The notes under the pieces: generated by a model | Database searches by the model: none | What the model saw: the letters and a program-made list of their open reading frames with translations, nothing else | What the model was told of the DNA's origin: nothing | Translations under genes and position numbers: made by a program | NCBI RefSeq assembly: GCF_006345805.1 | Contig: NC_043010.1 | Span: 61,256,001-61,320,000 of the forward strand | Source of the DNA: Octopus sinensis | Taxonomy: Eukaryota | Direction of reading: 5' to 3' | DNA: 64,000 nucleotides | Shown: positions 1-64,000 of the stretch, one piece after another | Layout of the letters: each line of letters starts with the position of its first letter | Numbering within the stretch: the first letter of the stretch is position 1

Positions 1-149
1 AACAGCTGATATTTACAACACGTGTTCCTTTACATTTATAGAAACAGTTATTTTTGCGTGTGTGTATTACTTCCTAAAAAATTAAAATTGTTATCTTTCT
101 GTCCCCTAATCTGTCTGAGCTAGTGTTTTCGATATCCTTCGCTAGTTTC

Positions 150-377
150 ATGGTGAGTAGTTTTAAATGATTTTAATTAGATCCCCCAATGATTTTAATT
201 AGATCTATCAATTATTTCTGAATAGCCATCACAGTGAAATGGTGTGCTCTGACCCTTGCAGGAGTCTTACTTAGTTTTGCTGTCGTAATGTAGAGCTATT
301 TCTCGAGTAATATCGAACGTGGTGTGGTGGTGCTCAACTTTTCTCTCGAATCACAAAATTAAAAACAATTCATAAAG
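150..377 (+). other. Candidate 5' exon(s) of ZNF-1
   Basis: ATG|GTGAGT donor at 150-158; CTCTGAC...TTGCAG acceptor ending at 261; AAG|GTAAGC donor at 378; CpG-retaining neighbourhood. Splicing ATG(150-152) to the acceptor at 5792 is in frame with the ZNF ORF. No transcript evidence. Confidence 0.4.
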
Positions 378-1027
378 GTAAGCGAAGTCGAAATTGGTTG
401 ACCTTTTTGGTGTTATTTGCTCTTATTGCTATGTCTTAATTTATTGTTATGATAATATAGGTGTTTTTTATAGCTGTTTATTTAGTAAATTTGGGGACTG
501 ACTGTATATAATCAACTGTTTTCATTGGGATTGATGGAAATTTATAAAAGGTGTCACCAAAAAACAAAAACGAAATGTATTAGAATTACAGAAGTTACGT
601 TCCGAGTTTTAGAAATTTCGTTCCAACGTTACAAGTAAAATGTTACCGAAACGAAGTCATAATGTTGTCGCTGTGAAACATTTAGATCTTTTATGGGACA
701 GTGGTTCCCATCTGGGACTTGAACTCTGATGGGTGAAGTGTTTGTTTGATTTGAGACCTTGTAAAGTATAATTACACACGAAGATGTGAGCCATTATTCA
801 TTAATCATCTTTAATCTGATTGATACTGGGGTCCAGAAACTGATGATTAAAGGGCGGTGGATGAATGTTAAAGAAGAAAAATTAAGGTGATGACGGTGTG
901 GGGTTTTCTTTGTCGTTGCATCAACTTTTAGGGGAGTAGGCAGAGGTCGGGTGAGAAACACCTGACCCCCGGGAAACACTCGGCCTCCGCTGGGAAGTAA
1001 ATTATCAACCAAGAATTTACTTAGCAC

Positions 1028-1080
1028 GTTTATAAAACAATTGAAGTTCAGTTTAAAGTTTATAAATAAATACATTTCAT
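1028..1080. repeat. Left arm of a perfect 53-bp inverted repeat
   Basis: GTTTATAAAACAATTGAAGTTCAGTTTAAAGTTTATAAATAAATACATTTCAT is the exact reverse complement of 2073-2125. Confidence 0.95.
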
Positions 1081-1085
1081 GTGTA

Positions 1086-1098
1086 ATGTATACACATG

Positions 1099-1138
<40 letters not shown>

Positions 1139-1720
1139 GTATACACATGTATATATTATATATATATGTATACACATGTATAATATATATATATATGTAT
1201 ACACATGTATATTATATATATATATATGTATACACATGTATATATATATATATATGTATACACATGTATATATATATATATATGTATACACATGTATATA
1301 TATATATATATGTATACACATGTATATATATATATATATGTATACACATGTATATATATATATATATGTATACACATGTAATATATATATATATGTATAC
1401 ACATGTATATATAATATATTGTATACACATGTATATATAATATATATATATATGTATACACATGTATATATATATATATGTATACACATGTATATATAAT
1501 ATATATATGTATACACATGTATATATAATATATATGTATACACATGTATAATATATATATATATGTATACACATGTATATATTATATATATATATATGTA
1601 TACACATGTATATATATATATATGTATACACATGTATATATATATATGTATACACATGTATATATATAATATATGTATACACATGTATATATATATAATA
1701 TATATATATATATTATAATA

Positions 1721-1751
<31 letters not shown>

Positions 1752-1782
1752 TATAATATATATATATATATATACATGTATA
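1086..1782. repeat. Compound minisatellite [TGTATACACATG(TA)n], ~21 units of ~26-31 bp, followed by (TA)n
   Basis: The core TGTATACACATG was counted about 21 times between 1086 and 1690, separated by variable (TA)n. Confidence 0.95.
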
Positions 1783-2072
1783 GACACATCTTTAATTAAA
1801 CTATTGACCGCCTTAAAACGGATTTCAACAGACAAATATTACTATAATGGATAATATAAGCATATAACTACTTACACACACATACAATACAGACACACAC
1901 ACATTAGTCAGACATATAGCCACATATACACACACACACACGTGTGTATGATTGGTGTATGTGATCGCGCTGGTGGTGGTCATTTGTGCAGATTTGGTGT
2001 GATTTCTTTTTTAAAAACAATAATGAATAATGCAAGAATATATTTATTTATAAAGTTTAAACAGAACATGGA

Positions 2073-2125
2073 ATGAAATGTATTTATTTATAAACTTTAA
2101 ACTGAACTTCAATTGTTTTATAAAC
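2073..2125. repeat. Right arm of the perfect 53-bp inverted repeat
   Basis: Exact reverse complement of 1028-1080. A partial direct copy with 2 mismatches sits at 2041-2067. Confidence 0.95.
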
Positions 2126-2289
2126 CTAACAGCGTGGTGGTACGTAAATAAACGGCGTAAATTAACGAAGGTATAAACCTGACGGAAATACACGAAGTTG
2201 ACTACTTTCACTTCTGACAACTAAAAGCATGACAGTGCCCTTAGCACACATGTATAAATGAATTCTATATCTTCAGAACAAGATATTCT

Positions 2290-2566
2290 GTGAAGGCGCA
2301 TGGCTCAGTGGTTAGAGCGTCGAGCTCACGATCGTTAGGTTGTGAGTTCGATTCCCGGATCGAGCTGCGTGTTGTGTTCTTGAGCAAGACACTTTATTTC
2401 ACATTGCTCCAGTTCACTCAGCGACATCACTGGTGCCAAGCTGTATCATGGCCTTTGCCTTTCCCTTGGATAACATCGGTGGTGTGGAGAAGCGAGACTT
2501 GTGCCTGGGAGGGTAACTTTCCAGGTGCAATCCCATGGTCATTCATGACCGAAGGGGGTCTCCTCC
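2290..2566 (+). mobile_element. tRNA-derived CORE-type SINE
   Basis: tRNA-like head with box A (TGGCTCAGTGG) and box B (GTTCGATTCC), then GTTCTTGAGCAAGACACTTTATTTCAC resembling the CORE domain. Related copies at ~24000-24238, ~33020-33345 and ~61560-61797. Confidence 0.75.
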
Positions 2567-2808
2567 TCACCTTCATTGATATTAAACCAAATGAACACCT
2601 TAGAATCTATACTTATTATCATATTGTTGTAGTAGCGAATATACACAAACTTAAATTTGTGTTTCTGTATCAGTTTTTAAAATTTGTTTTCATAATTTAC
2701 TTCAAAGTAAATAGCGTCAAAGAACGTAACTTCTGTCATTCTAATACATTTCGTTTTTGGTGAAACGTTTTATAAATTTCCCTCAATGAAAACAGTTGAT
2801 TATACAGT

Positions 2809-3200
2809 CAGGAGTGGCTGTGTGGTAAGTAGCTTGCTAACCAACCACATGGTTCCGGGTTCAGTCCCACTGCGTGGCATCTTGGCAAGTGTCTTCTGTT
2901 ATAGCCCCGGGCCGACCAATGCCTTGTGAGGGGATTTGGTAGACGGAAACTGAAAGAAGCCTGTCGTATATATTTATGTATATATATATGTGTGTGTGTC
3001 TGTGTTTGTCCGCCTAGCATTGCTTGACAACCGATGCTAGTGTGTTTACATCCCCGTCACCTACCAGTTCGGCAAAAGAGGCCGATAGAATAAGTACTGG
3101 GCTTACAAAGAATAAGTCCCGGGGTCGATTTGCTCGACTAAAGGCGGTGCTCCAGCTTGGCCGCAGTCAAATGACTGAAGCAAGTAAAAGAGTAAAAGAG
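2809..3200 (+). mobile_element. SINE family A (tRNA-like head, internal (TA/TG)n, (GAGTAAAA)n tail)
   Basis: Near-identical copies at 5041-5465, 25379-25782 and 59711-60102; Pol III-like head GGAGTGGCTGTGTGGTAAG...GGTTCAGTCCC; repetitive tail. Confidence 0.85.
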
Positions 3201-3270
3201 TCAGTCCTCAAATTTACTAAATAAATTTTAGTGAATTTTGATTTGGAAAGTCTACTGCTTCCAGTAAGTT

Positions 3271-3537
3271 CATCATCATTTAGCGTCCGTTTTCCATGCT
3301 AGCATGGGTTGGACGGTTTAACTGGGGTCTGTGAAGCCGGAAGGCTTCATCAGGCCCAGTCAGATTTGGTAGTGTTTCTACGGCTGGATGCCCTTCCTAA
3401 CGCCAACCACTCCGTGAGTGTAGTGGGTGCTTTTTACGTGCCACCTGCACAGGTGCCAGACAGAGCTGGCAAACGGCCACGAACGGATGGTGCTTTTACG
3501 TGCTACTGGCACGGGGGCCAGGCGAGGCTGGGTGGCG
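3271..3537 (-). mobile_element. RTE-LINE 3'-end fragment with (TGA)n tail
   Basis: Same terminal block (CCAACCCATGCTAGCATGGAAAACGGACG-(TGA)n on the minus strand) as the copy joined to an RTE ORF at 15052-16230. Confidence 0.75.
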
Positions 3538-3882
3538 ATGAATGCTCCTGATAGTAGAGTGTATTTGTATGTATATCTTCGTTGAGTCTCTATTGTCTTA
3601 GTAAAGAAGGCTCGTGGATTATGTTGATTAAGCAGACAGGATAGCCATGGTTGGCCTGTTAAATCAAGTGTCACATTTGACGAAACAACAACCAGCGTTG
3701 ATTTATGTTCCTGGTTCCAGGATTTGTTTACATCTTGAAAAACTCTTGGAATTGGTTTGGATCTTGATAGAATTCCAGTAATTTGGAAGACAAGGGTTAG
3801 TCGAGTTGTTGTCAACCTTTATTTACCAATGGACTCTTTTGGTTCCTATTTGACCCCTACTCACCCTCAATGCTAGCCAAAG

Positions 3883-4885
3883 TCATCATCATCATCATAA
3901 TTTAATGCCCTCCTTCCATGCTGGCATGGGTTGGATGCTTTGACAGGAGCCAACTAAGCAGAAGGCTACCTCAGACTTTTGTGTCTGTTTTGGCACTGTT
4001 TTTACGACTGGGTGCCCTTCCAGATGCCAACCACTCCATAGAGTGGACTGAGTGCTCTTTATGCAGCACCAGCACAGGTGAGGTCCAGTTTTGGCATGGT
4101 TCTTACAGCTGGCTGCCCTTCCAGATGCCAACCACTTCACAGTGTGGACTGGGTGCGTTTCATAGTGGCATCAGCACTGGTCAGGGTCACCAAGTAACTT
4201 TGCAAGACAAGGATTTTTTGAGAGGGGAGGGGGCATTGGAGGAGGTGATCTTGTGTCAGATGTTGAAAGGTTAGAGTGTGGCAGGGAAACAGGAACAGGT
4301 GACTTGCTGTAGGGGAAGTACAGGGTTACCCGGCCAGAGAGAGAGGGGGAGGGCAGAAACAGGTATGCTGCTGTAAAGGAGATACATGGCTACCCAGCCA
4401 GAGGGAAGTGCAAGGGAGAGTAAGAGAGAGAGCAGGGGAGAGATGGCTGCAAAGTGCCTGGGTATAGCTGCAAGGTATGTGGCAGGGTATTGCCGAGAAA
4501 GTGCAAGTAGGGGGTGGAGAATGCTGTGACTGGTGAGAATCTGGGTATATAGACAGGGTGGGGAAAGCAATGATACAATGAACAGGGTAGTGAGGAAGAT
4601 GATCATAATGTATGAAGTGGAAATGTGAGTAAGAGGGGCAGTTTGTTGGGGGAGGGTGGGTGGAACACACAACACTTCTAGCACTCAGTTTCACTGATGT
4701 GGGTGGGTCTTCTCTAGAACCTCATATCAGCAGACATCATGGTCCATTGTCATTTCCTCTGTGAACCCCAACATCCTGAGATTGGTTCTCATCACTTCAT
4801 CCTATATCTTCCTGGGTCTCCCTCTTCCACAGGAACCATCTACTCTCAGTGACTGGCACTTCTTTATTCAGCTGTCTGCATTCGC
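3883..4885 (-). mobile_element. 5'-truncated RTE LINE, subfamily 2 (pyrimidine-rich 3' UTR)
   Basis: The minus strand at 4730-4885 encodes a decayed RTE ORF C-terminus (KKCQSLRVDGSCGRGRPRK-like), followed by a long pyrimidine-rich UTR and the shared (TGA)n tail block. Confidence 0.7.
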
Positions 4886-5040
4886 ATCACGAAAATAATT
4901 TGAAGCCATATTCTTGTGTGTGTGTGTGTGTGTGTGTAACCATATATACGTTTATTTTCACTTCATCGTCACTGATTCTGGTTGTTGTTGTTGTTTTTGA
5001 TTTCTCATAATTCATGGAAGAATTTTTGAAGCTGCTTTTG

Positions 5041-5465
5041 TTGACTCTTTACTCTTGTTAATCTTTTACTTGTTTCAGTCATTTGACTGCGGCCATGCTG
5101 GAGCACCGCCTTTAGTCGATCAAATCGACAGCAGGACTTATCCTTTGTAAGCCTAGTACTTATTCTATCGGTCTCTTTTGCCGAACCGCTAAGTTACGGG
5201 GACGTAGACATACCAGCATCAGTTGTCAAGCGATGTTGGAGGGCAAACACAGACACACAAGCATATACACACACGTGCATATATATATATATATATATAC
5301 ATATACACGACGGGCTTCTTTCAGTTTCCGTCTACCAAATCCACCCACAAGGCTTTGGTCAGCCCGAGGCTATAGTAGAAGACACTTGCCCAAGATGCCA
5401 TGCAGTGGGACTGAACCTGGAACCATGTGGTTGGTAAGCAAGCTACTTACCACACAGCCGCTCCT
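5041..5465 (-). mobile_element. SINE family A
   Basis: Reverse complement of the 2809-3200 element. Confidence 0.85.
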
Positions 5466-5791
5466 ATGTCTGTTTTATTTGTACTTTGAAAATTTATTTT
5501 CTTTCTCTGAGAACTTAGGATATTTTCTATGAAAGCAAACTTTTTTTTCATCAGCTCTTAAAATATTACAGTGGGACCCCAATTTACTATTTTTTGAGGG
5601 TTAACCCACCAGATTTTTATATGGACCCCAGTTGACCCTCAAACGATGAAAGTGAAGTTGATGTTAGTGGGGTTTGAACTCAGAACATAAAATAAAGACC
5701 ACAAAGCATTTTGTTTGACATTCTCTAATTTCTGCCGGTTGACCACCATTGCTGTTCTCTTGTTTAATGAAATATTTCCGTTGGCTTTCAG

Positions 5792-6430
5792 CTGCAGCAG
5801 AAGAGAAATTTTCAAATAGGGATGCAGGCCTCCACAGCAACTGGAAATGAGGAACCAGTAACAGTTAAGAAGAAAATAATCGAAAATGGTTTTTATTGTG
5901 ATGTGTGTGAGAAGGTGTTTTCATCTAGGGCCCATGCGAGGACCCATAAACCGGCGCACTTGTTCCTTCGAAAGTTGAAGTGTAGTCATTGTGCAAAACG
6001 TTTCTATCAAACGCATCACCTGAAAAAGCACGAAGCGACCCATTCGTCTGCCCGTCCATATGCTTGTGAGATTTGTAAGAGAGCCTTCAAGGTGGAGTCG
6101 AATATGAAGCTTCATATGGCTGTACATACGAGGGAGGCCAGCCACGAGTGCCCTGACTGTGGTTTTAAGTTCCATCAAGCTGGAGCTTTGACGCGTCATT
6201 ATAGGAGCATTCACCTACGTCAACAGTTTTACGAATGTAATGTCTGTAAAACGAAGTTCAATCGGAAAGAAACACTTCGTTCCCATTTGGATTCTCATAG
6301 GATAGATAATCCATTTAGCTGCAAGCCGTGTGGCATGTTGTTCCCCGATAACAGTCAGTTGGTGAAACACACGAAAGCCCATCACCTCGTCATCAAAGTT
6401 CCGAAATCATCTCAGTCACAACAAAGCTAG
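5792..6430 (+). CDS. C2H2 zinc-finger protein ZNF-1 (6 fingers), terminal coding exon
   Basis: The ORF 5822-6430 encodes six C-x2-C-x12-H-x3/4-H motifs (FYCDVC, LKCSHC, YACEIC, HECPDC, YECNVC, FSCKPC). A TTGGCTTTCAG acceptor ends at 5791 with the frame open from 5792. AATAAA at 6480-6485. Confidence 0.9.
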   Translation: MQQKRNFQIGMQASTATGNEEPVTVKKKIIENGFYCDVCEKVFSSRAHARTHKPAHLFLRKLKCSHCAKRFYQTHHLKKHEATHSSARPYACEICKRAFKVESNMKLHMAVHTREASHECPDCGFKFHQAGALTRHYRSIHLRQQFYECNVCKTKFNRKETLRSHLDSHRIDNPFSCKPCGMLFPDNSQLVKHTKAHHLVIKVPKSSQSQQS

Positions 6431-6914
6431 TCAGTTGCCAGTTTTGGCATTTAGAAAACCCAAAACGTTTATAAAGTGGAATAAATTGGTGTATTTTACA
6501 GAAATTTGTGATCTTAGAGTATCTTGTTCATTTTTATAAAGATTTGAAATCATAACGACATTCTTTAGGCCCAACTCTGGACTAAAACCACATTCTGGTT
6601 GCCTTTCGCAACAACATCCTGTTCTGAAATCAAGTTTACATGGAACAATTTCTGTGATATAGTTTTTATTTTTTAAGATTACAACAAAATCTGTGTAAGG
6701 CTGGAATAATGTGAGGTGGTATATTAACCGTAAAGGATTACAGGCTCCCACTTCCTGATGGATATAACAAAACCAACACAAACCATCATAATACTAAAGA
6801 CTACGTTCATTCTGTTTTTAATCTAAACTTTATTAATTTAGATTCCCCGGTTGTCTCCCTTGCCTTTGTTCATCAGAATTGATTTATTTCTCTTCACTGC
6901 AAAATGTTCATCCT

Positions 6915-8420
6915 CTCCACTTAACATGTTTTCCATGGGTTGAATGATTCGACAGGAGCTGGCAAGCCAGAGGACTGCACCAGGTTCCGATGTCTTCTTT
7001 GGCATGGTTCCCATGCTTGAATATGCTTTTTAATGCTGGTCAATTTAGAGAGTGTGGACTGGGTGCTTTTTTATGTAGCACCAGCACCAACAGGGTGACC
7101 AAGTGACTTGCAAGACAAAGATCTCTTGATTAGGAGAGGGGCTGGTCTTGAGGCAACTTTGTGCTGGTTGAAAGATTAAAGTATAAAAGAGGTGTCTTAC
7201 TCTAGGGGTGATACTTGGTTACCCTTGTAGGAAAGAGAGAGAGAAATATGTGGTGGAAGAAATGTCTTGGGACATACCTACGAGGTAGAGTGGGGGTGAG
7301 TGTATGTGGCAGAGAAGGAACACAGGAGTATGTTCCATAAGAGTGTGAAGGGAGATAGGGAAGAGGTGACCAGGATGTGTTGGTGGGAGAAATTGTAGTG
7401 GTGGGTGGTGTCTATAGTAGATATGTGAGGGCATGGAGGGTGTGTGCAAATAGGCACATGAGGGAGAGTTGAGGGACACGCAGCAGGTGGAAGAAGATGG
7501 GTTGTAGGGGATTTTTGATAGGGGACATTGTGTGCGTGTGTCTGAAGGCTGGGGTGGAGAGTGTAGCCTGTATGGCCTCGATGTTCCTTATTTTGACGTG
7601 TCTTTACAAGCACATCAAATTATCAGTTGTCTTGGTTACTCGTCTCCTTTCTGAAGTTCAACATCTGAAGATCATTTCTCACCACTTCATCTATCTTCCT
7701 GGGGCCACCTCTTCCACATGTAGTGATTGGCTCTTCTTTTGCAGCTCTCTTCATCCATCTGCATCACATGATCATAGCAGCATAGTCTTCCCTCTTGCAC
7801 ACCACATCTGATGCCTCTGCTTTTTTCTATTTTTCTCTCAACACATTTTGGTGCCATTCTTTCAAGTCTTCACACGCCCTCTGCAGTCACAGCCCAAGTT
7901 TCACTACCATGTGGTATAGCTGTTCACACGCAGGCATCATACAATCTGCCTTTGAATCTGAGGGAGAGAGGCCCTCTCTTACCATCAAAGGTAATAGCTT
8001 CCTAAACTTTGCCCAGCCTAGCAGCTACGCTTTCAGATCAACATCCTCCATTGCTAGTGGAGTTACATGGCCTAGTGGTTAGAGCAGCGGACTCGCAGTC
8101 GAGGGATCGTGGGTTTGAATCTCAGACCAGGCAATGTGTGTGTTTATGAGAGAAACACCTAAGCTCCACGTGACTCCGGCAGAAGGTAATGGCGAAACTT
8201 CTGCTGACTCTTTCGCCACAACTTTCTCTCACTCTTTCCTTCTGCATCTTGCAGCTCACCTGCGACGGACCAGCGTTCCGTCCAGGTGGGGAACCTATAC
8301 ACCAAGGAAACCCTTATGAGCCAGGCATGGCTTGAGAAGGAACAAAATCCTCCATTGCTAATTTGGTTGCCTAGATAACAGAAGCTATCTATTCTAAGGA
8401 TCCCCTTGGACATTTGAGGA
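6915..8420 (-). mobile_element. 5'-truncated RTE LINE, subfamily 2, interrupted by a SINE
   Basis: Decayed RTE ORF at ~7640-8056 and 8347-8420, matching 15640-16230; same purine/pyrimidine-biased UTR as 3883-4885. Confidence 0.7.
8057..8346 (+). mobile_element. tRNA-derived SINE family C with 14-bp target-site duplication
   Basis: ATCCTCCATTGCTA at both 8043-8056 and 8347-8360; tRNA-like head TGGCCTAGTGGTTAGAGCAGCGG; sister copy at 14766-15040. Confidence 0.9.
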
Positions 8421-8846
8421 AGATTCCTTGCTCTGTTAATCTTCCTGTGGTTTCTATTGCACCTTATATGTGTCCATAGCTTGCATCAGTGCTGGGTTGA
8501 CCATTAAGCAATATAAGCATGTGCTTAGGACATCATGGAAATGGTAAATAGTTTATGGCACAAAAGAAATCATTTTAACCTCATTAAAATAAACCTTATT
8601 AAGTGTGTCTTCCCAAATGTGGACATTGCTTTTCATATATTTTGAACATTGGTGGTCACAAATTGCTCAGTTGAAGTTTATTAAAAATCCCATCAGATCA
8701 ACTCCTCAACAAGGCAAGCTGAATGCCTTAGTAGAGATGTGAGACACAAAATTAATTTTGAGGATCTGATCAGATAAATAAAGTTAAAGTTTACAAAAAT
8801 GAACACTGTTTTATGGTTTATTGCAGTTGATATTTTGAATTACATA

Positions 8847-10070
8847 CAGGGTGCGTAAGGTATTTGAGGACAGCTTTTTTGGGGTCATTGATGCATTTTT
8901 TGCTAACTCTGTAGAATCTTTATTTCAGAAAATAATAATGGCAGACACTCAGCTTTCTCAAGAAATGAAGAGGCATACGGTTATTGTGGTTATAAAGGCT
9001 GAGCATAGCAATTTAGAAATATCTCGATTTTTAAAAGTTGCCTGATCTTTCCTCTACAAAGTTTGTAAGGAGCTAGAGACTGAAGATGGAAACGTATCAC
9101 CAGTATCAAAGCATAAAAGACATTCTAAACACTTTGAAATCATCAGAACACCTGAATTTATCCAGTAAGCTCAACAGACCATTGATGACAATCCCAGAAA
9201 GTCTATGAGGTCAATTGCAAAAGATCTCCATGGGTCAGAAGGAACAGTCAGAAATGTTGTCCACAAAGACATCAGGTATAAGTCTTATATGATGAGGAAA
9301 GGTCAATTGGTCAGAAAAAGCAAAAGAAAATCACTACATCAGATCTAAAAGGCTCTTAAATAAACTGAAAAATTTAGCAGAAGATTTAATTTGGTTTTTC
9401 TCAAACAAGAAAAACTTTGACAAAGATCAAAATGAAATGACAGATGCTTATGTGCAGATCCTTCTGAAGTCCCAAGTGTTATGCATACAGAATTTCCTGC
9501 AACTGTCATGGTTTTAGGGGTTGTCAGCAATGAAGGACATGTGATGCCTCCTTACTTTATCCCACAAGGCCTTAGAGTTAACTCTGCCCCCTACATTGAG
9601 GTCTTGGAAATAATTGTTAAACCCTGGATAGACAGTGTATACAATGGAAAGCCACATGTGTTTCAGTAAGACTCTGCACTATCACACATGGCTCCAGTAA
9701 CAGAATGGATGGCTGAAAATGTTCATGATTACGTAACCCCTAACATTTGGCCTCTTAATTCCCCAGATCTCAGTCCATTGGACTATTACATGTGGAGTGT
9801 TGTTGAGAGAGAGAGGTCAATGAATACACCCATAACACCAAAGATTCTATGAAAGCTGCCATAGTCAGAGTAATGTCCAAAAGGAACCAGGACCACTTGA
9901 ATCGAATATGTAGGTGATTTAGAAGCAGTTGTTGAAGCTGAAGGTGGCTTTATTGAATAACATAGAAAAGAAGGTTTATTTTTACCCTCATAGAATTTTT
10001 TGATAAATATTCTTTATTATACAGTTTTCTTATAAACATAAATCTGTCCTCAAATATCTTACCCATCCTG
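8847..10070 (+). mobile_element. Full-length non-functional Tc1/mariner DNA transposon (maT/DD37D-like)
   Basis: 27-bp TIRs with 3 mismatches (CAGGGTGCGTAAGGTATTTGAGGACAG / CTGTCCTCAAATATCTTACCCATCCTG), flanked by TA on both sides. Transposase remnants WFFSNKKNF, FQ*DSALSH and WPLNSPDLSPLDYYMW (36 residues between the last two Asp), with stops and frameshifts. Confidence 0.9.
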
Positions 10071-10261
10071 TATATATGGGCCCACCAGAATCTTTTAAGC
10101 ACCCAGGATCTTTATGGGTCTTAATCTGGCCCTTGTTTGTACTGAGTACACTGTACAGAATTTCTAGATGTCAAAGCTGACGGGAGAGTTTAGTATCTCC
10201 CGTCAAACCATCCAACCCAGAGGAGAAATGTTGCTGCTGCTGATGACAATATATATATCAA

Positions 10262-10548
10262 TCATGTGACCGACCAGGCTATCAGATGTTGCTACACATC
10301 GCTGGTCACAATGCACTTTGCATTGTTTTAGCCTTCAAATGACGCCACTCCATTGGCTAAGCGAGCAGGCCAATAGAAGAAAGAGTGAGAAAAAATTGTG
10401 GCGAAAGAGAACAGCAGGGATCGCCACCATCCCCTGCCGGAGCCGCGTCAAGATTTAGGTGTTTTTGCTCAATAAACACTCACAATGCCTGGTCTGGGAA
10501 TTGAAACCGCGAGTCCGCTGCCCTAACCACTGGGCCATTGCGCCTCGA
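10262..10548 (-). mobile_element. tRNA-derived SINE sharing the family-C head but with a different 3' half
   Basis: The minus-strand head GAGGCGCAATGGCCCAGTGGTTAGGGCAGCGGACTCGCG and the following body match 8057-8230; the 3' part differs. Confidence 0.7.
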
Positions 10549-11114
10549 CACACACACATTATATATATATATGTGTGTGTGTGTATATGTATGAGTGGAG
10601 AGACAAAATTATTCTGGCTGTGGTCATGACTTTTAGGTACAGGGAAAGGGACCCAAGTTTTACTTCACAGCTGTATTCGATTAGACATTTTATAGTCTAC
10701 CACAACATCACAGTTATATCAGCAGTGTGTAATTTGTCATAGCAGTGAGAAAACCATTGATAATCAGATCTACTTTATCCAGGGCAGCTCTGGACCTAAA
10801 CAATATGGCTGTGATCACGTGATTTTAGCCCATGTTAAAACCTCGAAGGGAAGCAACTCCTACTCAAAGTAGCTTTCTTTTCCCAGTTACGGTGTGTGAT
10901 TACCTTTTCCTTCTGGTTGAATGTGCAGCGATGTACAGCTACCTTGCATTTTGTAACATACAGGTGTATTTTTCATCAAAATATTGGTCGCAGAGGCTGT
11001 GGAAATGGAGGGCTGAAACACTTTGTAGGCTAATTTTACCTGACTTTGGTGACTAATCAAAAGTGCAACAAAAGATTGGATGATCACGACTGGAATGGAA
11101 TAGATTTACTAGTC

Positions 11115-11760
11115 TATTTGGTAGCCACCACCTCAGCATGGGTAGCCAGGACACCTGTGAATGGCCTACATTTTAGTAGAGGTGCGATGGAAACCGGTCC
11201 ATAATCTGCACTTCAGTTAGGCTTCACCTCATCAGAAGTAACAGGGATAGGGGGGTTGGTTGCCTACAACTCAGCTGAGTCAGTTGTCTCCACTTAGCTG
11301 GGTAGCTTAGCCTCATCAGAGGTTAAGTGGGGTATTTGTTGGTAGCCTATGCTTCTGAAGGGTTAACTGGGACACCTCTTGGTAACCTACACCCTAGCGA
11401 GGACACCTGTCAACAGCCTACATCTAAGAAAAGGCTTTGGGGTCAACTATAAATATCCCACAACCCAGCAGAGATGGTTGTAATACCTGTGGGAAGCAAT
11501 CACTTCAGCAGAGGAAGCTGGGACACCTGTTAATAACCTATAATTCAGTGAAGGTACTTAGTACACCTGTGGGTAGGCTAAACCTCAAGAGATATGGTGG
11601 ATACAACTGTAGTTAGCCATTACCTTCCTGGTTGATCAAATGAAGTACCAGTCACATTTTGGGGTTGATGTCATTTACTAACTTCTCTCCTTGAAACTCT
11701 TGGTTTTAAACCCCTGTTGGCTTGGATTAGATCACCCATGGGTAGCCTACTGCAGGACAA
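11115..11760. repeat. Decayed ~40-bp tandem repeat (consensus approx. GGTAGCCTACACCTCAGCAGAGGTAACTGGGACACCTGTT)
   Basis: Recurrent GGTAGCCTA, CCTCAGCAGAGG and GGACACCTGT motifs at roughly 40-bp spacing; strongly diverged. Confidence 0.65.
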
Positions 11761-14700
11761 AGACTTCAGCAAGTTCTCTCCACCAGAGAATGGCTTGAGG
11801 TCATCTGACACTGCCACACTGGCCTGGCAGAAGGGTGCAGTTCTGATGCTCAGTACCCAGTTGTAGCTATAGCAAAGTCAATGTCAGTGGAATTTGAACT
11901 CAAAACATAACGACAGAGAAAATACTGCTAAGCATTTCGCCAAACATGTTAATGATTCTATGAGCTTGCTGCCTGTGATTGAAATAAAACCTAAAATTGC
12001 AATGAACAGGTGAGAATCTGAACTGGCAACAATATAAGAAGATATGTGAGAGCAAAAGATAAATGGAAGTTATTGAGGGGTGAAGGAACTTATCTGAGGT
12101 TTGGGGATGAAGAAATTCATCGCGGGGGGTAAGAGACAGTCGTGTTGTAGTCTTGGAGTGATCCAAGTTTGTCCTCATTAATTTGGTGTTTGGAGTTTTT
12201 TTCATGAAATCATAACGAGTTTCAAAGTAAAGGATTTGTATCATAGAGCAGGAGTTATTAGTCAGGTGATTGAAAAGGTGTTAAATAAAACATGAAGACA
12301 TCTTAAAGACAAAAGAATGGTTAGCTTTTATTGCTAGATACCCCATTAATAAATGGGGGATGTTACAGAGTCAGGAAATTGCTCCATCTTACAATATTCA
12401 GATTGAAATTTTGGCTTTATTTGTGGATTACATAAACAGCAAACATCCTTGGCACAAGCAACTAATTTAGACACTTTTTTTTACAAGACTAATTAGAATA
12501 AATGAGAAGATGGTGGAGTTGGAAACAGGGTGGTTCGACCAAATCTCGGAGGATTTCCATTAAAGCACTTTTTGTTACTAAATTTTGAAAATCCTTTCAA
12601 TACGAATAGGGTTTTCATAACCCTTTTAAAAACATATCTGACAGCAATCTGATTCAGTAAGTTCATGTATGATAGAGAAATCCGCTGGAGCCCTCCACTG
12701 CCCACAGATATTTTATTTTGCACCTGTCATTGTCTTGCTTGTTCCAATTTGAAGAACATTCTGCTATTGAAGTATCTTAACGTGTTCAGGTGTTGAACTG
12801 GAAACTAGTTTAACTACCATGGTACTCCATATTAGCAAGTTCTACTCTTGCAACTGTTACTCACTGTTTTTCAGTTGTTCAGGGTCAATAAGGTATGTAC
12901 TAGATAAATATTGTCAATTCAGTCACCTGGATTCCAGGACAAAAGACGATTATAGCTCAACGGATCTCAAATGTGCACACACACACACACACATTGTTTA
13001 ATAGTTGAGTGCTGATAGTATGCTACCAATGGTTTCATGCAATTGCTACCACACTTAACAGCACTTGACTATTCAAAGAAATTCTTCAGCCACCAATGTA
13101 GTGTGGAGTGCTCACTTTCTTGTTTGTTATTTATGTATGTAGATATAAATATACATAATTGAATGGCAATGGGACAAGAATTATGTAGCTGCTTATCAAT
13201 ATTAGTCTGCCTATGCAAAATCCTAAAATATAATTATGTGTAATGATACACACACTGCTTATTGATAAGTGGTTGGTTCTATGTTTGGTTAATTATGAAA
13301 CCAGTGGAACACTGATTAAATGATTACTCAAGCCATTTCAGTAGGGTGACATTATTTTATTTCTTTTAGAAAAAGGTAGGCAGTGGATTCAAAGTTTCAG
13401 GTTAATTGCCTCCATCAGTCTGATGAAGACAACTAAGAGGGAACTTTGAAGTCACTGTCAACATTTTTCTTGCAAAAGTAAAATAAGCACACCTGAGGTT
13501 ATTCTTGGAGAGAGAAAATATAATGAAAATGCTAGTTAGGTTCTCACTTCTGTCATCTTTGGAACCCTAGTTGCATGTATTGCAGTTTTCACTCTTGCCC
13601 GTTATGGCTGAACACCACTACACAGCAGCAGCAGAGAAAGAAATGATAGATCACAGAACAACAGGGACGTGGTCACTCTAAAACACATTTCCCAAAAGTA
13701 TATAAATGCACCCCCCACCTTGTCCTGGTTCCTGTTGTTGGAGTGTAACCATATTAGGGTAATGCTTTCATGGGTTTTAACCTATAATACTGACCCTGGT
13801 ACTTATTTCACTCAAATAATTACCATTGAAAAAGGGTTTTGACATGAAGGGACATGGCCCAAAACACCACAAACTATATTTGTTCGTTATTGTGTGCTTT
13901 CATGTTAGCATGGGTTAGACAGGTAAATAATTAAGGTATTGTTTTACAGCCAGATGATGGCCCCCACCTTTTTTTTAAGGATTTCATGTTCTGCACACCT
14001 TCAAAGGCAGGAAGCAAGAAGATGCTTTACTGCAAGAACACCAAAGCTTGAACAATTTCCAACTAAGTGAGCAACATATGTAAACACACACACACACACG
14101 TGTGGGTTTCTTTCTAGTTTCTGACTACCAAATCAACCGAGAAGACTTTCGCCTGTCCACACTGGCACCATTGTGTGTCTTGACCGAATGAAGTCCAGGA
14201 CATTGAGCTGAGGGAAGCCATTGATACAATATATACCATCCAACAGCTGTTGCCATGACAACAACAATATCGTTAGGAAAATTAGCAAAGCCAGCTCGTT
14301 AGGCAATGCAGTTGTTTAGCCTTAAGTCAACTCTCTCAGCAGAAGTGCTCCAGCAAGGGCCAACCTGACTAAATATATATATATACATATATCACATGGT
14401 AGACCTAATCCATTATTTGTCAATAAGAAGCTATTCCGAACAACACTGTCAAGCGTTCCTTTTTTTTCATTTCTATTGACTGGATGTAATTTGGTTGCTA
14501 TTTCTAACGGGCCAGACAACCACCAAAAGGATCCCACTTTGTTCCAAGAGATGATACATTACTTGCATGTCTGATTAGATTGTGTGTGTAAAGCTACAAA
14601 TAACATAAATATTAGGTAAAAAACAAACCCTTTTGGAGAGGAAAAGTGAAAGGGCAGCCTCCAAATGTTTCTCTCCAGAGTTTTCTAAACCCAATGTTTA

Positions 14701-14765
14701 TGTTTATGTTATTTGTAGCTTTATTTCCTTTAAGTGCCACCATTAAAGGCAAATTATATATATGT

Positions 14766-15040
14766 GTGGAGGCACATGGCCTAGTGGTTAGAGCAGCGGA
14801 CTTGCGGGTTCGAGTCTCAGACCGGGCGATGTGTGTGTTTATGAGCGAAACACCTAAAATCCACACGGCTCTGGCAGAAGGTAATGGTGAACTGCTGACT
14901 CTTTCACTCTTTCCTCCTGCATCTTGCAGCTCACTTGTGACAGACTGGAGTCCTATCCAGGTGGGGAACCTTTATGCCAAGGAAACTAGGAAGCCGGCCC
15001 TTATGAGACAGGCATGGCTTGAGAAGGAACAAACAAACAA
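14766..15040 (+). mobile_element. tRNA-derived SINE family C
   Basis: Homologous to 8057-8346, with an (AACA)n tail. Confidence 0.8.
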
Positions 15041-15051
15041 ACATATATATA

Positions 15052-16230
15052 TAAAATCATCATTTAACATCTGTTTTCCATGCTAGCATAGGTTGGACGA
15101 TTTGACTGAGGTCTGGCAAACCAGACTCCAATCTGATCTGGATGCCCTTCCTAATGCCAACCACTCCGAGAGTGTAATGGGTGCTTTTACGTGCCACCGG
15201 CACGAGGGCCAGTTAGGTGGTACTGGCAACGGCCACGCCCAAATGGTGCTTTTTATGTGCCACCTGCACAGGAGCCAGTCCAGCAGCACTGGCGACGACC
15301 TTGCTCGAATGTTTCACATGCCACTAGCACAAGTGCTAGTAAAGCGATGCCGTAACAATCACACTTGAGTGGTGTGCTTAACGTGCCATCGGCACGAAGG
15401 CCAGCTTGTTATTCTGGCAATGATCTCACTCGTATGGCACTCTTAGCGCTCCACTAGCAACAGATGCCAGTCACCGAACTTGATTTCGACTTCGATTTCA
15501 CTTGCCTCAACTGGTCTTCGCAAGCAGAGTTTAGTGTCCAATGAAGAAAAGGCACGCACAAGTGGACTGGTTACACCCCTAGCATAGGCCACAAGGTTAT
15601 GGTCACACTTGCACTTGCCGAGTCTTCTGCAGCACAGTATATTTCCAGAGGTCCCCTGTCACTAGTCATTGCCTCTGTGAGGCACAACATTCGAAGGTCA
15701 TGCTTCACCACCTCATCCCAGGTCTTCCTCCCTTCCACAGGTTCCCTCAACTGCTAGGGTGTGGAACTTTTTCACACAACAATCTTCATCCATTCTCGCT
15801 ACATGACCATACCAGCGCAGTCGTCTCTCTTGCACACCACAACTGATGCTTCTTAGGTCCAACATTTCTCTCAAGGTACTTACACTCTGCCGAGTATGAG
15901 TACTGACATTACACATCCATCGGAGCATACTGGCTTCATTTCTTGCGAGCTTATGCATATCCTCAGCAGTCACGGCCCATGTTTCACTGCCATGTAGCAT
16001 GGCTGTACATACACATGTATCATACAGTCTGCCTTTTACTCTGAGCGAGAGGCCCTTTGTCACCAGTAGAGGTAGGAGCTCTCTGAACTTAGCCCAGGCT
16101 ATTCTTATTCTAGCAGTTACACTATCAGAGCATCCACCCCTGCTACTGACTTGGCCACCTAGGTAACAGAAGCTATCAACTACTTCTAGTTTTTCTCCCT
16201 GGAATGTGGCGGAAGTTGTTCTTTGGACAT
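15052..16230 (-). mobile_element. 5'-truncated RTE LINE, subfamily 1
   Basis: The minus ORF 16063-15713 (KGRLYDTCVCTAMLHGSETWA...ERRLRWYGHVARM) is the typical post-RT C-terminus of RTE-clade ORF2. It is followed by a ~650-bp 3' UTR and (TGA)n tail; a close sister UTR copy is at 39886-40500. Confidence 0.9.
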
Positions 16231-16707
16231 TTTCAGTGATATTTATAGAGCCCGATGTATATATATATGTATGTATTCTAATAAGAACTTATTTCGACCC
16301 TGAAGAACTGTCTAACCCATTCAAGCATAGCAAACAGATCAACCCACCCCATCGCTGGACCCATTAACTGAATCCCTTACTATCAGCACGTTAACCCCCC
16401 TCCCCTCACTCTCCTCCTAAAATTTCTCTTCCCCTTCTCCAACAGTGTTGCTTCCTTTGGTATTCCCCACCCACCTACATTCTCTCAATGCTCTCTCTTG
16501 TCTATAACCTACAAGGCAACCCCCACCTGGTGTCATGAAAAATGTATTCAGGACACTATAAAATGGTTCATTCTAGGAAGGGGGTCTCTGACCCCTAGAA
16601 GCCTTGCCAAAGCAAACACAGGAGCAACAAGTGGTCTTGGATACGTTAGATCTTGTTCAACTGTCCAACCCATGCCAGCATGGAAAGTGGACATGAAATG
16701 ATGATCT

Positions 16708-16740
<33 letters not shown>

Positions 16741-18985
16741 GGCATGTAAGTAATGATAATGCATCTTATCAAGTTTGTTCGTGTTTTATACCTGTGAGTT
16801 ATAAATGAACATGGTAATTATTTTTATAAGTATTATATAAGCATTGGTGCTTATGGTTTAAATGTTTGAATGTGTGCACACATGCATGTATGTATTGTAT
16901 ATATACACACACACAGACGTATGTATATGTATGAATGTGAGTTACAGATAAAAAAGTTATGGAGTAAACACAGATGGAAAGCTCTGTTCTTTCTATTATT
17001 TGCATGTAAAAGTTGCTTGTATGTCTGTCTTGATTGAGTGTGATACAAAACGTTAGCCATTTGTGTTTCTCTCCAACACAGATTTATATTTAAAAAAAAA
17101 ACAGAATTGAAACAATAAAAGTGTGAGGTGGATGAGGATGCTGTAACACCTGACCAAAGTAATTAATGACAGGATGGAATAAAGGTAATGAAATAGCATG
17201 GTGGTACAGACATGACGGTGACACTTTCAGTTTTGTATTTTTTGTCATTTGAGGAAATTGGAAAAACTGTTTCTGCTTCCCTTTTCAACAAGGGGCATCG
17301 GGAAAGGACTAGGCTCCAGGAAGAATCTTCTCGTCAAAACACAAAAACCAAATTACACTTTCCATCTAAAGGCTTCCGAGTACAAGCTGATATCAGCAAC
17401 AGACAAAACGGTTATTAGTGGTGGTTCCTAGATGGTAATTCTATGGGAGAGGAGAGTGGGGGGCGGGGGAATGGTAAAAATTGATGGAGAATAAAGTCAC
17501 TCACTTTGATGCGGTGCTTTCATCTGTTCCAGCTTGCTACATCTCTGCCATGGGGAAATCCCCATCAGACAGGCCGGATACAGTGGAACTGACCCTAATA
17601 GTGCCAATTGGATGCAATTTCATTTTTAAAATGTATAAATTCTTTAAGGAAGCAATGAGACACCGTAAGAGTGAAAAAAAAATCCCAAATAATAGACAAA
17701 AACGAGTCAGACTCCTCTTGTTTCAGTTTGTCATGCGACAATAAGGAGCTGTTTCCTATATAACATATTATATATATATATATATAGATGTATGTATGTA
17801 TATACATTGTATGAATGTATGTATGAGAGAGAGAGAGAGAGAGGAGTTACATTTTGATAGAATACATAAATATACTGCAACTGCTGTCCAAAAGGTCTGG
17901 TGGCAGTTATAATGCGATGGTTGACTGTTTGAATTGTAAGACTGACATTAAGACAAGAGAATCTGCTGCACAACATTTTAGGTTGACTCACAAAAAATCC
18001 AGTCCCCAAACTTCTAGATTTCAGCTTGTGTTGATACAGCTCAATGATTTCAATCAAAAATGATTATTTGTTTGCATATTACAGGGCTGACAGCCAATAC
18101 TTTTTGTTGTTTTAAATTAAAAGGTTCAAATTTCCTCCACTTTATCGCCTCCGTGTTTGCATATTTTACAAGAGTTTTTTTTTGTTTCATTTCTTCTCAA
18201 CGAAATCAACTCCTGATACAACTGGGTAATTTCATTCACCACATCAAATTCGGTAACATTATCCATACACAAAGTGTAAAATATAAACTGCTTTACAAAA
18301 CAGCAAAAACGTCCACTGGCTGTTGATCAATTCACACTTTCACCGGCATCTTGAAATAAAACTGTAAGATAGCCATCATCACATTACAACTAGGATTGAA
18401 AAATATATTTAATAATTGGCTGCACTAATTCACGTTTCTAGGTGATGCTTACTTCTGTAACTAGAATTTTTAACCAAATTTCAATGATGTTACGTAGCTG
18501 CTACGACCAACCGGCCGGGCAACTTGCAGCAGACAGCACAACCCCGTTGAGAGTGTTACACAGTTGTCAAGTTGATCGATTGAGGTTGTATTGAATTATT
18601 GAAAATGTATTGATCAGTTTGGTTGAAATAAGGTAACCTTCCACCAAATATAGACACTTGAAAATATTTAGTGAGAAAGGAGGGGAAATGGTTGACTGTG
18701 GGAACATTTGTGTGAGTGAGAGAGAAGAGAGATGAAGAAGGCCTTGTGATACAACCTAGAAATTGTAGTGAAATGACTGTTTGAAAAATCAGGTGAACCT
18801 GTCATCAAAGCTGCAGCTGACGTGAGATAGAGTTGCGATTGAAAAGAAAAGGTAAGAGTCTTAGAAGACAACTGTTTGAGTAGATCTGTCGTAGGCTGAG
18901 GTGGAAAGGTAATTTCATAAACTACAGGTGTGAATGAATGTCCGTTCTCATGTGATTTTTGTGGGTTGAAAGTAAAGCCGAATAT

Positions 18986-20968
18986 CTAGGTCAACTCTTT
19001 TTGTCGTACAGATGGGATAGGGTTAGGGGGTTTAGGCCACGTAGGGCTCCATCCTGAAGACACTGGGAAACCCCTGGGCCAACTGTAACTGTTGTCCCAG
19101 TGGGATGACATTTGATGGATGTAAGAGGATGACATCTGCATTGGTGTGTTGGAGGTTAAGTGGGACTGAGTCTGCTGATGGGACCCGCTGGATCGCGGAG
19201 AAAGGGATGATGATGGATGGCTGTTGGGGTCCCTGTGGTGCTTGTCCGCATTATTAGAAGAGGCAGATTGATTCGTGGAGTTGGTGTTGCTGCTGCTGCC
19301 TCGATTATGAGATGAATGGGAGTTAGACTTGGAAGGTGGAGTATCGGAGTCATGCTGAGTCAAGGACGTGGCAGAGTAGGTCTTGTCTCCTGGGGTGTTG
19401 CTGCCGCTGCCACCACCACCGCCGCCGCCGCCACCTGCCCCGGCGCCAGGTGAAACAGAAGACCCAGACGGTGGCTGAATGCTACTGGAGGAAGTACCAT
19501 CATAGCTGTAGAGCTTTTCATTATTATTACTGTTGCCAACAGAAGAGACATGACTTCGTTCATGGCTCTTCAAATCTGCTTGGTGAGAGAAAGACTTCCT
19601 ACAAATGGTGCAGTGGAATATGTTCGATGATGACCCTGAAGTGCGGGACACCATTCCGGGGGTGTTCTCCGACATTGAGACTGGTGGAACCACGACCTCT
19701 CCAACGTGAGTCTTCTCATGATTCAGCAATGTAGTTTGGTGTGTGAAAGATTTCTGACATATTGAGCACGTGAAGGGCTTCTCGCCCGTGTGGGTCCGTT
19801 CGTGGTTCTTCAGTGTGGTTTGATGTGCAAATGTCTTCAAGCAGGTTGTGCAATGATAAGGTTTCTCCCCTGTGTGAACACGTTCGTGATTCAACAGAGA
19901 TGTTTGATGGGCAAATGATTTCATGCAGATCGAACATTTGTAAGCCTTTTCAGGTGAATGGCATTGCTCATGGTTTTTCAAGGTGGTTTGATGGGTGAAG
20001 CTTTTCTCGCACTGGCTGCATTTGTACAAACGTTCGCCCGTGTGGATTCGTTCATGAATTGTCAGTGTTGTCTGATGGGAAAAAATTTTGTCACAAACTG
20101 AACACTTATAAGGTTTTTCGCCAGTGTGTACCCGCTGATGGTTAATAAGGGTGGTTTGATGAGCGAACGTCTTCAGACACGTCGGGCAATGATAGGTTTT
20201 CTCCCCGGTGTGAATACGTTGATGGTTGATCAGCGTGGTCTGGTGAGCGAACGCTTTCATACAGATCGAACACTTGAATGGTTTCTCCCCGGTGTGTGTT
20301 CTCGCATGGTTTATAAGCGTAGTCTGATGAGCAAAATTTTTATTGCAGATCGAACACCGATACGGTTTCTCACCAGTATGAATGCGCTGGTGGTTGACCA
20401 GCGTTGTCTGGTGAGCAAACGTCTTGCTGCAGATTGCACAGTTGTAGGGTTTCGCACCAGTATGAACTCGTTCATGGTTTTGTAGAATGGTCTGATGGCT
20501 GAAAGACCTTTCACACATTGAACACTTGAAGGGTTTCTCTCCAGTGTGAACGCGTTCGTGTATCCGCAGATAATCTCGCTGGCTGAATGCCTTTGTACAA
20601 TATTCACAACTGAAGTGGGTCTGACTCAAACCTGCAGCAGACGCACGTTCGTGGTTCGTTAAATTAGCCATTCTTGAAAACCCCTTCCGACAAATATCAC
20701 ATCGATATGGTTTCTTATGGGCCAAACTATGCTGAATGGTCATCTGTCTGTGATGATGATGCTGGTAGGAATTGTTCATAAAACTTATACTGTTGGTAAT
20801 TCCTGTATTGGTTGATGATGTAATCCCTGTATTGGATGATGGCGTACTGGTAGGTGGGGTCTCTGTCTCGGGCTCCGAAGTGGGAGGGTAATTTTTACCA
20901 CCATTGAAATCAAAGGTTCCAAAAAACTGTTTCCCCATTGGGGTGTATACAGACTGTACGGAATACAT
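18986..20968 (-). CDS. C2H2 zinc-finger protein ZNF-2 (660 aa; 12 canonical fingers plus 1 lacking the last His; S/G-rich C-terminus)
   Basis: Uninterrupted ORF with tandem TGEKP-linked fingers. An upstream acceptor TTATTTTAG ends at 21158, and an in-frame stop precedes the ATG. Confidence 0.95.
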   Translation of the reverse strand: MYSVQSVYTPMGKQFFGTFDFNGGKNYPPTSEPETETPPTSTPSSNTGITSSTNTGITNSISFMNNSYQHHHHRQMTIQHSLAHKKPYRCDICRKGFSRMANLTNHERASAAGLSQTHFSCEYCTKAFSQRDYLRIHERVHTGEKPFKCSMCERSFSHQTILQNHERVHTGAKPYNCAICSKTFAHQTTLVNHQRIHTGEKPYRCSICNKNFAHQTTLINHARTHTGEKPFKCSICMKAFAHQTTLINHQRIHTGEKTYHCPTCLKTFAHQTTLINHQRVHTGEKPYKCSVCDKIFSHQTTLTIHERIHTGERLYKCSQCEKSFTHQTTLKNHEQCHSPEKAYKCSICMKSFAHQTSLLNHERVHTGEKPYHCTTCLKTFAHQTTLKNHERTHTGEKPFTCSICQKSFTHQTTLLNHEKTHVGEVVVPPVSMSENTPGMVSRTSGSSSNIFHCTICRKSFSHQADLKSHERSHVSSVGNSNNNEKLYSYDGTSSSSIQPPSGSSVSPGAGAGGGGGGGGGSGSNTPGDKTYSATSLTQHDSDTPPSKSNSHSSHNRGSSSNTNSTNQSASSNNADKHHRDPNSHPSSSLSPRSSGSHQQTQSHLTSNTPMQMSSSYIHQMSSHWDNSYSWPRGFPVSSGWSPTWPKPPNPIPSVRQKELT

Positions 20969-21083
20969 GTTTATGGTTTAGAAGAGTTATGTAGCGGCAG
21001 GTTTGGTTGAGGAGAGCAGAATTGTAGCGTTATAACAAGAAGAAGAACTGAAGAAACCACCCTGCCAAGTCTAGCATCTGTTA

Positions 21084-21140
21084 TCAACTGGTTCCACAGG
21101 CTGAAAGTACTTTGGTCAAAGGATTACTTTGCTCCAGCAT
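21084..21140 (-). promoter_or_regulatory. uORF (MLEQSNPLTKVLSACGTS*) in the ZNF-2 5' leader
   Basis: AAAGCCATG context at 21140, TGA at 21086-21084, inside the predicted terminal exon (starts 21157). Confidence 0.5.
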
Positions 21141-21255
21141 GGCTTTGGCTGCAGACACTAAAATAAACTAAAGAACCAAACAGTTGGATTTTACGTCAAC
21201 ACACATTTTCAAACACACGCACACACACACATACATACATATGTTCCTTAATTAC

Positions 21256-21543
21256 AGGTACATAGTTGACAGGTAATTAATTATCAAAAGATTTCATCAA
21301 TTCTTTGACATTTTGATTTCAGGAGATTCTCTGTCAATTGACAGTGTGTTTGGTGGTGGTGGGATCGAAGGGGTATCTCTGGGATGTCAACACCGTCACA
21401 TTGGCAGAAGAGTTTATTCAAAGATCCCCTATTGACATACAGAGCAGCTTCTGCAGGGGTTTGTTAGGTGCTCGGTTTAATCCGGTGAATTACATCTGGG
21501 AACCATCTGACAGGTATCTGTTAGCAACAGAGAGAGAAGAGAC
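21256..21543 (-). other. Candidate non-coding 5'-UTR exon of ZNF-2
   Basis: Strong minus-strand acceptor TTTTTTCCATTCTTCCAG ending at 21544. A possible donor GTAATT at 21255 gives a 98-nt intron to the acceptor at 21158. Confidence 0.5.
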
Positions 21544-21769
21544 CTGGAAGAATGGAAAAAAACACAAAATGAATTAATTATTAAAAATTAATGCAGATAA
21601 TTTAATGAAGACATTTTTCATTGCTAAAGTAACAAGACAAAAACAAAATTTTAAATAAAAGAAAATAAAAGGGGCTAATCTTAAGATTTGTTAAGATCTG
21701 ATTCTTTCTTATAATCCAAAGTGGATTAAAGAATGGTCAGCTATTTGATGGAAGTGTAAACAACCTGCT

Positions 21770-22193
21770 GTGCTTACCTTGGATCGTAGGGTGACCTGCT
21801 GTGCTTGAGGAGACCTATTGAGTCAAGTACATCAACATTAAAAAATCAAATGGAAATTGTGGTTGTGATACCTGTGCTGGTGGCACATAAAAAGCACCAT
21901 CTGAACATGGCCGATGCCAGCATTGCCTTGACTGGCATCCATGCTGGTGACACGTAAAAGGCACCAACCGATTGTGGCCGTTTGCCAGCCTCCTCTGGCC
22001 CCTGTGTCAGTGGCACATAGAAAACACCCACTACACTCACAGAGTGGTTGGCGTTAGGAGGGGCATCCAGCTGTAGAAACACTGCCAGATCAGACTGGAG
22101 CCTGGTGCAGCCTCCTGGCTTCCCAGACCCCAGTTGAACCGTCCAACCCATGCTAGCATGGAAAACGGACGTTAAATGATGATGATGATGATG
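21770..22193 (+). mobile_element. RTE-LINE 3'-end fragment with (GAT)n tail
   Basis: GTGCTGGTGGCAC(A/G)TAAAAAGCACC repeats and the shared terminal block ending GACGTTAAATGATGATGATG. Confidence 0.75.
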
Positions 22194-22273
22194 GGACTGC
22201 ATGGACAGTTTCCTTGCCTCTAGAAGGATGACTGGCATCATTGTTTCTTTTTAACTGAAATTTAATTATTACT

Positions 22274-22462
22274 AACCCTTTAGCATTTAGTCCAGCCAGA
22301 TCTAGTCCAAGTATTCTACCTGTTTTGTATTCAAACTGGATAGATCCATTCTCTCACACATACCCTACAATGCCATTGTAAAAATAAACAATCACATCAT
22401 TAAAATCTCCAAGTTGCGAGATAAAGCATGATTAATTCAAAACAATGTGAATAAATAAGCAT
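22274..22462 (+). mobile_element. Truncated TTAA/CCCT-ended (piggyBac-like) MITE
   Basis: Begins TAACCCTTTAGCATTT; homologous to 33430-33626 and 53031-53207. Confidence 0.55.
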
Positions 22463-22724
22463 GAGTCGCCTGAACTAGTAAAAAAGATGTCACTTCCCAG
22501 AGCACAGCTGCCATCAAAGTGCTTATAGATGTATTGTGGTCCATCATTTTGTTTTTCAGCAGAAAGCATTTATGCACATTTGTGAAATATTGGCTGTCAA
22601 TTTTTATGAGTTTGCTCAAAAAATATTTTAATATCAAAAAAACCTGATTTCACTGGATGCCCCATCCTCTGTATCTATTAAGACTGTTTTCAGTTTTGAT
22701 GATATGGGTATACTAGTAATATGA

Positions 22725-23352
22725 TATTAATGATTTCAAATTTTGGTACAAGGCCAGCAATTTTGGGAGGGGTCAAGTTGATTGCATTGACCCCAGTACA
22801 CAACTGGTACTTATTTTATTAACCCTAAAAGGATGAAAGGCAAAATCAACCTCAGCAGAATTTGAACTCAGAACATGAGGACAGACAAAATGCCGATTAA
22901 GCATTTTTTGCTCAGACTGCGAACAATTCTGCCAGCTTGCTGCCTTAATAATAATAATAATAATAATAATAATCCTTTCTACTACAGGCACACGGTCCAA
23001 AATTTTGGGAGAGGGGTTAAGTTGATTACATCAACCTCAGGACTAAACTGGTCCTCATCAACTCCAAGAGGATGAAAGGCAAAGTCGACCTTGGCAGAAT
23101 TTGAACTCAGAACATAAAGATGGACAAAATACCAATTTCTTTACTACCCACAAGGGGCTAAACACAGAGAGGACAAACAAGGACAGACAAACGGATTAAG
23201 TTGATTATATTGACCCCAGAGCGTAACTGGTACTTATTTAATCGAGCCCAAAAGGATGAAAGGCAAAGTCGACCTCGGTGGAATTTGAACTCAGAACGTA
23301 ACGGCAGACAAAATACCACTAAGCATTTTGCCTGGTGTGCTCACGATTCCAA
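22725..23352 (-). mobile_element. Three head-to-tail SINE family B copies
   Basis: Three occurrences of the block ...ACTGGT...CCC.AAAGGATGAAAGGCAAAGTCGACCT..G.AGAATTTGAACTCAGAAC, homologous to the intact plus-strand copy at 36857-37092. Confidence 0.8.
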
Positions 23353-23384
23353 TAGTTCATTGCCATAAATAATAATAATAATAA

Positions 23385-23935
23385 AATGCCCTGATGCAGT
23401 ACCAGGCAGTGGTTCTCATGGCTTCTGATCTTAACTGATTGGAAGTGTTATCATGTACATTGTTTTGTCTTGGTATAAAAGATGGGACTACAGCAAATAT
23501 TCTGCTCAATACCACAGATTTGCTTGTCGGTTGTTTGACCGTAACCAGTTGAACATGTCCCTTAGTGGCTGACGATATTTGCATCTCTGATCATGAGCAG
23601 AAGTAGTGGGGGAGCATCATAGCCACGTGTTGAGAGGAATTCTTTGGGTTTGAATAATTCACCTCTGGACACCTCTGTTCAACATCCTTAAACAACCCTT
23701 ACTCAGGAACCTTTTGAGTGGGATGGGCTACTCAACTTGAAGAAACATCCTAACTGGGTGCCACCTGCAAGGTCAATGTGCTGTTTATCTTGATATGAGA
23801 GCATTATGTTCCACACACTTGGTTGTGATGTATGTGCCTGGTGTACCCTTATCAGATAGGTATACTGGGCTTCATATATTTATGCCCCAATGTGACTCTG
23901 ATGGCACACACTGCTCTTTCACTCAATAATAATAA
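23385..23935. repeat. Unclassified ~550-bp interspersed repeat bounded by (TAA)n
   Basis: Non-microsatellite block flanked by TAA runs inside a retroposon stack. It resembles an octopus repeat from memory; there is no second copy in this window. Confidence 0.35.
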
Positions 23936-23989
23936 CAATTATGGCCTCTCCCACTGAAGACGACGTATGAATATTCAGCTTTTGCCAAA

Positions 23990-24238
23990 CGATTGGTAAA
24001 AATGATTTGTTTCTAGAGATAAAATGCTTGTGCCACACATCAGCTCATCCCTTCTATCAAACCAATGTTACCTGAACAGGTGCACAAGTGTACCCCACAT
24101 CACGTGTTGAAGTGATCGCGGAACAACACGAAACGAAGTGATTTGCTCAAGAACACAACACACCACCTGGCCTAGGAACTGAAACCACAATCTTGTGGTC
24201 GTGAGTACAACACCCTAACCACTGAGCCATGCGCCCCA
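23990..24238 (-). mobile_element. CORE-type SINE
   Basis: Minus-strand tRNA head (GGGCGCATGGCTCAGTGGTTAGGG) plus GTGTTCTTGAGCAAATCACTTC. Confidence 0.7.
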
Positions 24239-25251
24239 TACCACCACCACTACTACTACTACTAATAATAATAATAGCTTCCAATTTTGAGACACGCCAT
24301 CGATTTTAGAATCGAGGTCAGTCAGTTACACTGATTCCATCCATCACCCTGGGACTAAACTAGTATTCATTTCATCAACCCCAAAATGATGAAAAGCAAA
24401 GTCAACTTCAGTGGAATTTGAACTCAGGAGCCAGAAGAGATTCCACGAAGCATTTTTACCCAATTCACTAAGGATTCTTCAAGTTCCTTACCTAAACTAT
24501 AATAATATGCATGACAAACACACACATTCGATATGTATATTATTGATCATCATCATCATTTTAATGTCCACTTTTCCATGGGTCAGACAGAATCTGCTGA
24601 GGTAGATTTTCTACAGCCAGATGACCTCCCAGCCATATTAACCCATACTTGTATCACATTCTTCCCCCCACCCCTAATACCCTTATGATACAACATTGCA
24701 CTCCAGACTACAGTATCGCGTAATTTGCCCTTCACTCAGGGAAAGAGAATGCAACTAGTAAAGACAATATTTCCCTGATCCTTTCCCACAGTATCCTTGC
24801 GCTGGAAAATATACTTTCAGAACACATTTCTCTGATTATTTGGTCCCCTAGGTAACAAGCTACCAACTACTCTTAGGGAGCCATCCTGACTTCTGTACAA
24901 CTGCTACACATGCAGTTCTTGCCTGTGTGTCAGTCTGCCACTGGTCCTTCTATGTCTTGTGCACCCCTAGTTTACTGTGGGTATCTACACACACACACAC
25001 ATTTTCGTAACCTAGATTATCCATATTAACCAGTGTCAAGGCTGCCAACATAAAGAACATGATCACTCTTGCAGAAACAGCAAAGAAGAAGATAAAACTG
25101 CCAACATCAAACAGTTTTCGAAAGAGACGTGGAACAGTTACTCGGCCTATTGATGCAGGTTAAGTTTACACTGTACCAGATTCTGTAAATGGTTGTTGTG
25201 ATATGTAGGGCTGGAACATATACCACCTGACCAGTAATGGACACAGGTCAG

Positions 25252-25873
25252 TTAACCCTTTCGTTACCAACCCAGCTGAAACCTGCTCTGGCAAATGTCT
25301 TGTTTTCAAAAGTTCTGAATTAAAATCTTCCACCAAACCTTAGTCACAATTTATGTTCCTAACATTAGCTGAATGATACTCTTTACTCTCTTTTACTTGT
25401 TTCAGTCAATTTGACTGCGGCCATGCTGGAGCACCGCCTTTTAGTCGAGCAAATCGACCCCAGGACTTATTCTTTGTAAGCCTAGTACTTATTCTATCGG
25501 TCTCTTTTGCCGAACCACTAAGTGACGGGGACATAAACACACCAGCATCGGTTGTCAAGCAATGCTAGGGGGACAAACACAGACACACAAACAAATATAT
25601 ATATATATATACATATATACGACAGGCTTCTTTCAGTTTCTGTCTACCAAATCCACTCACAAGGCATTGGTCGGCCCGGGGCTATAGCAGAAGACACTTG
25701 CCCAAGATGCCACGCAGTGGGACTGAACCCGGAACCATGTGGTTGGTTAGCAAGCTACTTACCACACAGCCACTCCTGCGCCTAAGTTATTTTATTAAAT
25801 TCTCTGTTATATTTAAAATTAATTGAAAGAAACACAGATCATCTGAACAGAAATATGGTAACGAAAATGTTAG
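25252..25873. mobile_element. TTAA/CCCT-ended MITE with a nested SINE-A (25379-25782, minus strand)
   Basis: Left TTAACCCTTTCGTTACC versus right GGTAACGAAAATGTTAG (14/17 complementary); a complete SINE-A lies inside. Confidence 0.65.
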
Positions 25874-26099
25874 CCTGCTCCATGTCTGGTGAAGAATACA
25901 GACTGTCTTAGATGCTGGTCTGTGAATTAAAAGGTTTGATTTTCCCCAACAAATACCATTCCAGGTATTTATTGATCTCTGGTCATTTTGTGTTATAGAC
26001 TTTGCTCATTGACTCCTTATTGATAGGGATTACAATGGGCCTTAACCATTCTGTAGCCATGCATCCCTTTGCTCCCCTTTTTACTCTACTGAGCCCTCA

Positions 26100-26402
26100 T
26101 ATTCTTTTATTCTTTTGTTTCACTTGCCTGACTGTGGCCATGCTAAAGCACCACCTTAAAGGGTTTTCTTTAGTCAAAGGAATTGACCCCAGGATTTATT
26201 CTTTGTAAACCTAGTACTTATTCTATCAGTCTCTCTAGTTGAACTGCTAAGTTACGAGGATGTAAACACACCAACATCAGTTGTCAAGCAATGGTAGTGA
26301 GACACAAAGGCACACACACACAATGGGCTTCTTTCAGTTTCCGTCTACCAAATCCACTCACAAGGCTTTGGTTGGCCTAAGGCTATAGTAGAAGACACTT
26401 GC
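26100..26402 (-). mobile_element. SINE family A, head truncated
   Basis: Homology to 25379-25782. Confidence 0.7.
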
Positions 26403-26467
26403 AAAATAGTAAATTAGGGAGCCACAGCAGTATTTAAAAGATACATTACAAAAATATTTGCTTTAGA

Positions 26468-26706
26468 TATATTTATTTCTTTATTGCCCACAGGGGGCTA
26501 AACATAGAGGGGACAAACAAGGACAGACAAAGGGATTAAGTCGATTACATCGACCCCAGTGTGTAACTGGTACTTATTTAATCGGCCCCGAAAAGATGAA
26601 AGGCAAAGTTGACCTTGGCGGAATTTGAACTCAGAACGTAATGACAGATGAAATACCACCAAGCATTTCGCCCGGTGTGCTAACGATTCTGCCAGCTTGC
26701 TGCCTT
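26468..26706 (-). mobile_element. SINE family B
   Basis: Reverse complement of 36857-37092. Confidence 0.8.
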
Positions 26707-28136
26707 TTTAGATGTATTTATTGGAAGAAAGAGCTTGGTCTTTTCATTAATGTTCCTACAGAGTTCAAACTGCAGGAATAGCAAAATAGGGATTTAAAAA
26801 GAAGTCTCTACAAAACTAGTTTTTCAATATCAAATGGCTATAGGGGTCCACCAGAGTAAAATAACAAACAAAGGGGTCCAGAGGCGAAAAAATGGTTGGG
26901 AACTCTTGGTTTAACCCTCGGTCACATATTCAACTGATGCTGCCAATACAGAGGTGTACAACAACTCAACAGAGATGACTAAAAAGGAGACAGAATGCTG
27001 CTGCAAGAAAAGGAACAGAGGAAGAAGAGCCAAAGGAAGAGGAAGAGTGCAGAGGATAAATGGTAAGAATTGAAAATAAAGGTTGAACTGAGAAAATGGT
27101 TTGGTGGCTTGTTTCATGCTTCTGCTGTTTTTAGCTGTCTATATGGTTGTGAGTGGACACAAACCCTGTGTTATAGACTTCCTACCTTGGATTCAATAGA
27201 ACATTGAAGATGTGACAGCTGGAAGGAGAAAGGGTTGCATTGGGAGGGGGTTGTTATTCAATTTCAGCTGAGCAATGTGAAACGAAGTGCCTTGCTCAAA
27301 GACACAATGTGTCGCCTAGTTTAGAAATTGGACCCTTCAACCCATGACAGACCTTATAACCCTTAGTCCAACCCCCATAAATACTACGCTACGCTTCTTT
27401 TTAGATAAGAACTGTAAGAAAGCCATAAAGAGGAGAAGAGCATGAAAGAGATTAAGGGATTAAGCTTGGAACTTTTGAAGGCCACGAGAGATCATCCTCA
27501 TAATTTTACTCATCATTTTGATATGGGTTGCACAGGTCCACCATCACATTTCTTGAAACTTTGTCACCTCAACTATAAATCTCAAACACTTCAACCTACA
27601 TCATCCTTTGTTCTTTGACCACGACCACCTCCTCTTCTTCTACTGCCCCCCCCCCACTATCAACCCTCACCAGGGGTCTGTACCAGCACCATTACCTCTC
27701 CTATATACATTAGTTGACATCTTTGACCCTTTCACACCAACCCACGTTGAGACCGCTCTTGGTTCCTTGTTACTACCTTCCTGTCTTAAAGCGATCGAAA
27801 TTAAAATCTTCCACCAAAATTGCCCGTCCATCCGTGCCAAACACCAGCTAAATAACGACAAAAGTATTTTACAAAACTTTTCATTCATTTCAAAAATTAA
27901 TTGAAATAAAGGCAGTGTATTTCACCATGGCAACGAAAGGGGTTTCATATCCCACCACACTCTCAGCTTACTTCAATCTTGTCTTTCATATCAGTCAGCA
28001 TCCACTCTGGCCTCATCTTCTCTCTTCTACATCCTACATCCATCAACACTCATCTCTTACATCACATTGTCCTGCCATCTGTACAGACGAGGTGGAACAT
28101 TGCAGTGTAAGGGGACTGTACTCTTGATTACACTAG

Positions 28137-28272
28137 AGGTGCTGGAGAAAGACGTCTACCACTTGTGTTTGATAATCGCCAGGTGCTGGAGAAAGACGTC
28201 TACCACTTGTGTTTGATAATCGCCAGGTGCTGGAGAAAGACGTCTACCACTTGTGTTTGATAATCGCCAGGT
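28137..28272. repeat. Three perfect tandem copies of a 44-bp unit
   Basis: AGGTGCTGGAGAAAGACGTCTACCACTTGTGTTTGATAATCGCC at 28137, 28181 and 28225, then AGGT; no spacers. Confidence 0.95.
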
Positions 28273-30384
28273 CCTTCTCGAACGAGCGACGTAATAGAAA
28301 GGAAGTGATCCCCCAAACCCTCATCTGTTATCCAGAAATAGAACAGAACACCCTGATATGCAGATAGTAAACACTGACGCAATACAGTGGAGCGAGATGG
28401 CAGTCTTGTAAATTGTTGCCCGTTGTAGGTCCTCAAATCTCTAACCAACTTTCTTCTCTATTCACACAAGACATGAATCACGGTGCCTGAGAGACAGAAA
28501 CCTCTTATCTTTTCCGACGGCAATTAGTGACTGATATCGTTTCCATAGTGAAATCACCCCTGCAACTCAATTTTTTTTTTTAAAGTCTGCAAATAAAGAC
28601 CTCAAAGCCTGAAATGTTTTTAAGGGTTAGCCCTGAGCTCCGTTTTCGTGGTGTCAAGTAGAAGCGAGATCAATTTCAGGGGTTCACATATACCTTAGTG
28701 CCTCGAACTAAAAGCAAATGGAACTGGGAAGTATATAGAAAATGTTTCGTTCAGAAAAATTTTCGGTGGATTTGAACTCACAATTATAGTGTAGAAAGTC
28801 CAGAGTATAGACATGGCTGCGAGGTTAAGAGCTTTACAACTTTGTGGTTTCAGGTTTGATCCCAATCAGTGGGACTTTGAATAAGTGTTCCCTTTTAGGG
28901 TGCAGAGTAGAACGACAATATCCTCACCACCTTCATCATTATGTTCATTTTACATCTGCTTTCTATGCTGGCATAGGTTGAAGGGATCCACAAGATTTAA
29001 TAAGCTAGACGACCACATCTTGTTCCAGTGTATCAGATTCAGCATGGTTTCTATAACTGAATGCTCTCCCTAACACCAACCACTTTATAGAGAGTCCTGG
29101 GTGCATTTGCTTTTTGTGGCAACAGCACAGAGGGGTCGTCACAGCTCTTCACAAGACTAAAGTGTTCTCTCAACATTGCACGTTATATCTGCTCAATTCA
29201 TCAACTACTTTATAGTGTAGTAAGAACGTTTTTTTTTCTTTTCCCACAGCATCAATAGTAGCGATGTTACCTTGTCTAAAAATCCCCGCTGACTGGAAGT
29301 ATGAATAAGAGAGTGATGGCTTGAGGTGAGATGTTGAAAGAAATTAAAATAGGATGAAAAGGACAAATCATTGATATGGGATGGTGGACGATGGTGAGAA
29401 TGAGAAAGGAAACTGTGTCAGGAGGAGAGAGAAAGGGAGAGTAATGGAAGGGATGGAGAAAAGAGGAAGGAAACGAGATGCATTTAGAGTTAGAGAGGAA
29501 CAAGGTGACTGGAATTTTGGCAGTCTATTAGTGGAACCACCCCTGTTGTTGAGAAGTAGACCTAATCTATTGCACCCAGTTTAAGCCCTTTTACTTGGCA
29601 TTGAGGTGAGATTAACACAGTCCACTCCGCTACAGTTGAACCAAGTCTCTGGTCTACAGACATCTTCCTCCCGCCAGTCATGGAGCCCCTCCCCCCCCCC
29701 AAAAAGGGGGGGGTCATGAGCACCATTCTTCCTCACCTGGTTACAGGCTTAAATATAAAAACCTCATCATGGTCTGGTCAGTGGAAGAAGTGTGCAAGTA
29801 TGACTGGCCAGATTATTTGAAAAAGTGCCATGCATGAAAGACACCAAAAAAGCCAGGTTAAACAGGGCAACATATTATTTCTAAACACATAAAAAAAAAA
29901 AGAAAAAAATCCTTGTGATGGATTTCTGCCCAGTTTATGTTCACTAAGAGTCAAAACTATTGAAAAGGTTGCAAGATGCAACGAAAATTTTAGGACAATA
30001 AAAATAAGAAAAAAGTGGAAATTTTACTGGTGAGTGTGTTACATTATAAGGCACAAAAAGAAAATGACTCTCCCCAGACACAACAGAATATGCTTCAACA
30101 CACAAACTCATATAAAGAATCTTGCAAACCAAATCCAAAAACGAAATATGTTCACTAAATTTCACTGATATGGTTTTGGTTGATCAATAACTAGAGTAGA
30201 AAACACTTCTTTAAGATACTGTTCAGGAGGATCAAACCTTGAAATTGTGTGATTATCAGGTAGATTTCTTGACCCCATGGCCTAAGCTTGCATCCACTTC
30301 ACCTCAGTCTAACCTAAATGGATGTTCAATAGGTTAATGCATTGACTATTGGACTACCAACTACTGCACCACAAGTTCAAATTC

Positions 30385-30732
30385 ACTTTCATTCTCGCTC
30401 ACAACATCATAAGCGGAAAGTGTAACTTCTCGAAGGAGCTGGTCTTCACTCCTGCTCCAGAGCGTCAGCTGCAGGGTCACTCCGAAAAGCTCTATCTGCG
30501 ACGATTTCATCTCAATCGAAGGAGAGGAGCTTTCTCCGTCCGGGTTGCGGATCCGTGGAACAAGCTGCCAGACGAGATGGTGAAGATGCCAACGACCGCT
30601 TTGTTCAAAGTCTCCCTTGACCTCAAGTGGCCTGAACTCTTTACATGAACACCACCCTGTACTTAACTCCATGTCCCCCTACATGGCCTTGCTTTTTGCT
30701 TTTGAGCCAAAAAATTAACTAACTAACTAACT
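30385..30732 (+). mobile_element. 3' end of a CR1-type LINE
   Basis: Encodes ILAHNIISGKCNF...LQGHSEKLYLRRFHLNRRRGAFSVRVADPWNKLPDEMV...FKVSLD (CR1 ORF2 C-terminus pattern GH..KL...F..R....WN.LP), then a short UTR and (TAAC)n tail. Confidence 0.85.
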
Positions 30733-30929
30733 TCAGGAATGTGTAAGTTTCTGGATGTTTGGGGGACTTGGTACCAGAAATTCTGGGATTATCACCTGCA
30801 ATAAACTGGAATCTTTTATTGGGAGATTTATCTCTCATTTACTGCTCAGACTAAATTTGATGATTTTTTAAAAAATGTCTCCTTGTTTTTGGGAAGAGCT
30901 TGATGTATCAATGAACAATCAATGGCATT

Positions 30930-31545
30930 GGAAAGAATCAATATTGAAGTCGTAGTTCAGAAAAAGTTAGCTGATATGGAAGACTGGAAGCCATTTGAAT
31001 ATCGGAAGAGGTTTACCTGTATCAGGAAGATTTGTGTCAGGTGTCAAAATGCCAACATCATTACTGCTGCTCAAGGCTTTGTGTACATTGTAAAAGTTGT
31101 AAGACGTGACATGGACAACTGCAGTGAAGACTACAAAGCTGTGGCTAGCAGGTCTTTGAGTGTGTCCCCAGTGAGAGTGAAGTTATGCTGCCCCACATCT
31201 TTGAAAAGGGTCTTAAGATAACTATGGGAAGCTACTGGAAGGCCATGTCTGGAAGCAGGATTTGGCTCCTTGCCATACCACTGGAAAGAGTCAGAAGTGG
31301 TTGTCATGAGAATTTCTAGGATTTCACAAGCCCCAATTTCTGGTATAATTTCATGGATTACTGTGTAGGGTCTGTGGTTGAGAAAGACACCAACTGTAAT
31401 AGCAAAACTGAGACGGTGGCCAAGATCAAGGAGGTGTTCCAAAATCTTCCTAAGAACCTATGCACCAGGTTCTGGAGCCATCTTAAAGCCATGCTGAAAG
31501 CCAAGGGAAACATACTTCTCATCCTTGATCTGATATTTTTTTATG
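30930..31545 (+). mobile_element. Heavily decayed second Tc1/mariner (maT-like) transposase fragment
   Basis: Remnants HTTGKSQKWL, MDYCV and KIKEVFQNLPKNLCTRFWSHLKAMLKAKG resemble the DD37D C-terminus; no TIRs found. Confidence 0.55.
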
Positions 31546-31874
31546 TTTTTTAAATACTTTTATCTTTTGGTTGGGGTATTGTGTTTCCCTTCCCTTTTAT
31601 GTGAACTGTCAAATTTAGCCCAAACACTCTGTAATGTCTTAAAACTGAAACCCCTGCCCTTTATAAGAAATATTTTTAAGACACACTCACTGAATCATTT
31701 AAATTTTGTTTCTCCAACAAAACTTTGTTTTCTGTTGATGATATTCTCAACAGCTGAGATAATTAAATGACTCTTAAGTAGCTTGATTGCTCATAAAACA
31801 ATCACAATTGTTCAGATTATTAACCTTGTCATAAGAGACTGAAAGATTTTTTAATATTTACACATACACTAAAG

Positions 31875-32085
31875 CAGTGAGCCGGTAGATCATTTGCATG
31901 CCAGGCACAATGCTTAGCAACATTTCGTCTAAGTTCAAATGCCACTGGGATCATCTTTGCTTTTCATCCTTTCAAGGTCGATAAAATAAGTACTAGTTGA
32001 GCACTAGGGTCAATGCAATTGACTAACCCCAACCCCAGAAACTGCTGGCCTTGTGCCAAAATTTGAAACCAATATTTACACTCAC
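31875..32085 (+). mobile_element. SINE family B, degenerate
   Basis: Contains TTTGCTTTTCATCCTTTCAAGGTCGATAAAATAAGTAC, as in other B copies. Confidence 0.65.
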
Positions 32086-32549
32086 ACACTATCATCATCA
32101 TTTAACGTCCATGTTCCATACTGGCATGGGCTGGGCAGTATGACCTGGAGCTGGCCAGCCGTGGAGCTATCCAGACTACATTTGTCTGTTGTGACATGGT
32201 TTCTACGGGCGGATGCCCTTCCTGATGCCATGTTTTGATCAATCTGATCACTGATCGACATCAGGTGCCTTCTGGTGCTGGTGCTACACACGAAAATCCC
32301 CCAGTGCACTTTGTGAATGAGTTGGTGTTAGAAAGGGCCTCCAGCTGCAGATACCAAGCTAAAACAGACTCTGGACCCTAGCGTGGCACCTTGTCCTGCC
32401 AGCACCTGTCTGCATGGGAAATAGATATTAAATGATGACAGTTGGAGATCAAATGGATCAGTGGGCTACATGTAAATATTTAAAAAAACGCTTCATCTGT
32501 AAAGACGAGGTCATTAGTTTATCAGGAATAAAATTCCAGAACGTGATTC

Positions 32550-32930
32550 TCATCATCATCATCGTTTAACGTCCGCTTCCCATGCTAGCATGGGTTGGAC
32601 AATTTGACTGAGGACTGGTGACCCAGATGGCTGTACCAGGCTCCAATCTTGATCTGGCAGAGTTTCTACAGCTGGATGCCTTTCCTAACGCCAACCACTC
32701 AGAGTGTAGTGGGTGCTTTTATGTGCCACTGGTACGAGGGCCAATCTGGCGGTACTGGGAACAGCCACACTCAAATGGTGCTTTTTATGTGCCATCTGCA
32801 CAGGAGCAAGTCCAGCAGTACTAACATGGACCTTGCTCGAATGTCTTTTCATGTGCCACCAGCACAAGTGCCAATAAGGTGACGCAGGTAATGTTTCACG
32901 TGCCACCAGCACAAGTGCCAGTAAGGCGGA
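32550..32930 (-). mobile_element. RTE subfamily-1 3'-UTR fragment
   Basis: Colinear with 15052-15400 and 39886-40230. Confidence 0.75.
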
Positions 32931-33019
32931 GTTCAATTGTTGAATGAATGAGAACAACAACATTAAAGTCACTCCATGAAGAATATGGTTTGAACATTGG
33001 AGGATTATTGCAGGAGATG

Positions 33020-33345
33020 GTTGTGTCTGTGGCACGACTGGCACTCCATCAGTTACAGTAACAAGAGTTCCAATGGATCCAATCAACAGAACAGCTTGCT
33101 TGTGATATTAATGTGCAAGTGGCTGAGTGTTCCACAGACACACATGCCCTTGACGTAGAGATTCAGCACAACACAGAATGTGACAGGGCTGGCCTTTTAA
33201 ATTACAGGCACTGATCATTTTTGTCAACTGGGACAACGTGAAATAAAGTGTCTTGCTCAAGGACTCAATGTGTGCCTGGATATCAAACTCACAGCCTTAC
33301 ATTTGTAAGCTGAATACCCTAACCATTAGGCTAAGTGCCTTCGCT
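33020..33345 (-). mobile_element. CORE-type SINE, degenerate
   Basis: GTGAAATAAAGTGTCTTGCTCAAGGAC (reverse CORE-like block) and a tRNA-like end CCCTAACCATTAGGCTAAGTGCCTTC. Confidence 0.6.
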
Positions 33346-33429
33346 AATGGTAGAGACATCACAGACAGGCAGACAGCTATAGTATGTTAACATCATGGCT
33401 TGATGCATCCACTAACCATGAAATCAGTC

Positions 33430-33626
33430 TTAATCCTTCAGCATTTAAACTGGTCAGATCCAGCCAAAATATTCTGCCAGTTTTATGTTCAAACCAACCT
33501 GATCTGGCCTCTCACACCTACCCTAACATGTCACTGAAATCTCAAAAGAAGAAGATAATTGAAAACAATGTAAATAAATAGGCATTACATTTATTTACAG
33601 AATAATCTGAACGTTAAAGGGTTCAA
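33430..33626. mobile_element. piggyBac-like MITE (degenerate TIRs)
   Basis: TTAATCCTTCAGCATT ... AACGTTAAAGGGTTCA; homologous to 22274-22462. Confidence 0.5.
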
Positions 33627-35699
33627 CTACAACAAATAAGGTGTTGCTGCTTAGCCCTGACCCCATCCTGTCTCAGCTGAACCATGGTTAAGTATTCCAG
33701 GCATGACCGTCCCATCATCTTTAGGGTTAATATACCTAGCACTCAGGGCTGTCTTAACAGCATCATAGCCATACCCCCCCCCCCCGTCAAGTAAGACACT
33801 AAAGCCTGTAGTATTTGACAAATTACAACATTCATGGATTTACAGTGGGCCCCTAGTATCTGTCCACTGTGTCCATGCCTTAAGACAGTACAGCCAGGAG
33901 TACATTATCTGATGCCCTACCATGTTTAGAATGGTAGAATATGATTTGAGGGAGATTCAGTTGATATTTCTAGCAAGAAGAGCAACCTTTTAAAAGCTTC
34001 CTTCTTATAAGATGTTCATGAAAGGTCAGCATTATTGATGAAGCTTGCAAGATACAAGATTTTGGTTTGGAAGAGCCTGTGAAGGCCCTGAATATGCCTT
34101 CCTCAACCAACCACCCAGATTACACCAACAAAACATCAGCACCTGATTCAACTTTTTGTCCCACCAAAAGCTGAAGTTTAAGAAAAGAGAAGGGTGTGGG
34201 TTGGGGTGGAGTAGACTGGGGGTAGACAAAGATTCCCAGAAGAGACTTCAATGATTGGCTGAGACTTTCTAATCAATAGACAAAAACTTAATGATCTTCT
34301 GTTTCCATCAACAATAATCAGTTTTCCATTTCAGAAAGGAATATATTGTTGCTTGTCTCAAGATCAACTCTGATCCAGCCACTCGCTGATCAAAGAGGTT
34401 CCAGCTGTGACCATCCTGCCTTTCTTCAGATATAGTCTATTTAGGGAGTGGGTTATGATTTTCTTCACTACTTCAGAGAGTGACAACCCTGCCTGACACG
34501 AGTCCCAGGCTCAGCTGGCTCTGGCTGACAGGCCCCTATCCAGGGTTACAGAAAGGAGACAGCCTTCAAAGAAATCCAGAGTGGAGCCCCATTGGTGGTT
34601 TAGTGTTCGACTTGACACTCTTTCAGCAGCTCCTGCAACCAAGCTGGTGCCAAACATGCTCTGCACTCCTTTGGACTATGTCAGCAAAGTCGAGAGAGGA
34701 ATCGTGACAATTGGGCTACCCAGGATTTTCTTACATCTAGCCCAGGCCTGCGCAAAACTGGAGGACACTTCAGTGCAGCTGTAAAAAGTGGCAGATGTGC
34801 AACTCCATTGTCTCCCGATACAAAAGGATGTCAACAGGAGCACATCATTCAATGGTGATGTCATTATTTAGGTTCAAAGCAGACAATCTGTGACCATGTA
34901 ATGTATTTGGCTACTATTTCTAGCTAGTTAAGCAACCACTGAGGCTCCTTGCTCAACAGCAGCTAGTTGTTGTTTAGCCCCAGGCCAACCTCAATGAAGC
35001 AACCCTATGATCAAAGACATTCCAGCCATGATCATCTCTTCTTTTTATCTAAGTCTCAGTTCATCCCACTTCTACTGGAGCACCAAGTGACTGGAGATCT
35101 TCACCCAGCAACGGTCAAACTCTGTCATGAGCTTTCTACCAAACTAGCCCTGTATCTGCCAAGCTCTCCTCCACACATCTCAACCAGGTCCTGACAAGCC
35201 TGCCTTCCATTCAAGAGAGACTCTCACAGCTCTCTTCAGGAGGATGCAAAGTAATTCCCTCCATCTGACACTGACAGAATCCCAGAGCCAACTCAATCCT
35301 CGGTTTTTCCACAACTTAATTTGTGATGAAGTTGCACCAAGAAATTCTTAGTACACTCCTAAGACAATGCCTGCAAGAGACCTCTGTAGTTTTATAGAAT
35401 TTGTTGTTTGTTTCAAAATTCACAGGCATAAATCATATAAGAACGGATGTATACGGGTGAGGTTTGGCGCATTGGTTGATGGGGGAGTTGGACCATACAT
35501 CATCAGACTAGAGAACTGTCTGAAATACTTCGAACAGAATGGATCCTGCTAAAAGGCCAGGTGTGGGTGGATAGATCCCAAATCATCTTACCTCCTGTCA
35601 TGGTCTCTAGTCCCTAGTCATCTACAACAATAGAATAAGTTGGAAACTTACTTTCTGCCATAGATTTTTTTACAGTTGGACGCCCATACATATAGATGA

Positions 35700-36090
35700 T
35701 CATTGCCAGGTCTGCCTGACTGCCTCTCGTGCTGGTGGCACGTAAAAAGTACCAACCAAACATGGCCAATGCCAGCACTCCCCGACAGACTCTTGTGCTG
35801 GTGGCACATAAAAAGCACCATCCGAATGTGGCCGATGCCACTGACTGGCCCCCATGCTGGTGGCACATAAAAAGCATTCTCTGAAGTGCCTGACTGGATC
35901 CTGTGTAGGTGGCCTGTATAAAGCACCTACTACACTCTTGGAGTGCTTGGCATTAGGAAAGGCATCCAGCTGTAGAAACATTGCCAGATCAGATTGGAGC
36001 CCGGTGCAGCCACCTGGCTCTCCAGACGTCAGTCAAACCGTCCAACCTATGCCAGCACGGAAAACAGACATTAAATGATGATGATGATTT
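35700..36090 (+). mobile_element. RTE-LINE 3'-end fragment with tandem GTGCTGGTGGCAC.TAAAAAGCA repeats
   Basis: Three or more motif copies at 35728-35880; terminal block and (GAT)n tail at 36060-36088. Confidence 0.75.
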
Positions 36091-36380
36091 TATATATATA
36101 ACCATCATCATTAGTTGTCCCCTTTTTCATCCTTGCATGCGTTAAATGAAATTAAATGAGGCCTGTTTCCCACAGCCAAGTGCTCATTCTCTCACCTATT
36201 TCCAAGCAAGGTAATATTTCCCGTGGCCAGGCCTGTTCCTCACAAACACTGAAAACAGCAGCAGCTTCGGTGAATCTCTTCTCTACATCACTCTCTGAGT
36301 GTCCATCATTACTGATGTGTTACTGTCCAGGTACAACTGGACGTGCTGTTGTCTCATTACTAGGGTCATATAATCAGATG

Positions 36381-36618
36381 CAGTGGTTGTCAACCAGGGG
36401 CCATACGGCCCTCAGGAGTCCAGATAAGATTTTTTTTTGCTAAAATTTACAATCAATAAATTGCTTATACATCTATATTACACAAAATATTTTAAGTTTT
36501 TTTATGTAATTCTTAATAATATTTAATCATAAAAATACAAGAGGATTTTTTTATATACATCGAATGGCCATGGAGATAAGATAAAGTGAAACAGGAATCA
36601 AATGGTCAACAACCACTG
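36381..36618. mobile_element. hAT-like MITE
   Basis: TIRs CAGTGGTTGTCAACC / GGTCAACAACCACTG (13/15). No 8-bp TSD is preserved. Confidence 0.55.
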
Positions 36619-36856
36619 AAATGTCTTACCTTATTTAAGAGAGCTCTGGCTACTATTTCTAATGAGTTGGTTGGTTATGTAGAGGTTCCTTCAAGAGGTA
36701 TACCCATAGGACTGAAGACTGATTGTAAACTGTTAAGATACAGAAAAAGCATTGCTACCTGTAATGGCTGTGAAGTTAAGGTACTGGACTACAGGCAACA
36801 TAGCTATTAGAAGTTCAAATCATAGATATATGATAGATAAAGATATATACATATTC

Positions 36857-37092
36857 AAGGCAGCGAGCTGGCAGAAACGTTAGCATGCCGGGCGAAATGC
36901 TAAGGGGTATTTCGTCTGCTGTTACATTCTGAGTTTAAATTCTGCCGAGGTCGACTTTGGCTTTCATACTTTCGGGGTCGATAAATTAAGTACCAGTTAT
37001 GCACTGGGGTCAATGTAATAGACTTAATCCCTTTGTCTGTCCTTGTTTGTCCCCTCTATGTTTAGCCCCTTGTGGACAATGAAGAAATAAAA
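36857..37092 (+). mobile_element. SINE family B, intact
   Basis: Head GGCAGCGAGCTGGCAGAAACGTTAGC...GAGTTTAAATTC, central AGGTCGACTTTGGCTTTCATACTTTCGGGGTCGATAAATTAAGTACCAG, tail ...AAAGAAATA; at least six related copies in the window. Confidence 0.85.
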
Positions 37093-38249
37093 GATATATA
37101 CATATGTAGGAGATGTGTGTGTGTGAGTTTACATCAATGTTGGGGTGAGAATCTCCTTTATGCAAAAGTCTGCATTTTGTGCCTTAAGAAAACAATGAAA
37201 TAAATAGAAAATACCAGGGTCAATATAAGCTAAAACCCTTGAAGGTATTGCCCCAACATGGCAATAACTAAAACTAATAAAAAATGGAATTTTAGCCATG
37301 ATAACAAACACAAACAAAAAATGGTTGTAAAACTGTAAAAGACAAAACACCAACAACAAAAGATGGAGTTGAAGTTGTTGGTGAAAGATTAATGAACGGA
37401 AGATGAGATGGAGAGGAGTCAGTGTTTGGGTCTGTGGAGTAGGTTTTTTAGGGTCCAGAACACAGACCTGAAGGGAGGGGCTCTATCTAAAGCCTACACA
37501 GGCACCCAGAGATGAGGGAGATGGATGCAGCCCCACACTGAATAATTATAAATAAATTGACAACTGGGGGAAAGAATTTCAGTGGGATGGCATTCTGGAG
37601 AGGAAGGACTGGGTAAAGTGGTTAGGGCAGGGTGTGGAAGAGTGGATAAAATATGGAGGATGAATGAAGGGTGAGAGACAGGTGAGTCAGGAGTGTCTAA
37701 GGGGTGGTGACACAAGGCCAGCATCTCTGAGTAACCGGGGAGAGGGAAGGGGAAGGAGATGGTAGGTATGTGAGTGAGAGGTCAGAGGGTGTTGGAGAGG
37801 AAATTCTTGCTAATCAGCGAATAGTCCCCTGATTTGGCAATAACACTCCATAGTGGGTCTGACCTGAGCTCTACAGTAGGGTGTCAGCACTTGCTGAAAT
37901 ATTTTCTGTCCTCAAGAGGAAGGCCTGTCTATGGCTGTGTTGAGGATGACAGATCCGAAGCGGAATGTGAATAGGATTAAGGAAACAACTGGACATCATA
38001 CTACATAAACAATCTTTTGTAGCAATCAATCACTCTGCCTCTCTTTAGCTTCAACTAATGACAATCAGCTGTGTAAACTACTTAATGTGGATGCACAGCA
38101 AGCAACCAGTTGTTGATTAAAAAGCCACTCAAATCCTCTAACCTTGACATCGTTTCTACAGCCATTTTTCAATGCCTTCAGGTTTTGTTTTTCCTAATGG
38201 CATAGTTAGAGCAAAGTCCATGACCTATTTCAAGGAGAACGTCATCATT

Positions 38250-39516
38250 AGGTGGAGGATGCTCTGAAAGTATTCTTTTTTAGAATACGAATAGGATGGA
38301 GAAAGTTCAGAGAGCTATTACCTCTGCTGGCAACAAAAGGACTCTTTCACAGAGTGAAGGGTAAATTGTATGATGCTTGTGTACGAATGGTTATATTCCA
38401 TGGCAGCGAGACATGGGCCCTGAATGCAGAGGACAGGCGTGGACTGGAGAGAAATGAAGGCAGTATGCTCCATTGGATGTGCATGTACAACAAAGTGCAA
38501 ACATATTGAGAGAAAAGTCACGCATAAGAGGCACCAAATGCAGCATGCAAGAGAGAGGACTATGATGGTTTGGACATGTGATGTGCATGAATGAGGACAG
38601 CTGCATAAAGAAGTACCAATCACCGAAAGTGGATGGTACCTGTGGAAGATGGAGAGCCAGGAAGACACGGGATGAAATGGTAAGAACTGATCTCAGGGTG
38701 CTGGAACTCACAGAGGAAATGACAATAGACTGAGATGTATGGTGATATGAGGTTCTTGAGAAGACCTGCCCATGTCAGCAAAACTGAGTTCTACAAGTGC
38801 TTGTGTTCCATCCACACATAATAACAAAACTTTTCCCACATCCTACCCCCAACAAACCTAACTCCATCTTTTCTCTTTCTCACATCCCTTCTTTCATGCA
38901 CTGTGCTTACCTCTCATTCCCCAATCCTGTCCTCATGGCCCTGTTCACTGTTTGATTGCTATTTCTTCTTTTACTCAACTATCTCATTTATATTCTGATC
39001 CCCATCCCCCAATGAGTATGCCTGGCACTCTGCTACCATCTCTCTCCTGCTCTTCCCTCTGCCTGGGTAACCATGTCTCTCCGTTACAGCAGCACACCTG
39101 TTTCGGTCTTAATCCCTTATCACTCTCTCTGGCCGGGTAACCATGTATCTCCTCTACAACAAGACACCTGCTTCTGTCTCTCTGGCACAATCCAACCTTT
39201 CATCATCTGACACAAGATCACCTCCTCCAATGCCCCCTCCCTCCTCAAAAGATCTTTGTCTTGCAGGTTATTTGGTAACCCTGCCAGTGCTGGTGCCACA
39301 TAAAAAGCATCCAGCAGTAAAAACCTTGCCAAAACTGACCTTGCTTGTGCTGGTGCCATGTAAAAAGCACTCGGTCCACTCTGCTGGGTGGTTGGTGATA
39401 GGAAGGGCATCCAGCTGTAAAAATCCTGCCTAAACAAACATGGAAGACTGGTGCAGGCTCCTGTCAAACCGTCCAATCCAGGCCAGTATGGGAAGCAGAT
39501 GTTAAACAATGATGAT
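38250..39516 (+). mobile_element. 5'-truncated RTE LINE, subfamily 2
   Basis: ORF remnant RIRIGWRKFRELLPLLATKGLFHRVKGKLYDACVR...HGSETWAL, then GRWRARKT, a pyrimidine-rich UTR and the shared tail ending GTTAAACAATGATGATG. Confidence 0.85.
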
Positions 39517-39885
39517 GTTGATATTCTTCCATCCTTGCATGGGTCGGATGAAATTTGTCAAGGCATATCTTCTATGGCTACATGCTCATTCTGTTACCAA
39601 TTCTCACCAGTTTCTAAGCTAATATCTCCCATGGCCAGACATGTTTTTCACAGAAGACTTTGAACAAACATCATTGCTTGTAAGATGGTGACATTCGCTT
39701 ACATCCACCATGTGATATCAAGACAAAGATACATGCGCAAACACACACATACATATGGGATTCTTTCAGTTTCTGTCTACCAAATTCACTCACAAGGTTT
39801 TGGTTGGCCCAGGGTTATAGTAGAAGACACTTGCCTAAGGTGCCATGCAGTGGGACTGAACCTAAGCTTCTTGACCACACAGTTA

Positions 39886-40500
39886 CATCATCATCATCAT
39901 TTAACATCCGCTTTCCATGCTAGCATGGGTTGGACGATTTGACTGAGGTCTGGCGAACCAGACTCCAATCTGATCTGGCAGAGTTTCTACAGCTGGATGC
40001 CCTTCCTAACGCCAACCACTCCGAGAGTGTAATGGGTGCTTTTACTTGCCATCGGCACGAGGGCCAGTTTGGTGGTACTGGCAACAGCCACGCCCAAATG
40101 GTGCTTTATACGTGCCACCTGCACAGGAGCCAGTCCAGCAGCACTGGCGACGACCTTGCTTGAATATTTCACATGCCACCAGCACAAGTGCTAGTAAGGC
40201 GACGCGGTAACAATCACACTTGAATGGTGTGTTTAACGTGCCATCGGCACGAAGGCGAGCTTGTTGCTCTGGCAACGATCTCACTCGTAGGGTACTCTGA
40301 ACGCTCCACTAGCAACGGATGCCAGTCACCGAATTTGATTTCGACTTCACTTGCCTCAACTGGTCTTCGCAAGCAGAGTTTAGTGTCCAATAAAGAAAAG
40401 GCACGCACAAGTGGACTGGTTACACCCCTAGCATAGGCCACAAGGTTATGGTCACACTTGCGCTTGCCGAGTCTTCTGCAACACAGCATATTTCCAGAGG
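39886..40500 (-). mobile_element. RTE subfamily-1 3' UTR (5'-truncated copy)
   Basis: Colinear and highly similar to 15052-15650. Confidence 0.85.
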
Positions 40501-41779
40501 TTCTGGTCAAAATCATTTTAATGTCCATTTTTCCATGCTTGCATGGGTCAGTTACCAACAGGTAAGGGTTACCAACCCTTACCTGTTCCCAAATACAAGA
40601 TATTTCCCATGGCCAGATAAATGTTTCACAGAAGACTGAAAATGAGCAGCCTTGCTTATATGACGATGATGATGCTTGCTTACGACCACCATGTAATGTC
40701 CAGGCATGGGTGCACACACACACATGAGCTTCTACCAAATCCACTCACAAGTCTTTTGTTAGTCTAGGGCTACAGGAGAAAACACTTGCCCCAGCACCCC
40801 TACAGTTCTAAGAAGAAAGAATAAAGGTTCAGTGTGTGAAGTGTAAATTGCTGTTGACATATATCCAACATACCCCATCACAGATACAGGCTGTGTCAAT
40901 TTATGGATCCAATGCCCCAGTCCATCTTGCTGTGACTATCAACTGTGGGGCCTCCATCCTACAGAAGATAGTCACAGATAAAACTTACTGCCACAAGTAG
41001 CAGGTGCACTTGAAGTGCAGGTTTTGACTCCTACTGTGATTGTTGCATGAAATGTGTGAATGAGAGCCAGGCCCAGGGTCCTACAATATTCACCACCTTC
41101 CAGTTACTCAAGAGTGCACAAATAAGGGAAACCTATATGGGATAACCAACCTGCAAGAAATATCTGCTAAATTCTATTCTTTCAGATTGTACATTACTGT
41201 CTTGCAAAAGAAATAAAATAAAAAGAACCCATTTAGTTTTGGATTTAGACACAGTGAGGCCCTCGAGTATATAAAACTTGAAGGTCTCTTGTTAAAATAA
41301 ACGACAACAGGAGGTTCCTCAAATATTGAAAACATTTCTTATAATTACTTTGCTGTCCTTGTGGAGGGTGAAGCCACTAAACAGGAGTTTGTTTATACTT
41401 GAATCCACAATGGACAGTGTAGACATAGATGTACAGAGGACGGGATGATCAAGGCTGGAATGCCTTCGATCATAAATCTGTTTGATTAGGACTGACTTCG
41501 GCCTAAACTGTAGTCGGGTTTAACTCCACCACCTGACGAATGGGGTCTATTTAACGGAGTCTGCTGTAAGCATTTCAGTTGGAGTATATCTTCTTCCTTC
41601 TCTTCACGCACCACTCTGGGAGGTTCTGTCTGGAAAGGGGTATGGGCATAGCCTCTGCCCACGACTACAAGACAAAAAAAAAGTGGACGAGCCAATGACG
41701 AAGCCTCTACGTGGTTACTCAATATTTTAGAAATAGCAGCTAATCTCTCTCAAACCACACCCTACAGCCGTATAAAAGT

Positions 41780-44700
41780 ATATATCGTTGCCCTTGGCAT
41801 GCACTACAGAAGAAAAGGCGATATCTCTGTGACCGGAATGGTCTGTCTATTCTTATCGGAGCGGACCTCAACCACAACCCAAAGCCGTCGATCGCTAAAA
41901 GTTGCTGAGAAATAAACATCACCTTCGTATCTGTGGGTAAAACACAGCTTTTGTTATTTGTAATGAGCTCATTATACACAAGCAACAAACGGTCGCGTGA
42001 AAAGGCTCTCTAATTAATATAATTAATAAAATCTAGGAAAATCTCAAAGAAAAAAAAACATCAACTTGCACCGTTGGGGAAAATAATGAAAAATATGAAT
42101 GGTTAAAAAAACTAAAAGAATTATCCTCCAGTGATTCTACAACTGCAACACCCCCAGAATTTGTTCCATTTAAACGAAATTCAACGAAACGAGTTATTCT
42201 TTTCAAGTGAATTCTGTAGGAAACATTAAGCGAAAACAAAATGTTTTCTTCCTGGGTAATTGTCCAGGAGAAATGTTTATTTAAAGGGCGAACCATACTA
42301 ATAAGGTTTCCACGCACTCACAGATAGATAGATCGACAGAGAAGCAGGCAGACACACATGTACTCATCATGGGAACCTCTTCTTGTCGGTATATTGTGCA
42401 AGTAGGTCTGTTCTCTCTTATAGGCCTTAATTTGCTGTAGTTATAATAAACGTCAGAGAGGCGACTATAGACACGCAAGGAGTAGAAGGAGATCACTTCA
42501 ACAGTAGCAGTTCATTTTAAATATCACCAAACTCAGTTATTATTACAACGAAGCACACATTCTCTCAGCCATAATAGAATCGTCAATTATATGTGAGTGT
42601 GTGTATATATATACATATATATACACACACATATATGCAGTAATGAAGTATGTAGCCAAAGTGCAATAGTAGCGGCCAGACAAAACGTATCGCTAGATGT
42701 ATTAAAACTTAGTAATATGTGAGGGGGTAAATACACAGACAAGCATATATACACATAGATACACACATATTTATGTCAGTGAATGTGGATGTACGGAAGT
42801 GTTCGGATACTAAACGGTAATAATAGGGCAAGCAGAGAGGTTCAGCGGGTATATAGAGGAGGAGGTGTCGAGAGGAGGATAAAACAGGCCTAGTGGGATA
42901 TACGAGGGAGAGTGGAAGGGAAAATTGGTGTTAATTGTTTCATACGATTATCTTAAAGCATAACCTTCCAACTTACCTGGGTCTGTGATCGAAATTAAAG
43001 CTGGATAAATCGGCACTTGATAGATAAACAGAGGAAATGAAGGGTGTTTGTGGTAGGGTGGTTATTAATGGAAGAAGAAGAAGGAGGAGGAGAGAGAGAG
43101 ATACGGAAACGGGCACCTGGTTAGGTCTGTTACAGGCGCCTATTTAGAATCTAGGAAATTGGGGGAAGTTTCCCCCACATCATCCAAGCCCAATAAAACT
43201 GCAGAATTCAGGCAGGAAGACATTGGTCCAATGATTCAATTAAACAATGGTAAACGGTGGTAATAAATTGTGAAGAGTAAGATACAAAAACACACATATA
43301 TATATCTGAAACACACACAAAGCTCTGCTCATAAGTATTTCTCTCTCTCTCTATTTCCAGCTGGCCATAATAAGTATTATTAATTTATAAGAAATACTTA
43401 CATTTCTCTTCAAAGTTACTTGGCTGGGTTCTTTTTTTTTTTTTCGTTTCTCGCCAATGATCAGTTTTTAGGTACCGTTCACTTCTTTGTGTTTGTGTCA
43501 ATATTGTGGTAAAGCTGAGAGTCGGGCGAGCAGCGAAAGCCCTTCTAGACTAAGGACCCCTCTCTTACAGTTTACCATATTATGAAGAAGAAAAAACAAC
43601 AAAAACCGAGAGAGAAGGAGGGGGGTCAGCCAAGGGAAGTAACCGCGACAGAGAGAGAGAGAGAGGAAGAGAGAGAGGGTGAGGAAGAAGAAGGAGACTT
43701 GACAGGTTTTTCTCATTTCCCTGACGGAAGTTGCTACGTCACACGCACCTCCAGTCTTCAGACTTCACCACAATCATTACAAATGTTTTAATTTACCTCT
43801 TATCAAAACAAATGACTTTCATCAAGTCAACTTCAATTCTTCTCATATATTTATTTAATCCCCTCCATCTCTCTCTTTTAAAAAATTTTTTTTTTTAAAT
43901 AATTGTTTTGAATTCCGAAATATAAATCAGTCTATATAGGGAGTTAAGATGGAGAAAGAAAAAAAAAAAAAAGGAAGTAGAATAAAACAAAAAAACAAAA
44001 AAAGCAATAAAAAACTGCAGTAAAATATGTGGAGGACGGGTTGTGTTTTATATGTTAGTGGTGGCTGCTACTACAATAATTAACAGTGCCATGTTTTTTA
44101 TGACGTTCAGAAATACATCTTGCTCGAGATATAATTACTTGTGTCAAGAATTTATCTCATTCGGAGAAATACACAACAGAACCATATTAAAAATGAATTT
44201 ATTCACATATATACATACATATATATATATATAATATAATATAATATAATATAAAAGCATTGTACAAAGAAATGGTTTCTATTAAAACGTTAGTATTTAG
44301 TTTAATATATAAAACGCCAGTAATTAAATAACGTTTTTTTTTTACCGTTATATAGAAAGTGGGGGGTGGGAGTAGTATCATTAAATAATCGGTGTTATTT
44401 TTATCTACCATCCTTCACCTTATTTCTCGATACCAATTTATTATATTTATTTATAACTAGAGAAATTCAAATATAAAATGGCAACTGATGCGATGGGGGT
44501 GTCGATTAAAGTTTGGGAGGGGCCGAAATTTGGTCAGTGTGTGCTGGAACCGAATTATTTCTTTGGATAGTTTCGTACCCCTTCCTGCACTTCGGTTACC
44601 TGTTAATTTCCTCCTTTTGCTTGCTTCCTCTATTCTATCTAAGTTTTGGGTTTAATTTTGCGCCTTTGCTAAAAACAAATGGGAACAGCTATTTAACGAT

Positions 44701-45624
44701 CAGATTCAATAGATATGAAAACACAACGTTGAAATTCTTTGCAATGCTTGCTTTTAATTTTGGAAATGTCATAGGTCAAGCAAAAGAATAACAATACAAT
44801 AGTTTAATTCATATACTGTTGCTATGAGGAACTGGAAAAAGAAAACGCAGACGAACGTTTAATCATTAAAGCTTCTTCTAGAGATAAATTAACTGTGAGA
44901 AAGTTTGTGATTCAATCATACAGCAAGCTTTCCGACATTTGTAGGTAGGGAATTGCTTTCCACCGTTGTCAAGAAACTAGAAGCGCTTAAGTGCCGAAAT
45001 ACAACTATGTCACATGGCTCATTTTCCGAGAAAATTTAGGCCATACTCTCTCTCTCTCTCTCTCTCTTTCTTTCTCTCTCTCTCTCTTTTTCCTTCCTCC
45101 TTCCCTCTCTGTCTTTTTCTCGCTCTTTCTCCTTTCCTCCATCTCAGGTCTCTCTCTCTCTTTCTCTCTCCAATTAAAATAATGTTAGCCTGCTAGAAGC
45201 ATTGATTTCATTTACTGATAAATACAGTTATTGAAATAAAATATATCTGCTATTAAAATACCCACCTAACATTGCAGCAAAGCTACATTCTTCATACTAA
45301 TTTGACAATTCTCTTTATTTTTCGCCTTTAGAATGAAGAAAAAAGTCTTGATTTTTTTCTCTTTCATTACAGTAATAGATGTTATAAACGAAATCATTTC
45401 TGAAATGAAAATATACATCAAGCAACTAATACTGCCAAAAAAATACGGCAAATTTCTAAAAATAAGATATTTAATCAATTGTATGGCTTTTTTTTACTAA
45501 AAGAAATATATTTTGAAATAAGACAAGGAATGTATTTAGAAAGAGTTTGTTGACTAACACATGACTACAAACTGGCTATATATATACATATATATATACA
45601 TACATACATACATATATATATCTA

Positions 45625-45680
<56 letters not shown>

Positions 45681-48600
45681 GTGTATATGTGGATATATTT
45701 CTCTGCTGTTTGGGGCGACTGGAGATGCTAATTGGGAAACCATACATAGATCTGAAAATAGAATGGTAACTGAATTGTCGTATAGTTAGAAGTTCGGAGT
45801 AAAAAAAAAGAAAAAATGATTTCAATGGAATAAATTCCGTAATGAGATCGACTTTGCATCTATTAATTTCTCTTCAAACAAGTTCTTTCCTTTTTAATTA
45901 GATCTTTCTCTCTAAATTCCATTTCCGAGCCTCTAATTTTGACGTTAACTACTCATGCCAACCTAAGTTAGTTAGCAAGCTATTTAATCACCACAATCTC
46001 TTTCGCTCGCCCCTACACACGGTTTCATACGATATTGGTCTGCTCTGAATTAGGCTGAAAATTTAATGATGCATACTAATAAAATATTTTTGTAGGTGGG
46101 GAAAGTGACATATATATCTACAGATCTCATTTGTATTATTTTCATTGAATTGTTTTCGGCTCTGAAAAAAAAAACTGTGGGGAACGGCATGCGTGCCACA
46201 ACTTTGCCATTCAGTTACCATAAAAATCTCAGGCTCCGTGCCAATATCAGAAACCATTAATATTGTAGAAACATCTTTATTAAAAATAAAAATCAATTTT
46301 TCTGACTCGCTTTCCCTCCTCTCACCAGATCATCTCTCGTTCCACACCCTCTTTTCTAAAACAGTTGATGTTTAATAAATAATTCACTTGTGATGATGGC
46401 GGTGGTGGAGGTGCTGCCAGCGCTGGTGGTTAGTGGCGGTGTCTGATTACCAGAAAACCAGAATTTGTTCAAAGAGGTCAGGCATTCTCTGGCTGACGAC
46501 GGAGGTAATTCTCTTTATTGTACTATTTATACTTGCCTCCTTTTTACTTCCAGTCTTACCTTTGCTCCACGCCCATTCTTGCCTGCACACCAAACAGACA
46601 TTACATATATATATATATATATGCATATACATATATATATGTGTGTGTATGTGTGCGCGAGCGCGTGTAGTCGATAGGTAAGGAGGTGAGCTACGGCACA
46701 GGGGGAAGTTTGTGGACGGAATGTTGTAGGCTAACATTTTTTTTTTCTTCTTTCTAACCAACAATGTTCCTGCAATGGGAGGTCGGCTGAAGCTAATTAA
46801 ACTCTGTAGCGATGAAGTAGAGGGAAGTCTGGCAGGAGGAGGAGGAGGAGAAAGAGGGGAAAGATAGAGAGACAAGTAGGGAGGGGAAGAAATGACGGAA
46901 CACTTCTCCTCTTCCTTCTCCCTTTTTCTTTTATGTTCCCTTTCCTTCTCCTTAGTTCTTCCACTTTGCCTTCTTTCATATCCTCATCCTTCCATCTCAT
47001 TCTCATTCGCCTCCCCTTCCCCCTTCTCTGTTCCCATTTCTCTCTCTCTCTCTCTCTCTCTCTCCTTTCTGTTCCCTATTCATCTTACATCTGTATTGTG
47101 TTTCCTAGCCTCTCCTCTCACCATTCCCCTTCGACTTTAATCTCTATTCATAACGTCTTTCTTTCAATCGTTTCTTTTTATCCTCTCCTCCTCCTCCTCC
47201 TCCCACCATTCAATCTACTCTGCCATCACCTCCATCTCCCTCCCTCCCTTCCCCCCACACACACAGCCACACTATCCTCTCACCTCTCTCCCTCTATCTT
47301 CCCATCCTCTTTCTCTCTCGTCCCCCCCACTCCTCCCCCTCCTCGTCCCCCTCTATTATCTACACTTCTCTCACCCCTCACCCCCTCCCCTCAACCCCCC
47401 CCCTGCTGTCACTATTTGATAAATTATCTGATCTTAGTAAGTACTTTTCTGCTTACTAGTCTCCCCTCCACCTCTCTCTCTCACTTCCTACTCCTCCTCT
47501 CCCTCTCTTTACTTTTGTCTTCTGGGGAAGGGAGGGAGGGAGAGAGAGAGAGAGAGAGAAAGATAAAAAGAAAGAAGAAAGAATAACAGGAGAAAGGGGG
47601 GAGGGTGAAAAAAAGCCATTATAACAAATTACAAACACTTGCTACAGTAGTCAGCGAGTTGTTTTATTTTTAGATAGAGATACCAGCTCAAAATATGGAC
47701 TGTATGTCTTAAGATGACACATCTCCTTCCCATACGTTACTGGGGAGGTTCTTGTGACTTTAGTCCATGGATGGATGGATGAGAATAGAAAAATCAACAC
47801 CACGTCGATAATGATGATAACGATGACGATGATGATGATGATGATACGATGACGACGATGTTACGGCAAGTGTAGACCGAATGCAGATGCTTCCATCAGT
47901 CGGAATTGATGAGGTAAGCCAGAGTTTGTGATGTCTCTTACCTCTCTCTCCGTAAGTCTTATGCCTATATGCAAGGGAGGGTGTCCTGGAAACGAACCTT
48001 ATATCTATCGAATCGAATCCAAATATCATAAAACTGGCGACGCTCCACACCAACTTACTTTCCTCTCTATCAAAAGCTTTCCGCAAGCCAACTCCCCCCC
48101 TCTTCTCTTCTCTTTTATATCTTTCTTTCTAAACTATAGTCTCTTTCGTTCACTGTTCCCTAAGCAGACCTCTCTCGGTGTGTTTCCCCTCTACGCCTTA
48201 TTTAGCTACAAACAACTAAATCGTACTCGAGTGGCAAGAACTTATATAAATTTGCTGCAAACTGACTAAAACAAAACATGTTTTGGTTAAAACTGAAAAG
48301 AAGAAAAAAGAAGCTTCTCTCCTCTCCTCGCCCCCCCCCCTCCATGCGCGCCTGTTCTCCACATACCTACCTACCTACCTACCTACCTCGGTTCTCTGAC
48401 ATCTACTAATTTGACCATCTTCTTCCACACACACCAATAACTATACTGAGCGACATGTTACTTTTTTCGAAAAAGAAAAAAGGGAAGAGAGAAAAAAAAA
48501 AAAGACCATTCTCACAGGACAAACCATTCAACTTGGCGCTTTGAATTCTGACCTTTGCTTATTAGTAATTTTGCTTTATCACTATTTTGTCCTGATTGTC

Positions 48601-50080
48601 GACCAACAAGGGATCGACCAGGAGGAGATGGTGAGGGGGGGGGGGACAGAGAAAAGGAAAGGCCACCATCACCACCACCACCTCCACCACCTCAACTATC
48701 ACCAATTAAGACATCATTATCACTCGATGCTGACTAACTAAACAGATTTCAGACACCATCCCTCACCATCAACCTACCGCTACGTTGTTTTTTTTTTTTT
48801 AAATATGTTTTTTTCTTACCTCCAATGTTTCATCATCGTTTTCCGTACTAAGTTTATATGTATATTATTGGTGTATTTCACTGCCTCCATCAAGACTTGT
48901 AAACCGTGCTGGGCCTGGACATTTTCAGAGGAGGGGTGGTGGGTAGGAGGGTTTGTATTGGAACTGACTAAACACAGGGGGGGTAGGGTGAGAGAGACTA
49001 TTGAACAGAGACTGATGTGTGTGTGTTTTATTTGATTGGTAAGACGCATTTAAATGGAGTACAAAGCATCGCTGTAAAAAATATATGTAGGTATGTGTGT
49101 GTACGTGTATAAATATATGCATGCGTATATATATATACATATATATGTGTGTGTGTGCGTCTGTCTGTGTGTATATATGGGTAACAGGGGTATCGCTTTT
49201 CGTCCCGTCAGCAGAACTTAAGTAGAAATTCAAGTCGAAGCAACCAAAAGTATTTCAGATACTGTATTGTATGGAAAATAAATTATAATACGGAGTGGTG
49301 GATTTTTTTTTTTCCCCCTTTCTTCTTTCTTTTATTCTCAGTTCAATCTGTGTCATTTCCCGTCACCAGAAAATCTCATTACACACACCACACTCACTCG
49401 CAGATCATTTGTTAAGGTTTAGTGGAAATGCCTTCTCGGCGGACATTAATTATATAATTAATAGATATAAGTTGCACATAAAAACGAATATTGTTATAAG
49501 GGGGGGGAAAGAGAATAATTTTGACTTTTATCAAGTTTGTACTGGAAACAGGTACAACAGAGTTGCAAATTGACATGATTTCCTTGCCATCTGTCCTGGC
49601 TTGCTTTAAATAACTCTGACCCAACCGTAACTTATTCCTTTCCCATCGTCACATACGTTAAACAATCTGTTTTGACAATTATAGCCGACTGTAGATAGCT
49701 TTCAAGGAATAAGTAAATGTTTATCTGGAATTTCCGCTGACTTAATTAAATCAGCTTGACATGTAGTTTTGTTGATAGCGCAGTTTGAAGCTTCAGTTAC
49801 CATGTGGTTAAGGTATGCTATACTTTGCTGAAGCTAGAGAAATCTTACATATACCAACAATTAGTAAGTACCTTTGCAGAAGTTAGTGGAGCTGTGGGGT
49901 TACTACTTATGTTATGCAATTAGAGTTGCTGTATTCTGTTAGATTTTATCAAGAATAGATCGTGATATTTAGCAAATATTCAGTGTCCTTAAAAATGTTG
50001 GTTAGAAGGGGATAGGTTAAGCGTTAAGGGAGTTTATGAAGGAGCTTATAACTTCTTTCAATTGAATATTTCGTACCATA
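41780..50080. promoter_or_regulatory. Candidate shared divergent promoter / 5'-exon region of ZNF-2 and ZNF-3
   Basis: No recognisable SINE/LINE copies and more CpG than its flanks. Minus-strand donor CAG|GTAAGT at 42977/42976; plus-strand donors GAG|GTAATT (46505), TAG|GTAAGG (46678) and GAG|GTAAGC (47914); ETS/CRE-like TGACGGAAGTTGCTACGTCAC at 43722-43742; ATGGCGG at 46396. Confidence 0.55.
46880..47570. repeat. ~700-bp polypyrimidine/polypurine tract with (CT)n and C-runs
   Basis: The plus strand is almost entirely C/T, with dense C4-C9 runs at 47320-47405. Confidence 0.85.
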
Positions 50081-51727
50081 GTGCAGTGTTTCAAGTCACA
50101 GACGATCTTTTCACTGACTGAAGCTCTGTGGTAACGTCTTAAGGCATGGACACACGGAGCATTTATCCGGAGACCCCACGGTTTACGCTTATAGAAATCC
50201 GTGGGGTCCCTAGGGAAATACTCAGCTTATTTACGTATGTTGTAGGTTGTAATCTAAGCAGTTTTGTAATACTGTTAAAGACATCCCTAGAGATACGGAC
50301 GAGGTCAATTAATTCTGAGCTGGTTTACTGTTTGGGACTGGCACATAGGTAGCTTTTAGCTATAGATCATCCTCAATCAAGCAGATGATCTATGACCAAA
50401 ACGATTCCATCCATGACCACCCTTTACTATCCGTTTTCATAAATTTTTGTTAACATTATGCAGGACTACATTATATAATGTGTCCTTGTACGATTTGAGG
50501 GAGATTCTGCGACTATTTCTTGGTGGGCGATCAAACATGATAGGCTCCGTCGTTAGTTCGTAGAGTGGTTTAGTCCTGTATCAGCCCTGATTGAGCAGAT
50601 TTTATGATTAAAGCCAATCCAACTGTGAGCACCGCGCCATTTTAGAGGAGTAGTACTGTATTAAACCAATGTCTCCTTTCCTTATTTAAGACACTTGAAT
50701 ACGATTCCAGGGAGATTTGCTTGTTACTTCTAATAAGTCGAGTAAAAGCTAACTTCTGTATTTAGTATTTTGCTGTTGTACACTGTTTGTAAATAACTCC
50801 TGGATGGTGAATTCAATAGAAGAGCCGGCTATCTTTTCTGGTCCACTAATTGTATCCATCCGTAACAGTGGACTGGCGGGCGATGTGGAATTGGATACCT
50901 CGTTCAATATCTCTTGGGGTAATATCTGTTTTGTCTGGTTTTGCATTGGCCGGATTGGGGTTTGTGGAGTTGTTTTGTAGAGATTGAGGTTGTGTCGAAA
51001 GAGCGAGGATAGTATTTGATGTTGCGTCTGTCGCTCTTATTGAATAAACCTAGATCAAGGCTGATCCATTCCCTCCATGACTACTCCACGTGTTGTTGTT
51101 TTTTTTCACACAGTGCATATAAAACTACATTATCCACTATGTTATTTTTTTTCTAAAACGGGAGGATGTGATTTGAGGGCAATTCAGCTGTTATATCAGG
51201 CAAGTTAAACGCTTATGTGGAGGCTTCTTCGTAGGTCCGCGAGTGGGTTAGGATAGTGTTTGCCGCCTATGGATGTTGTGTGAGTTGGGACAGTGTTTAT
51301 CAATGGCTCAGGACAATATCTAATATATGTAGACAACATCAAACATTGTATGGTTGCATCTGTTGAGTTCTCTCGGCTTTCAAACTGGAGATGATATAAG
51401 TGTTATGTTTTTCTTACTTTCGGTTAGCAGACTGTAACCATGCTGGAGCAATACCACCAGGGTTTCCTTTTTACCATATCAACCCTAGTACTTATTTCAA
51501 CCTGGTATTTATATTAGCAGTTTTATTTACCAAACTACTAAGTCCCAATTTTTCCACACAGTATTGCTTTTACAAAGACAAATGTATATTCTCTCACCCC
51601 CTCTCTCTCTCTCTTTAATATATATATATATCAACAGGCTTCTATATAGTTTCTGACGACCAAATTCCAGCCTTAAGAATTGGTGAATCTGAGGCTACTG
51701 TAAAAGACACTTGTTTGAAGAAGTAGC

Positions 51728-51760
<33 letters not shown>

Positions 51761-51951
51761 ACGATGAACTAAAAATACCGGTGTCAGTGTAACCGACTCA
51801 CCCCTTCTCTCACAATTTCAGGCCTTGTGCCTATAATGGAAAGGATTATTATTATTATTGCACGCTTCTATTTCTCCAACCCCCACATTGTACCGTTCCC
51901 AATGTATTTTTGTGAACCCTTAGTAGTAAACAAAGAAAGCGTTATTGACTC

Positions 51952-52236
51952 AGGCGGTGAGCGGGTAGAATCGCCAGCAGACCGGACAAAGTGCTGAGTG
52001 GCATTTCGTCCGTCCTTACGTTCCGAGTTGTTCAAATTCCGCCGAGGTCAACTTCCTCTTTCATCCTTTCGCGGTCGATGAAATAACAACCAGTTGAGGA
52101 GTCGGGGGTCGGTGTAATCGGCAATCCACCTACCCACCCATCCCAAATTTCAGGCTTTGTGCTTATAGTAGAAAAGACTACTATATATAATAAAAGACCA
52201 CTATATAATATAAAAGACTACTATATAATAGAAAGA
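51952..52236 (+). mobile_element. Degenerate SINE family B with a triplicated tail (AAAGACTACTATATA(TA)ATA x3)
   Basis: B-type central block at 52040-52090; three ~21-23-bp repeats at 52172-52236. Confidence 0.65.
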
Positions 52237-53030
52237 GTTGTCCAGGTATATAAATACGTATTCCAGTATACAAACATATACATTCACAAATATATAGTTT
52301 GCTTCTAAGAAACCATTCTATTTAAAATTGTTTTTAGAAAAATGGCGGCGGGGTGGTTACAAAAAGAATGTGTGTTGTGTGTGTGTGCAAGCATCTGACC
52401 GGGTGTATATTGTCTAAATGTGTATGCACGTCTGTGATTTATATTTTAATAGTTTGGTGTGAAGGCAGGGGCTGTTTCTTTAGCTTTTGCGAAGACTTTT
52501 AAGATCATCCAGCTGTAAATAACTGAGATCATTGTAGTTGCAATGAAGTAAAGACTGAATGAAGAGATGTGTGGACCAGCGGTTGTTGTTGTCGTTAAGT
52601 AAGGGTGATTAGGTGATGGTCTAGGGCTTAGGGGCAGGAGACCCCAGACCTTGGAAAGAAAAAACTTTGGTCGTCTTGTAGTCAAGGGCTCTTCGTTGAC
52701 GCCCGACACCACTGGGAGGTGGCCCTCGAAGTCGCTGGAAATGGAGATCTCCAGGTCCAAATTCTTGAACGACTGGACCAGAGGTTGGAGTGTGAGGGCA
52801 AACAACTTTATGCCAAACAACCAGGTGAACCTCTTTTTGAGTTCACTGTTTGATGTGTGTATGAGTATTAGCCTCAGCGTCTCAGATGTAGGGTCTCGCT
52901 TGAACTTGGTAATAGGTTAAAAGTTGTTAGAAGCTGAAGTACTTTCCCAACTTCGAAGAAGCCGGTCGGTAATAAATCTAATGAGACCTTTTTTGTGATT
53001 TTGTGGGTTTCAGTAGTATGTTGTTCATGT

Positions 53031-53550
53031 TTAAACCTTCAGCATTTTAAAGTGGCCATATCTAACCTACTTTATGTTGGAACTGGTCAGATCTGGTCTC
53101 TCATACCTATTCTACAATGTCATTCTAAAAATATATAATCACATGACCAAAATTTCAAAGCTATGACATAATGTATAATTAATTCAAAACAATTTGAATA
53201 AATAAGCCAGTGCTGGTGGCACGTAAAAAGCACCATCTGAACGTGGCCATTGTCAGCACCGCCTCGACTGGCTTCTGTGCCGGTGGCACATAAAAAGCAC
53301 CATCCGAACGTGGCCATTGCCAGCCTTTCCTGGCACCTGTGCCGGTGGCATGTAAAAAGCACCCACTACACTCACGGAGTGGTTGGCATTAGGAAGGGCA
53401 TCCAGCTGTAGAAACACTGCCAGATCAGATTGGAGCCTGGTGCAGCCTCCTGGCTTCCCAGACCCCGGTCGAACCATCCAACCCATGCTAGCACGGAAAA
53501 CAGACATTAAACGATGATGATGATGATTTGATAGAGTAATGTTTAGAGTT
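53031..53550 (+). mobile_element. piggyBac-like MITE interrupted by an RTE 3'-end insertion (53208-53527)
   Basis: MITE body up to ...AATAAATAAGC, then the RTE tail element ending (GAT)n, then MITE-end-like TTGATAGAGTAAT. Confidence 0.65.
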
Positions 53551-53634
53551 TTATGGAGTGTTGTATTGTTTTTTTTTTTGATGTTTGTGTATCAAACTTT
53601 TGTCTAACGAATGTGTGTTTTGTCTTTATTACAG

Positions 53635-53836
53635 ATCCGTAACTATGTGAATGTCCAGTGTCCAACCGGACTCTAAGAAATGTCCAACTCTGACATAACA
53701 TCTCAACACATCCACAGGAATTATTTCTCACTGACGTCGATATAAAACTGATCCCCACCAAACCATAAAGCTGGAGAAGTTTCCATCAGTATCCTTGACC
53801 CCCTTTCTCACCACTCCCTCCTTGCCCCAACTCATT
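53635..53836 (+). promoter_or_regulatory. 5'-UTR part of the ZNF-3 terminal exon with three uORFs
   Basis: Acceptor TTTGTCTTTATTACAG ends at 53634. uORFs at 53645-53650 (M*), 53651-53698 (15 aa) and 53680-53745 (21 aa). Confidence 0.6.
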
Positions 53837-56800
53837 ATGGAGACCCCTATGAGCAATGAAAAACTGATGCATGCTGATTTCTATGGTAAACAGTTTTCAC
53901 CAGCCCCAACTTTGCAAACGCAAAGAATAAGCCACATTTGTGACAAATTGATTCATACTGATATGTACGGGGTCAAAGACTTCCCACAAAGGCATAATCT
54001 TTCCATGCAAAGTATTCCTCACATTCTGGATAAACCTCTCTACCATCCAGAATTCGTGCCAAGGCATCATGGCTTCCAAATGCAGACCATTCCCTCCCAC
54101 ATCCCTGATAAATCGTTCCATCACAGCATGGTTACATATGCGAAAGAGTTCAGTCCAACACAGAACACTCTACCTTCGCCCAAACTGTTGACCCACATGG
54201 TTGACAAGTCCCCTGTTCATTCCACCAGCCCCCTACAGTCTAACAAACAGTTCCTCAGTCCCACACATTCTTCAGTACCACTACAGTCTCCTAAAATGCC
54301 TACAATGATGGACAAGATCTTTCCAGATGGTGGCCTTCTTGACAGTAGTGTGAGTGATGGTAAACAGTATTCTCACCCTCACAGATTGCAGTCGCCTATG
54401 GAGAAGAGTTACCATAGCAACGAGTCACATAGGAACAGCCCGTTGCCATGTGACAAGCAGCTGTCACACCAACTTGACCTGCAGTCTTCATCAAAGCTGA
54501 GCCCAGTGATGGCGAAACAATACTCTGACCCGATGCTTTACCACAAGTCTTTCTTGACGGAGAGTAGCCATCTTTCAGAGGCAAGCCGTAACCAATGCCA
54601 GGAGAACTGCCATGGCCACACTGTTGCCGGGGGTAACAACAGTGGGGGCAGCCATGGGTTACACACTCATAAAACTACTTCCGGTATGTCTGACAAAGCA
54701 TACCACCATCAACAACAACATCATCATCATAGCAGTGGCAGAAGCAGCAGCAGCAGCAGTAGTAGTAACAGTGGTAACACCCCCTCGTATATTCCGTCAG
54801 ATCACACCAACCCCTCTACACCGAAGCCCCCGGACAAGATGTACCCCCAGCACGGATCAGTGAGCATGTCTCCGAAGCTTTACTCTCCGAACCACCACAG
54901 CAATATGCAGCCACAGAAAAGCTACCTTCACAATATCATCACCAGCAGCAGTAGTAGTGGTAGTGGTAGTAGTAGTAGCAATAGTAGTAGTGGTGGTGGT
55001 GGTGGTGGTGGTGGCGGTGGTGGTGGCGATGGTGGTGGTGGTAGGGGTATGAACTGCAGTAATTCCATAACTCCTCCGACCATTACCTCTCCTAGTAGTG
55101 CCAGTGTCCCCAGCAGCAGTCCGGCCCCTTTGAGGACCGACAGCATTGTTGCTAAGCAACCCTACGAAAGCAGCATCCATGATGAACAACAGCAACAACA
55201 ACAACAGCAGCAGAAACATCACAAGCAACATCAGCATAAGCAACACCAACACAAACAACATCGACACAAGCATCACAACAAGCATCATCATCAACAACAA
55301 CAGCCTCAGCTACAACAACAACAACAAATACATGTACAACAGCAACAGCAACAACAGATTCAGGCACAACAACAAATACATGTACAACAGCAACTGCAAC
55401 AACAGCAACAGCTTCAGACGCAGCAACAACTCCAGGTGCAGCAGCTGCAAATGCAACAACAACAACAGCTGCAAGCACAACAAATACAACAACAACAGCA
55501 ACTTCAAGTTCAACAACAACTCCAAACACAACAGCAGCAGCAGCAGCAACAACAACTACAAGCACAGCAACAACAACAGTTGCAGGCTCAGCAGCAGCAA
55601 CAACAATTGCAAGCACAACAACAACAACAGAGGCAGCTGCAAGCGCAGCAACAACAGCTGCAAGATGAACAACATTCACCACAGCAAACACAGAAAGCGC
55701 ATGATCGCCATCAACACAAGCATCATCATCACCATCCACAACAACAACAACAACAGAAATCTCAGCAGGATCTACAAGAACAACAACAAGAACCGCAACC
55801 ACAACAACAACAATACAGCAGTCTACAGAACGAAACCTCAAAATGTTACTCGCAGAACAGCGATTCCCAAGAACAAAGGGAAGACAGCAGCCCTCCAAAA
55901 CAATCTCCCCACTTGCACCACCATCACCACCACCACCATCATCAACAGCACCATCACATTCATCATCACCATCATCATCACCATCTTCAAAACCTATCTG
56001 GGGGCTCCCTCCAGTCGGTAGGAGACACAAACCTAGATCTGAAAGATGTTACCAAAGAAGACCCTTGTGAGAAACCCTATGATTCTTTAACCTGTCAAAT
56101 GACGAACCCCCAGAATTGTTCCGAATCTCTTGAGAAGCTCTACAACATGGATAACGAAGTCAATGAGAAGCCTTCGTTGACGTTACTCGAAGGTACCGAC
56201 CAGATGTTGATGGTAGACGACAAGAAGCCGCTGCAGTCTATGTTGAACAATGAGATGGCTGGTACTGACAGGCCATCTTCATCCTCAGTGAATGCGCAGC
56301 GTTATCACTGTGACTTTTGTGGAAAACAGTTTGCACAAAAGTATGTGCTGCAGATGCACAGACGAACGCATACAGGGGAGAAACCGTTCCAATGCGATTT
56401 CTGCATTCAGCGGTTTGCTCGTAAGGACACGTTACAAATCCATCGAAGAATCCACACCGGTGAGACACCGTTCCAGTGTGACAAGTGCCCTAAACAATTT
56501 GCTCAGGCAGGGAAACTTCAGAAACACAAAAAGCGTTGCCATAACGGCCAGGCCAATTCTGTGACGGGCAACACTCAGAAGTCATTAACGCCTCGGTCAC
56601 AGAATCCAAAGAAAAGAATCTCCGTCACATGTGACATTTGTTTGAAACAGTTTGCTCATCGAGATTACTTAACGATCCATAAAAGGTCACACACTGGAGA
56701 GCGACCGTTTGGGTGTGAATTCTGCCCACAGCGGTTCACTCGCAGGGACATGTTGCAAGTCCACCGTCGGACTCACACTGGAGAGAAGCCTTTTGAGTGT

Positions 56801-57412
56801 CCCATTTGTTTCAAGCGTTTTGCACAGAGAGATAAGCTGCACATACACTCGAGGGTGCATTCAGGGGAGAAACCTTATAAATGTCAGTTGTGTTCGAAAC
56901 AGTTTTCTCAGCGTAACACCCTGGTTGGCCACTTAAGGTCGCACTCGGGAGATCGGCCATATCAGTGTGAAGTATGTTTGCGGAGGTTTGCCCAAAGGGA
57001 TTACTTACGGGTACACACACGATCCCACACTGGGGAGAAACCCTACGGATGTGATTTCTGCATCCAGCGCTTCTCTCGCAGGGACACATTGCAAATTCAC
57101 CGCCGTATTCACACCGGGGAGAAGCCATTCCGTTGTAACTTCTGTGGCAAAGAGTTTGCTCAGACAGACAAGTTGCGACGACACAAACGAACTCATCCCG
57201 AGTTGAAACAAGAGATCAATGCTGGTAACAACAACAACAAAGCCAACAATGGCAACACTGCAGCTGCAACTGGCAACTACGATAGCGCGGCAGCAGCTGC
57301 AGTCGCTGCAATTACAAGTGGCGTAGACAGCGACGGCAGTAAACCTATGTTGGTCCCAGTAAAGACTATTGATGAGTATTTACCTGTAAATAACTATTTG
57401 TGGCTGTTGTAA
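53837..57412 (+). CDS. C2H2 zinc-finger protein ZNF-3 (~1190 aa; 10 fingers; long polyQ/polyH/polyS/polyG region)
   Basis: Single open frame whose first ATG is at 53837 (the ORF track starts at TTG 53795). Ten C2H2 motifs at 56303-57196; Q-rich tract at ~55187-55813. Confidence 0.95.
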   Translation: METPMSNEKLMHADFYGKQFSPAPTLQTQRISHICDKLIHTDMYGVKDFPQRHNLSMQSIPHILDKPLYHPEFVPRHHGFQMQTIPSHIPDKSFHHSMVTYAKEFSPTQNTLPSPKLLTHMVDKSPVHSTSPLQSNKQFLSPTHSSVPLQSPKMPTMMDKIFPDGGLLDSSVSDGKQYSHPHRLQSPMEKSYHSNESHRNSPLPCDKQLSHQLDLQSSSKLSPVMAKQYSDPMLYHKSFLTESSHLSEASRNQCQENCHGHTVAGGNNSGGSHGLHTHKTTSGMSDKAYHHQQQHHHHSSGRSSSSSSSSNSGNTPSYIPSDHTNPSTPKPPDKMYPQHGSVSMSPKLYSPNHHSNMQPQKSYLHNIITSSSSSGSGSSSSNSSSGGGGGGGGGGGGDGGGGRGMNCSNSITPPTITSPSSASVPSSSPAPLRTDSIVAKQPYESSIHDEQQQQQQQQQKHHKQHQHKQHQHKQHRHKHHNKHHHQQQQPQLQQQQQIHVQQQQQQQIQAQQQIHVQQQLQQQQQLQTQQQLQVQQLQMQQQQQLQAQQIQQQQQLQVQQQLQTQQQQQQQQQLQAQQQQQLQAQQQQQQLQAQQQQQRQLQAQQQQLQDEQHSPQQTQKAHDRHQHKHHHHHPQQQQQQKSQQDLQEQQQEPQPQQQQYSSLQNETSKCYSQNSDSQEQREDSSPPKQSPHLHHHHHHHHHQQHHHIHHHHHHHHLQNLSGGSLQSVGDTNLDLKDVTKEDPCEKPYDSLTCQMTNPQNCSESLEKLYNMDNEVNEKPSLTLLEGTDQMLMVDDKKPLQSMLNNEMAGTDRPSSSSVNAQRYHCDFCGKQFAQKYVLQMHRRTHTGEKPFQCDFCIQRFARKDTLQIHRRIHTGETPFQCDKCPKQFAQAGKLQKHKKRCHNGQANSVTGNTQKSLTPRSQNPKKRISVTCDICLKQFAHRDYLTIHKRSHTGERPFGCEFCPQRFTRRDMLQVHRRTHTGEKPFECPICFKRFAQRDKLHIHSRVHSGEKPYKCQLCSKQFSQRNTLVGHLRSHSGDRPYQCEVCLRRFAQRDYLRVHTRSHTGEKPYGCDFCIQRFSRRDTLQIHRRIHTGEKPFRCNFCGKEFAQTDKLRRHKRTHPELKQEINAGNNNNKANNGNTAAATGNYDSAAAAAVAAITSGVDSDGSKPMLVPVKTIDEYLPVNNYLWLL

Positions 57413-58041
57413 GACACCAGCCAGCGCATGGGAACTGCTAACACGCATACAGGACATATATACGTACATATATGTACACACACATACACACCTTGAACGA
57501 CAGTAGAACTGTATACACTTTAATATTTTTCACAAGTGTTTATATAGATAATCTATAAGCAATCCTATGTTTTATTCTCGCCCCCCTCCCTCTCTCTCTC
57601 TCTCTCCTTCCCCTCTCCCCCCTCCCTTCCTTTCTGCCATCAGTGTGTATCAGACATGACATATCTTTGGATAAATATCCTCTCATTTTAGTAATTCCTG
57701 CTTCAAGATGCGGTCTATGGCCAGACTAGTTCCACCTCCACCACCACCGCCACCGCCATTCTTGTAGTCTTCTAGTCAAGGGAAGACAACTCAGATCGAG
57801 TGACCAAAATTTTATTTAAATCTCTGTTTATTTTGTTTGAGATTTGAAATAAGCTAAAAACGGTGGCTGAGCTAGTAATATCGTCATACGCCTTAGCAAT
57901 AACACACATTGCTTTCTATGACATCTTTGTACGCCTGACTAATTCTCAATGCATACTTTATATATATATATATCATGTGTGTATACATACATCTCTATCT
58001 ATCTTTTTACCTACCTGTCTGTCTATCTACCTATGTATGTA

Positions 58042-58174
58042 TATACATAAATATAAGAGAGTAACCACCATGTGGTCTACTCTAGCACTAAAAATAGATC
58101 CGCCAGGTTTCAGCGGATCTATTTTTAGTGCTAGAGTAGACCACATGGTGGTTACTCTCTTATATTTATGTATA
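58042..58174. repeat. Perfect hairpin: 62-bp arms, 9-nt loop (MITE-like, TA-flanked)
   Basis: 58042-58103 is the exact reverse complement of 58113-58174; loop CAGGTTTCA. Confidence 0.95.
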
Positions 58175-58272
58175 AAATGTATCGTAATCCGGTTTTTTTT
58201 ATGCACTAAGCCACTTGGTGTTAAATGGATGTACTATTAAATTAGTATCCAACTTTCTCACCCTCATTAGTT

Positions 58273-58334
58273 GATATATATGTATGTATATATATATATA
58301 TATATATGTATGTATATATATATATATATATATG

Positions 58335-58385
<51 letters not shown>

Positions 58386-58450
58386 ATACACAAACACACA
58401 TGCATACATATATATATACTCTCTGTCTCATACACACACATCTATATAGA
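58273..58450. repeat. (TA)n/(TG)n/(CA)n microsatellite
   Basis: Read directly from the sequence. Confidence 0.9.
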
Positions 58451-59710
58451 TAAATACTTCCAAAGCTGTTTTTATTTTCTCATTTCTACCCATAAATTCT
58501 CCCACTAAAACCTGTCCAATAAGTTCTGGTAATATCAAACAGTTCAATATTCTTCTTATTGATTTTCATTAAACCAAATACCCTACCCCACCCTACCCTA
58601 TTCCACCTACTGCTTCTTTTCCCCTCGTTATAAAATTATCCAATTTCTTTAAACATTAATTACAAAAGTGAAAAAAGATCCACCTGTTCGTTAGAGTTGC
58701 TTATTAGCTTATCTGTTGCTTTCATTGCTGACATCTTGCAACTATGACGTGACCACCACAGAAGAAACCAAGTGGATTGTGCCATGCCAAGTGCATAGAA
58801 TGGTGTTTTTTTTTCCTCCTTTTTTTTTCAACTCTGTCTCTTTCTTTGTTTTCCTTCCCTGCCTATATTTCCCAAAATGAGAGAGATCTTTGAAAATAGG
58901 TTCGTTTTGTCTGTCCGTAAGCAATATGACTCTCTAAAGTTTTAACTGAATTTTTAAAAATTATGTCTTTTGTTTATTTTTTCCAATATTTTGCTCTGGT
59001 GGGAAAAAAATGTCCTAAGTCTTCTTGGATTGTTGAAGACTGTGTTTTGTGTACCATGTGAAAGCTAAGCCATTTTGATGGAATCCGTCTCTTCTCAGAA
59101 TGCTCTCTGTCACCAAAACTCATTGATTATAATGTGCAACTACAGTTGATATGGATATGTCTTGAGTGGAATGGATTTAGCTTTTGAAAATTTGGATATT
59201 TTGCAAGTCAGTTGTTGAGGTAACTATTTTCTTGGTTGACTGTCCATTTTACAGTAATTATTTAGTTGTGAAAAATGGCTGACCTCTATTTTTATCTGGG
59301 ACTATTTGGAGCAAGCAGAGTAATATCTAGTGAACCATTTCCTATTTATTTTTGTTGTAGCAAGAATCCCTTGCTACTCCCCTCCATCCCCATCGTTCTT
59401 TATAAGTTATTATGTCACTCAGTGTTTGTCTACAAAAATCTTTTATATATCAGTAACAGTTAAATTATGCTGCACTGGTGAGGTCCAATAAGAGTGAAAC
59501 ATGTCTGGAGTTATCACTACATTGCCAAAGATTAGACTCACTCCTTATTCCACAACATATGTTTTATTTAAAGTTCACAATTGTGTTCTCTGTCTCTCTT
59601 GACTTAAGCTAATCATTAAAATAATGGCTTTTTTCCCCTCGTTAAGTCTGTAATTTTAATTAATTAACATTTCTTAGCCCACTAATAGTATATTAATAAG
59701 TATATTAGTT

Positions 59711-60102
59711 ACTCTTTTACTTGTTTCAGTCATTTGACTGCGGCTATGCTGGAGCACCGCCTTTAGTTGAGCAAATCGACCCCGGAACTTATTCTTTGTA
59801 AGCCCAGTACTTATTCTATCGGTCTCTTTTGCCGAACCGCTAAGTGACGGGGACGTAAATACATCAGCATCGGTTGTCAAGCAATGCTAGGGGGACAAAC
59901 ACAGACACACACACACATACATATATATATACATATATACGACAGGCTTCTTTCAGTTTCCGTCTACCAAATCCACACACAAGGCTTTGGTCGGCCCGGG
60001 GCTATAGCAGAAGACACTTGCCCAAGATGCCACGCAGTGGGACTGAACCCGGAACCATGTGGTTGGTAAGCAAGCTACTTACCACACAGCCGCTCCTGCG
60101 CC
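59711..60102 (-). mobile_element. SINE family A, intact
   Basis: Near-identical to 25379-25782. Confidence 0.9.
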
Positions 60103-61395
60103 TAGTTCCCAATTTACTATTTATTTTTACATAAGGCTCACATCCCTGAGGATTTACCCCCATTGAAGCTTTGTACATCAGATTTGACCTCTTGACTTTG
60201 ATACCTCCTGATTCTCGTCAGTATAAATTAGAAGATACAACATTGAAAATAAACAAGTTTAGGGCTTAATTGAGAATGTATATATATATATATATATATG
60301 TGTGTGTGCATATTACTTATGTCATTCAATGCAAATAATAATGGTGAGAGTGTTTAGACAGACTTCTTAATGCTTTTACTCCAACATCGTCCACACACAA
60401 ATCGCTCATTGACAAAGTAAAATATGATATTTTAGGATCATCGTTCCTTTACTAGTCCTTTAAATCTGGGTCTATTCCTTCTACTGGTCCCCTACAACTG
60501 AGTCTATCCCACTCCCATGCAATTTCCTGACATCTTTCATCCTTAACACAGAGAGATTCTCCTCTGCTGATGGCTAGCTCTGTCTCCTTGGTTACCATCA
60601 CTAAGTCATACAGCTTTATCAATGAAGATGATTTAACAGATTATTGATATTTCTACAGAGACAAACTGTGTTCTAGAAACACTGTAGCAGAGAACTGAGA
60701 GTGAATGTAAATTATTTCTGTGGATCTGATATAGTAACAAGCCCATAGATATCACAATGATCACACCCAGACCAAATTCTGTTCACACACTTATTATATA
60801 CACACGCATACTTCAAGATCCACATCATGATCAATGCCACAACACCAGAGAACCTTTGTTTATTAATTGTGTGTGTGTTGAATGCTGTATCACCAACGTA
60901 CCCAAGTACGGGTTTTGAAACTTCACCAGAAGTACCTTTGATGTACTCATTATCACATGTGACTTTGATGCCACAGAATGGTGCCTACCTGACATTTCTG
61001 CAATGAAAATGGCACCAAGTTCCATGTAAACTGAAGTCTCGTGATTCAATGTTTAGAATGTGTGTGTAATTTATATCTGCGTGTATATATGTATTTATGT
61101 ATGTAGAAATGGTTGATATGTACATATAATTTAATTTTTAAGTGCATGCTTATACACCCATATATACAAATATGTGTGTGTGTGTTTGCATATGTGTATG
61201 TATATATGTGTGTCTAAAGGAAAGCGTGTTCAAACCCTTGCTTCTTGGCTGAGTTTAGATCCTGAATCTTTTGTTTCATAGAATCTTTTTTGAAGTTTTT
61301 TTAATGCTACACGGGTCAAATGAATATTTGGAGAGAATAATATTGCTTATGTTTTCATATATATATGTGTATATATAAATATAAATATATATGTG

Positions 61396-61435
<40 letters not shown>

Positions 61436-61559
61436 TATACATACAGGTACACCATTGATCTTCAGGAACCTTTGATACCAGAGCCATTCCAGATTACTAC
61501 TGAAATCTGTGAACCAATGGTGGTCACACTCTGAATTAAATAAAATAAATAATATATGT

Positions 61560-61797
61560 TTCCTTCTCAAGCCATGCCAGGCTCCTGAGGGCTGGTTTCA
61601 ATGGCGTAGAAATTCCCCTCCTGGACGGGACGATGGTCTGTCGCAGAATTACTAATTTTTGCCAGCTGAGTGGACTGGAGCAATGTGAAATGAAGTGTTT
61701 CACTCAAGAACACAACACATCACCTGGTCCAGGAATGGAAACCACAATCTTACAATCATGAGTCCAACACTCGAACCCCTAAGCCACGTACCTCCAC
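61560..61797 (-). mobile_element. CORE-type SINE with a family-C-like 3' end
   Basis: Reverse CORE-like block GAGCAATGTGAAATGAAGTG...TCAAGAACACAAC, plus a CCTGGACGGGAC / AAGCCATGCC 3' end shared with family C. Confidence 0.65.
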
Positions 61798-62734
61798 TTC
61801 TAAATTAAACACTAATTTACTTACATAATTAAAATCAAATACAACCACCTGTTCATTAGCAGAAGCGATACAAGTTTTTTAACACTACTGTGTGTGGCAG
61901 TGGTCAACTATTCTGGTGGACATTGGAGTTTGAAGTTGCTGCTTTGATATTGATGCAGATCATAAAAGGCATCCGGAAAATCAGTGGTATACCTGTATGG
62001 ACTCATATACACTGCATTGTACGTGTAATATATATATATATATATGTATGTATACACACACACACACACACTTTCATTCATGGACATATACTATATGAAT
62101 TATTATATGTAGCACACACTCCTCTTTCTCTCCCCCATCTCTCTCTCTCTCTCAATATATATATATATACACACACACACACACGTATATACATGTATGT
62201 GCTGCATAGACACACTAAATTTTATTTTATGTGCTCCATATATTCATTGTGTGTGTATATATTGCATACATTTATGTATCTGCTGTGTAATATACAAGAT
62301 ATGTTTTTATAAATATATATATACCCAACATGTTTGTGTTGTGTGTGTGTGTGTGTGTCACATGCCATCAAATGATATCTCAGGGGTCATAATGCTATAT
62401 TCATATATACGCATACATTAAACACACAAAACTTTTACATATACACCCACTCGCATCCACACACTCTTAGTTTCACACAAACACACACACACAATTTAAT
62501 ACTGTTTACAGCTTTTTGTTTGTTTGTTTTTTTCTTTCTTCTACTAAAGCTGATATCTCCCTAAGGGATTTTATAGTAACTAACCCCTGCCTGCCTCTGG
62601 TAGACAAGGATGTTATCAGCTTGCATTATGGGTAATTTTCAGACCTTGATATAAATCAGTTTCTAAAAATTACATAACCCTACATTCTAAGGTTATCCTA
62701 TAGTAGTAGTAGTAATAATAATAATAATAATAAT

Positions 62735-62910
62735 AATCATTTAAGGCACAAGGCCTGCAATTTTGGCTGGTACCTTATTTTATCAACCCAGGAGGTATGA
62801 AAGGTAAAGTTGACCTTGGCAGAATTTGAACTTGAGCAAAATGCTGGAACAAATAGCTCAAGGTGTTTTTTTTCTAATGTTCCAGTGATTCTGTTTGCAT
62901 GCTGCCATTA
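62735..62910 (-). mobile_element. Degenerate SINE family B between (TAA)n runs
   Basis: ATGAAAGGTAAAGTTGACCTTGGCAGAATTTGAAC block. Confidence 0.6.
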
Positions 62911-64000
62911 TATAATAATAATAATATAATAATAATAATGGTAATGATTATACTATGTTATCACAAATATTTGATGTTTGATAAGTTTACTGAAAGGAGT
63001 TAAATGAAAGCCTAAACCTTGGGCTTCACTCAAGGCAAAAAAATATATTATTTGAAGAAATTGATTAATAAAAGAAGAATAATGAAATCACACCTCCACC
63101 TGCCCACCCCCCTTGATTACCCCCTCCCCCACTACCTTGAAATTACATCTGAAAAATCTCAAAATAAAATCCTGGGGAAAATGAAAAACAAAATTCCAGG
63201 GAAAAAAAAAACCCCCACAAAAAAACAAAGCAAAACTTGTAAATTGATAAAATAAAAGTAACAGTTGATTATATTTCATGTATGTAAACGAATCCCTTCT
63301 CATTTCTGTCCCCTCTTCTAAAACTCATTAATTACTAGTCATCTTTGTGACACTTTTAAAATTCTCAGGATACATCTGTCAAAAAAAAACATTAAAAGAA
63401 ACCATCCAAGCGACGGTATTTGACCGGTCAAAACTGGTTTTTATAATGGCTGAACTCAAAAGTTTTGCACTTTGAAGCAATTTTCAGTGATTTTTTTTTC
63501 TTTTAAAACTTTTCTTCTTTTTAATTTTTACTGTTTTATTTGTTAATTTTTTAATTATTTATTTATATATTATTTATTTTTATTTTTGCCTCTTTTTAGA
63601 AAAAAACAACTTTTTGTTTATTAACAAAATATTTTATGTAACCAATTTTTATTCTCTCTATCTCTCTCTCTCAATCTTTCAATATCACAACAACAGCAAA
63701 AATGATTTCACTCTGATCTGCTCTACAGAAAAACAAAAACATTTCCTCTCCCCAACTTCCTCCAAACCTATTAAACCAGCCTTAATTCAAATACTAAGTC
63801 CCTCTCTCCTTTTCTCCTCTCCCTCTGTACAATGTCTCACAGCAGCAAATTGGTAGCTGTATGTTAGTGAACTCTCAACGCTACTGTACACTCGTATCTG
63901 TTTGACAATTCAATGTATAACCAACCACTGTATGGTGTGTCATTATATACAGTCATCACTGTATAACATCTTGTAACCCTAAAACACTTTGTTATACCAT

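Follow-up and report, generated by a model that had tools for sequence, protein, structure and literature searches.

A uniform ten-finger C2H2 array under purifying selection in Octopus sinensis, a candidate reader of three-nucleotide-periodic nucleic acid

A zinc-finger gene on Octopus sinensis chromosome CM016872.1 (~61.27 Mb), here called the HQTT gene, encodes ten consecutive fingers which are ancient duplicates of one another and in which His at helix position -1, Gln at +1, Thr at +2, Thr at +3 and Asn at +6 have been held by purifying selection. Silent sites and free framework positions of the same array have meanwhile diverged to saturation. We regard as evenly balanced the overall reading that this is a selected gene of a coleoid family whose array would act as a homotypic reader of three-nucleotide-periodic nucleic acid.

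The gene and its ten-finger array

Translation of the minus strand of the window (the whole stretch of 64,000 nucleotides that was analyzed) revealed a complete single-exon CDS of 660 aa at 18986-20968 (minus strand, as are all features below), in which the stop codon occupies 18986-18988 and an in-frame stop sits four codons upstream of the start ATG. The nearest gene in the window is more than 12 kb distant. The protein starts with MY, as do family members, and this start is part of an N-terminal motif, MYSVQSVYTPMGKQ (aa 1-14, 20927-20968), which is common to P0030/P0177, P0153, P0154, Sepia_a and L015. A sequence parse placed finger 1 at aa 88-118 (20615-20707), finger 2 with helix QRDYLRI at aa 119-141 (20546-20614) and finger 13 with helix HQADLKS at aa 451-473 (19550-19618), the last of these following the array after a 29-aa spacer; its helix likewise begins H-Q. 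Finger 1 is degenerate, since C-x2-C-x12-H is kept while the second His is lost (HERAS), and it is connected to finger 2 through an unusually long spacer; the equivalent finger of Sepia_a is intact (FRCEICRKTFSRRANLLNHERDH) and the long spacer is likewise present there. Translation also revealed a Ser/Asn/Gly-rich low-complexity region (19124-19549) which includes a Gly run (19400-19447). The C-terminal family motif YIHQMSSHWDNSYSWPRGFPVSSGWSPTWP (aa 616-645, 19034-19123) was identified by alignment A1 and a profile search, and a six-frame scan of the window for this motif gave one match, at the same site.

With C-x2-4-C-x12-H-x3-5-H spacing 12 canonical C2H2 fingers were parsed in the protein, and assignment to the C2H2 (Kruppel-type) class was supported by matches to PF00096 (167.8 bits, cut-off 25.2) and PF13465 (244.6 bits, cut-off 40). 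All nine linkers within the array contain five residues and five of them are exactly TGEKP, the four others being TGAKP, TGEKT, TGERL and SPEKA. When the entire sequence was scanned against Pfam at E <= 0.01, no KRAB (PF01352), SET or SCAN domain was returned, only finger-type models and weak spurious matches, in agreement with the original prediction that the protein is KRAB-less. It is presumably not effector-less, as both terminal motifs are conserved and common to the coleoid family.

The array fingers were located with the regular expression C-x2-C-x12-H-x3-H, which found ten at aa 147-421 (19706-20530) with the helices (-1 to +6) HQTILQN, HQTTLVN, HQTTLIN (three times), HQTTLTI, HQTTLKN, HQTSLLN, HQTTLKN and HQTTLLN. 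His -1, Gln +1 and Thr +2 are each present in 10/10, Thr +3 in 8/10 and Asn +6 in 9/10. The DNA-binding scaffold is intact, with K/R two residues ahead of the conserved Phe in 10/10 and R/K at H-x-R in 9/10. The coordinates and residue counts of the original prediction were reproduced exactly, and its numbering of these as fingers 3-12 is correct provided that the degenerate finger at aa 88-118 counts as finger 1. Codons differ between units as it had proposed, at His (CAT7/CAC3), Gln (CAG5/CAA5), Thr +2 (ACC5/ACA3/ACT2), Thr +3 (ACG3/ACA3/ACC2) and Leu +4 (four different codons). A helix beginning HQT occurred in 0/2154 fingers of the proteins returned by the full-length and finger-removed homology searches. 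Among the 131 of these proteins with at least eight fingers the commonest four-residue signature accounted for a median of 14% and a maximum of 44% of a protein's fingers; by comparison, the commonest signature of the HQTT protein is found in 7/12 fingers and H-Q-T in 10/12. The helix uniformity of the array is far beyond chance.

Age of the repeats and selection on the reading face

The 84-bp units of the array share 52–76% nucleotide identity (mean 62%), and differences at 135/178 four-fold sites (0.76) and at 0.50 of the two-fold sites indicate saturation. Four-fold differences measured on paralogues were 0.06 for O. sinensis against O. bimaculoides, 0.41 against Argonauta and 0.73 against Sepia, and the value within the array is far above that for Octopus against Argonauta, which excludes slippage or gene conversion of recent date. 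Among the units dN was 0.07 at -1/2/3/6, 0.13 at the zinc ligands and linker and 0.57 at the other (free) framework positions; constraint on the base-contacting positions is about equal to that on the zinc ligands and linker. The ratio of variability at specificity positions to that at framework positions was 0.23 in the HQTT array, the opposite of what 128 other poly-zinc-finger proteins show (mean 1.68, minimum 0.87). The original prediction took the array to be no product of recent slippage and its repeated helix to be under selection, and both claims hold quantitatively.

The uniformity might instead be a by-product of recent tandem duplication, slippage or gene conversion (concerted evolution such as that of PRDM9) or an assembly artefact, to which we assign a practically negligible probability. 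Tandem Repeats Finder does report an 84-bp period of 4.4 units with 70% match, and fingers 5-6 and 9-10 resemble an old block duplication (nucleotide identity 0.74-0.75). Four-fold saturation is however found even within the helix codons, and the same array sequence is present in two independent chromosome-level assemblies from two species; these explanations were rejected, being refuted by the silent-site data. The arrays of PRDM9 and of young KRAB-ZFPs share tandem 84-bp units and great length with the HQTT gene, but they are composed of near-identical DNA repeats with variation concentrated at -1/+3/+6, whereas -1/+2/+3/+6 are the least variable positions here. Unit identity, silent saturation and the dN contrast alike separate the HQTT array from PRDM9-like concerted evolution.

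Comparison with O. vulgaris over 1980 nt showed 13 synonymous and 0 non-synonymous differences and an identical product, a pattern with P ~2.5e-9 under neutrality. Silent divergence between the two copies is 0.030 and that of the flanks is similar (~0.025). Even the low-complexity region contains zero amino-acid changes, although 6 silent changes fall within aa 495-550. Comparative sequence thus indicates that the HQTT gene is genuine, functional and selectively maintained. That it is a decaying or never-expressed ORF, a pseudogene with pattern but without function, is highly improbable. In favor of such a reading, the exact product is missing from the protein collection and was found on no transcript-derived contig, matches being confined to two genome assemblies; the absence from the protein collection is however uninformative because none of the other ORFs of the window are present there either. 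The pseudogene reading was rejected on the intact 660-codon frame, the 13:0 substitutions and the conserved terminal motifs.

A coleoid family and helix conservation across species

From its terminal motifs, the HQTT gene is judged to belong to a coleoid-cephalopod-specific zinc-finger family, which is unnamed and defined here by M-[YF]-x-x-Q-x-x-[YF] at the very start of the protein (in fuller form MY..Q..Y..G.Q) and by [YL]-x-H-x-M-x3-W-[ED]-N-x-Y-x-W-x-R-G-[FY]-P...W at the C terminus. The N-terminal motif of the HQTT protein has counterparts in MYPVQTPYT (P0030/P0177), MYSFQPVFPMGNQ (P0153), MYPVQPMYPGSNQ (P0154) and MFPMQPMYPMGKQ (L015). The C-terminal pattern is also present, and alignment A1 is invariant at its Y, H, W, N, Y, W, R and G. 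A profile of this tail searched against 1.84 billion representatives gave 13 matches, of which 12 were read (P0158 was left out) and nine are family members; those members with a source name are all coleoid (Octopus, Argonauta or Sepia). On inspection, matches P0161, P0162 and P0164 proved to be spurious, being translated tandem repeats. The finger array of the HQTT gene lies between both terminal motifs in one uninterrupted genomic ORF, and uninterrupted genomic ORFs were also found in Sepia_a (L010 10001-12112), Sepia_b, Sepia_c, P0153, P0163 and P0177. Family paralogues are located 2.4 to 32 Mb from the HQTT gene on the same chromosome, and no further family genes were found within 10 kb of P0163, P0153 or P0177; synteny led to no orthologues.

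Several relatives have arrays of comparable regularity. L015 contains ten fingers of the form Q-[KR]-A-N-L-x-N (QRANLSN/QKANLxN) with four-fold differences of 0.77, again saturated. In P0163 the signature Q-T-N-N at -1/+2/+3/+6 (helix Q-x-T-N-L-R-N) is present in 5/10 fingers, and the residues at these positions are kept between Octopus and Sepia in 10/10 fingers. P0153 and Sepia_c are built of four-finger super-repeats. Family members differ chiefly at -1/+2/+3, and going by these sequences uniform or periodic helix arrays recur within the family.

The closest cuttlefish (decapod) relative, Sepia_a, has the helix QRAHL, again largely uniform, and a finger-by-finger framework comparison found no one-to-one finger correspondence with the HQTT array. 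Either the target would have changed between the lineages or the two genes would be paralogues, and helix conservation is consequently demonstrated solely within Octopus. An artificial query of the ten helices against a collection of 5.8 billion clusters found no protein with three shared 5-mers, a negative which is informative only for species whose copy lies outside the HQTT protein's own 90% cluster, and helix conservation is thus seen no further than O. vulgaris. The expectation that orthologues conserve the helix stood only in this very close species. The full-length homology search was dominated by generic many-finger proteins and was of no use for orthology, while a query minus the ten fingers recovered P0122 as the sole true relative. 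A degenerate nucleotide pattern encoding two neighboring HQTT helices gave five matches in the window and zero in JGI metagenomes, and the literature search returned no paper containing 'HQTTL'.

Proposed target, alternative functions and wider meaning

We infer that a three-nucleotide-periodic target of the array would most likely be double-stranded simple-sequence DNA. Each finger would supply the same weak, Arg-free contact set, so that any run of adjacent fingers could dock in any register of a trinucleotide repeat, and affinity would rise with tract length. Effector function is presumed to reside in the conserved terminal motifs. By analogy to the engineered helix HRTTLTN a repeat unit of 5'-A-N-T-3' is predicted, giving (AAT/ATT)n or (ACT/AGT)n as targets; this class is its own reverse complement. 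In Table 1 of PMC7317221 the Barbas-type modules HRTTLTN and QRANLRA are paired with AGT and AAA, respectively (5' to 3'). HQTTLxN is identical to the former at -1, +2, +3, +4 and +6, and the L015 helices are identical to the latter at -1, +2, +3 and +4; these matches make a 3-bp-periodic A-N-T target such as (AAT)n or (ACT)n plausible. The uniform or periodic arrays of relatives likewise lend indirect support to a 3-bp-periodic target. The HQTT helix differs from HRTTLTN at +1 (Gln vs Arg) and +5. The specificity of the modules was determined in a Zif268/Sp1C framework, other than that of the HQTT array, and the likeness is a lead only.

The original prediction had named (TAA)n, (CAT/TGA)n and (CAA)n tracts as possible targets. 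A predicted triplet A-N-T/Y would fit (TAA)n, would not favor (CAA)n and would admit (CAT)n only if His -1 reads G. Within the window there are four tracts of at least eight consecutive A-N-T triplets where 0 were expected. The placing of (TAA)n tracts at retroposon tails gained support, as (AAT)n follows two of about five copies of one interspersed element in the window. Arg, Asp or Gln contacts give strong, specific zinc-finger binding. The triplet prediction is weak because the H/T/T/N set is without these contacts and because Thr +3 and His -1 are ambiguous in published codes; no explicit rule for either residue was found in the recognition-code papers searched.

The best PDB sequence matches are the DNA-bound arrays ZFP568 and Aart. 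In its published structure the ZFP568 array reportedly tracks the major groove for ~27 bp, and ten or so contiguous fingers can by that account engage DNA. ZFP568 (PDB 5v3j/5v3m, the best match) has an 11-finger array on DNA with canonical linkers like those of the HQTT array, but no two of its helices are alike and its site is unique, while the HQTT helices are uniform. Poly-CAG-targeting engineered chains reuse one helix, and among natural proteins ZNF24 is found at TCAT repeats and CLAMP or GAGA factor at GA repeats; we know of no natural simple-repeat zinc-finger protein with ten fingers of a single helix. Such natural proteins, which include ZSCAN4 at the TG/CA microsatellites that are its genomic targets (PMC10785592), have few, non-identical fingers and read one or two repeat units, unlike the HQTT array. 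Engineered polydactyl arrays directed to microsatellites, e.g., GGAA repeats (PMC9374162), likewise contain tandem canonical fingers with repeating helices and read a short tandem repeat in any register with avidity increasing with repeat length, a behavior which is predicted for the HQTT array. Those arrays are man-made, whereas this array, whose binding is a prediction, is natural, comprises about ten fingers and was maintained by selection while its silent sites saturated.

It is possible, though on the unlikely side, that the helix face instead forms a periodic scaffold for repetitive or structured RNA, a protein partner or a poly(ADP-ribose)-like polymer, or binds DNA without sequence preference. 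Gln +1 is not a canonical base contact, yet its invariance equals that of the base-contacting positions and it recurs even in the isolated finger 13, so that a base-reading model leaves part of the constraint unexplained. The contact residues are moreover small and polar without Arg or Asp, and the RNA-type Pfam models zf-C2H2_jaz and zf-met exceed their cut-offs, though this is generic cross-matching; the PF12171 match (101 bits) overlaps ordinary C2H2 matches. The dsRNA-binding proteins JAZ/ZNF346 and Xenopus dsRBP-ZFa also contain several fingers with very similar helices, but their linkers are long (tens of residues) and their helices longer, whereas the HQTT array is a regular, canonical 28-residue Kruppel repeat with five-residue TGEKP-type linkers. 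Against a scaffold, too, the phosphate-contact positions are conserved, the uniform helices of relatives match engineered DNA-reading modules (QKANLxN vs QRANLRA, AAA) and differences within the family fall mostly at -1/+2/+3, the positions which set DNA specificity.

An ordinary transcription factor in which three to five fingers bind a short non-repetitive site, the others being spares for stability, spacing or avidity, is decidedly unlikely. Long natural arrays often contact DNA with a subset of their fingers and the sequence is silent on which fingers bind, but a subset of identical fingers would still specify a repeated triplet, the contact residues are extremely conserved in all ten fingers while silent sites are saturated, and L015 repeats the ten-finger uniformity.

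Returning to the proposal of a homotypic repeat reader, conservation is here strongest at the residues that read DNA, which in the arms race of vertebrate KRAB zinc fingers are instead those that vary most, and this conservation suggests simple or tandem repeats as targets. As a wider speculation, held with low confidence, the family may consist of dedicated readers of simple-sequence DNA, the helix array of each paralogue being matched to a single repeat unit, and together they would make up a repeat-chromatin system independent of KRAB. HQTTLxN x10 would read (A-N-T)n, QKANLxN x10 poly(dA) and the four-finger super-repeats 12-bp tandem repeats; with many weak identical contacts they would be repeat-length sensors, acting on retroposon tails and microsatellites via the conserved terminal motifs. 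Such a system could persist for hundreds of millions of years, since any one transposon family is shorter-lived than the tails. All conserved helix codons (CAY, CAR, ACN, ACN, AAY) are recodable by A-to-I editing (H>R, Q>R, T>A, N>D/S/G), and cephalopod RNA editing could for this reason retune the whole array at once.

Few C2H2 zinc-finger expansions outside vertebrates are as large as that of cephalopods. In a 2025 study of cephalopod C2H2 genes, where their products bind and whether they have any link to repeats were described as open (PMC12513265). If the repeat-reader proposal is true, the HQTT array would be the first natural counterpart of engineered repeat-targeting finger chains and a new model for the genome marking of microsatellites or retroposon tails; if DNA binding fails, such strong selection on a non-canonical face would suggest that an array of canonical appearance works on something other than DNA. 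The HQTT gene and its family provide a concrete, testable entry point to the cephalopod C2H2 expansion.

The gene and its repeated helix

The zinc-finger gene ZNF-2 occupies one open frame of 660 aa in the ORF listing (18986-20968, minus strand) and is located on Octopus sinensis chromosome CM016872.1. Four codons before the ATG there is an in-frame stop, and the gene shares a 'MY' start motif with its relatives, so that a single exon holds the whole coding sequence. O. vulgaris encodes an identical 660-aa product, and its coding sequence departs from that of O. sinensis at 13 sites, every one silent and at a third codon position (pS = 0.030 over 432 synonymous sites; 0 changes at 1548 non-synonymous sites), an outcome with a chance of approximately 2.5e-9 under neutrality, while the flanks of the gene carry approximately 2.5% substitutions and many indels. 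The silent-site and dN/dS data effectively excluded both a pseudogene and an assembly artefact as the origin of the uniform array. A Pfam scan of the protein returned finger models only, with no KRAB, SCAN, BTB or SET domain, so that the gene is not a KRAB-ZFP and its description as KRAB-less is borne out.

Pattern parsing of the translation gave 12 canonical fingers and one degenerate finger, and placed the ten C2H2 fingers of the array at 19706-20530 (minus strand, aa 147-421), exactly the coordinates expected. Their helices read HQTILQN, HQTTLVN, HQTTLIN (three times), HQTTLTI, HQTTLKN, HQTSLLN, HQTTLKN and HQTTLLN. Every residue count in the original prediction was correct: His at -1, Gln at +1 and Thr at +2 in 10/10, Thr at +3 in 8/10 and Asn at +6 in 9/10. 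Codons are mixed (CAT/CAC 7:3, CAG/CAA 5:5, and three kinds of Thr codon at either Thr position). RNA editing is heavy in cephalopods, and A-to-I editing would recode all of the conserved helix codons (CAY His, CAR Gln, ACN Thr, AAY Asn), with H>R, Q>R, T>A and N>D/S/G as predicted changes; it could be a way of retuning the array.

No helix starting with HQT was found among 2154 fingers of proteins returned by two homology searches. The commonest -1/+2/+3/+6 signature covered a median of 14% and a maximum of 44% of fingers in 131 searched proteins with at least eight fingers; in ZNF-2 the HTTN signature is present in 7/12 fingers and H-Q-T in 10/12. In the ten fingers, specificity positions were 0.23 times as variable as the free framework, compared with a mean ratio of 1.68, and never less than 0.87, in the 128 other proteins which passed a stricter C-x2-C/H-x3-H unit parse (family members P0122 and P0030 excluded). 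The array helix was in no paper found by literature search, a helix-only query had no match in a collection of 5.8 billion protein clusters, and a DNA pattern for the array helices had none in metagenomes.

The window contains other features. Besides ten fingers, a 1205-aa ORF (53795-57412, plus strand) contains poly-Gln and His-rich tracts of great length; many of the fingers have x-R-D-x-L-x-x helices (RKDTLQI, RRDMLQV, RRDTLQI, QRDYLRV, HRDYLTI, QRDKLHI), which finger 2 of ZNF-2 (QRDYLRI) resembles. At 5822-6430 (plus strand), six diverse C2H2 fingers are encoded by a 202-aa ORF, the third zinc-finger gene or exon of the window. A perfect 44-bp tandem repeat (AGGTGCTGGAGAAAGACGTCTACCACTTGTGTTTGATAATCGCC; 3.1 copies, 100% identity) lies at 28137-28272. 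An imperfect (TA)n tract of great length, approximately 350 units, spans 1099-1782 and creates spurious long ORFs in several of the reading frames.

Divergence among the units and selection on their helices

Identity between the ten 84-bp array units is 52-76% in DNA, with a mean of 62%, and 50-86% in protein. Over the 45 unit pairs, the differing fraction was 0.76 (135/178) at four-fold degenerate sites and 0.50 at two-fold sites; silent sites are completely saturated. The same four-fold measure between O. sinensis and other species, taken on family paralogues, was 0.005-0.012 for O. vulgaris, 0.06 for O. bimaculoides, 0.41 for Argonauta hians and 0.73 for Sepia pharaonis. Judged by 0.76 against 0.41 for Argonauta, the unit duplications are much older than the Octopus-Argonauta split, and recent slippage or gene conversion cannot have given the uniform helix. 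Among units dN rose from 0.07 at -1/+2/+3/+6 to 0.13 at zinc ligands and linker and to 0.57 over the rest of the framework. Recent duplication or gene conversion is thus effectively excluded by the silent-site and dN/dS data, and the original argument against recent slippage and for selection on the helix was right. The pattern is the reverse of that which defines PRDM9-like concerted arrays, so ZNF-2 does not belong with them.

An alternative to old duplication with conservation is that already diverged fingers converged on one helix. Framework identity was 0.46 among the ten fingers and 0.33-0.42 against fingers of other family genes, so identity within the array barely exceeds the array-to-family level. 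Selection acts on the helix under either history. Fingers 5-6 and 9-10 (19790-19942 and 20126-20278, minus strand) are mutual closest matches, with nucleotide identity of 0.75 and 0.74 and amino acid identity up to 0.86 (starts FKCSICMKAF and YHCPTCLKTF, YKCSICMKSF and YHCTTCLKTF), a likeness which probably indicates an old two-finger block duplication within the array.

A second uniform array and the predicted targets

A family member translated from contig Logan SRR27666067_4531 (58-1506 and 1508-1942), L015, contains ten consecutive Q-[KR]-A-N-L-x-N fingers. Unit DNA identity is 0.64, four-fold differences are 0.77, with silent sites saturated, and variability is 0.10 at specificity positions versus 0.46 in the framework. 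L015 is a second, independent case of the uniform-helix array. A stop codon precedes its tail, WENNYNWSRPF, which is read in another frame; the cause is a genuine interruption, a frameshift or an assembly error.

The DNA-binding scaffold of the ZNF-2 array is intact: all nine linkers have five residues, K/R precedes the conserved Phe in 10/10 fingers and H-x-R carries R/K in 9/10. Asn at +6 is established as specifying adenine and His at -1 and Thr at +3 have ambiguous base preference; because of this our prediction goes no further than 5'-A-N-T/Y-3' for each finger. By sequence, the nearest solved structures are the DNA-bound arrays ZFP568 and Aart. In engineered modules, HRTTLTN is paired with 5'-AGT-3' and QRANLRA with 5'-AAA-3' (Table 1, PMC7317221). 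HQTTLxN equals the former at -1, +2, +3, +4 and +6, and the QRANLSN/QKANLxN helices of L015 equal the latter at -1, +2, +3 and +4; the predicted target of L015 is AAA per finger, hence poly(dA).

The ten fingers of ZNF-2 would read approximately 30 bp of (AAT/ATT)n or (ACT/AGT)n. Such A-N-T tracts keep the A-N-T form on the opposite strand, and ten weak identical contacts may, we hypothesize, allow register-free, length-dependent binding. This model leaves the invariant Gln at +1 unexplained, as does every model considered: Gln is found there in all ten array fingers and in finger 13, though +1 is a non-canonical base contact, and the position varies in the rest of the family (R38/Q28/K14/L10 of 100 fingers).

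Runs of at least eight A-N-T triplets occur four times in the window, with none expected: (AAT)9 at 22947, (ACT)5(AAT)4 at 24249, (ATT)10 at 51729 and (AGT)4(AAT)8 at 62702. One interspersed element has (AAT)n after its end in two of about five copies. SINE-like copies lie at 22647-22973, 23198-23382, 26531-26706, 36857-37032, 31928-32074 and 51988-52119; several end in ...TTCTGCCAGCTTGCTGCCTT, and two then run into (AAT)9 or (AAT)5. The antisense tRNA-like head of a second element (CTAACCACTGAGCCATGCGCC) adjoins the tract at 24249. The A-N-T tracts show that candidate targets are present, which does not imply occupancy. The original proposal of a trinucleotide-periodic target in such repeats is plausible and now sharper.

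That the array is instead a scaffold for RNA, protein or another polymer which reads no bases we consider unlikely: an engineered DNA-reading module resembles the L015 helices, the DNA-binding scaffold is preserved, and ZNF-2 is no JAZ-type RNA finger protein, since its finger spacing differs. A conventional factor using only a few of its fingers is more doubtful still. Spacing, linkers and Pfam scores all place ZNF-2 in the Kruppel-type C2H2 class. The array is similar in design to engineered repeat-targeting finger chains (PMC9374162). Natural microsatellite-associated finger proteins, ZSCAN4 among them (PMC10785592), have few, non-identical fingers.

The coleoid family and its Sepia members

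The latest study of the cephalopod C2H2 expansions does not settle which sites these proteins bind (PMC12513265). A search of 1.84 billion representatives with tail profile A1 gave 13 matches, of which nine inspected were true relatives, a count that leaves out P0158, and three inspected were translated tandem repeats. Named sources are Octopus vulgaris, sinensis and bimaculoides, Argonauta hians and Acanthosepion (Sepia) pharaonis, and the proteins are annotated generically, for example as 'zinc finger protein 2 homolog'. ZNF-2 has its N-terminus and C-terminal tail in common with two Logan-derived proteins whose fingers are different. All four located O. sinensis members lie megabases apart on CM016872.1 (29.7, 61.3 (ZNF-2), 63.65 and 63.77 Mb), and Sepia_a and Sepia_b (contig L010) are only approximately 29 kb apart, which fits an old tandem cluster later scattered by intrachromosomal rearrangement.

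Among 100 fingers of other members, Gln is at -1 in 82, Asn at +3 in 57 and Asn at +6 in 50; His was never found at -1. Helices of low diversity or with periodicity are a family trait. P0163 has the signature Q-T-N-N (helix Q-x-T-N-L-R-N) in 5/10 fingers, and its -1/+2/+3/+6 residues are kept between Octopus and Sepia in 10/10. Four-finger super-repeats are found in P0153 of O. sinensis (L005 10001-12064; NQFFLKx-QKINLKN-QRGNLKL-QKINLND, about three times) and Sepia_c (L009 8144-10750; QKTNLDS-LEINLRN-QQSALRN-QQGTLKA, three times), which suggests 12-bp-periodic targets. Equivalent fingers in successive P0153 repeats are 86-93% identical in protein and 73-77% in DNA, and the helices are retained, with four-fold differences of 0.62 over all finger pairs that belong to one helix class.

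The expectation that orthologues conserve the helix held in O. vulgaris, the one species in which this is demonstrated and a very close one; it did not hold in the best decapod candidate, Sepia_a, an uninterrupted 703-aa ORF (L010 10001-12112; Acanthosepion pharaonis CAHIKZ030000917.1) with the family N-terminus and tail, nine canonical fingers and one with altered Cys spacing. Against aa 1-146 of ZNF-2, Sepia_a gave the top match (92 bits), which was also the only collinear one. The two proteins have in common a His-rich stretch, the first finger and an odd long spacer between fingers 1 and 2, and only these two share the tail features RGFPV...WSP.W. The public model P0156 (CAE1244983.1, 301 aa, spanning 28 kb) holds only the two ends of Sepia_a with the fingers spliced out, and looks mis-modelled. 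The central fingers of Sepia_a are different and largely uniform, with five of QRAHL type (QRAHLLS, QRAHLQN, QKAHLTC, QRAHLII, QRVHLAN). If Sepia_a is a paralogue, the decapod orthologue is still to be found; if it is the orthologue, uniformity of the array has been conserved and the identity of the helix has not.

Follow-up and report, generated by a model that had tools for sequence, protein, structure and literature searches.

The N-terminal region (aa 11 to ~191) of a poly-zinc-finger protein of octopus is in all likelihood a relic of C2H2 fingers that lost their zinc ligands anciently, and its first two units, still under constraint, probably constitute a zinc-independent module. The gene lies in the window, i.e. 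the whole stretch of 64,000 nucleotides of Octopus sinensis DNA that was analysed, and is organized as follows.

53837..57412, + strand: single-ORF CDS, 1191 aa plus stop (ATG at 53837, stop 57410-57412)
53867..53950, + strand: putative ex-finger unit 1 (aa 11-38), MHADFYGKQFSPAPTLQTQRISHICDKL
53951..54037, + strand: putative ex-finger unit 2 (aa 39-67), IHTDMYGVKDFPQRHNLSMQSIPHILDKP, V46 being an insertion of one residue
54038..54115, + strand: putative ex-finger unit 3 (aa 68-93), shortened to LYHPEFVPRHHGFQMQTIPSHIPDKS in octopus
54116..54409, + strand: units 4-6 (aa 94-125, 126-161 and 162-191), pattern [FY]H...K[EQ][FY]S...LQ[ST]P...[DE]K
54410..54706, + strand: fading repeat tail (aa 192-290), scattered DK.[LY].H and KQY motifs (CDKQLSH, AKQYS, SDKAYHH)
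54707..56302, + strand: low-complexity spacer (aa 291-822), poly-Ser/Gly, poly-Gln and poly-His
56303..56551, + strand: canonical C2H2 fingers 1-3 (aa 823-905), among which finger 1 is the nearest relative of units 1 and 2
56624..57211, + strand: canonical C2H2 fingers 4-10 (aa 930-1125)
57374..57409, + strand: extreme C-terminal motif EYLPVNNYLWLL (aa 1180-1191)

Organization of the gene and its orthologues

The ATG of the 1191-aa ORF has a good context, with A at -3 and G at +4, and the 'ME' start of the octopus protein is also present in the orthologues from cuttlefish (Sepia esculenta, RNA-seq) and from a third species, another coleoid. Ten canonical C2H2 fingers occupy aa 823-1125 of the 1191-aa protein, and the spacer preceding them is not conserved, the cuttlefish orthologue being Pro-rich at the equivalent place. 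Positions 53858-54560, translated in frame 0, yield the very peptide in which the sequence-only reading had recognized a fossil finger array. The frame has indeed stayed open, as was stated there: an open, conserved ORF is present in octopus, cuttlefish and the third coleoid. The octopus protein has no entry in a collection of 15 billion sequences; public annotation and standard domain scans overlook the N-terminal region and, apparently, the whole gene. The other ZNF genes in the window (5822-6430, + strand, and 18986-20968, - strand) have N-termini unrelated to the ex-finger region. The cuttlefish 5'UTR shows no similarity to the upstream sequence of the window and is thus uninformative on the 5' exon structure in octopus.

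Units 1-2 align in register with finger 1

The segment MHADFYGKQFSPAPTLQTQRISHICDK (aa 11-37) aligns to finger 1 of the same protein, YHCDFCGKQFAQKYVLQMHRRTHTGEK, without gaps and with 12/27 identities, just as had been reported, and this is the top pair among all pairs of N-terminal segments and fingers. Its ungapped BLOSUM62 score is 57, or 51 with the four ligand columns masked. For the null, aa 1-260 were shuffled 5000 times and the highest score at any position against any of the ten fingers was recorded each time, which gave 16.4 ± 4.9 with a maximum of 41 (40 for the masked null). In this shuffled-sequence control, which the sequence-only reading had set as a refuting test, none of the 5000 shuffles equalled the unit 1/finger 1 score, masked or unmasked. 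Unit 2 shares 10/27 identities with finger 1 after removal of V46, and the ligand-masked scores of units 1 and 2 against finger 1 (51 and 41) fall within the finger-to-finger range of 21-94 (mean 48.9). The alignment extends into the linker, the CDK of unit 1 matching the GEK of the fingers. In cuttlefish, unit 3, FHSDIYTKDFSPRPGFQLPALTTPMHDKT, retains the F-x-[C>S]-D-I-[C>Y]-x-K-x-F register.

The ligand positions themselves are largely altered. In unit 1, Cys1, Cys2 and His1 are replaced by A13, Y16 and Q29 while His2 is retained (H33), and in unit 2 they are replaced by T41, Y44 and Q58, with His2 again retained (H62). The codon changes claimed for unit 1 are correct (TGT/TAT, CAC/CAA and TGT/GCT), and the claimed replacement of its ligands holds for three of the four, H33 being kept; calling the ligands specifically replaced was an overstatement, with 3/4 ligand positions changed versus 12/23 other positions. 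Across units 1-4, the substitutions are A/T/P/H for Cys1, Y/Y/V/Y for Cys2 and Q/Q/Q/S-P for His1. The last His and the H-x-x-[DE]-K, equivalent to H-T-G-E-K, are kept in these four units, but the linker has lost its T, G and P. The ligand tetrad Cys-X2-4-Cys ... His-X3-5-His is consequently absent, units 1-4 retaining the last His alone.

Independent tests of finger homology

A search of 1.84 billion representative proteins with a profile of the N-terminus yielded five matches at E<=1e-3, all of them C2H2 proteins (its own relatives or real finger arrays). Three of the five fall on real finger arrays, one being an unrelated fish ZNF (E 5.8e-6), and these library-wide E-values sum repeated matches in which each profile domain scores a modest 15-22 bits against real fingers. 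The register of profile and fingers is A/T=Cys1, Y=Cys2, Q=His1, H=His2 and DK=EK, over about 2.7 units. The same register was obtained when the three orthologues were compared by hhalign with 20 triple-finger segments (P 1.2e-4, 56 columns).

A finger HMM with the ligand columns retained gave marginal scores of 3-8 bits because the absent Cys and His are penalized, and a ligand-masked model of the family fingers was substituted. The masked model exceeds shuffles in five family members; it scores 12.1 bits on the octopus protein (0/1000 shuffles) and 4.6 bits on this protein minus unit 1 (4/1000 shuffles), and for P0002, P0003 and P0006 the result was 0/1000 shuffles each. The relaxed zf-C2H2 scan that had been suggested as a check is positive with the masked HMM and blank with Pfam: a scan of aa 1-291 at E<=10 returned no family, the region hence lying below the threshold of PF00096-type profiles, and the seven zinc-finger families detected in the same protein all lie around aa 823-1125. 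No match at E<=10 was obtained when PDB sequences were searched with the profile of the three orthologues. Collectively, shuffles, profile search, masked HMM and hhalign confirm the initial observation that the N-terminus is in finger register. Judged by sequence, the first N-terminal units are degenerate (relic) C2H2 fingers, with homology in register, missing ligands and a tandem period of ~28 aa.

Tandem repeat and its fading end

The tandem repeat spans aa 11 to ~191. Openers of the [DE]K type are located at aa 36, 65, 91, 123(124), 160 and 189, at the 26-36 aa spacing noticed at the outset; units 1-4 are spaced by 26-33 aa and joined by a remnant of a TGEKP-like linker. Repeat motifs are enriched in aa 1-420, as was also noticed, each of the following counts being reached by 0/5000 shuffles: [DE]K.{1,3}H occurs 8 times (0.38 expected), K[QDE][FY] 6 times (0.16 expected) and LQ[ST] 5 times (0.38 expected).

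Once the ligands and the K-x-F anchor are masked, units 4-6 show no finger signal of their own in the ungapped finger register. The masked scores at aa 96, 130, 169 and 220 range from -36 to -44, which is the level of the background of unrelated K-x-[FY] windows, though these number only 8, too few for a real null. Only units 1-2 in octopus and 2-3 in cuttlefish are above this background. Units 4-6 are tied to units 1-2 by internal-repeat similarity only (P 0.005-0.007), and the tail (aa 192-290) is weakly similar to the earlier units (P about 0.02-0.03). The finger origin attributed to all listed units is therefore upheld individually for units 1-2, whereas units 4-6 by themselves remain at background. 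At the DNA level, Tandem Repeats Finder detected no repeat in 53837-54706. The sequences coding for the N-terminus and for the fingers have one 26-nt patch in common (E 0.026) and no other DNA similarity; neither a duplication nor a gene conversion can therefore be recent.

Conservation in cephalopods

Identity between the octopus and cuttlefish proteins falls from 90% in the ten fingers to 78% in units 1-2, 39% in units 3-6 and 20-26% in the spacer. Between the two decapodiform orthologues, dN is 0.033 in units 1-2, 0.119 in units 3-6, 0.14-0.19 in the spacer and 0.017 in the fingers. The dN/dS check proposed earlier could be followed as far as dN: synonymous sites are saturated in every pair (pS 0.53-1.09 across pairs including the two decapodiforms, at least 0.75 in unit and finger regions), which confines the comparison of regions to dN. 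By these measures, units 1-2 are under strong purifying selection, nearly at finger level. Two stretches, D-x-Y-G-K-x-F and H-I-C-D-K-L-I-H, are invariant. Progressive decay, as the repeat had been described, is thus a misleading picture; only units 4 onward look relaxed, and these look like a looser repeat of the ex-finger unit under weaker constraint. Since units 1-2 are nearly unchanged between octopus and cuttlefish, they have probably been reused as a non-zinc module and did not merely decay.

The protein belongs to a small cephalopod family in which about six paralogue groups were found. Searching a protein database with the finger region and tail revealed four further paralogues (P0107, P0100, P0135 and P0058) and no outgroup orthologue, the matches being dominated by generic vertebrate and insect poly-ZNFs. 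The C-terminal motif EYLPVNNYLWLL is common to most paralogues carrying N-terminal ex-finger units. The intermediates predicted by the sequence-only reading do occur in paralogues, where a single Cys or a GEKP linker is retained: EICGKDCPQRH... and RCQKEYAHR...KTHTLSGEK in P0003, GDKPIPCDFLGAQFPQIYSLQATHMISGPLGEKPF in P0107 and NNQFLQRCYLKTH in P0005. A fully liganded N-terminal array was not found in any relative identified. Conversion of an array is therefore indistinguishable from amplification of one or two degenerate fingers, and the ancestral state is deduced from similarity and partial intermediates only.

Fate and origin of the ex-finger units

With Cys1, Cys2 and His1 gone, canonical zinc binding and the beta-beta-alpha fold have very probably been lost in the N-terminal units. 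AlphaFold2, run twice with alignments of only 2-3 sequences and with metal not modelled (mean pLDDT 47 and 55), gave low-confidence models with one helix at aa 26-43 and without a beta-beta-alpha unit or hairpin. On the other hand, a His/Cys cluster of units 1-2 (H33, C35, H40, H53 and H62) is invariant in all three orthologues, as is H70, and units 1-2 are conserved at near-finger level. This could mean that the fingers were not lost but remodelled into a new site for zinc or another metal, the region being a non-canonical metal-binding domain; a precedent is ZNF750, whose 'degenerate' finger is reported to bind zinc (PMC10465944). We consider such remodelling improbable, as paralogue P0006 has QTQRISH but no Cys and differs in its His positions, no known ligand spacing was found and AlphaFold2 shows no compact fold, although metals were not modelled. 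It is still less likely that the N-terminus is a translated but functionless stretch that has simply acquired no stop codon so far. The conservation of units 4 onward and the tail, barely above that of the spacer (39% versus 20-26%), and the indels that make unit lengths differ between species would agree with neutrality, but the ORF and start codon are retained in three lineages, and for units 1-2 neutrality is refuted by the 78% octopus-cuttlefish identity and a low dN (0.033-0.13 versus 0.14-0.9 in the spacer, synonymous sites being saturated).

Fortuitous resemblance is equally remote. A disordered repeat rich in Ser, Pro, Gln and His could have come upon finger-like K-x-F and [DE]K spacing with no shared descent, and the blank Pfam and PDB sequence searches, low single-domain HMM scores, later units at background and a tiny background of unrelated K-x-F windows (8) would be compatible with this. 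However, four different tests are above their controls (shuffles, profile search, masked HMM and hhalign), the similarity covers at least two consecutive units with the linker included, the match is to the family's own finger flavour (C-D-F-C-G-K-Q-F-A-Q-R, L-Q-x-H-R-R), and single Cys and full GEKP linkers appear at the predicted places in paralogues. A scenario with an appreciable chance, somewhat short of even, is that one or two finger-1-like fingers lost their ligands first and were then duplicated in tandem, with no whole array ever converted. Derived states are shared by all units (Tyr at Cys2, [DE]K without T, G or P, and [FY]H past the linker); units 1 and 2 are both nearest to finger 1 (masked 51 and 41, other fingers at most 29) and close to each other (13/27 identities, score 46), and units 4-6 resemble units 1-2 and not any finger. 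Yet these derived states are not uniform, since some P0003 units have Cys at Cys2 and P0107 retains Cys1; parallel change is easy, TGY and TAY being one step apart, and the units are as near to finger 1 as to one another, so that any amplification must be very old.

As regards the proposal that an ancestral array became a non-zinc repeat, finger homology and the loss of Cys1, Cys2 and His1 are retained, and a finger-by-finger conversion of the whole array is one of two routes that look alike in these data. In the explanation that we favour, a ligand-less finger relic, each unit has kept the non-ligand skeleton of a finger: an aromatic residue at position 1, a D in front of Cys2, the K-x-F, L16 and the final His, as well as the [DE]K of the linker. 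Ligand loss would be old, preceding the octopod/decapodiform split and also the duplication that yielded the small cephalopod paralogue family with its C-terminal YLW[LQ]L end. Units 1-2 have afterwards been kept by purifying selection nearly as strong as that on working fingers. Their most likely present role is that of a peptide module that works without zinc and is mostly disordered apart from a single helical element; it would contact a partner protein or regulate the factor, with the ten C-terminal fingers binding DNA. We infer this function of the N-terminal units, as an effector or interaction module.

Comparison with known systems

Degenerate C2H2 fingers with at least one Cys or His missing are known in mammalian KRAB and other poly-ZNF proteins (PMC2865497, PMC2667407). 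The octopus units resemble them in that finger register and linker are recognizable, ligands are missing from an open frame within a poly-finger protein, and a normal finger fold is presumed impossible. However, the mammalian examples are usually isolated fingers inside or next to the functional array, with one or two ligands missing, and are often restricted to particular lineages, whereas the octopus protein has a run of at least two to three units without three of the four ligands, at the extreme N-terminus and separated from the array by some 630 aa or more, and its first two units are conserved at near-finger level in octopus, cuttlefish and a third coleoid. The finger of ZNF750 likewise departs from the CCHH consensus and was called degenerate by sequence alone, but it keeps a CCHC set and is reported to bind zinc by NMR (PMC10465944). 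Octopus units 1-2, unlike this CCHC finger, retain only the last His in canonical position; nevertheless, the ZNF750 case cautions against deducing a loss of zinc binding from sequence without experiment.

Effector domains associated with the N-terminus of ZNF proteins include KRAB in tetrapods, ZAD in insects and FiNZ in cyprinid fish (PMC10547256). The octopus region shares with them a conserved, subfamily-defining N-terminal sequence apart from the DNA-binding array, which suggests a possible functional analogy. In aa 1-291, Pfam detected no KRAB, ZAD, SCAN or BTB at E<=10, FiNZ being outside this comparison as it has no Pfam model. KRAB, ZAD and FiNZ, unlike the octopus units, are not finger-derived, and their families count hundreds of genes versus about six paralogue groups here. 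C2H2 fingers can also serve protein-protein contacts, e.g. the C-terminal dimerization fingers of the Ikaros family. These are similarly fingers of a DNA-binding factor redeployed beyond DNA recognition, but they fold around zinc with their four ligands intact. As for novelty, degenerate fingers as such were already described in mammals; an N-terminal array that is conserved, has lost most of its ligands and marks a small cephalopod family appears to be undescribed, and a limited check of the cephalopod and metazoan ZNF literature found no mention of such a region.

No class of animal transcription factors is larger or evolves faster than the poly-zinc-finger genes, whose expansion in cephalopods is among the largest. 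To our knowledge, the gain of non-DNA-binding domains by poly-ZNFs is poorly documented except for KRAB, ZAD, SCAN and FiNZ. In the octopus protein, a conserved N-terminal module is traceable to the protein's own finger type as its raw material, partial intermediates survive in paralogues, and constrained units 1-2 contrast clearly with relaxed units 4 onward. The exaptation of a finger into a non-finger domain thus becomes directly testable with a peptide of ~60 aa. We tentatively suggest that units 1-2, possibly with the YLW[LQ]L end, could constitute a zinc-independent effector or partner-binding domain that originated in DNA-binding fingers prior to the octopus/squid split and defines a cephalopod-specific subfamily of C2H2 factors. 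If this is true, a DNA-binding module would have been exapted as a new regulatory domain, with a role like that of KRAB, ZAD or FiNZ.

Organization of the gene

The gene is a single long ORF, in which the N-terminal units (unit 1, aa 11-38; unit 2, aa 39-67; unit 3, aa 68-93; units 4-6, aa 94-191) are separated from the canonical C2H2 fingers by an extended low-complexity spacer. Its start ATG has a good context, with A at -3 and G at +4. The interval 53858-54560, regarded as a fossil zinc-finger array in the sequence-only reading, corresponds to aa 8-241, and its frame-0 translation matches the peptide quoted there.

53837 (first in-frame ATG) to 57410-57412 (stop), +: CDS, 1191 aa
54707-56302 (aa 291-822), +: Ser/Gly/Gln/His spacer, about 530 aa, between N-terminus and fingers
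aa 823-905, +: canonical C2H2 fingers 1-3 (Pfam and regular-expression scan)
aa 930-1125, +: canonical C2H2 fingers 4-10 (Pfam and regular-expression scan)
57374-57409 (aa 1180-1191), +: C-terminus, EYLPVNNYLWLL
5822-6430, +: other C2H2 ORF, 202 aa
18986-20968, -: other C2H2 ORF, 660 aa

A polypyrimidine tract and the ttattacag/ATCC that follows it, located at 53620-53640 some 200 nt before the ATG, resemble a splice acceptor. This acceptor-like ttattacag (about 53635) suggests a 5'UTR intron followed by a single-exon CDS. No similarity was found between the cuttlefish 5'UTR and the window. The spacer is of extreme low complexity, containing poly-Ser/Gly, Gln-rich repeats over about 180 aa and runs of His, and the cuttlefish orthologue carries Pro-rich SPxPLQSPPPP repeats at the corresponding place; it is the composition of the spacer, not its sequence, that has completely turned over between the lineages. 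The protein is absent from a 15-billion-sequence protein collection, where no octopus entry above 50% identity stands for it. Public octopus annotations seem either to lack the gene or to carry it truncated, and its poly-Gln/His stretch may be the cause.

The N-termini of the two other C2H2 ORFs gave no match to the ex-finger profile, and both ORFs lack the C-terminal YLW motif. The ORFs of 150-315 aa present on both strands at 794-1741 were rejected as genes, being built from YIYIY.../CIHIY... repeats; this zone is an AT-rich simple repeat, and GC is 0.27 across the first 2 kb of the window.

The N-terminal region descends from C2H2 fingers

The reported ungapped match of aa 11-37 to finger 1 was reproduced (12/27 identities, BLOSUM62 score 57) and is the top score among all position-finger pairs in aa 1-260. 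The shuffle control of aa 1-260 (n=5000), taking the maximum across all positions and all ten fingers, gave 16.4 +/- 4.9 with a highest value of 41. After removal of the four ligand columns, the match still scored 51, whereas the null peaked at 40. Unit 2 (IHTDMYG-KDFPQRHNLSMQSIPHILDK) contains a single inserted residue, placed at V46 by both HMMER and hhalign; without it, 10/27 residues are identical to finger 1 (ligand-masked score 41), and units 1 and 2 share 13/27 (score 46). On the same scale, working fingers score 21-94 against each other (mean 48.9). Ligands aside, the similarity of units 1-2 to finger 1 is thus about that seen among real fingers.

A profile combining the octopus N-terminus with the single relative retrieved from the word index was searched against 1.84 billion representative proteins, and all five matches at E<=1e-3 were C2H2 proteins. 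Two are the orthologue P0002 and the paralogue P0003; the other three fall on real finger arrays, in a Gouania willdenowi fish ZNF (E 5.8e-6), an Argonauta hians ZNF (E 3.4e-5) and Octopus bimaculoides XP_014771537 (E 5.5e-4), these library-wide E-values resulting from summation over several matches whose single-domain scores are modest (15-22 bits). The alignments to real arrays cover about 2.7 finger periods and keep the expected register: A13/T41 at Cys1, Y16/Y44 at Cys2, Q29/Q58 at His1 and H33/H62 at His2, with CDK/LDK at the GEK linker and the next [FI]H.D.Y at [FY].C..C. Comparison by hhalign of three orthologous N-termini with 20 triple-finger segments gave P = 1.2e-4 over 56 columns, again in finger register. 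An HMM of 56 fingers from the gene's family, in which the four ligand columns had been blanked, also recognized the N-termini.

Scores of N-terminal regions with the ligand-masked HMM
Region; bits; shuffles reaching the score
Octopus; 12.1; 0/1000
Octopus without unit 1; 4.6; 4/1000
Cuttlefish P0002; 15.6; 0/1000
Cuttlefish P0002 without unit 1; 7.0; 1/1000
Paralogue P0003; 13.6; 0/1000
Paralogue P0006; 13.0; 0/1000
Paralogue P0005; 4.1; 8/1000

Collectively, these data show that the N-terminal region descends from C2H2 fingers. It matched no known domain, and AlphaFold2 predicted no compact fold, giving only a low-confidence helix (aa 26-43) that overlaps the former finger helix and linker.

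Ligand loss and extent of the array

Cys1, Cys2 and His1 are replaced by A13, Y16 and Q29 in unit 1 and by T41, Y44 and Q58 in unit 2, whereas His2 is kept (H33 and H62). Since units 1-4 all keep H-x-x-D-K (SHICDK, PHILDK, SHIPDK, THMVDK), the counterpart of H-T-G-E-K, the proposed loss of the zinc ligands concerns three of the four. Their "specific" replacement was too strong a term, as 3/4 ligand positions changed versus 12/23 others; the informative comparison is that with working fingers, whose ligand columns are invariant.

The tandem repeat is real: in aa 1-420, [DE]K.{1,3}H occurs 8 times (0.38 expected), K[QDE][FY] 6 times (0.16) and LQ[ST] 5 times (0.38), each count being reached by 0/5000 shuffles. 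No DNA-level repeat was found in the N-terminal coding region, and its DNA similarity to finger 1 is limited to a 26-nt patch, indicating that the resemblance is old and at the protein level. In fixed-register scoring, with the K-x-F anchor and ligands masked, unit 1 reached +2.2, unit 2 -7.6 and cuttlefish unit 3 -12.7; units at aa 96, 130, 169 and 220 (-36 to -44) were no better than a few unrelated windows, a small background. Internal-repeat similarity is the only link between units 4-6 and units 1-2: in octopus, 5/1000 shuffles reached the local-alignment score of units 1-2 with the rest, and in cuttlefish 7/1000 reached that of units 1-3, the tail past aa 191 being still weaker (about 0.02-0.03). 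Units 1-3 are therefore shown to be a fossil array, to which units 4-6 can reasonably be added by transitive inference.

Within units 4-6 (aa 112-188, 54170-54400), the former His1 place holds L-[QP]-[ST]-P-[KM], as in octopus TLPSPK, PLQSPK and RLQSPM and cuttlefish LQAPK, LQTPK and LQSPQ. Speculatively, these recurrent Ser/Thr-Pro sites could be targets of proline-directed phosphorylation.

Orthologues and selection

The orthologues P0001, P0002 and P0007 were recovered from cuttlefish-type runs, and P0017 from four runs of a second decapodiform-like species, a rather distant one. Run SRR20545813 contains larval RNA-seq of Sepia esculenta (PMC10466719), and the orthologue's presence in RNA-seq of this species indicates that the ex-finger region is transcribed. 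All three orthologues have the ME start, keep the frame, as had been proposed, and miss the same ligands; the loss is thus older than the octopod/decapodiform split, and the ex-finger region is old. With synonymous sites saturated in all pairs, only dN is comparable between regions.

Conservation by region
Region; octopus/cuttlefish identity; dN two decapodiforms; dN octopus/cuttlefish
Units 1-2; 78%; 0.033; 0.127
Units 3-6; 39%; 0.119; 0.56
Other non-finger; 20-26%; 0.14-0.19; 0.86-0.92
Fingers; 90%; 0.017; 0.064

Identity and dN show that strong purifying selection acts on units 1-2. The picture of progressive decay fits the later units but not these two.

The Sepia contig L001 (nt 1-1839) matches full-length L006 (nt 403-1374) at 98% until nt 975, then departs straight after CAC/GTTATT, giving a 292-aa product with the ex-finger region alone; its far end contains an opposite-strand ORF. 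This product could represent an isoform limited to the N-terminus, or stem from unspliced RNA or chimeric assembly.

Intermediates in a small family of paralogues

The family comprises six groups: the window gene with P0002 and P0017; P0003/P0008; P0006 (O. bimaculoides); P0005 (Argonauta hians) with P0107; P0100/P0135; and P0058, from the same run as P0002. N-terminal D-x-Y-x-K-x-F units precede the finger array in all six. Several paralogue units retain a partial ligand set or a full linker: LCTEICGKDCPQRHSIQMQKFPHLLEKSP and DRCQKEYAHRTTVSQSSKTHTLSGEK in P0003, GDKPIPCDFLGAQFPQIYSLQATHMISGPLGEKPF and DVYTKQFVQNCYLQAQ in P0107, NNQFLQRCYLKTH in P0005 and DMYSKQFAQR in P0006. By eye, DVYTKQFVQNCYLQAQ has 9/16 identities to the finger consensus type DICLKQFAQRDYLQIH. 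Intermediates, which the sequence-only reading proposed to look for in orthologues from other cephalopods, thus exist, and those identified come from paralogues rather than from an outgroup orthologue.

The C-terminal end ...N.Y[LM]W[LQ][LQ] is present in the window gene, P0002, P0017, P0003, P0006 and P0058; the motif is missing from P0005, P0100 and P0135, and in P0107 a YLW-like stretch occurs away from the C-terminus. The fuller form, [DE][YF].P[VLM]N.Y[LM]W[LQ][LQ]-COOH, is common to the window gene, both orthologue species, P0003, P0006 and P0058. This may be another short motif that defines the family and has a partner of its own.

Discussion

Chance resemblance to fingers and persistence as a neutral relic are both poorly compatible with the shuffle statistics, the finger likeness of several units and the conservation among orthologues. 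Two other explanations deserve consideration. The repeat could have arisen by amplification of an already degenerate unit, which is inseparable here from conversion of an array. Alternatively, the invariant H33, C35, H40, H53 and H62 could form a remodelled, non-canonical metal site; in ZNF750, a finger called "degenerate" by sequence can still bind zinc (PMC10465944).

We favour a model in which the present role of units 1-2 would be that of a peptide module working without zinc in partner binding or regulation, while DNA recognition would rest on the ten C-terminal fingers. Mammalian poly-ZNF genes offer well-described cases of degenerate fingers in which at least one Cys/His is missing (PMC2865497, PMC2667407). 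An N-terminal relic array is mentioned neither in the survey of cephalopod C2H2 expansion (PMC12513265) nor in the metazoan ZNF study defining FiNZ (PMC10547256). The novel aspects are that a run of units, each without three of the four ligands, has been displaced to the N-terminus, kept throughout coleoid history, and marks a small gene family.

Follow-up and report, generated by a model that had tools for sequence, protein, structure and literature searches.

The window analysed here is a stretch of 64,000 nucleotides of the Octopus sinensis contig NC_043010.1 (61256001-61320000, plus strand), and it carries three open reading frames for C2H2 zinc-finger proteins, at positions 5822-6430 (plus strand), 18986-20968 (minus strand) and 53837-57412 (plus strand). 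The presence of the first two explains why an earlier note on this DNA had called the third one ZNF-3. The stop codon of this third frame, at 57410-57412, has the same coordinate as the row NC_043010.1:61313410:61313412:+ in Data S3 of PMC9699675, which identifies the gene as LOC115219437. The accessible part of the same table also contains ZNF-like genes further along the contig, at 61425904 and 63449650, and these, together with the three frames in 64 kb, place the window within a cluster of zinc-finger genes.

LOC115219437 has a single coding exon for a protein of 1191 amino acids, which has one exact match in the public assemblies (CM016872.1 of GCA_006345805.1). A glutamine- and histidine-rich tract, at about 54900-56050, extends over several hundred residues of Q, H and QQQL repeats, and produces long spurious reading frames in another frame (55146-56021, plus strand) and on the opposite strand (55152-56030, minus strand). 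Protein searches with the full frame, the C-terminal 430 residues and the N-terminal 288 residues returned no close octopus orthologue from a database that apparently holds no near relatives; the C-terminal search was dominated by generic C2H2 proteins and the word-based search was swamped by the Q/H tract. The nearest relative, a protein of 1060 amino acids (P0001) from Logan transcript contigs of four RNA-seq assemblies (L001-L004), is 66% identical over the fingers and comes from a more distant species, and its 3′-UTR of about 900 nt shows no detectable similarity to the window.

Downstream of the stop codon, 629 nt separate the gene from a palindrome of 133 bp, which spans positions 58042-58174 of the window (NC_043010.1:61314042-61314174). 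The features of this region are the following:

53837-57412, plus strand: coding sequence of O. sinensis LOC115219437, single exon, 1191 amino acids, with C-terminal C2H2 zinc fingers (Pfam) and a long polyQ/His tract.
57895-57902, plus strand: AGCAATAA, 8-mer site for Ovu-Mir-137 (PMC9699675, Data S3), 483-490 nt past the stop codon and 139 nt before the palindrome.
58032-58049, no strand: microsatellite-like block TATGTATGTATATACATA, straddling the left boundary of the palindrome; its 8-mers occur 20-60 times in the window.
58042-58103, no strand: left arm of the palindrome, 62 nt, of which the outer ~14 nt (TATACATAAATATA) are microsatellite-like and the inner ~48 nt are unique.
58104-58112, no strand: spacer or loop of 9 nt, CAGGTTTCA.
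58113-58174, no strand: right arm, which reads as the exact reverse complement of the left one; unique sequence (AAATGTATCGTAATCCGG) and a run of eight T come after it.
58236-58241, plus strand: ATTAAA, the earliest poly(A) hexamer of canonical type after the stop codon, with 61 nt between it and the palindrome; a candidate poly(A) signal.

An inverted-repeat search found the two arms to be 100% complementary over 62 nt each, with TA as the outermost bases on both sides (in fact, TATA at the start and TATA at the end). Perfect pairing stops at 62 nt, and what the predicted RNA structure adds beyond that are G-U wobble pairs from the TA/TG-rich flanks. Folded as RNA, the palindrome reaches -112.4 kcal/mol against -34.1 ± 3.5 kcal/mol for its dinucleotide shuffles (z = -22), none of 200 shuffles being as good, and as DNA it reaches -70.3 kcal/mol (z = -26.6). 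An origin by chance was rejected on the z-score of -22. Open reading frames that cross the palindrome are all spurious, and it has no coding capacity. When the whole window was scanned for perfect palindromes with short loops, this was the sole long one not made of simple repeats; the next-longest have stems of 15-32 nt, all of them TA/TG simple repeats, and the only other palindrome of complex sequence has a stem of 14 nt.

Whether such a structure belongs to the messenger depends on where the transcript ends. Zolotarov et al. (2022; PMC9699675, Data S3, sheet 'Octopus_sinensis_conserved_8mer') list, in the accessible part of the table, Ovu-Mir-137-v1 with the target AGCAATAA in LOC115219437 and in O. 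bimaculoides LOC106870050, at alignment columns 531-538, as a conserved 8-mer of the 3′-UTR. This 8-mer occurs only once downstream of the stop codon. A listed site at 490 nt means that these authors counted at least the first 490 nt as 3′-UTR, and that this part could be aligned with O. bimaculoides, whose lineage split from that of O. sinensis about 34 million years ago (PMC10700109). There is no AATAAA or ATTAAA between the stop codon and the palindrome, and a scan for 13 poly(A) hexamer variants gave no match in 57815-58046, hence none between the miR-137 site and the palindrome. A U/GU-rich tract of (TA/TATG)n starts about 30 nt after the ATTAAA at 58236, and the mRNA carrying the miR-137 site would thus most probably end near 58255-58270. 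The microRNA site upstream and the lack of a hexamer in between indicate that the palindrome probably lies inside the mRNA of LOC115219437; at the latest, it would lie in the immediate 3′ flank. The predicted 3′-UTR is about 850 nt long, against an octopus median of 350-380 nt (PMC9699675). The accessible parts of that supplement list no rows with coordinates 613137xx-613142xx, and a literature search by gene id found no mention of LOC115219437 or LOC106870050.

The geometry given by the earlier note (a 62-bp stem with no mismatch, a loop of 9 nt and TA at the outer ends) stands after the repeat search, as does its distance of 630 bp from the stop codon, for which we count 629 nt. The hexamer scan also agrees with its observation that no AATAAA or ATTAAA precedes the hairpin and that the first ATTAAA is at 58236, and its probable placement in the 3′-UTR is strengthened by the conserved miR-137 site upstream with no hexamer in between. 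Downstream of the candidate signal, the (TA)n/(TATG)n microsatellite (58274-58381 / 58265-58420) gives mir-297/mir-466-like matches in Rfam of 55 bits against a threshold of 90, which is an effect of low complexity.

The two boundaries of the palindrome differ in character. On the left, apart from the microsatellite-like block that straddles it, a low-complexity alignment between 57959-58056 and a TA-rich array at 1212-1394 (~72% identity) runs across the boundary. That array belongs to a longer one of about 680 bp (1099-1782) with many internal inverted repeats. On the right, the flank is unique and does not mirror the left flank. The motif ATGTAT occurs on both sides of the palindrome, but offset, which fits the microsatellite context, and inspection by eye of shifted boundaries found no target-site duplication of 3, 4 or 8 bp adjoining the palindrome. 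The T8 run (58190-58197) begins 16 nt past the palindrome and resembles the end of a bacterial intrinsic terminator or a Pol III stop, a resemblance that we regard as coincidental. A bacterial-style terminator or Pol III unit made of the hairpin and this run was rejected, since the DNA is eukaryotic and no Pol III promoter boxes could be seen.

No second copy of either arm exists in the 64-kb window, either with up to 3 mismatches or by blastn-short, and the arms match each other only. Further afield, an exact 24-mer of the arm had no match in metagenome and viral contigs, collections that hold no octopus DNA, and seven variants of the reading frames through or beside the palindrome had no exact match in a collection of 15 billion proteins that is essentially blind to octopus DNA. 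The 46-residue read-through translation, compared by phmmer with 1.84 billion representatives, gave only nine weak matches (30-45% identity), which we read as chance; the two that were inspected (P0160 and P0162) are translated tandem repeats. Searches of the full text of 8 million papers with 12-13-mers of the arms returned unrelated matches only, read as chance or as primer sequences.

A self-comparison of the window revealed two families of interspersed repeats. One is SINE-like, of about 395 bp, with four copies of 88-95% identity at 59708-60104, 25388-25784, 2809-3195 (minus strand) and 5057-5465, the last two of which make up an inverted pair with about 1.9 kb between its members, shortly before the first zinc-finger frame; ARAGORN found no tRNA-like genes or SINE heads in the window. 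The other, of about 320 bp and 70-87% identity, has at least eight copies in the window (53207-53527, 21871-22192, 32550-32865, 35795-36094, 3270-3528, 15056-15283, 39886-40138 and 39287-39522), the first of which ends about 300 nt upstream of the start codon of LOC115219437.

How could a perfect inverted repeat of this size arise? Our preferred reading, which we hold tentatively and from the sequence, is that the palindrome is real, very young and single-copy, and that it would be an inverted duplication made by template switching in the distal 3′-UTR or 3′ flank, most likely neutral or slightly deleterious. During replication, the nascent strand would have jumped to another template and made a reverse-complement copy of about 62 nt of neighbouring sequence. 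The left arm and the loop would then represent the older state and the right arm the added copy, and a single event would suffice to produce a perfect hairpin. Mutations of this class are known to make perfect hairpins in single events, with examples of 28 and up to 83 bases (PMC10710096; also PMC5453318), and thousands of new template-switch stems of 30-55 nt have been found in primates (PMC10710096).

The structure found at this locus is the one expected of such an event: a perfect reverse-complement copy adjoins its putative template, with a short spacer of 9 nt and sharp boundaries. Since the left boundary falls inside the microsatellite block, the left arm has a native appearance over its outer ~14 nt and the right arm that of a mirror copy which happened to end there, and a native left arm would be expected to continue the flanking TATG/TATA block across the boundary, as is observed. 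The uniqueness of the arms within the window and the right flank, which is unique and does not mirror the left one, also favour this mechanism. Against this reading, 62 nt ranks among the longer of the described events, the TA at both ends is also what a Tc1/mariner-type insertion would leave, and the native look of the left boundary, found as it is in low-complexity sequence, argues only weakly. The palindrome shares with the hairpins born by template switching (Löytynoja and Goldman 2017, PMC5453318; Monttinen et al. 2023, PMC10710096) the adjacent perfect reverse-complement repeat with a short spacer, the putative origin in one event, the predicted location in transcribed non-coding sequence, a size within 28 to 83 bases, and the single copy, which here means single within the window. 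It differs from them in that its 62 nt exceed the stems of 30-55 nt catalogued as miRNA-like. Our literature search found no description of a template-switch event in cephalopods.

The second candidate is a transposable element, and here the analysis bears on the earlier note, which had seen in the hairpin a miniature inverted-repeat transposable element (MITE). Under this explanation, which we rate only slightly below the first, a near-fully palindromic Tc1/mariner MITE (Stowaway/MADE1-like) would have been recently inserted at a TA in the 3′-UTR; with about the same reserve, it would have terminal inverted repeats of 60-62 nt and a core of 9 nt, and would have been moved by a transposase acting in trans. 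The sequence does have what such an element should have: a length of 133 bp, below the 800 bp used to delimit MITEs, perfect inverted repeats over its full length, no coding capacity, an AT-rich target region and a TA at each end, as a Tc1/mariner-type insertion would leave. Elements of the TcMar-Tc1/Mariner type are present in octopus genomes, where they have undergone lineage-specific expansions (PMC8967140), and there is a precedent in the human MADE1, a palindromic MITE of 80 bp with TA duplications that is the source of the mir-548 genes (PMC1784062).

The ends of the palindrome are less favourable to a MITE. Because TA is its own complement, a terminal TA is indistinguishable from the end of the palindrome, and the two TAs may simply be its outermost base pairs; moreover, 16-21% of the dinucleotides around the palindrome are TA. 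The termini (TACATAAATATAAG...) are of low complexity and merge into the flanking microsatellite. Tc1/mariner elements typically end in CAGT-, CCAGGT- or TTAGGT-type sequences, and these termini are unlike them. Moreover, neither a related autonomous element nor a second copy, even a diverged one, was seen in the 64-kb window. The missing copy weighs little, because 64 kb would as a rule contain no copy of a family that numbers fewer than about 40,000 in the whole genome, and the protein, reading-frame, metagenome and viral collections, which gave no copy either, are essentially blind to octopus DNA. With MADE1 and the Stowaway-like MITEs (the source of hsa-mir-548, PMC1784062), the palindrome shares a short length (80-133 bp), a structure that is nearly all inverted repeat with a tiny spacer, TA ends, AT-richness and a position in a non-coding part of a gene. 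On the other hand, MADE1 is present in thousands of copies and derives from a known parent, Hsmar1, whereas neither a second copy nor a parent was found for the palindrome in the window; the arms are perfect rather than decayed, and the termini are unlike known mariner/Tc1 ends.

The label of MITE is not established: the size, the inverted repeats and the TA ends fit it, the absence of a second copy in the window (a weak negative) and the left end inside a microsatellite speak against it, and template switching explains the anatomy equally well. The evidence that parts the two mechanisms is slight. The related claim that the hairpin is the only object resembling a transposable element in some 6 kb is roughly right, as interspersed repeats end at 53533 and resume at 59708 in the self-BLAST of the window, with internal coding repeats and low-complexity sequence in between.

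A third explanation is technical. Inverted-repeat chimeras are a known artefact of long reads, and a read that was chimeric or folded back on itself, or a polishing error at this site, could have created in a PacBio-based assembly a palindrome that is absent from the animal. The O. sinensis assembly (GCA_006345805.1) was built from PacBio and Hi-C data (Li et al. 2020, as cited in PMC10700109), and a de Bruijn assembly with k=31, such as Logan, would be unable to span a perfect inverted repeat of 62 nt. We judge such an artefact unlikely. A missed adapter should leave its remnant at the centre of an inversion on the scale of a read, yet there is no trace of the SMRTbell adapter at the loop or in its surroundings (best local score of 8 against a control mean of 9.2), and the inversion covers 62 nt only, after which the right flank is unique, with no kilobase-long mirroring of the left flank. 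The case is isolated in 64 kb, so it is not part of a systematic pattern, and perfect arms after consensus and polishing would suggest consistent read support.

Whatever produced it, the palindrome would be recent. There are no substitutions between the arms in 124 paired positions, and at rates of 5e-9 to 1e-9 per site per year (assumed, and not measured in octopus) the expected wait to the first substitution is 1.6-8 million years. The identity of the arms thus indicates that the palindrome is probably a few million years old at most, an estimate made from this one sequence. Moreover, a long perfect palindrome with a short spacer is easily lost by deletion. An alternative to youth is that conversion keeps the arms identical. 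O. sinensis and O. vulgaris split 2.5 million years ago (PMC10700109), and the age of the palindrome is probably comparable with that of this split.

If the palindrome is transcribed, its most immediate property would be the double helix that it forms. A perfect A-form duplex of 62 bp is an excellent substrate for ADAR, as textbooks describe. In octopus, A-to-I editing occurs mostly in introns and 3′-UTRs, and hairpins are enriched there (PMC9699675). From this concentration of editing at 3′-UTR hairpins, passive hyper-editing by ADAR would most likely be the main molecular consequence of transcription. This agrees with the preferred reading of a template-switch duplication, in which the hairpin would most likely be a neutral or slightly deleterious by-product and the 62-bp duplex, if transcribed, a passive substrate for ADAR hyper-editing.

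A different proposal, and one that could hold for either origin, is that the hairpin is an element of the mRNA maintained by selection, a dsRNA switch working through ADAR hyper-editing and nuclear retention, Staufen binding, or cleavage by Drosha or Dicer. It is very improbable in our judgement. Its setting is suggestive, with a probable location in the 3′-UTR between a conserved miR-137 site (139 nt upstream) and the ATTAAA (61 nt downstream); editing in octopus is enriched at 3′-UTR hairpins, coleoids have many novel miRNAs (PMC9699675), and both template switches and MITEs have seeded miRNA genes (PMC10710096, PMC1784062). Nevertheless, perfect arms are a mark of youth and not of conservation, and editing in octopus is largely decoupled from miRNA function (PMC9699675). 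We see no sign in the sequence of a selected switch.

Inverted pairs of Alu elements are hyper-edited by ADAR, retained in the nucleus and bound by Staufen. The pairs found in human 3′-UTRs have in common with the octopus hairpin a long intramolecular dsRNA in a 3′-UTR that ADAR and Staufen can recognise, a property that is predicted for the hairpin. They differ in that the Alu duplexes are imperfect, of about 300 bp and made of two SINE insertions, whereas the palindrome is one perfect stem of 62 bp with a loop of 9 nt.

Processing into small RNAs fares no better. The best cmscan scores of the palindrome are to two perfectly palindromic families of Rfam, mir-3145 (46.3 bits against a gathering threshold of 98) and mir-6130 (39.2 against 117), both less than half of the threshold and both generic hairpin matches; that to mir-6130 scores alike on both strands. 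Known pri-miRNA hairpins, such as these two families, are of comparable overall length, but a curated family at its gathering score or an imperfect stem of about 35 bp would be expected of a miRNA precursor, and the stem found here has roughly double the length of a Drosha substrate and is free of mismatches and bulges. The arm sequences were not found in the accessible supplementary tables of the octopus miRNA study (PMC9699675), which is a weak negative. The hairpin is thus not supported, as a sequence, as a canonical miRNA. In a survey of 32 molluscs, including O. bimaculoides, there was neither a siRNA-type Dicer or Argonaute nor a signal of endo-siRNAs (PMC12479628), and for lack of such a dedicated pathway, phased siRNAs made by Dicer from the hairpin would be unlikely. 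The earlier proposal of a Drosha or Dicer product finds little support in these comparisons, and its dsRNA switch is best regarded as speculation.

One further scenario would place the hairpin at the very beginning of a functional history. A template switch or a MITE would have put a perfect dsRNA of 62 bp beside a conserved miR-137 site in the 3′-UTR of a polyQ zinc-finger gene of neural type, a reading to which we give very little weight. To an equally small degree, we can envisage a newborn hairpin specific to O. sinensis, at 'age zero' and absent from O. vulgaris, that would already be hyper-edited by ADAR or cleaved into a new small RNA and would alter the fate of the mRNA.

The palindrome is one locus, and each of the two mechanisms considered is already well known from other organisms; the palindrome is probably a member either of the hairpins born by template switching or of the MADE1-like palindromic MITEs. 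If it is real and transcribed, it would be a clean natural case of one mutational step placing a long perfect dsRNA in a 3′-UTR, in a group of animals with heavy A-to-I editing and a fast gain of miRNAs. On the same conditions, a comparison of O. sinensis with O. vulgaris would display the states 'before' and 'after' such a step.
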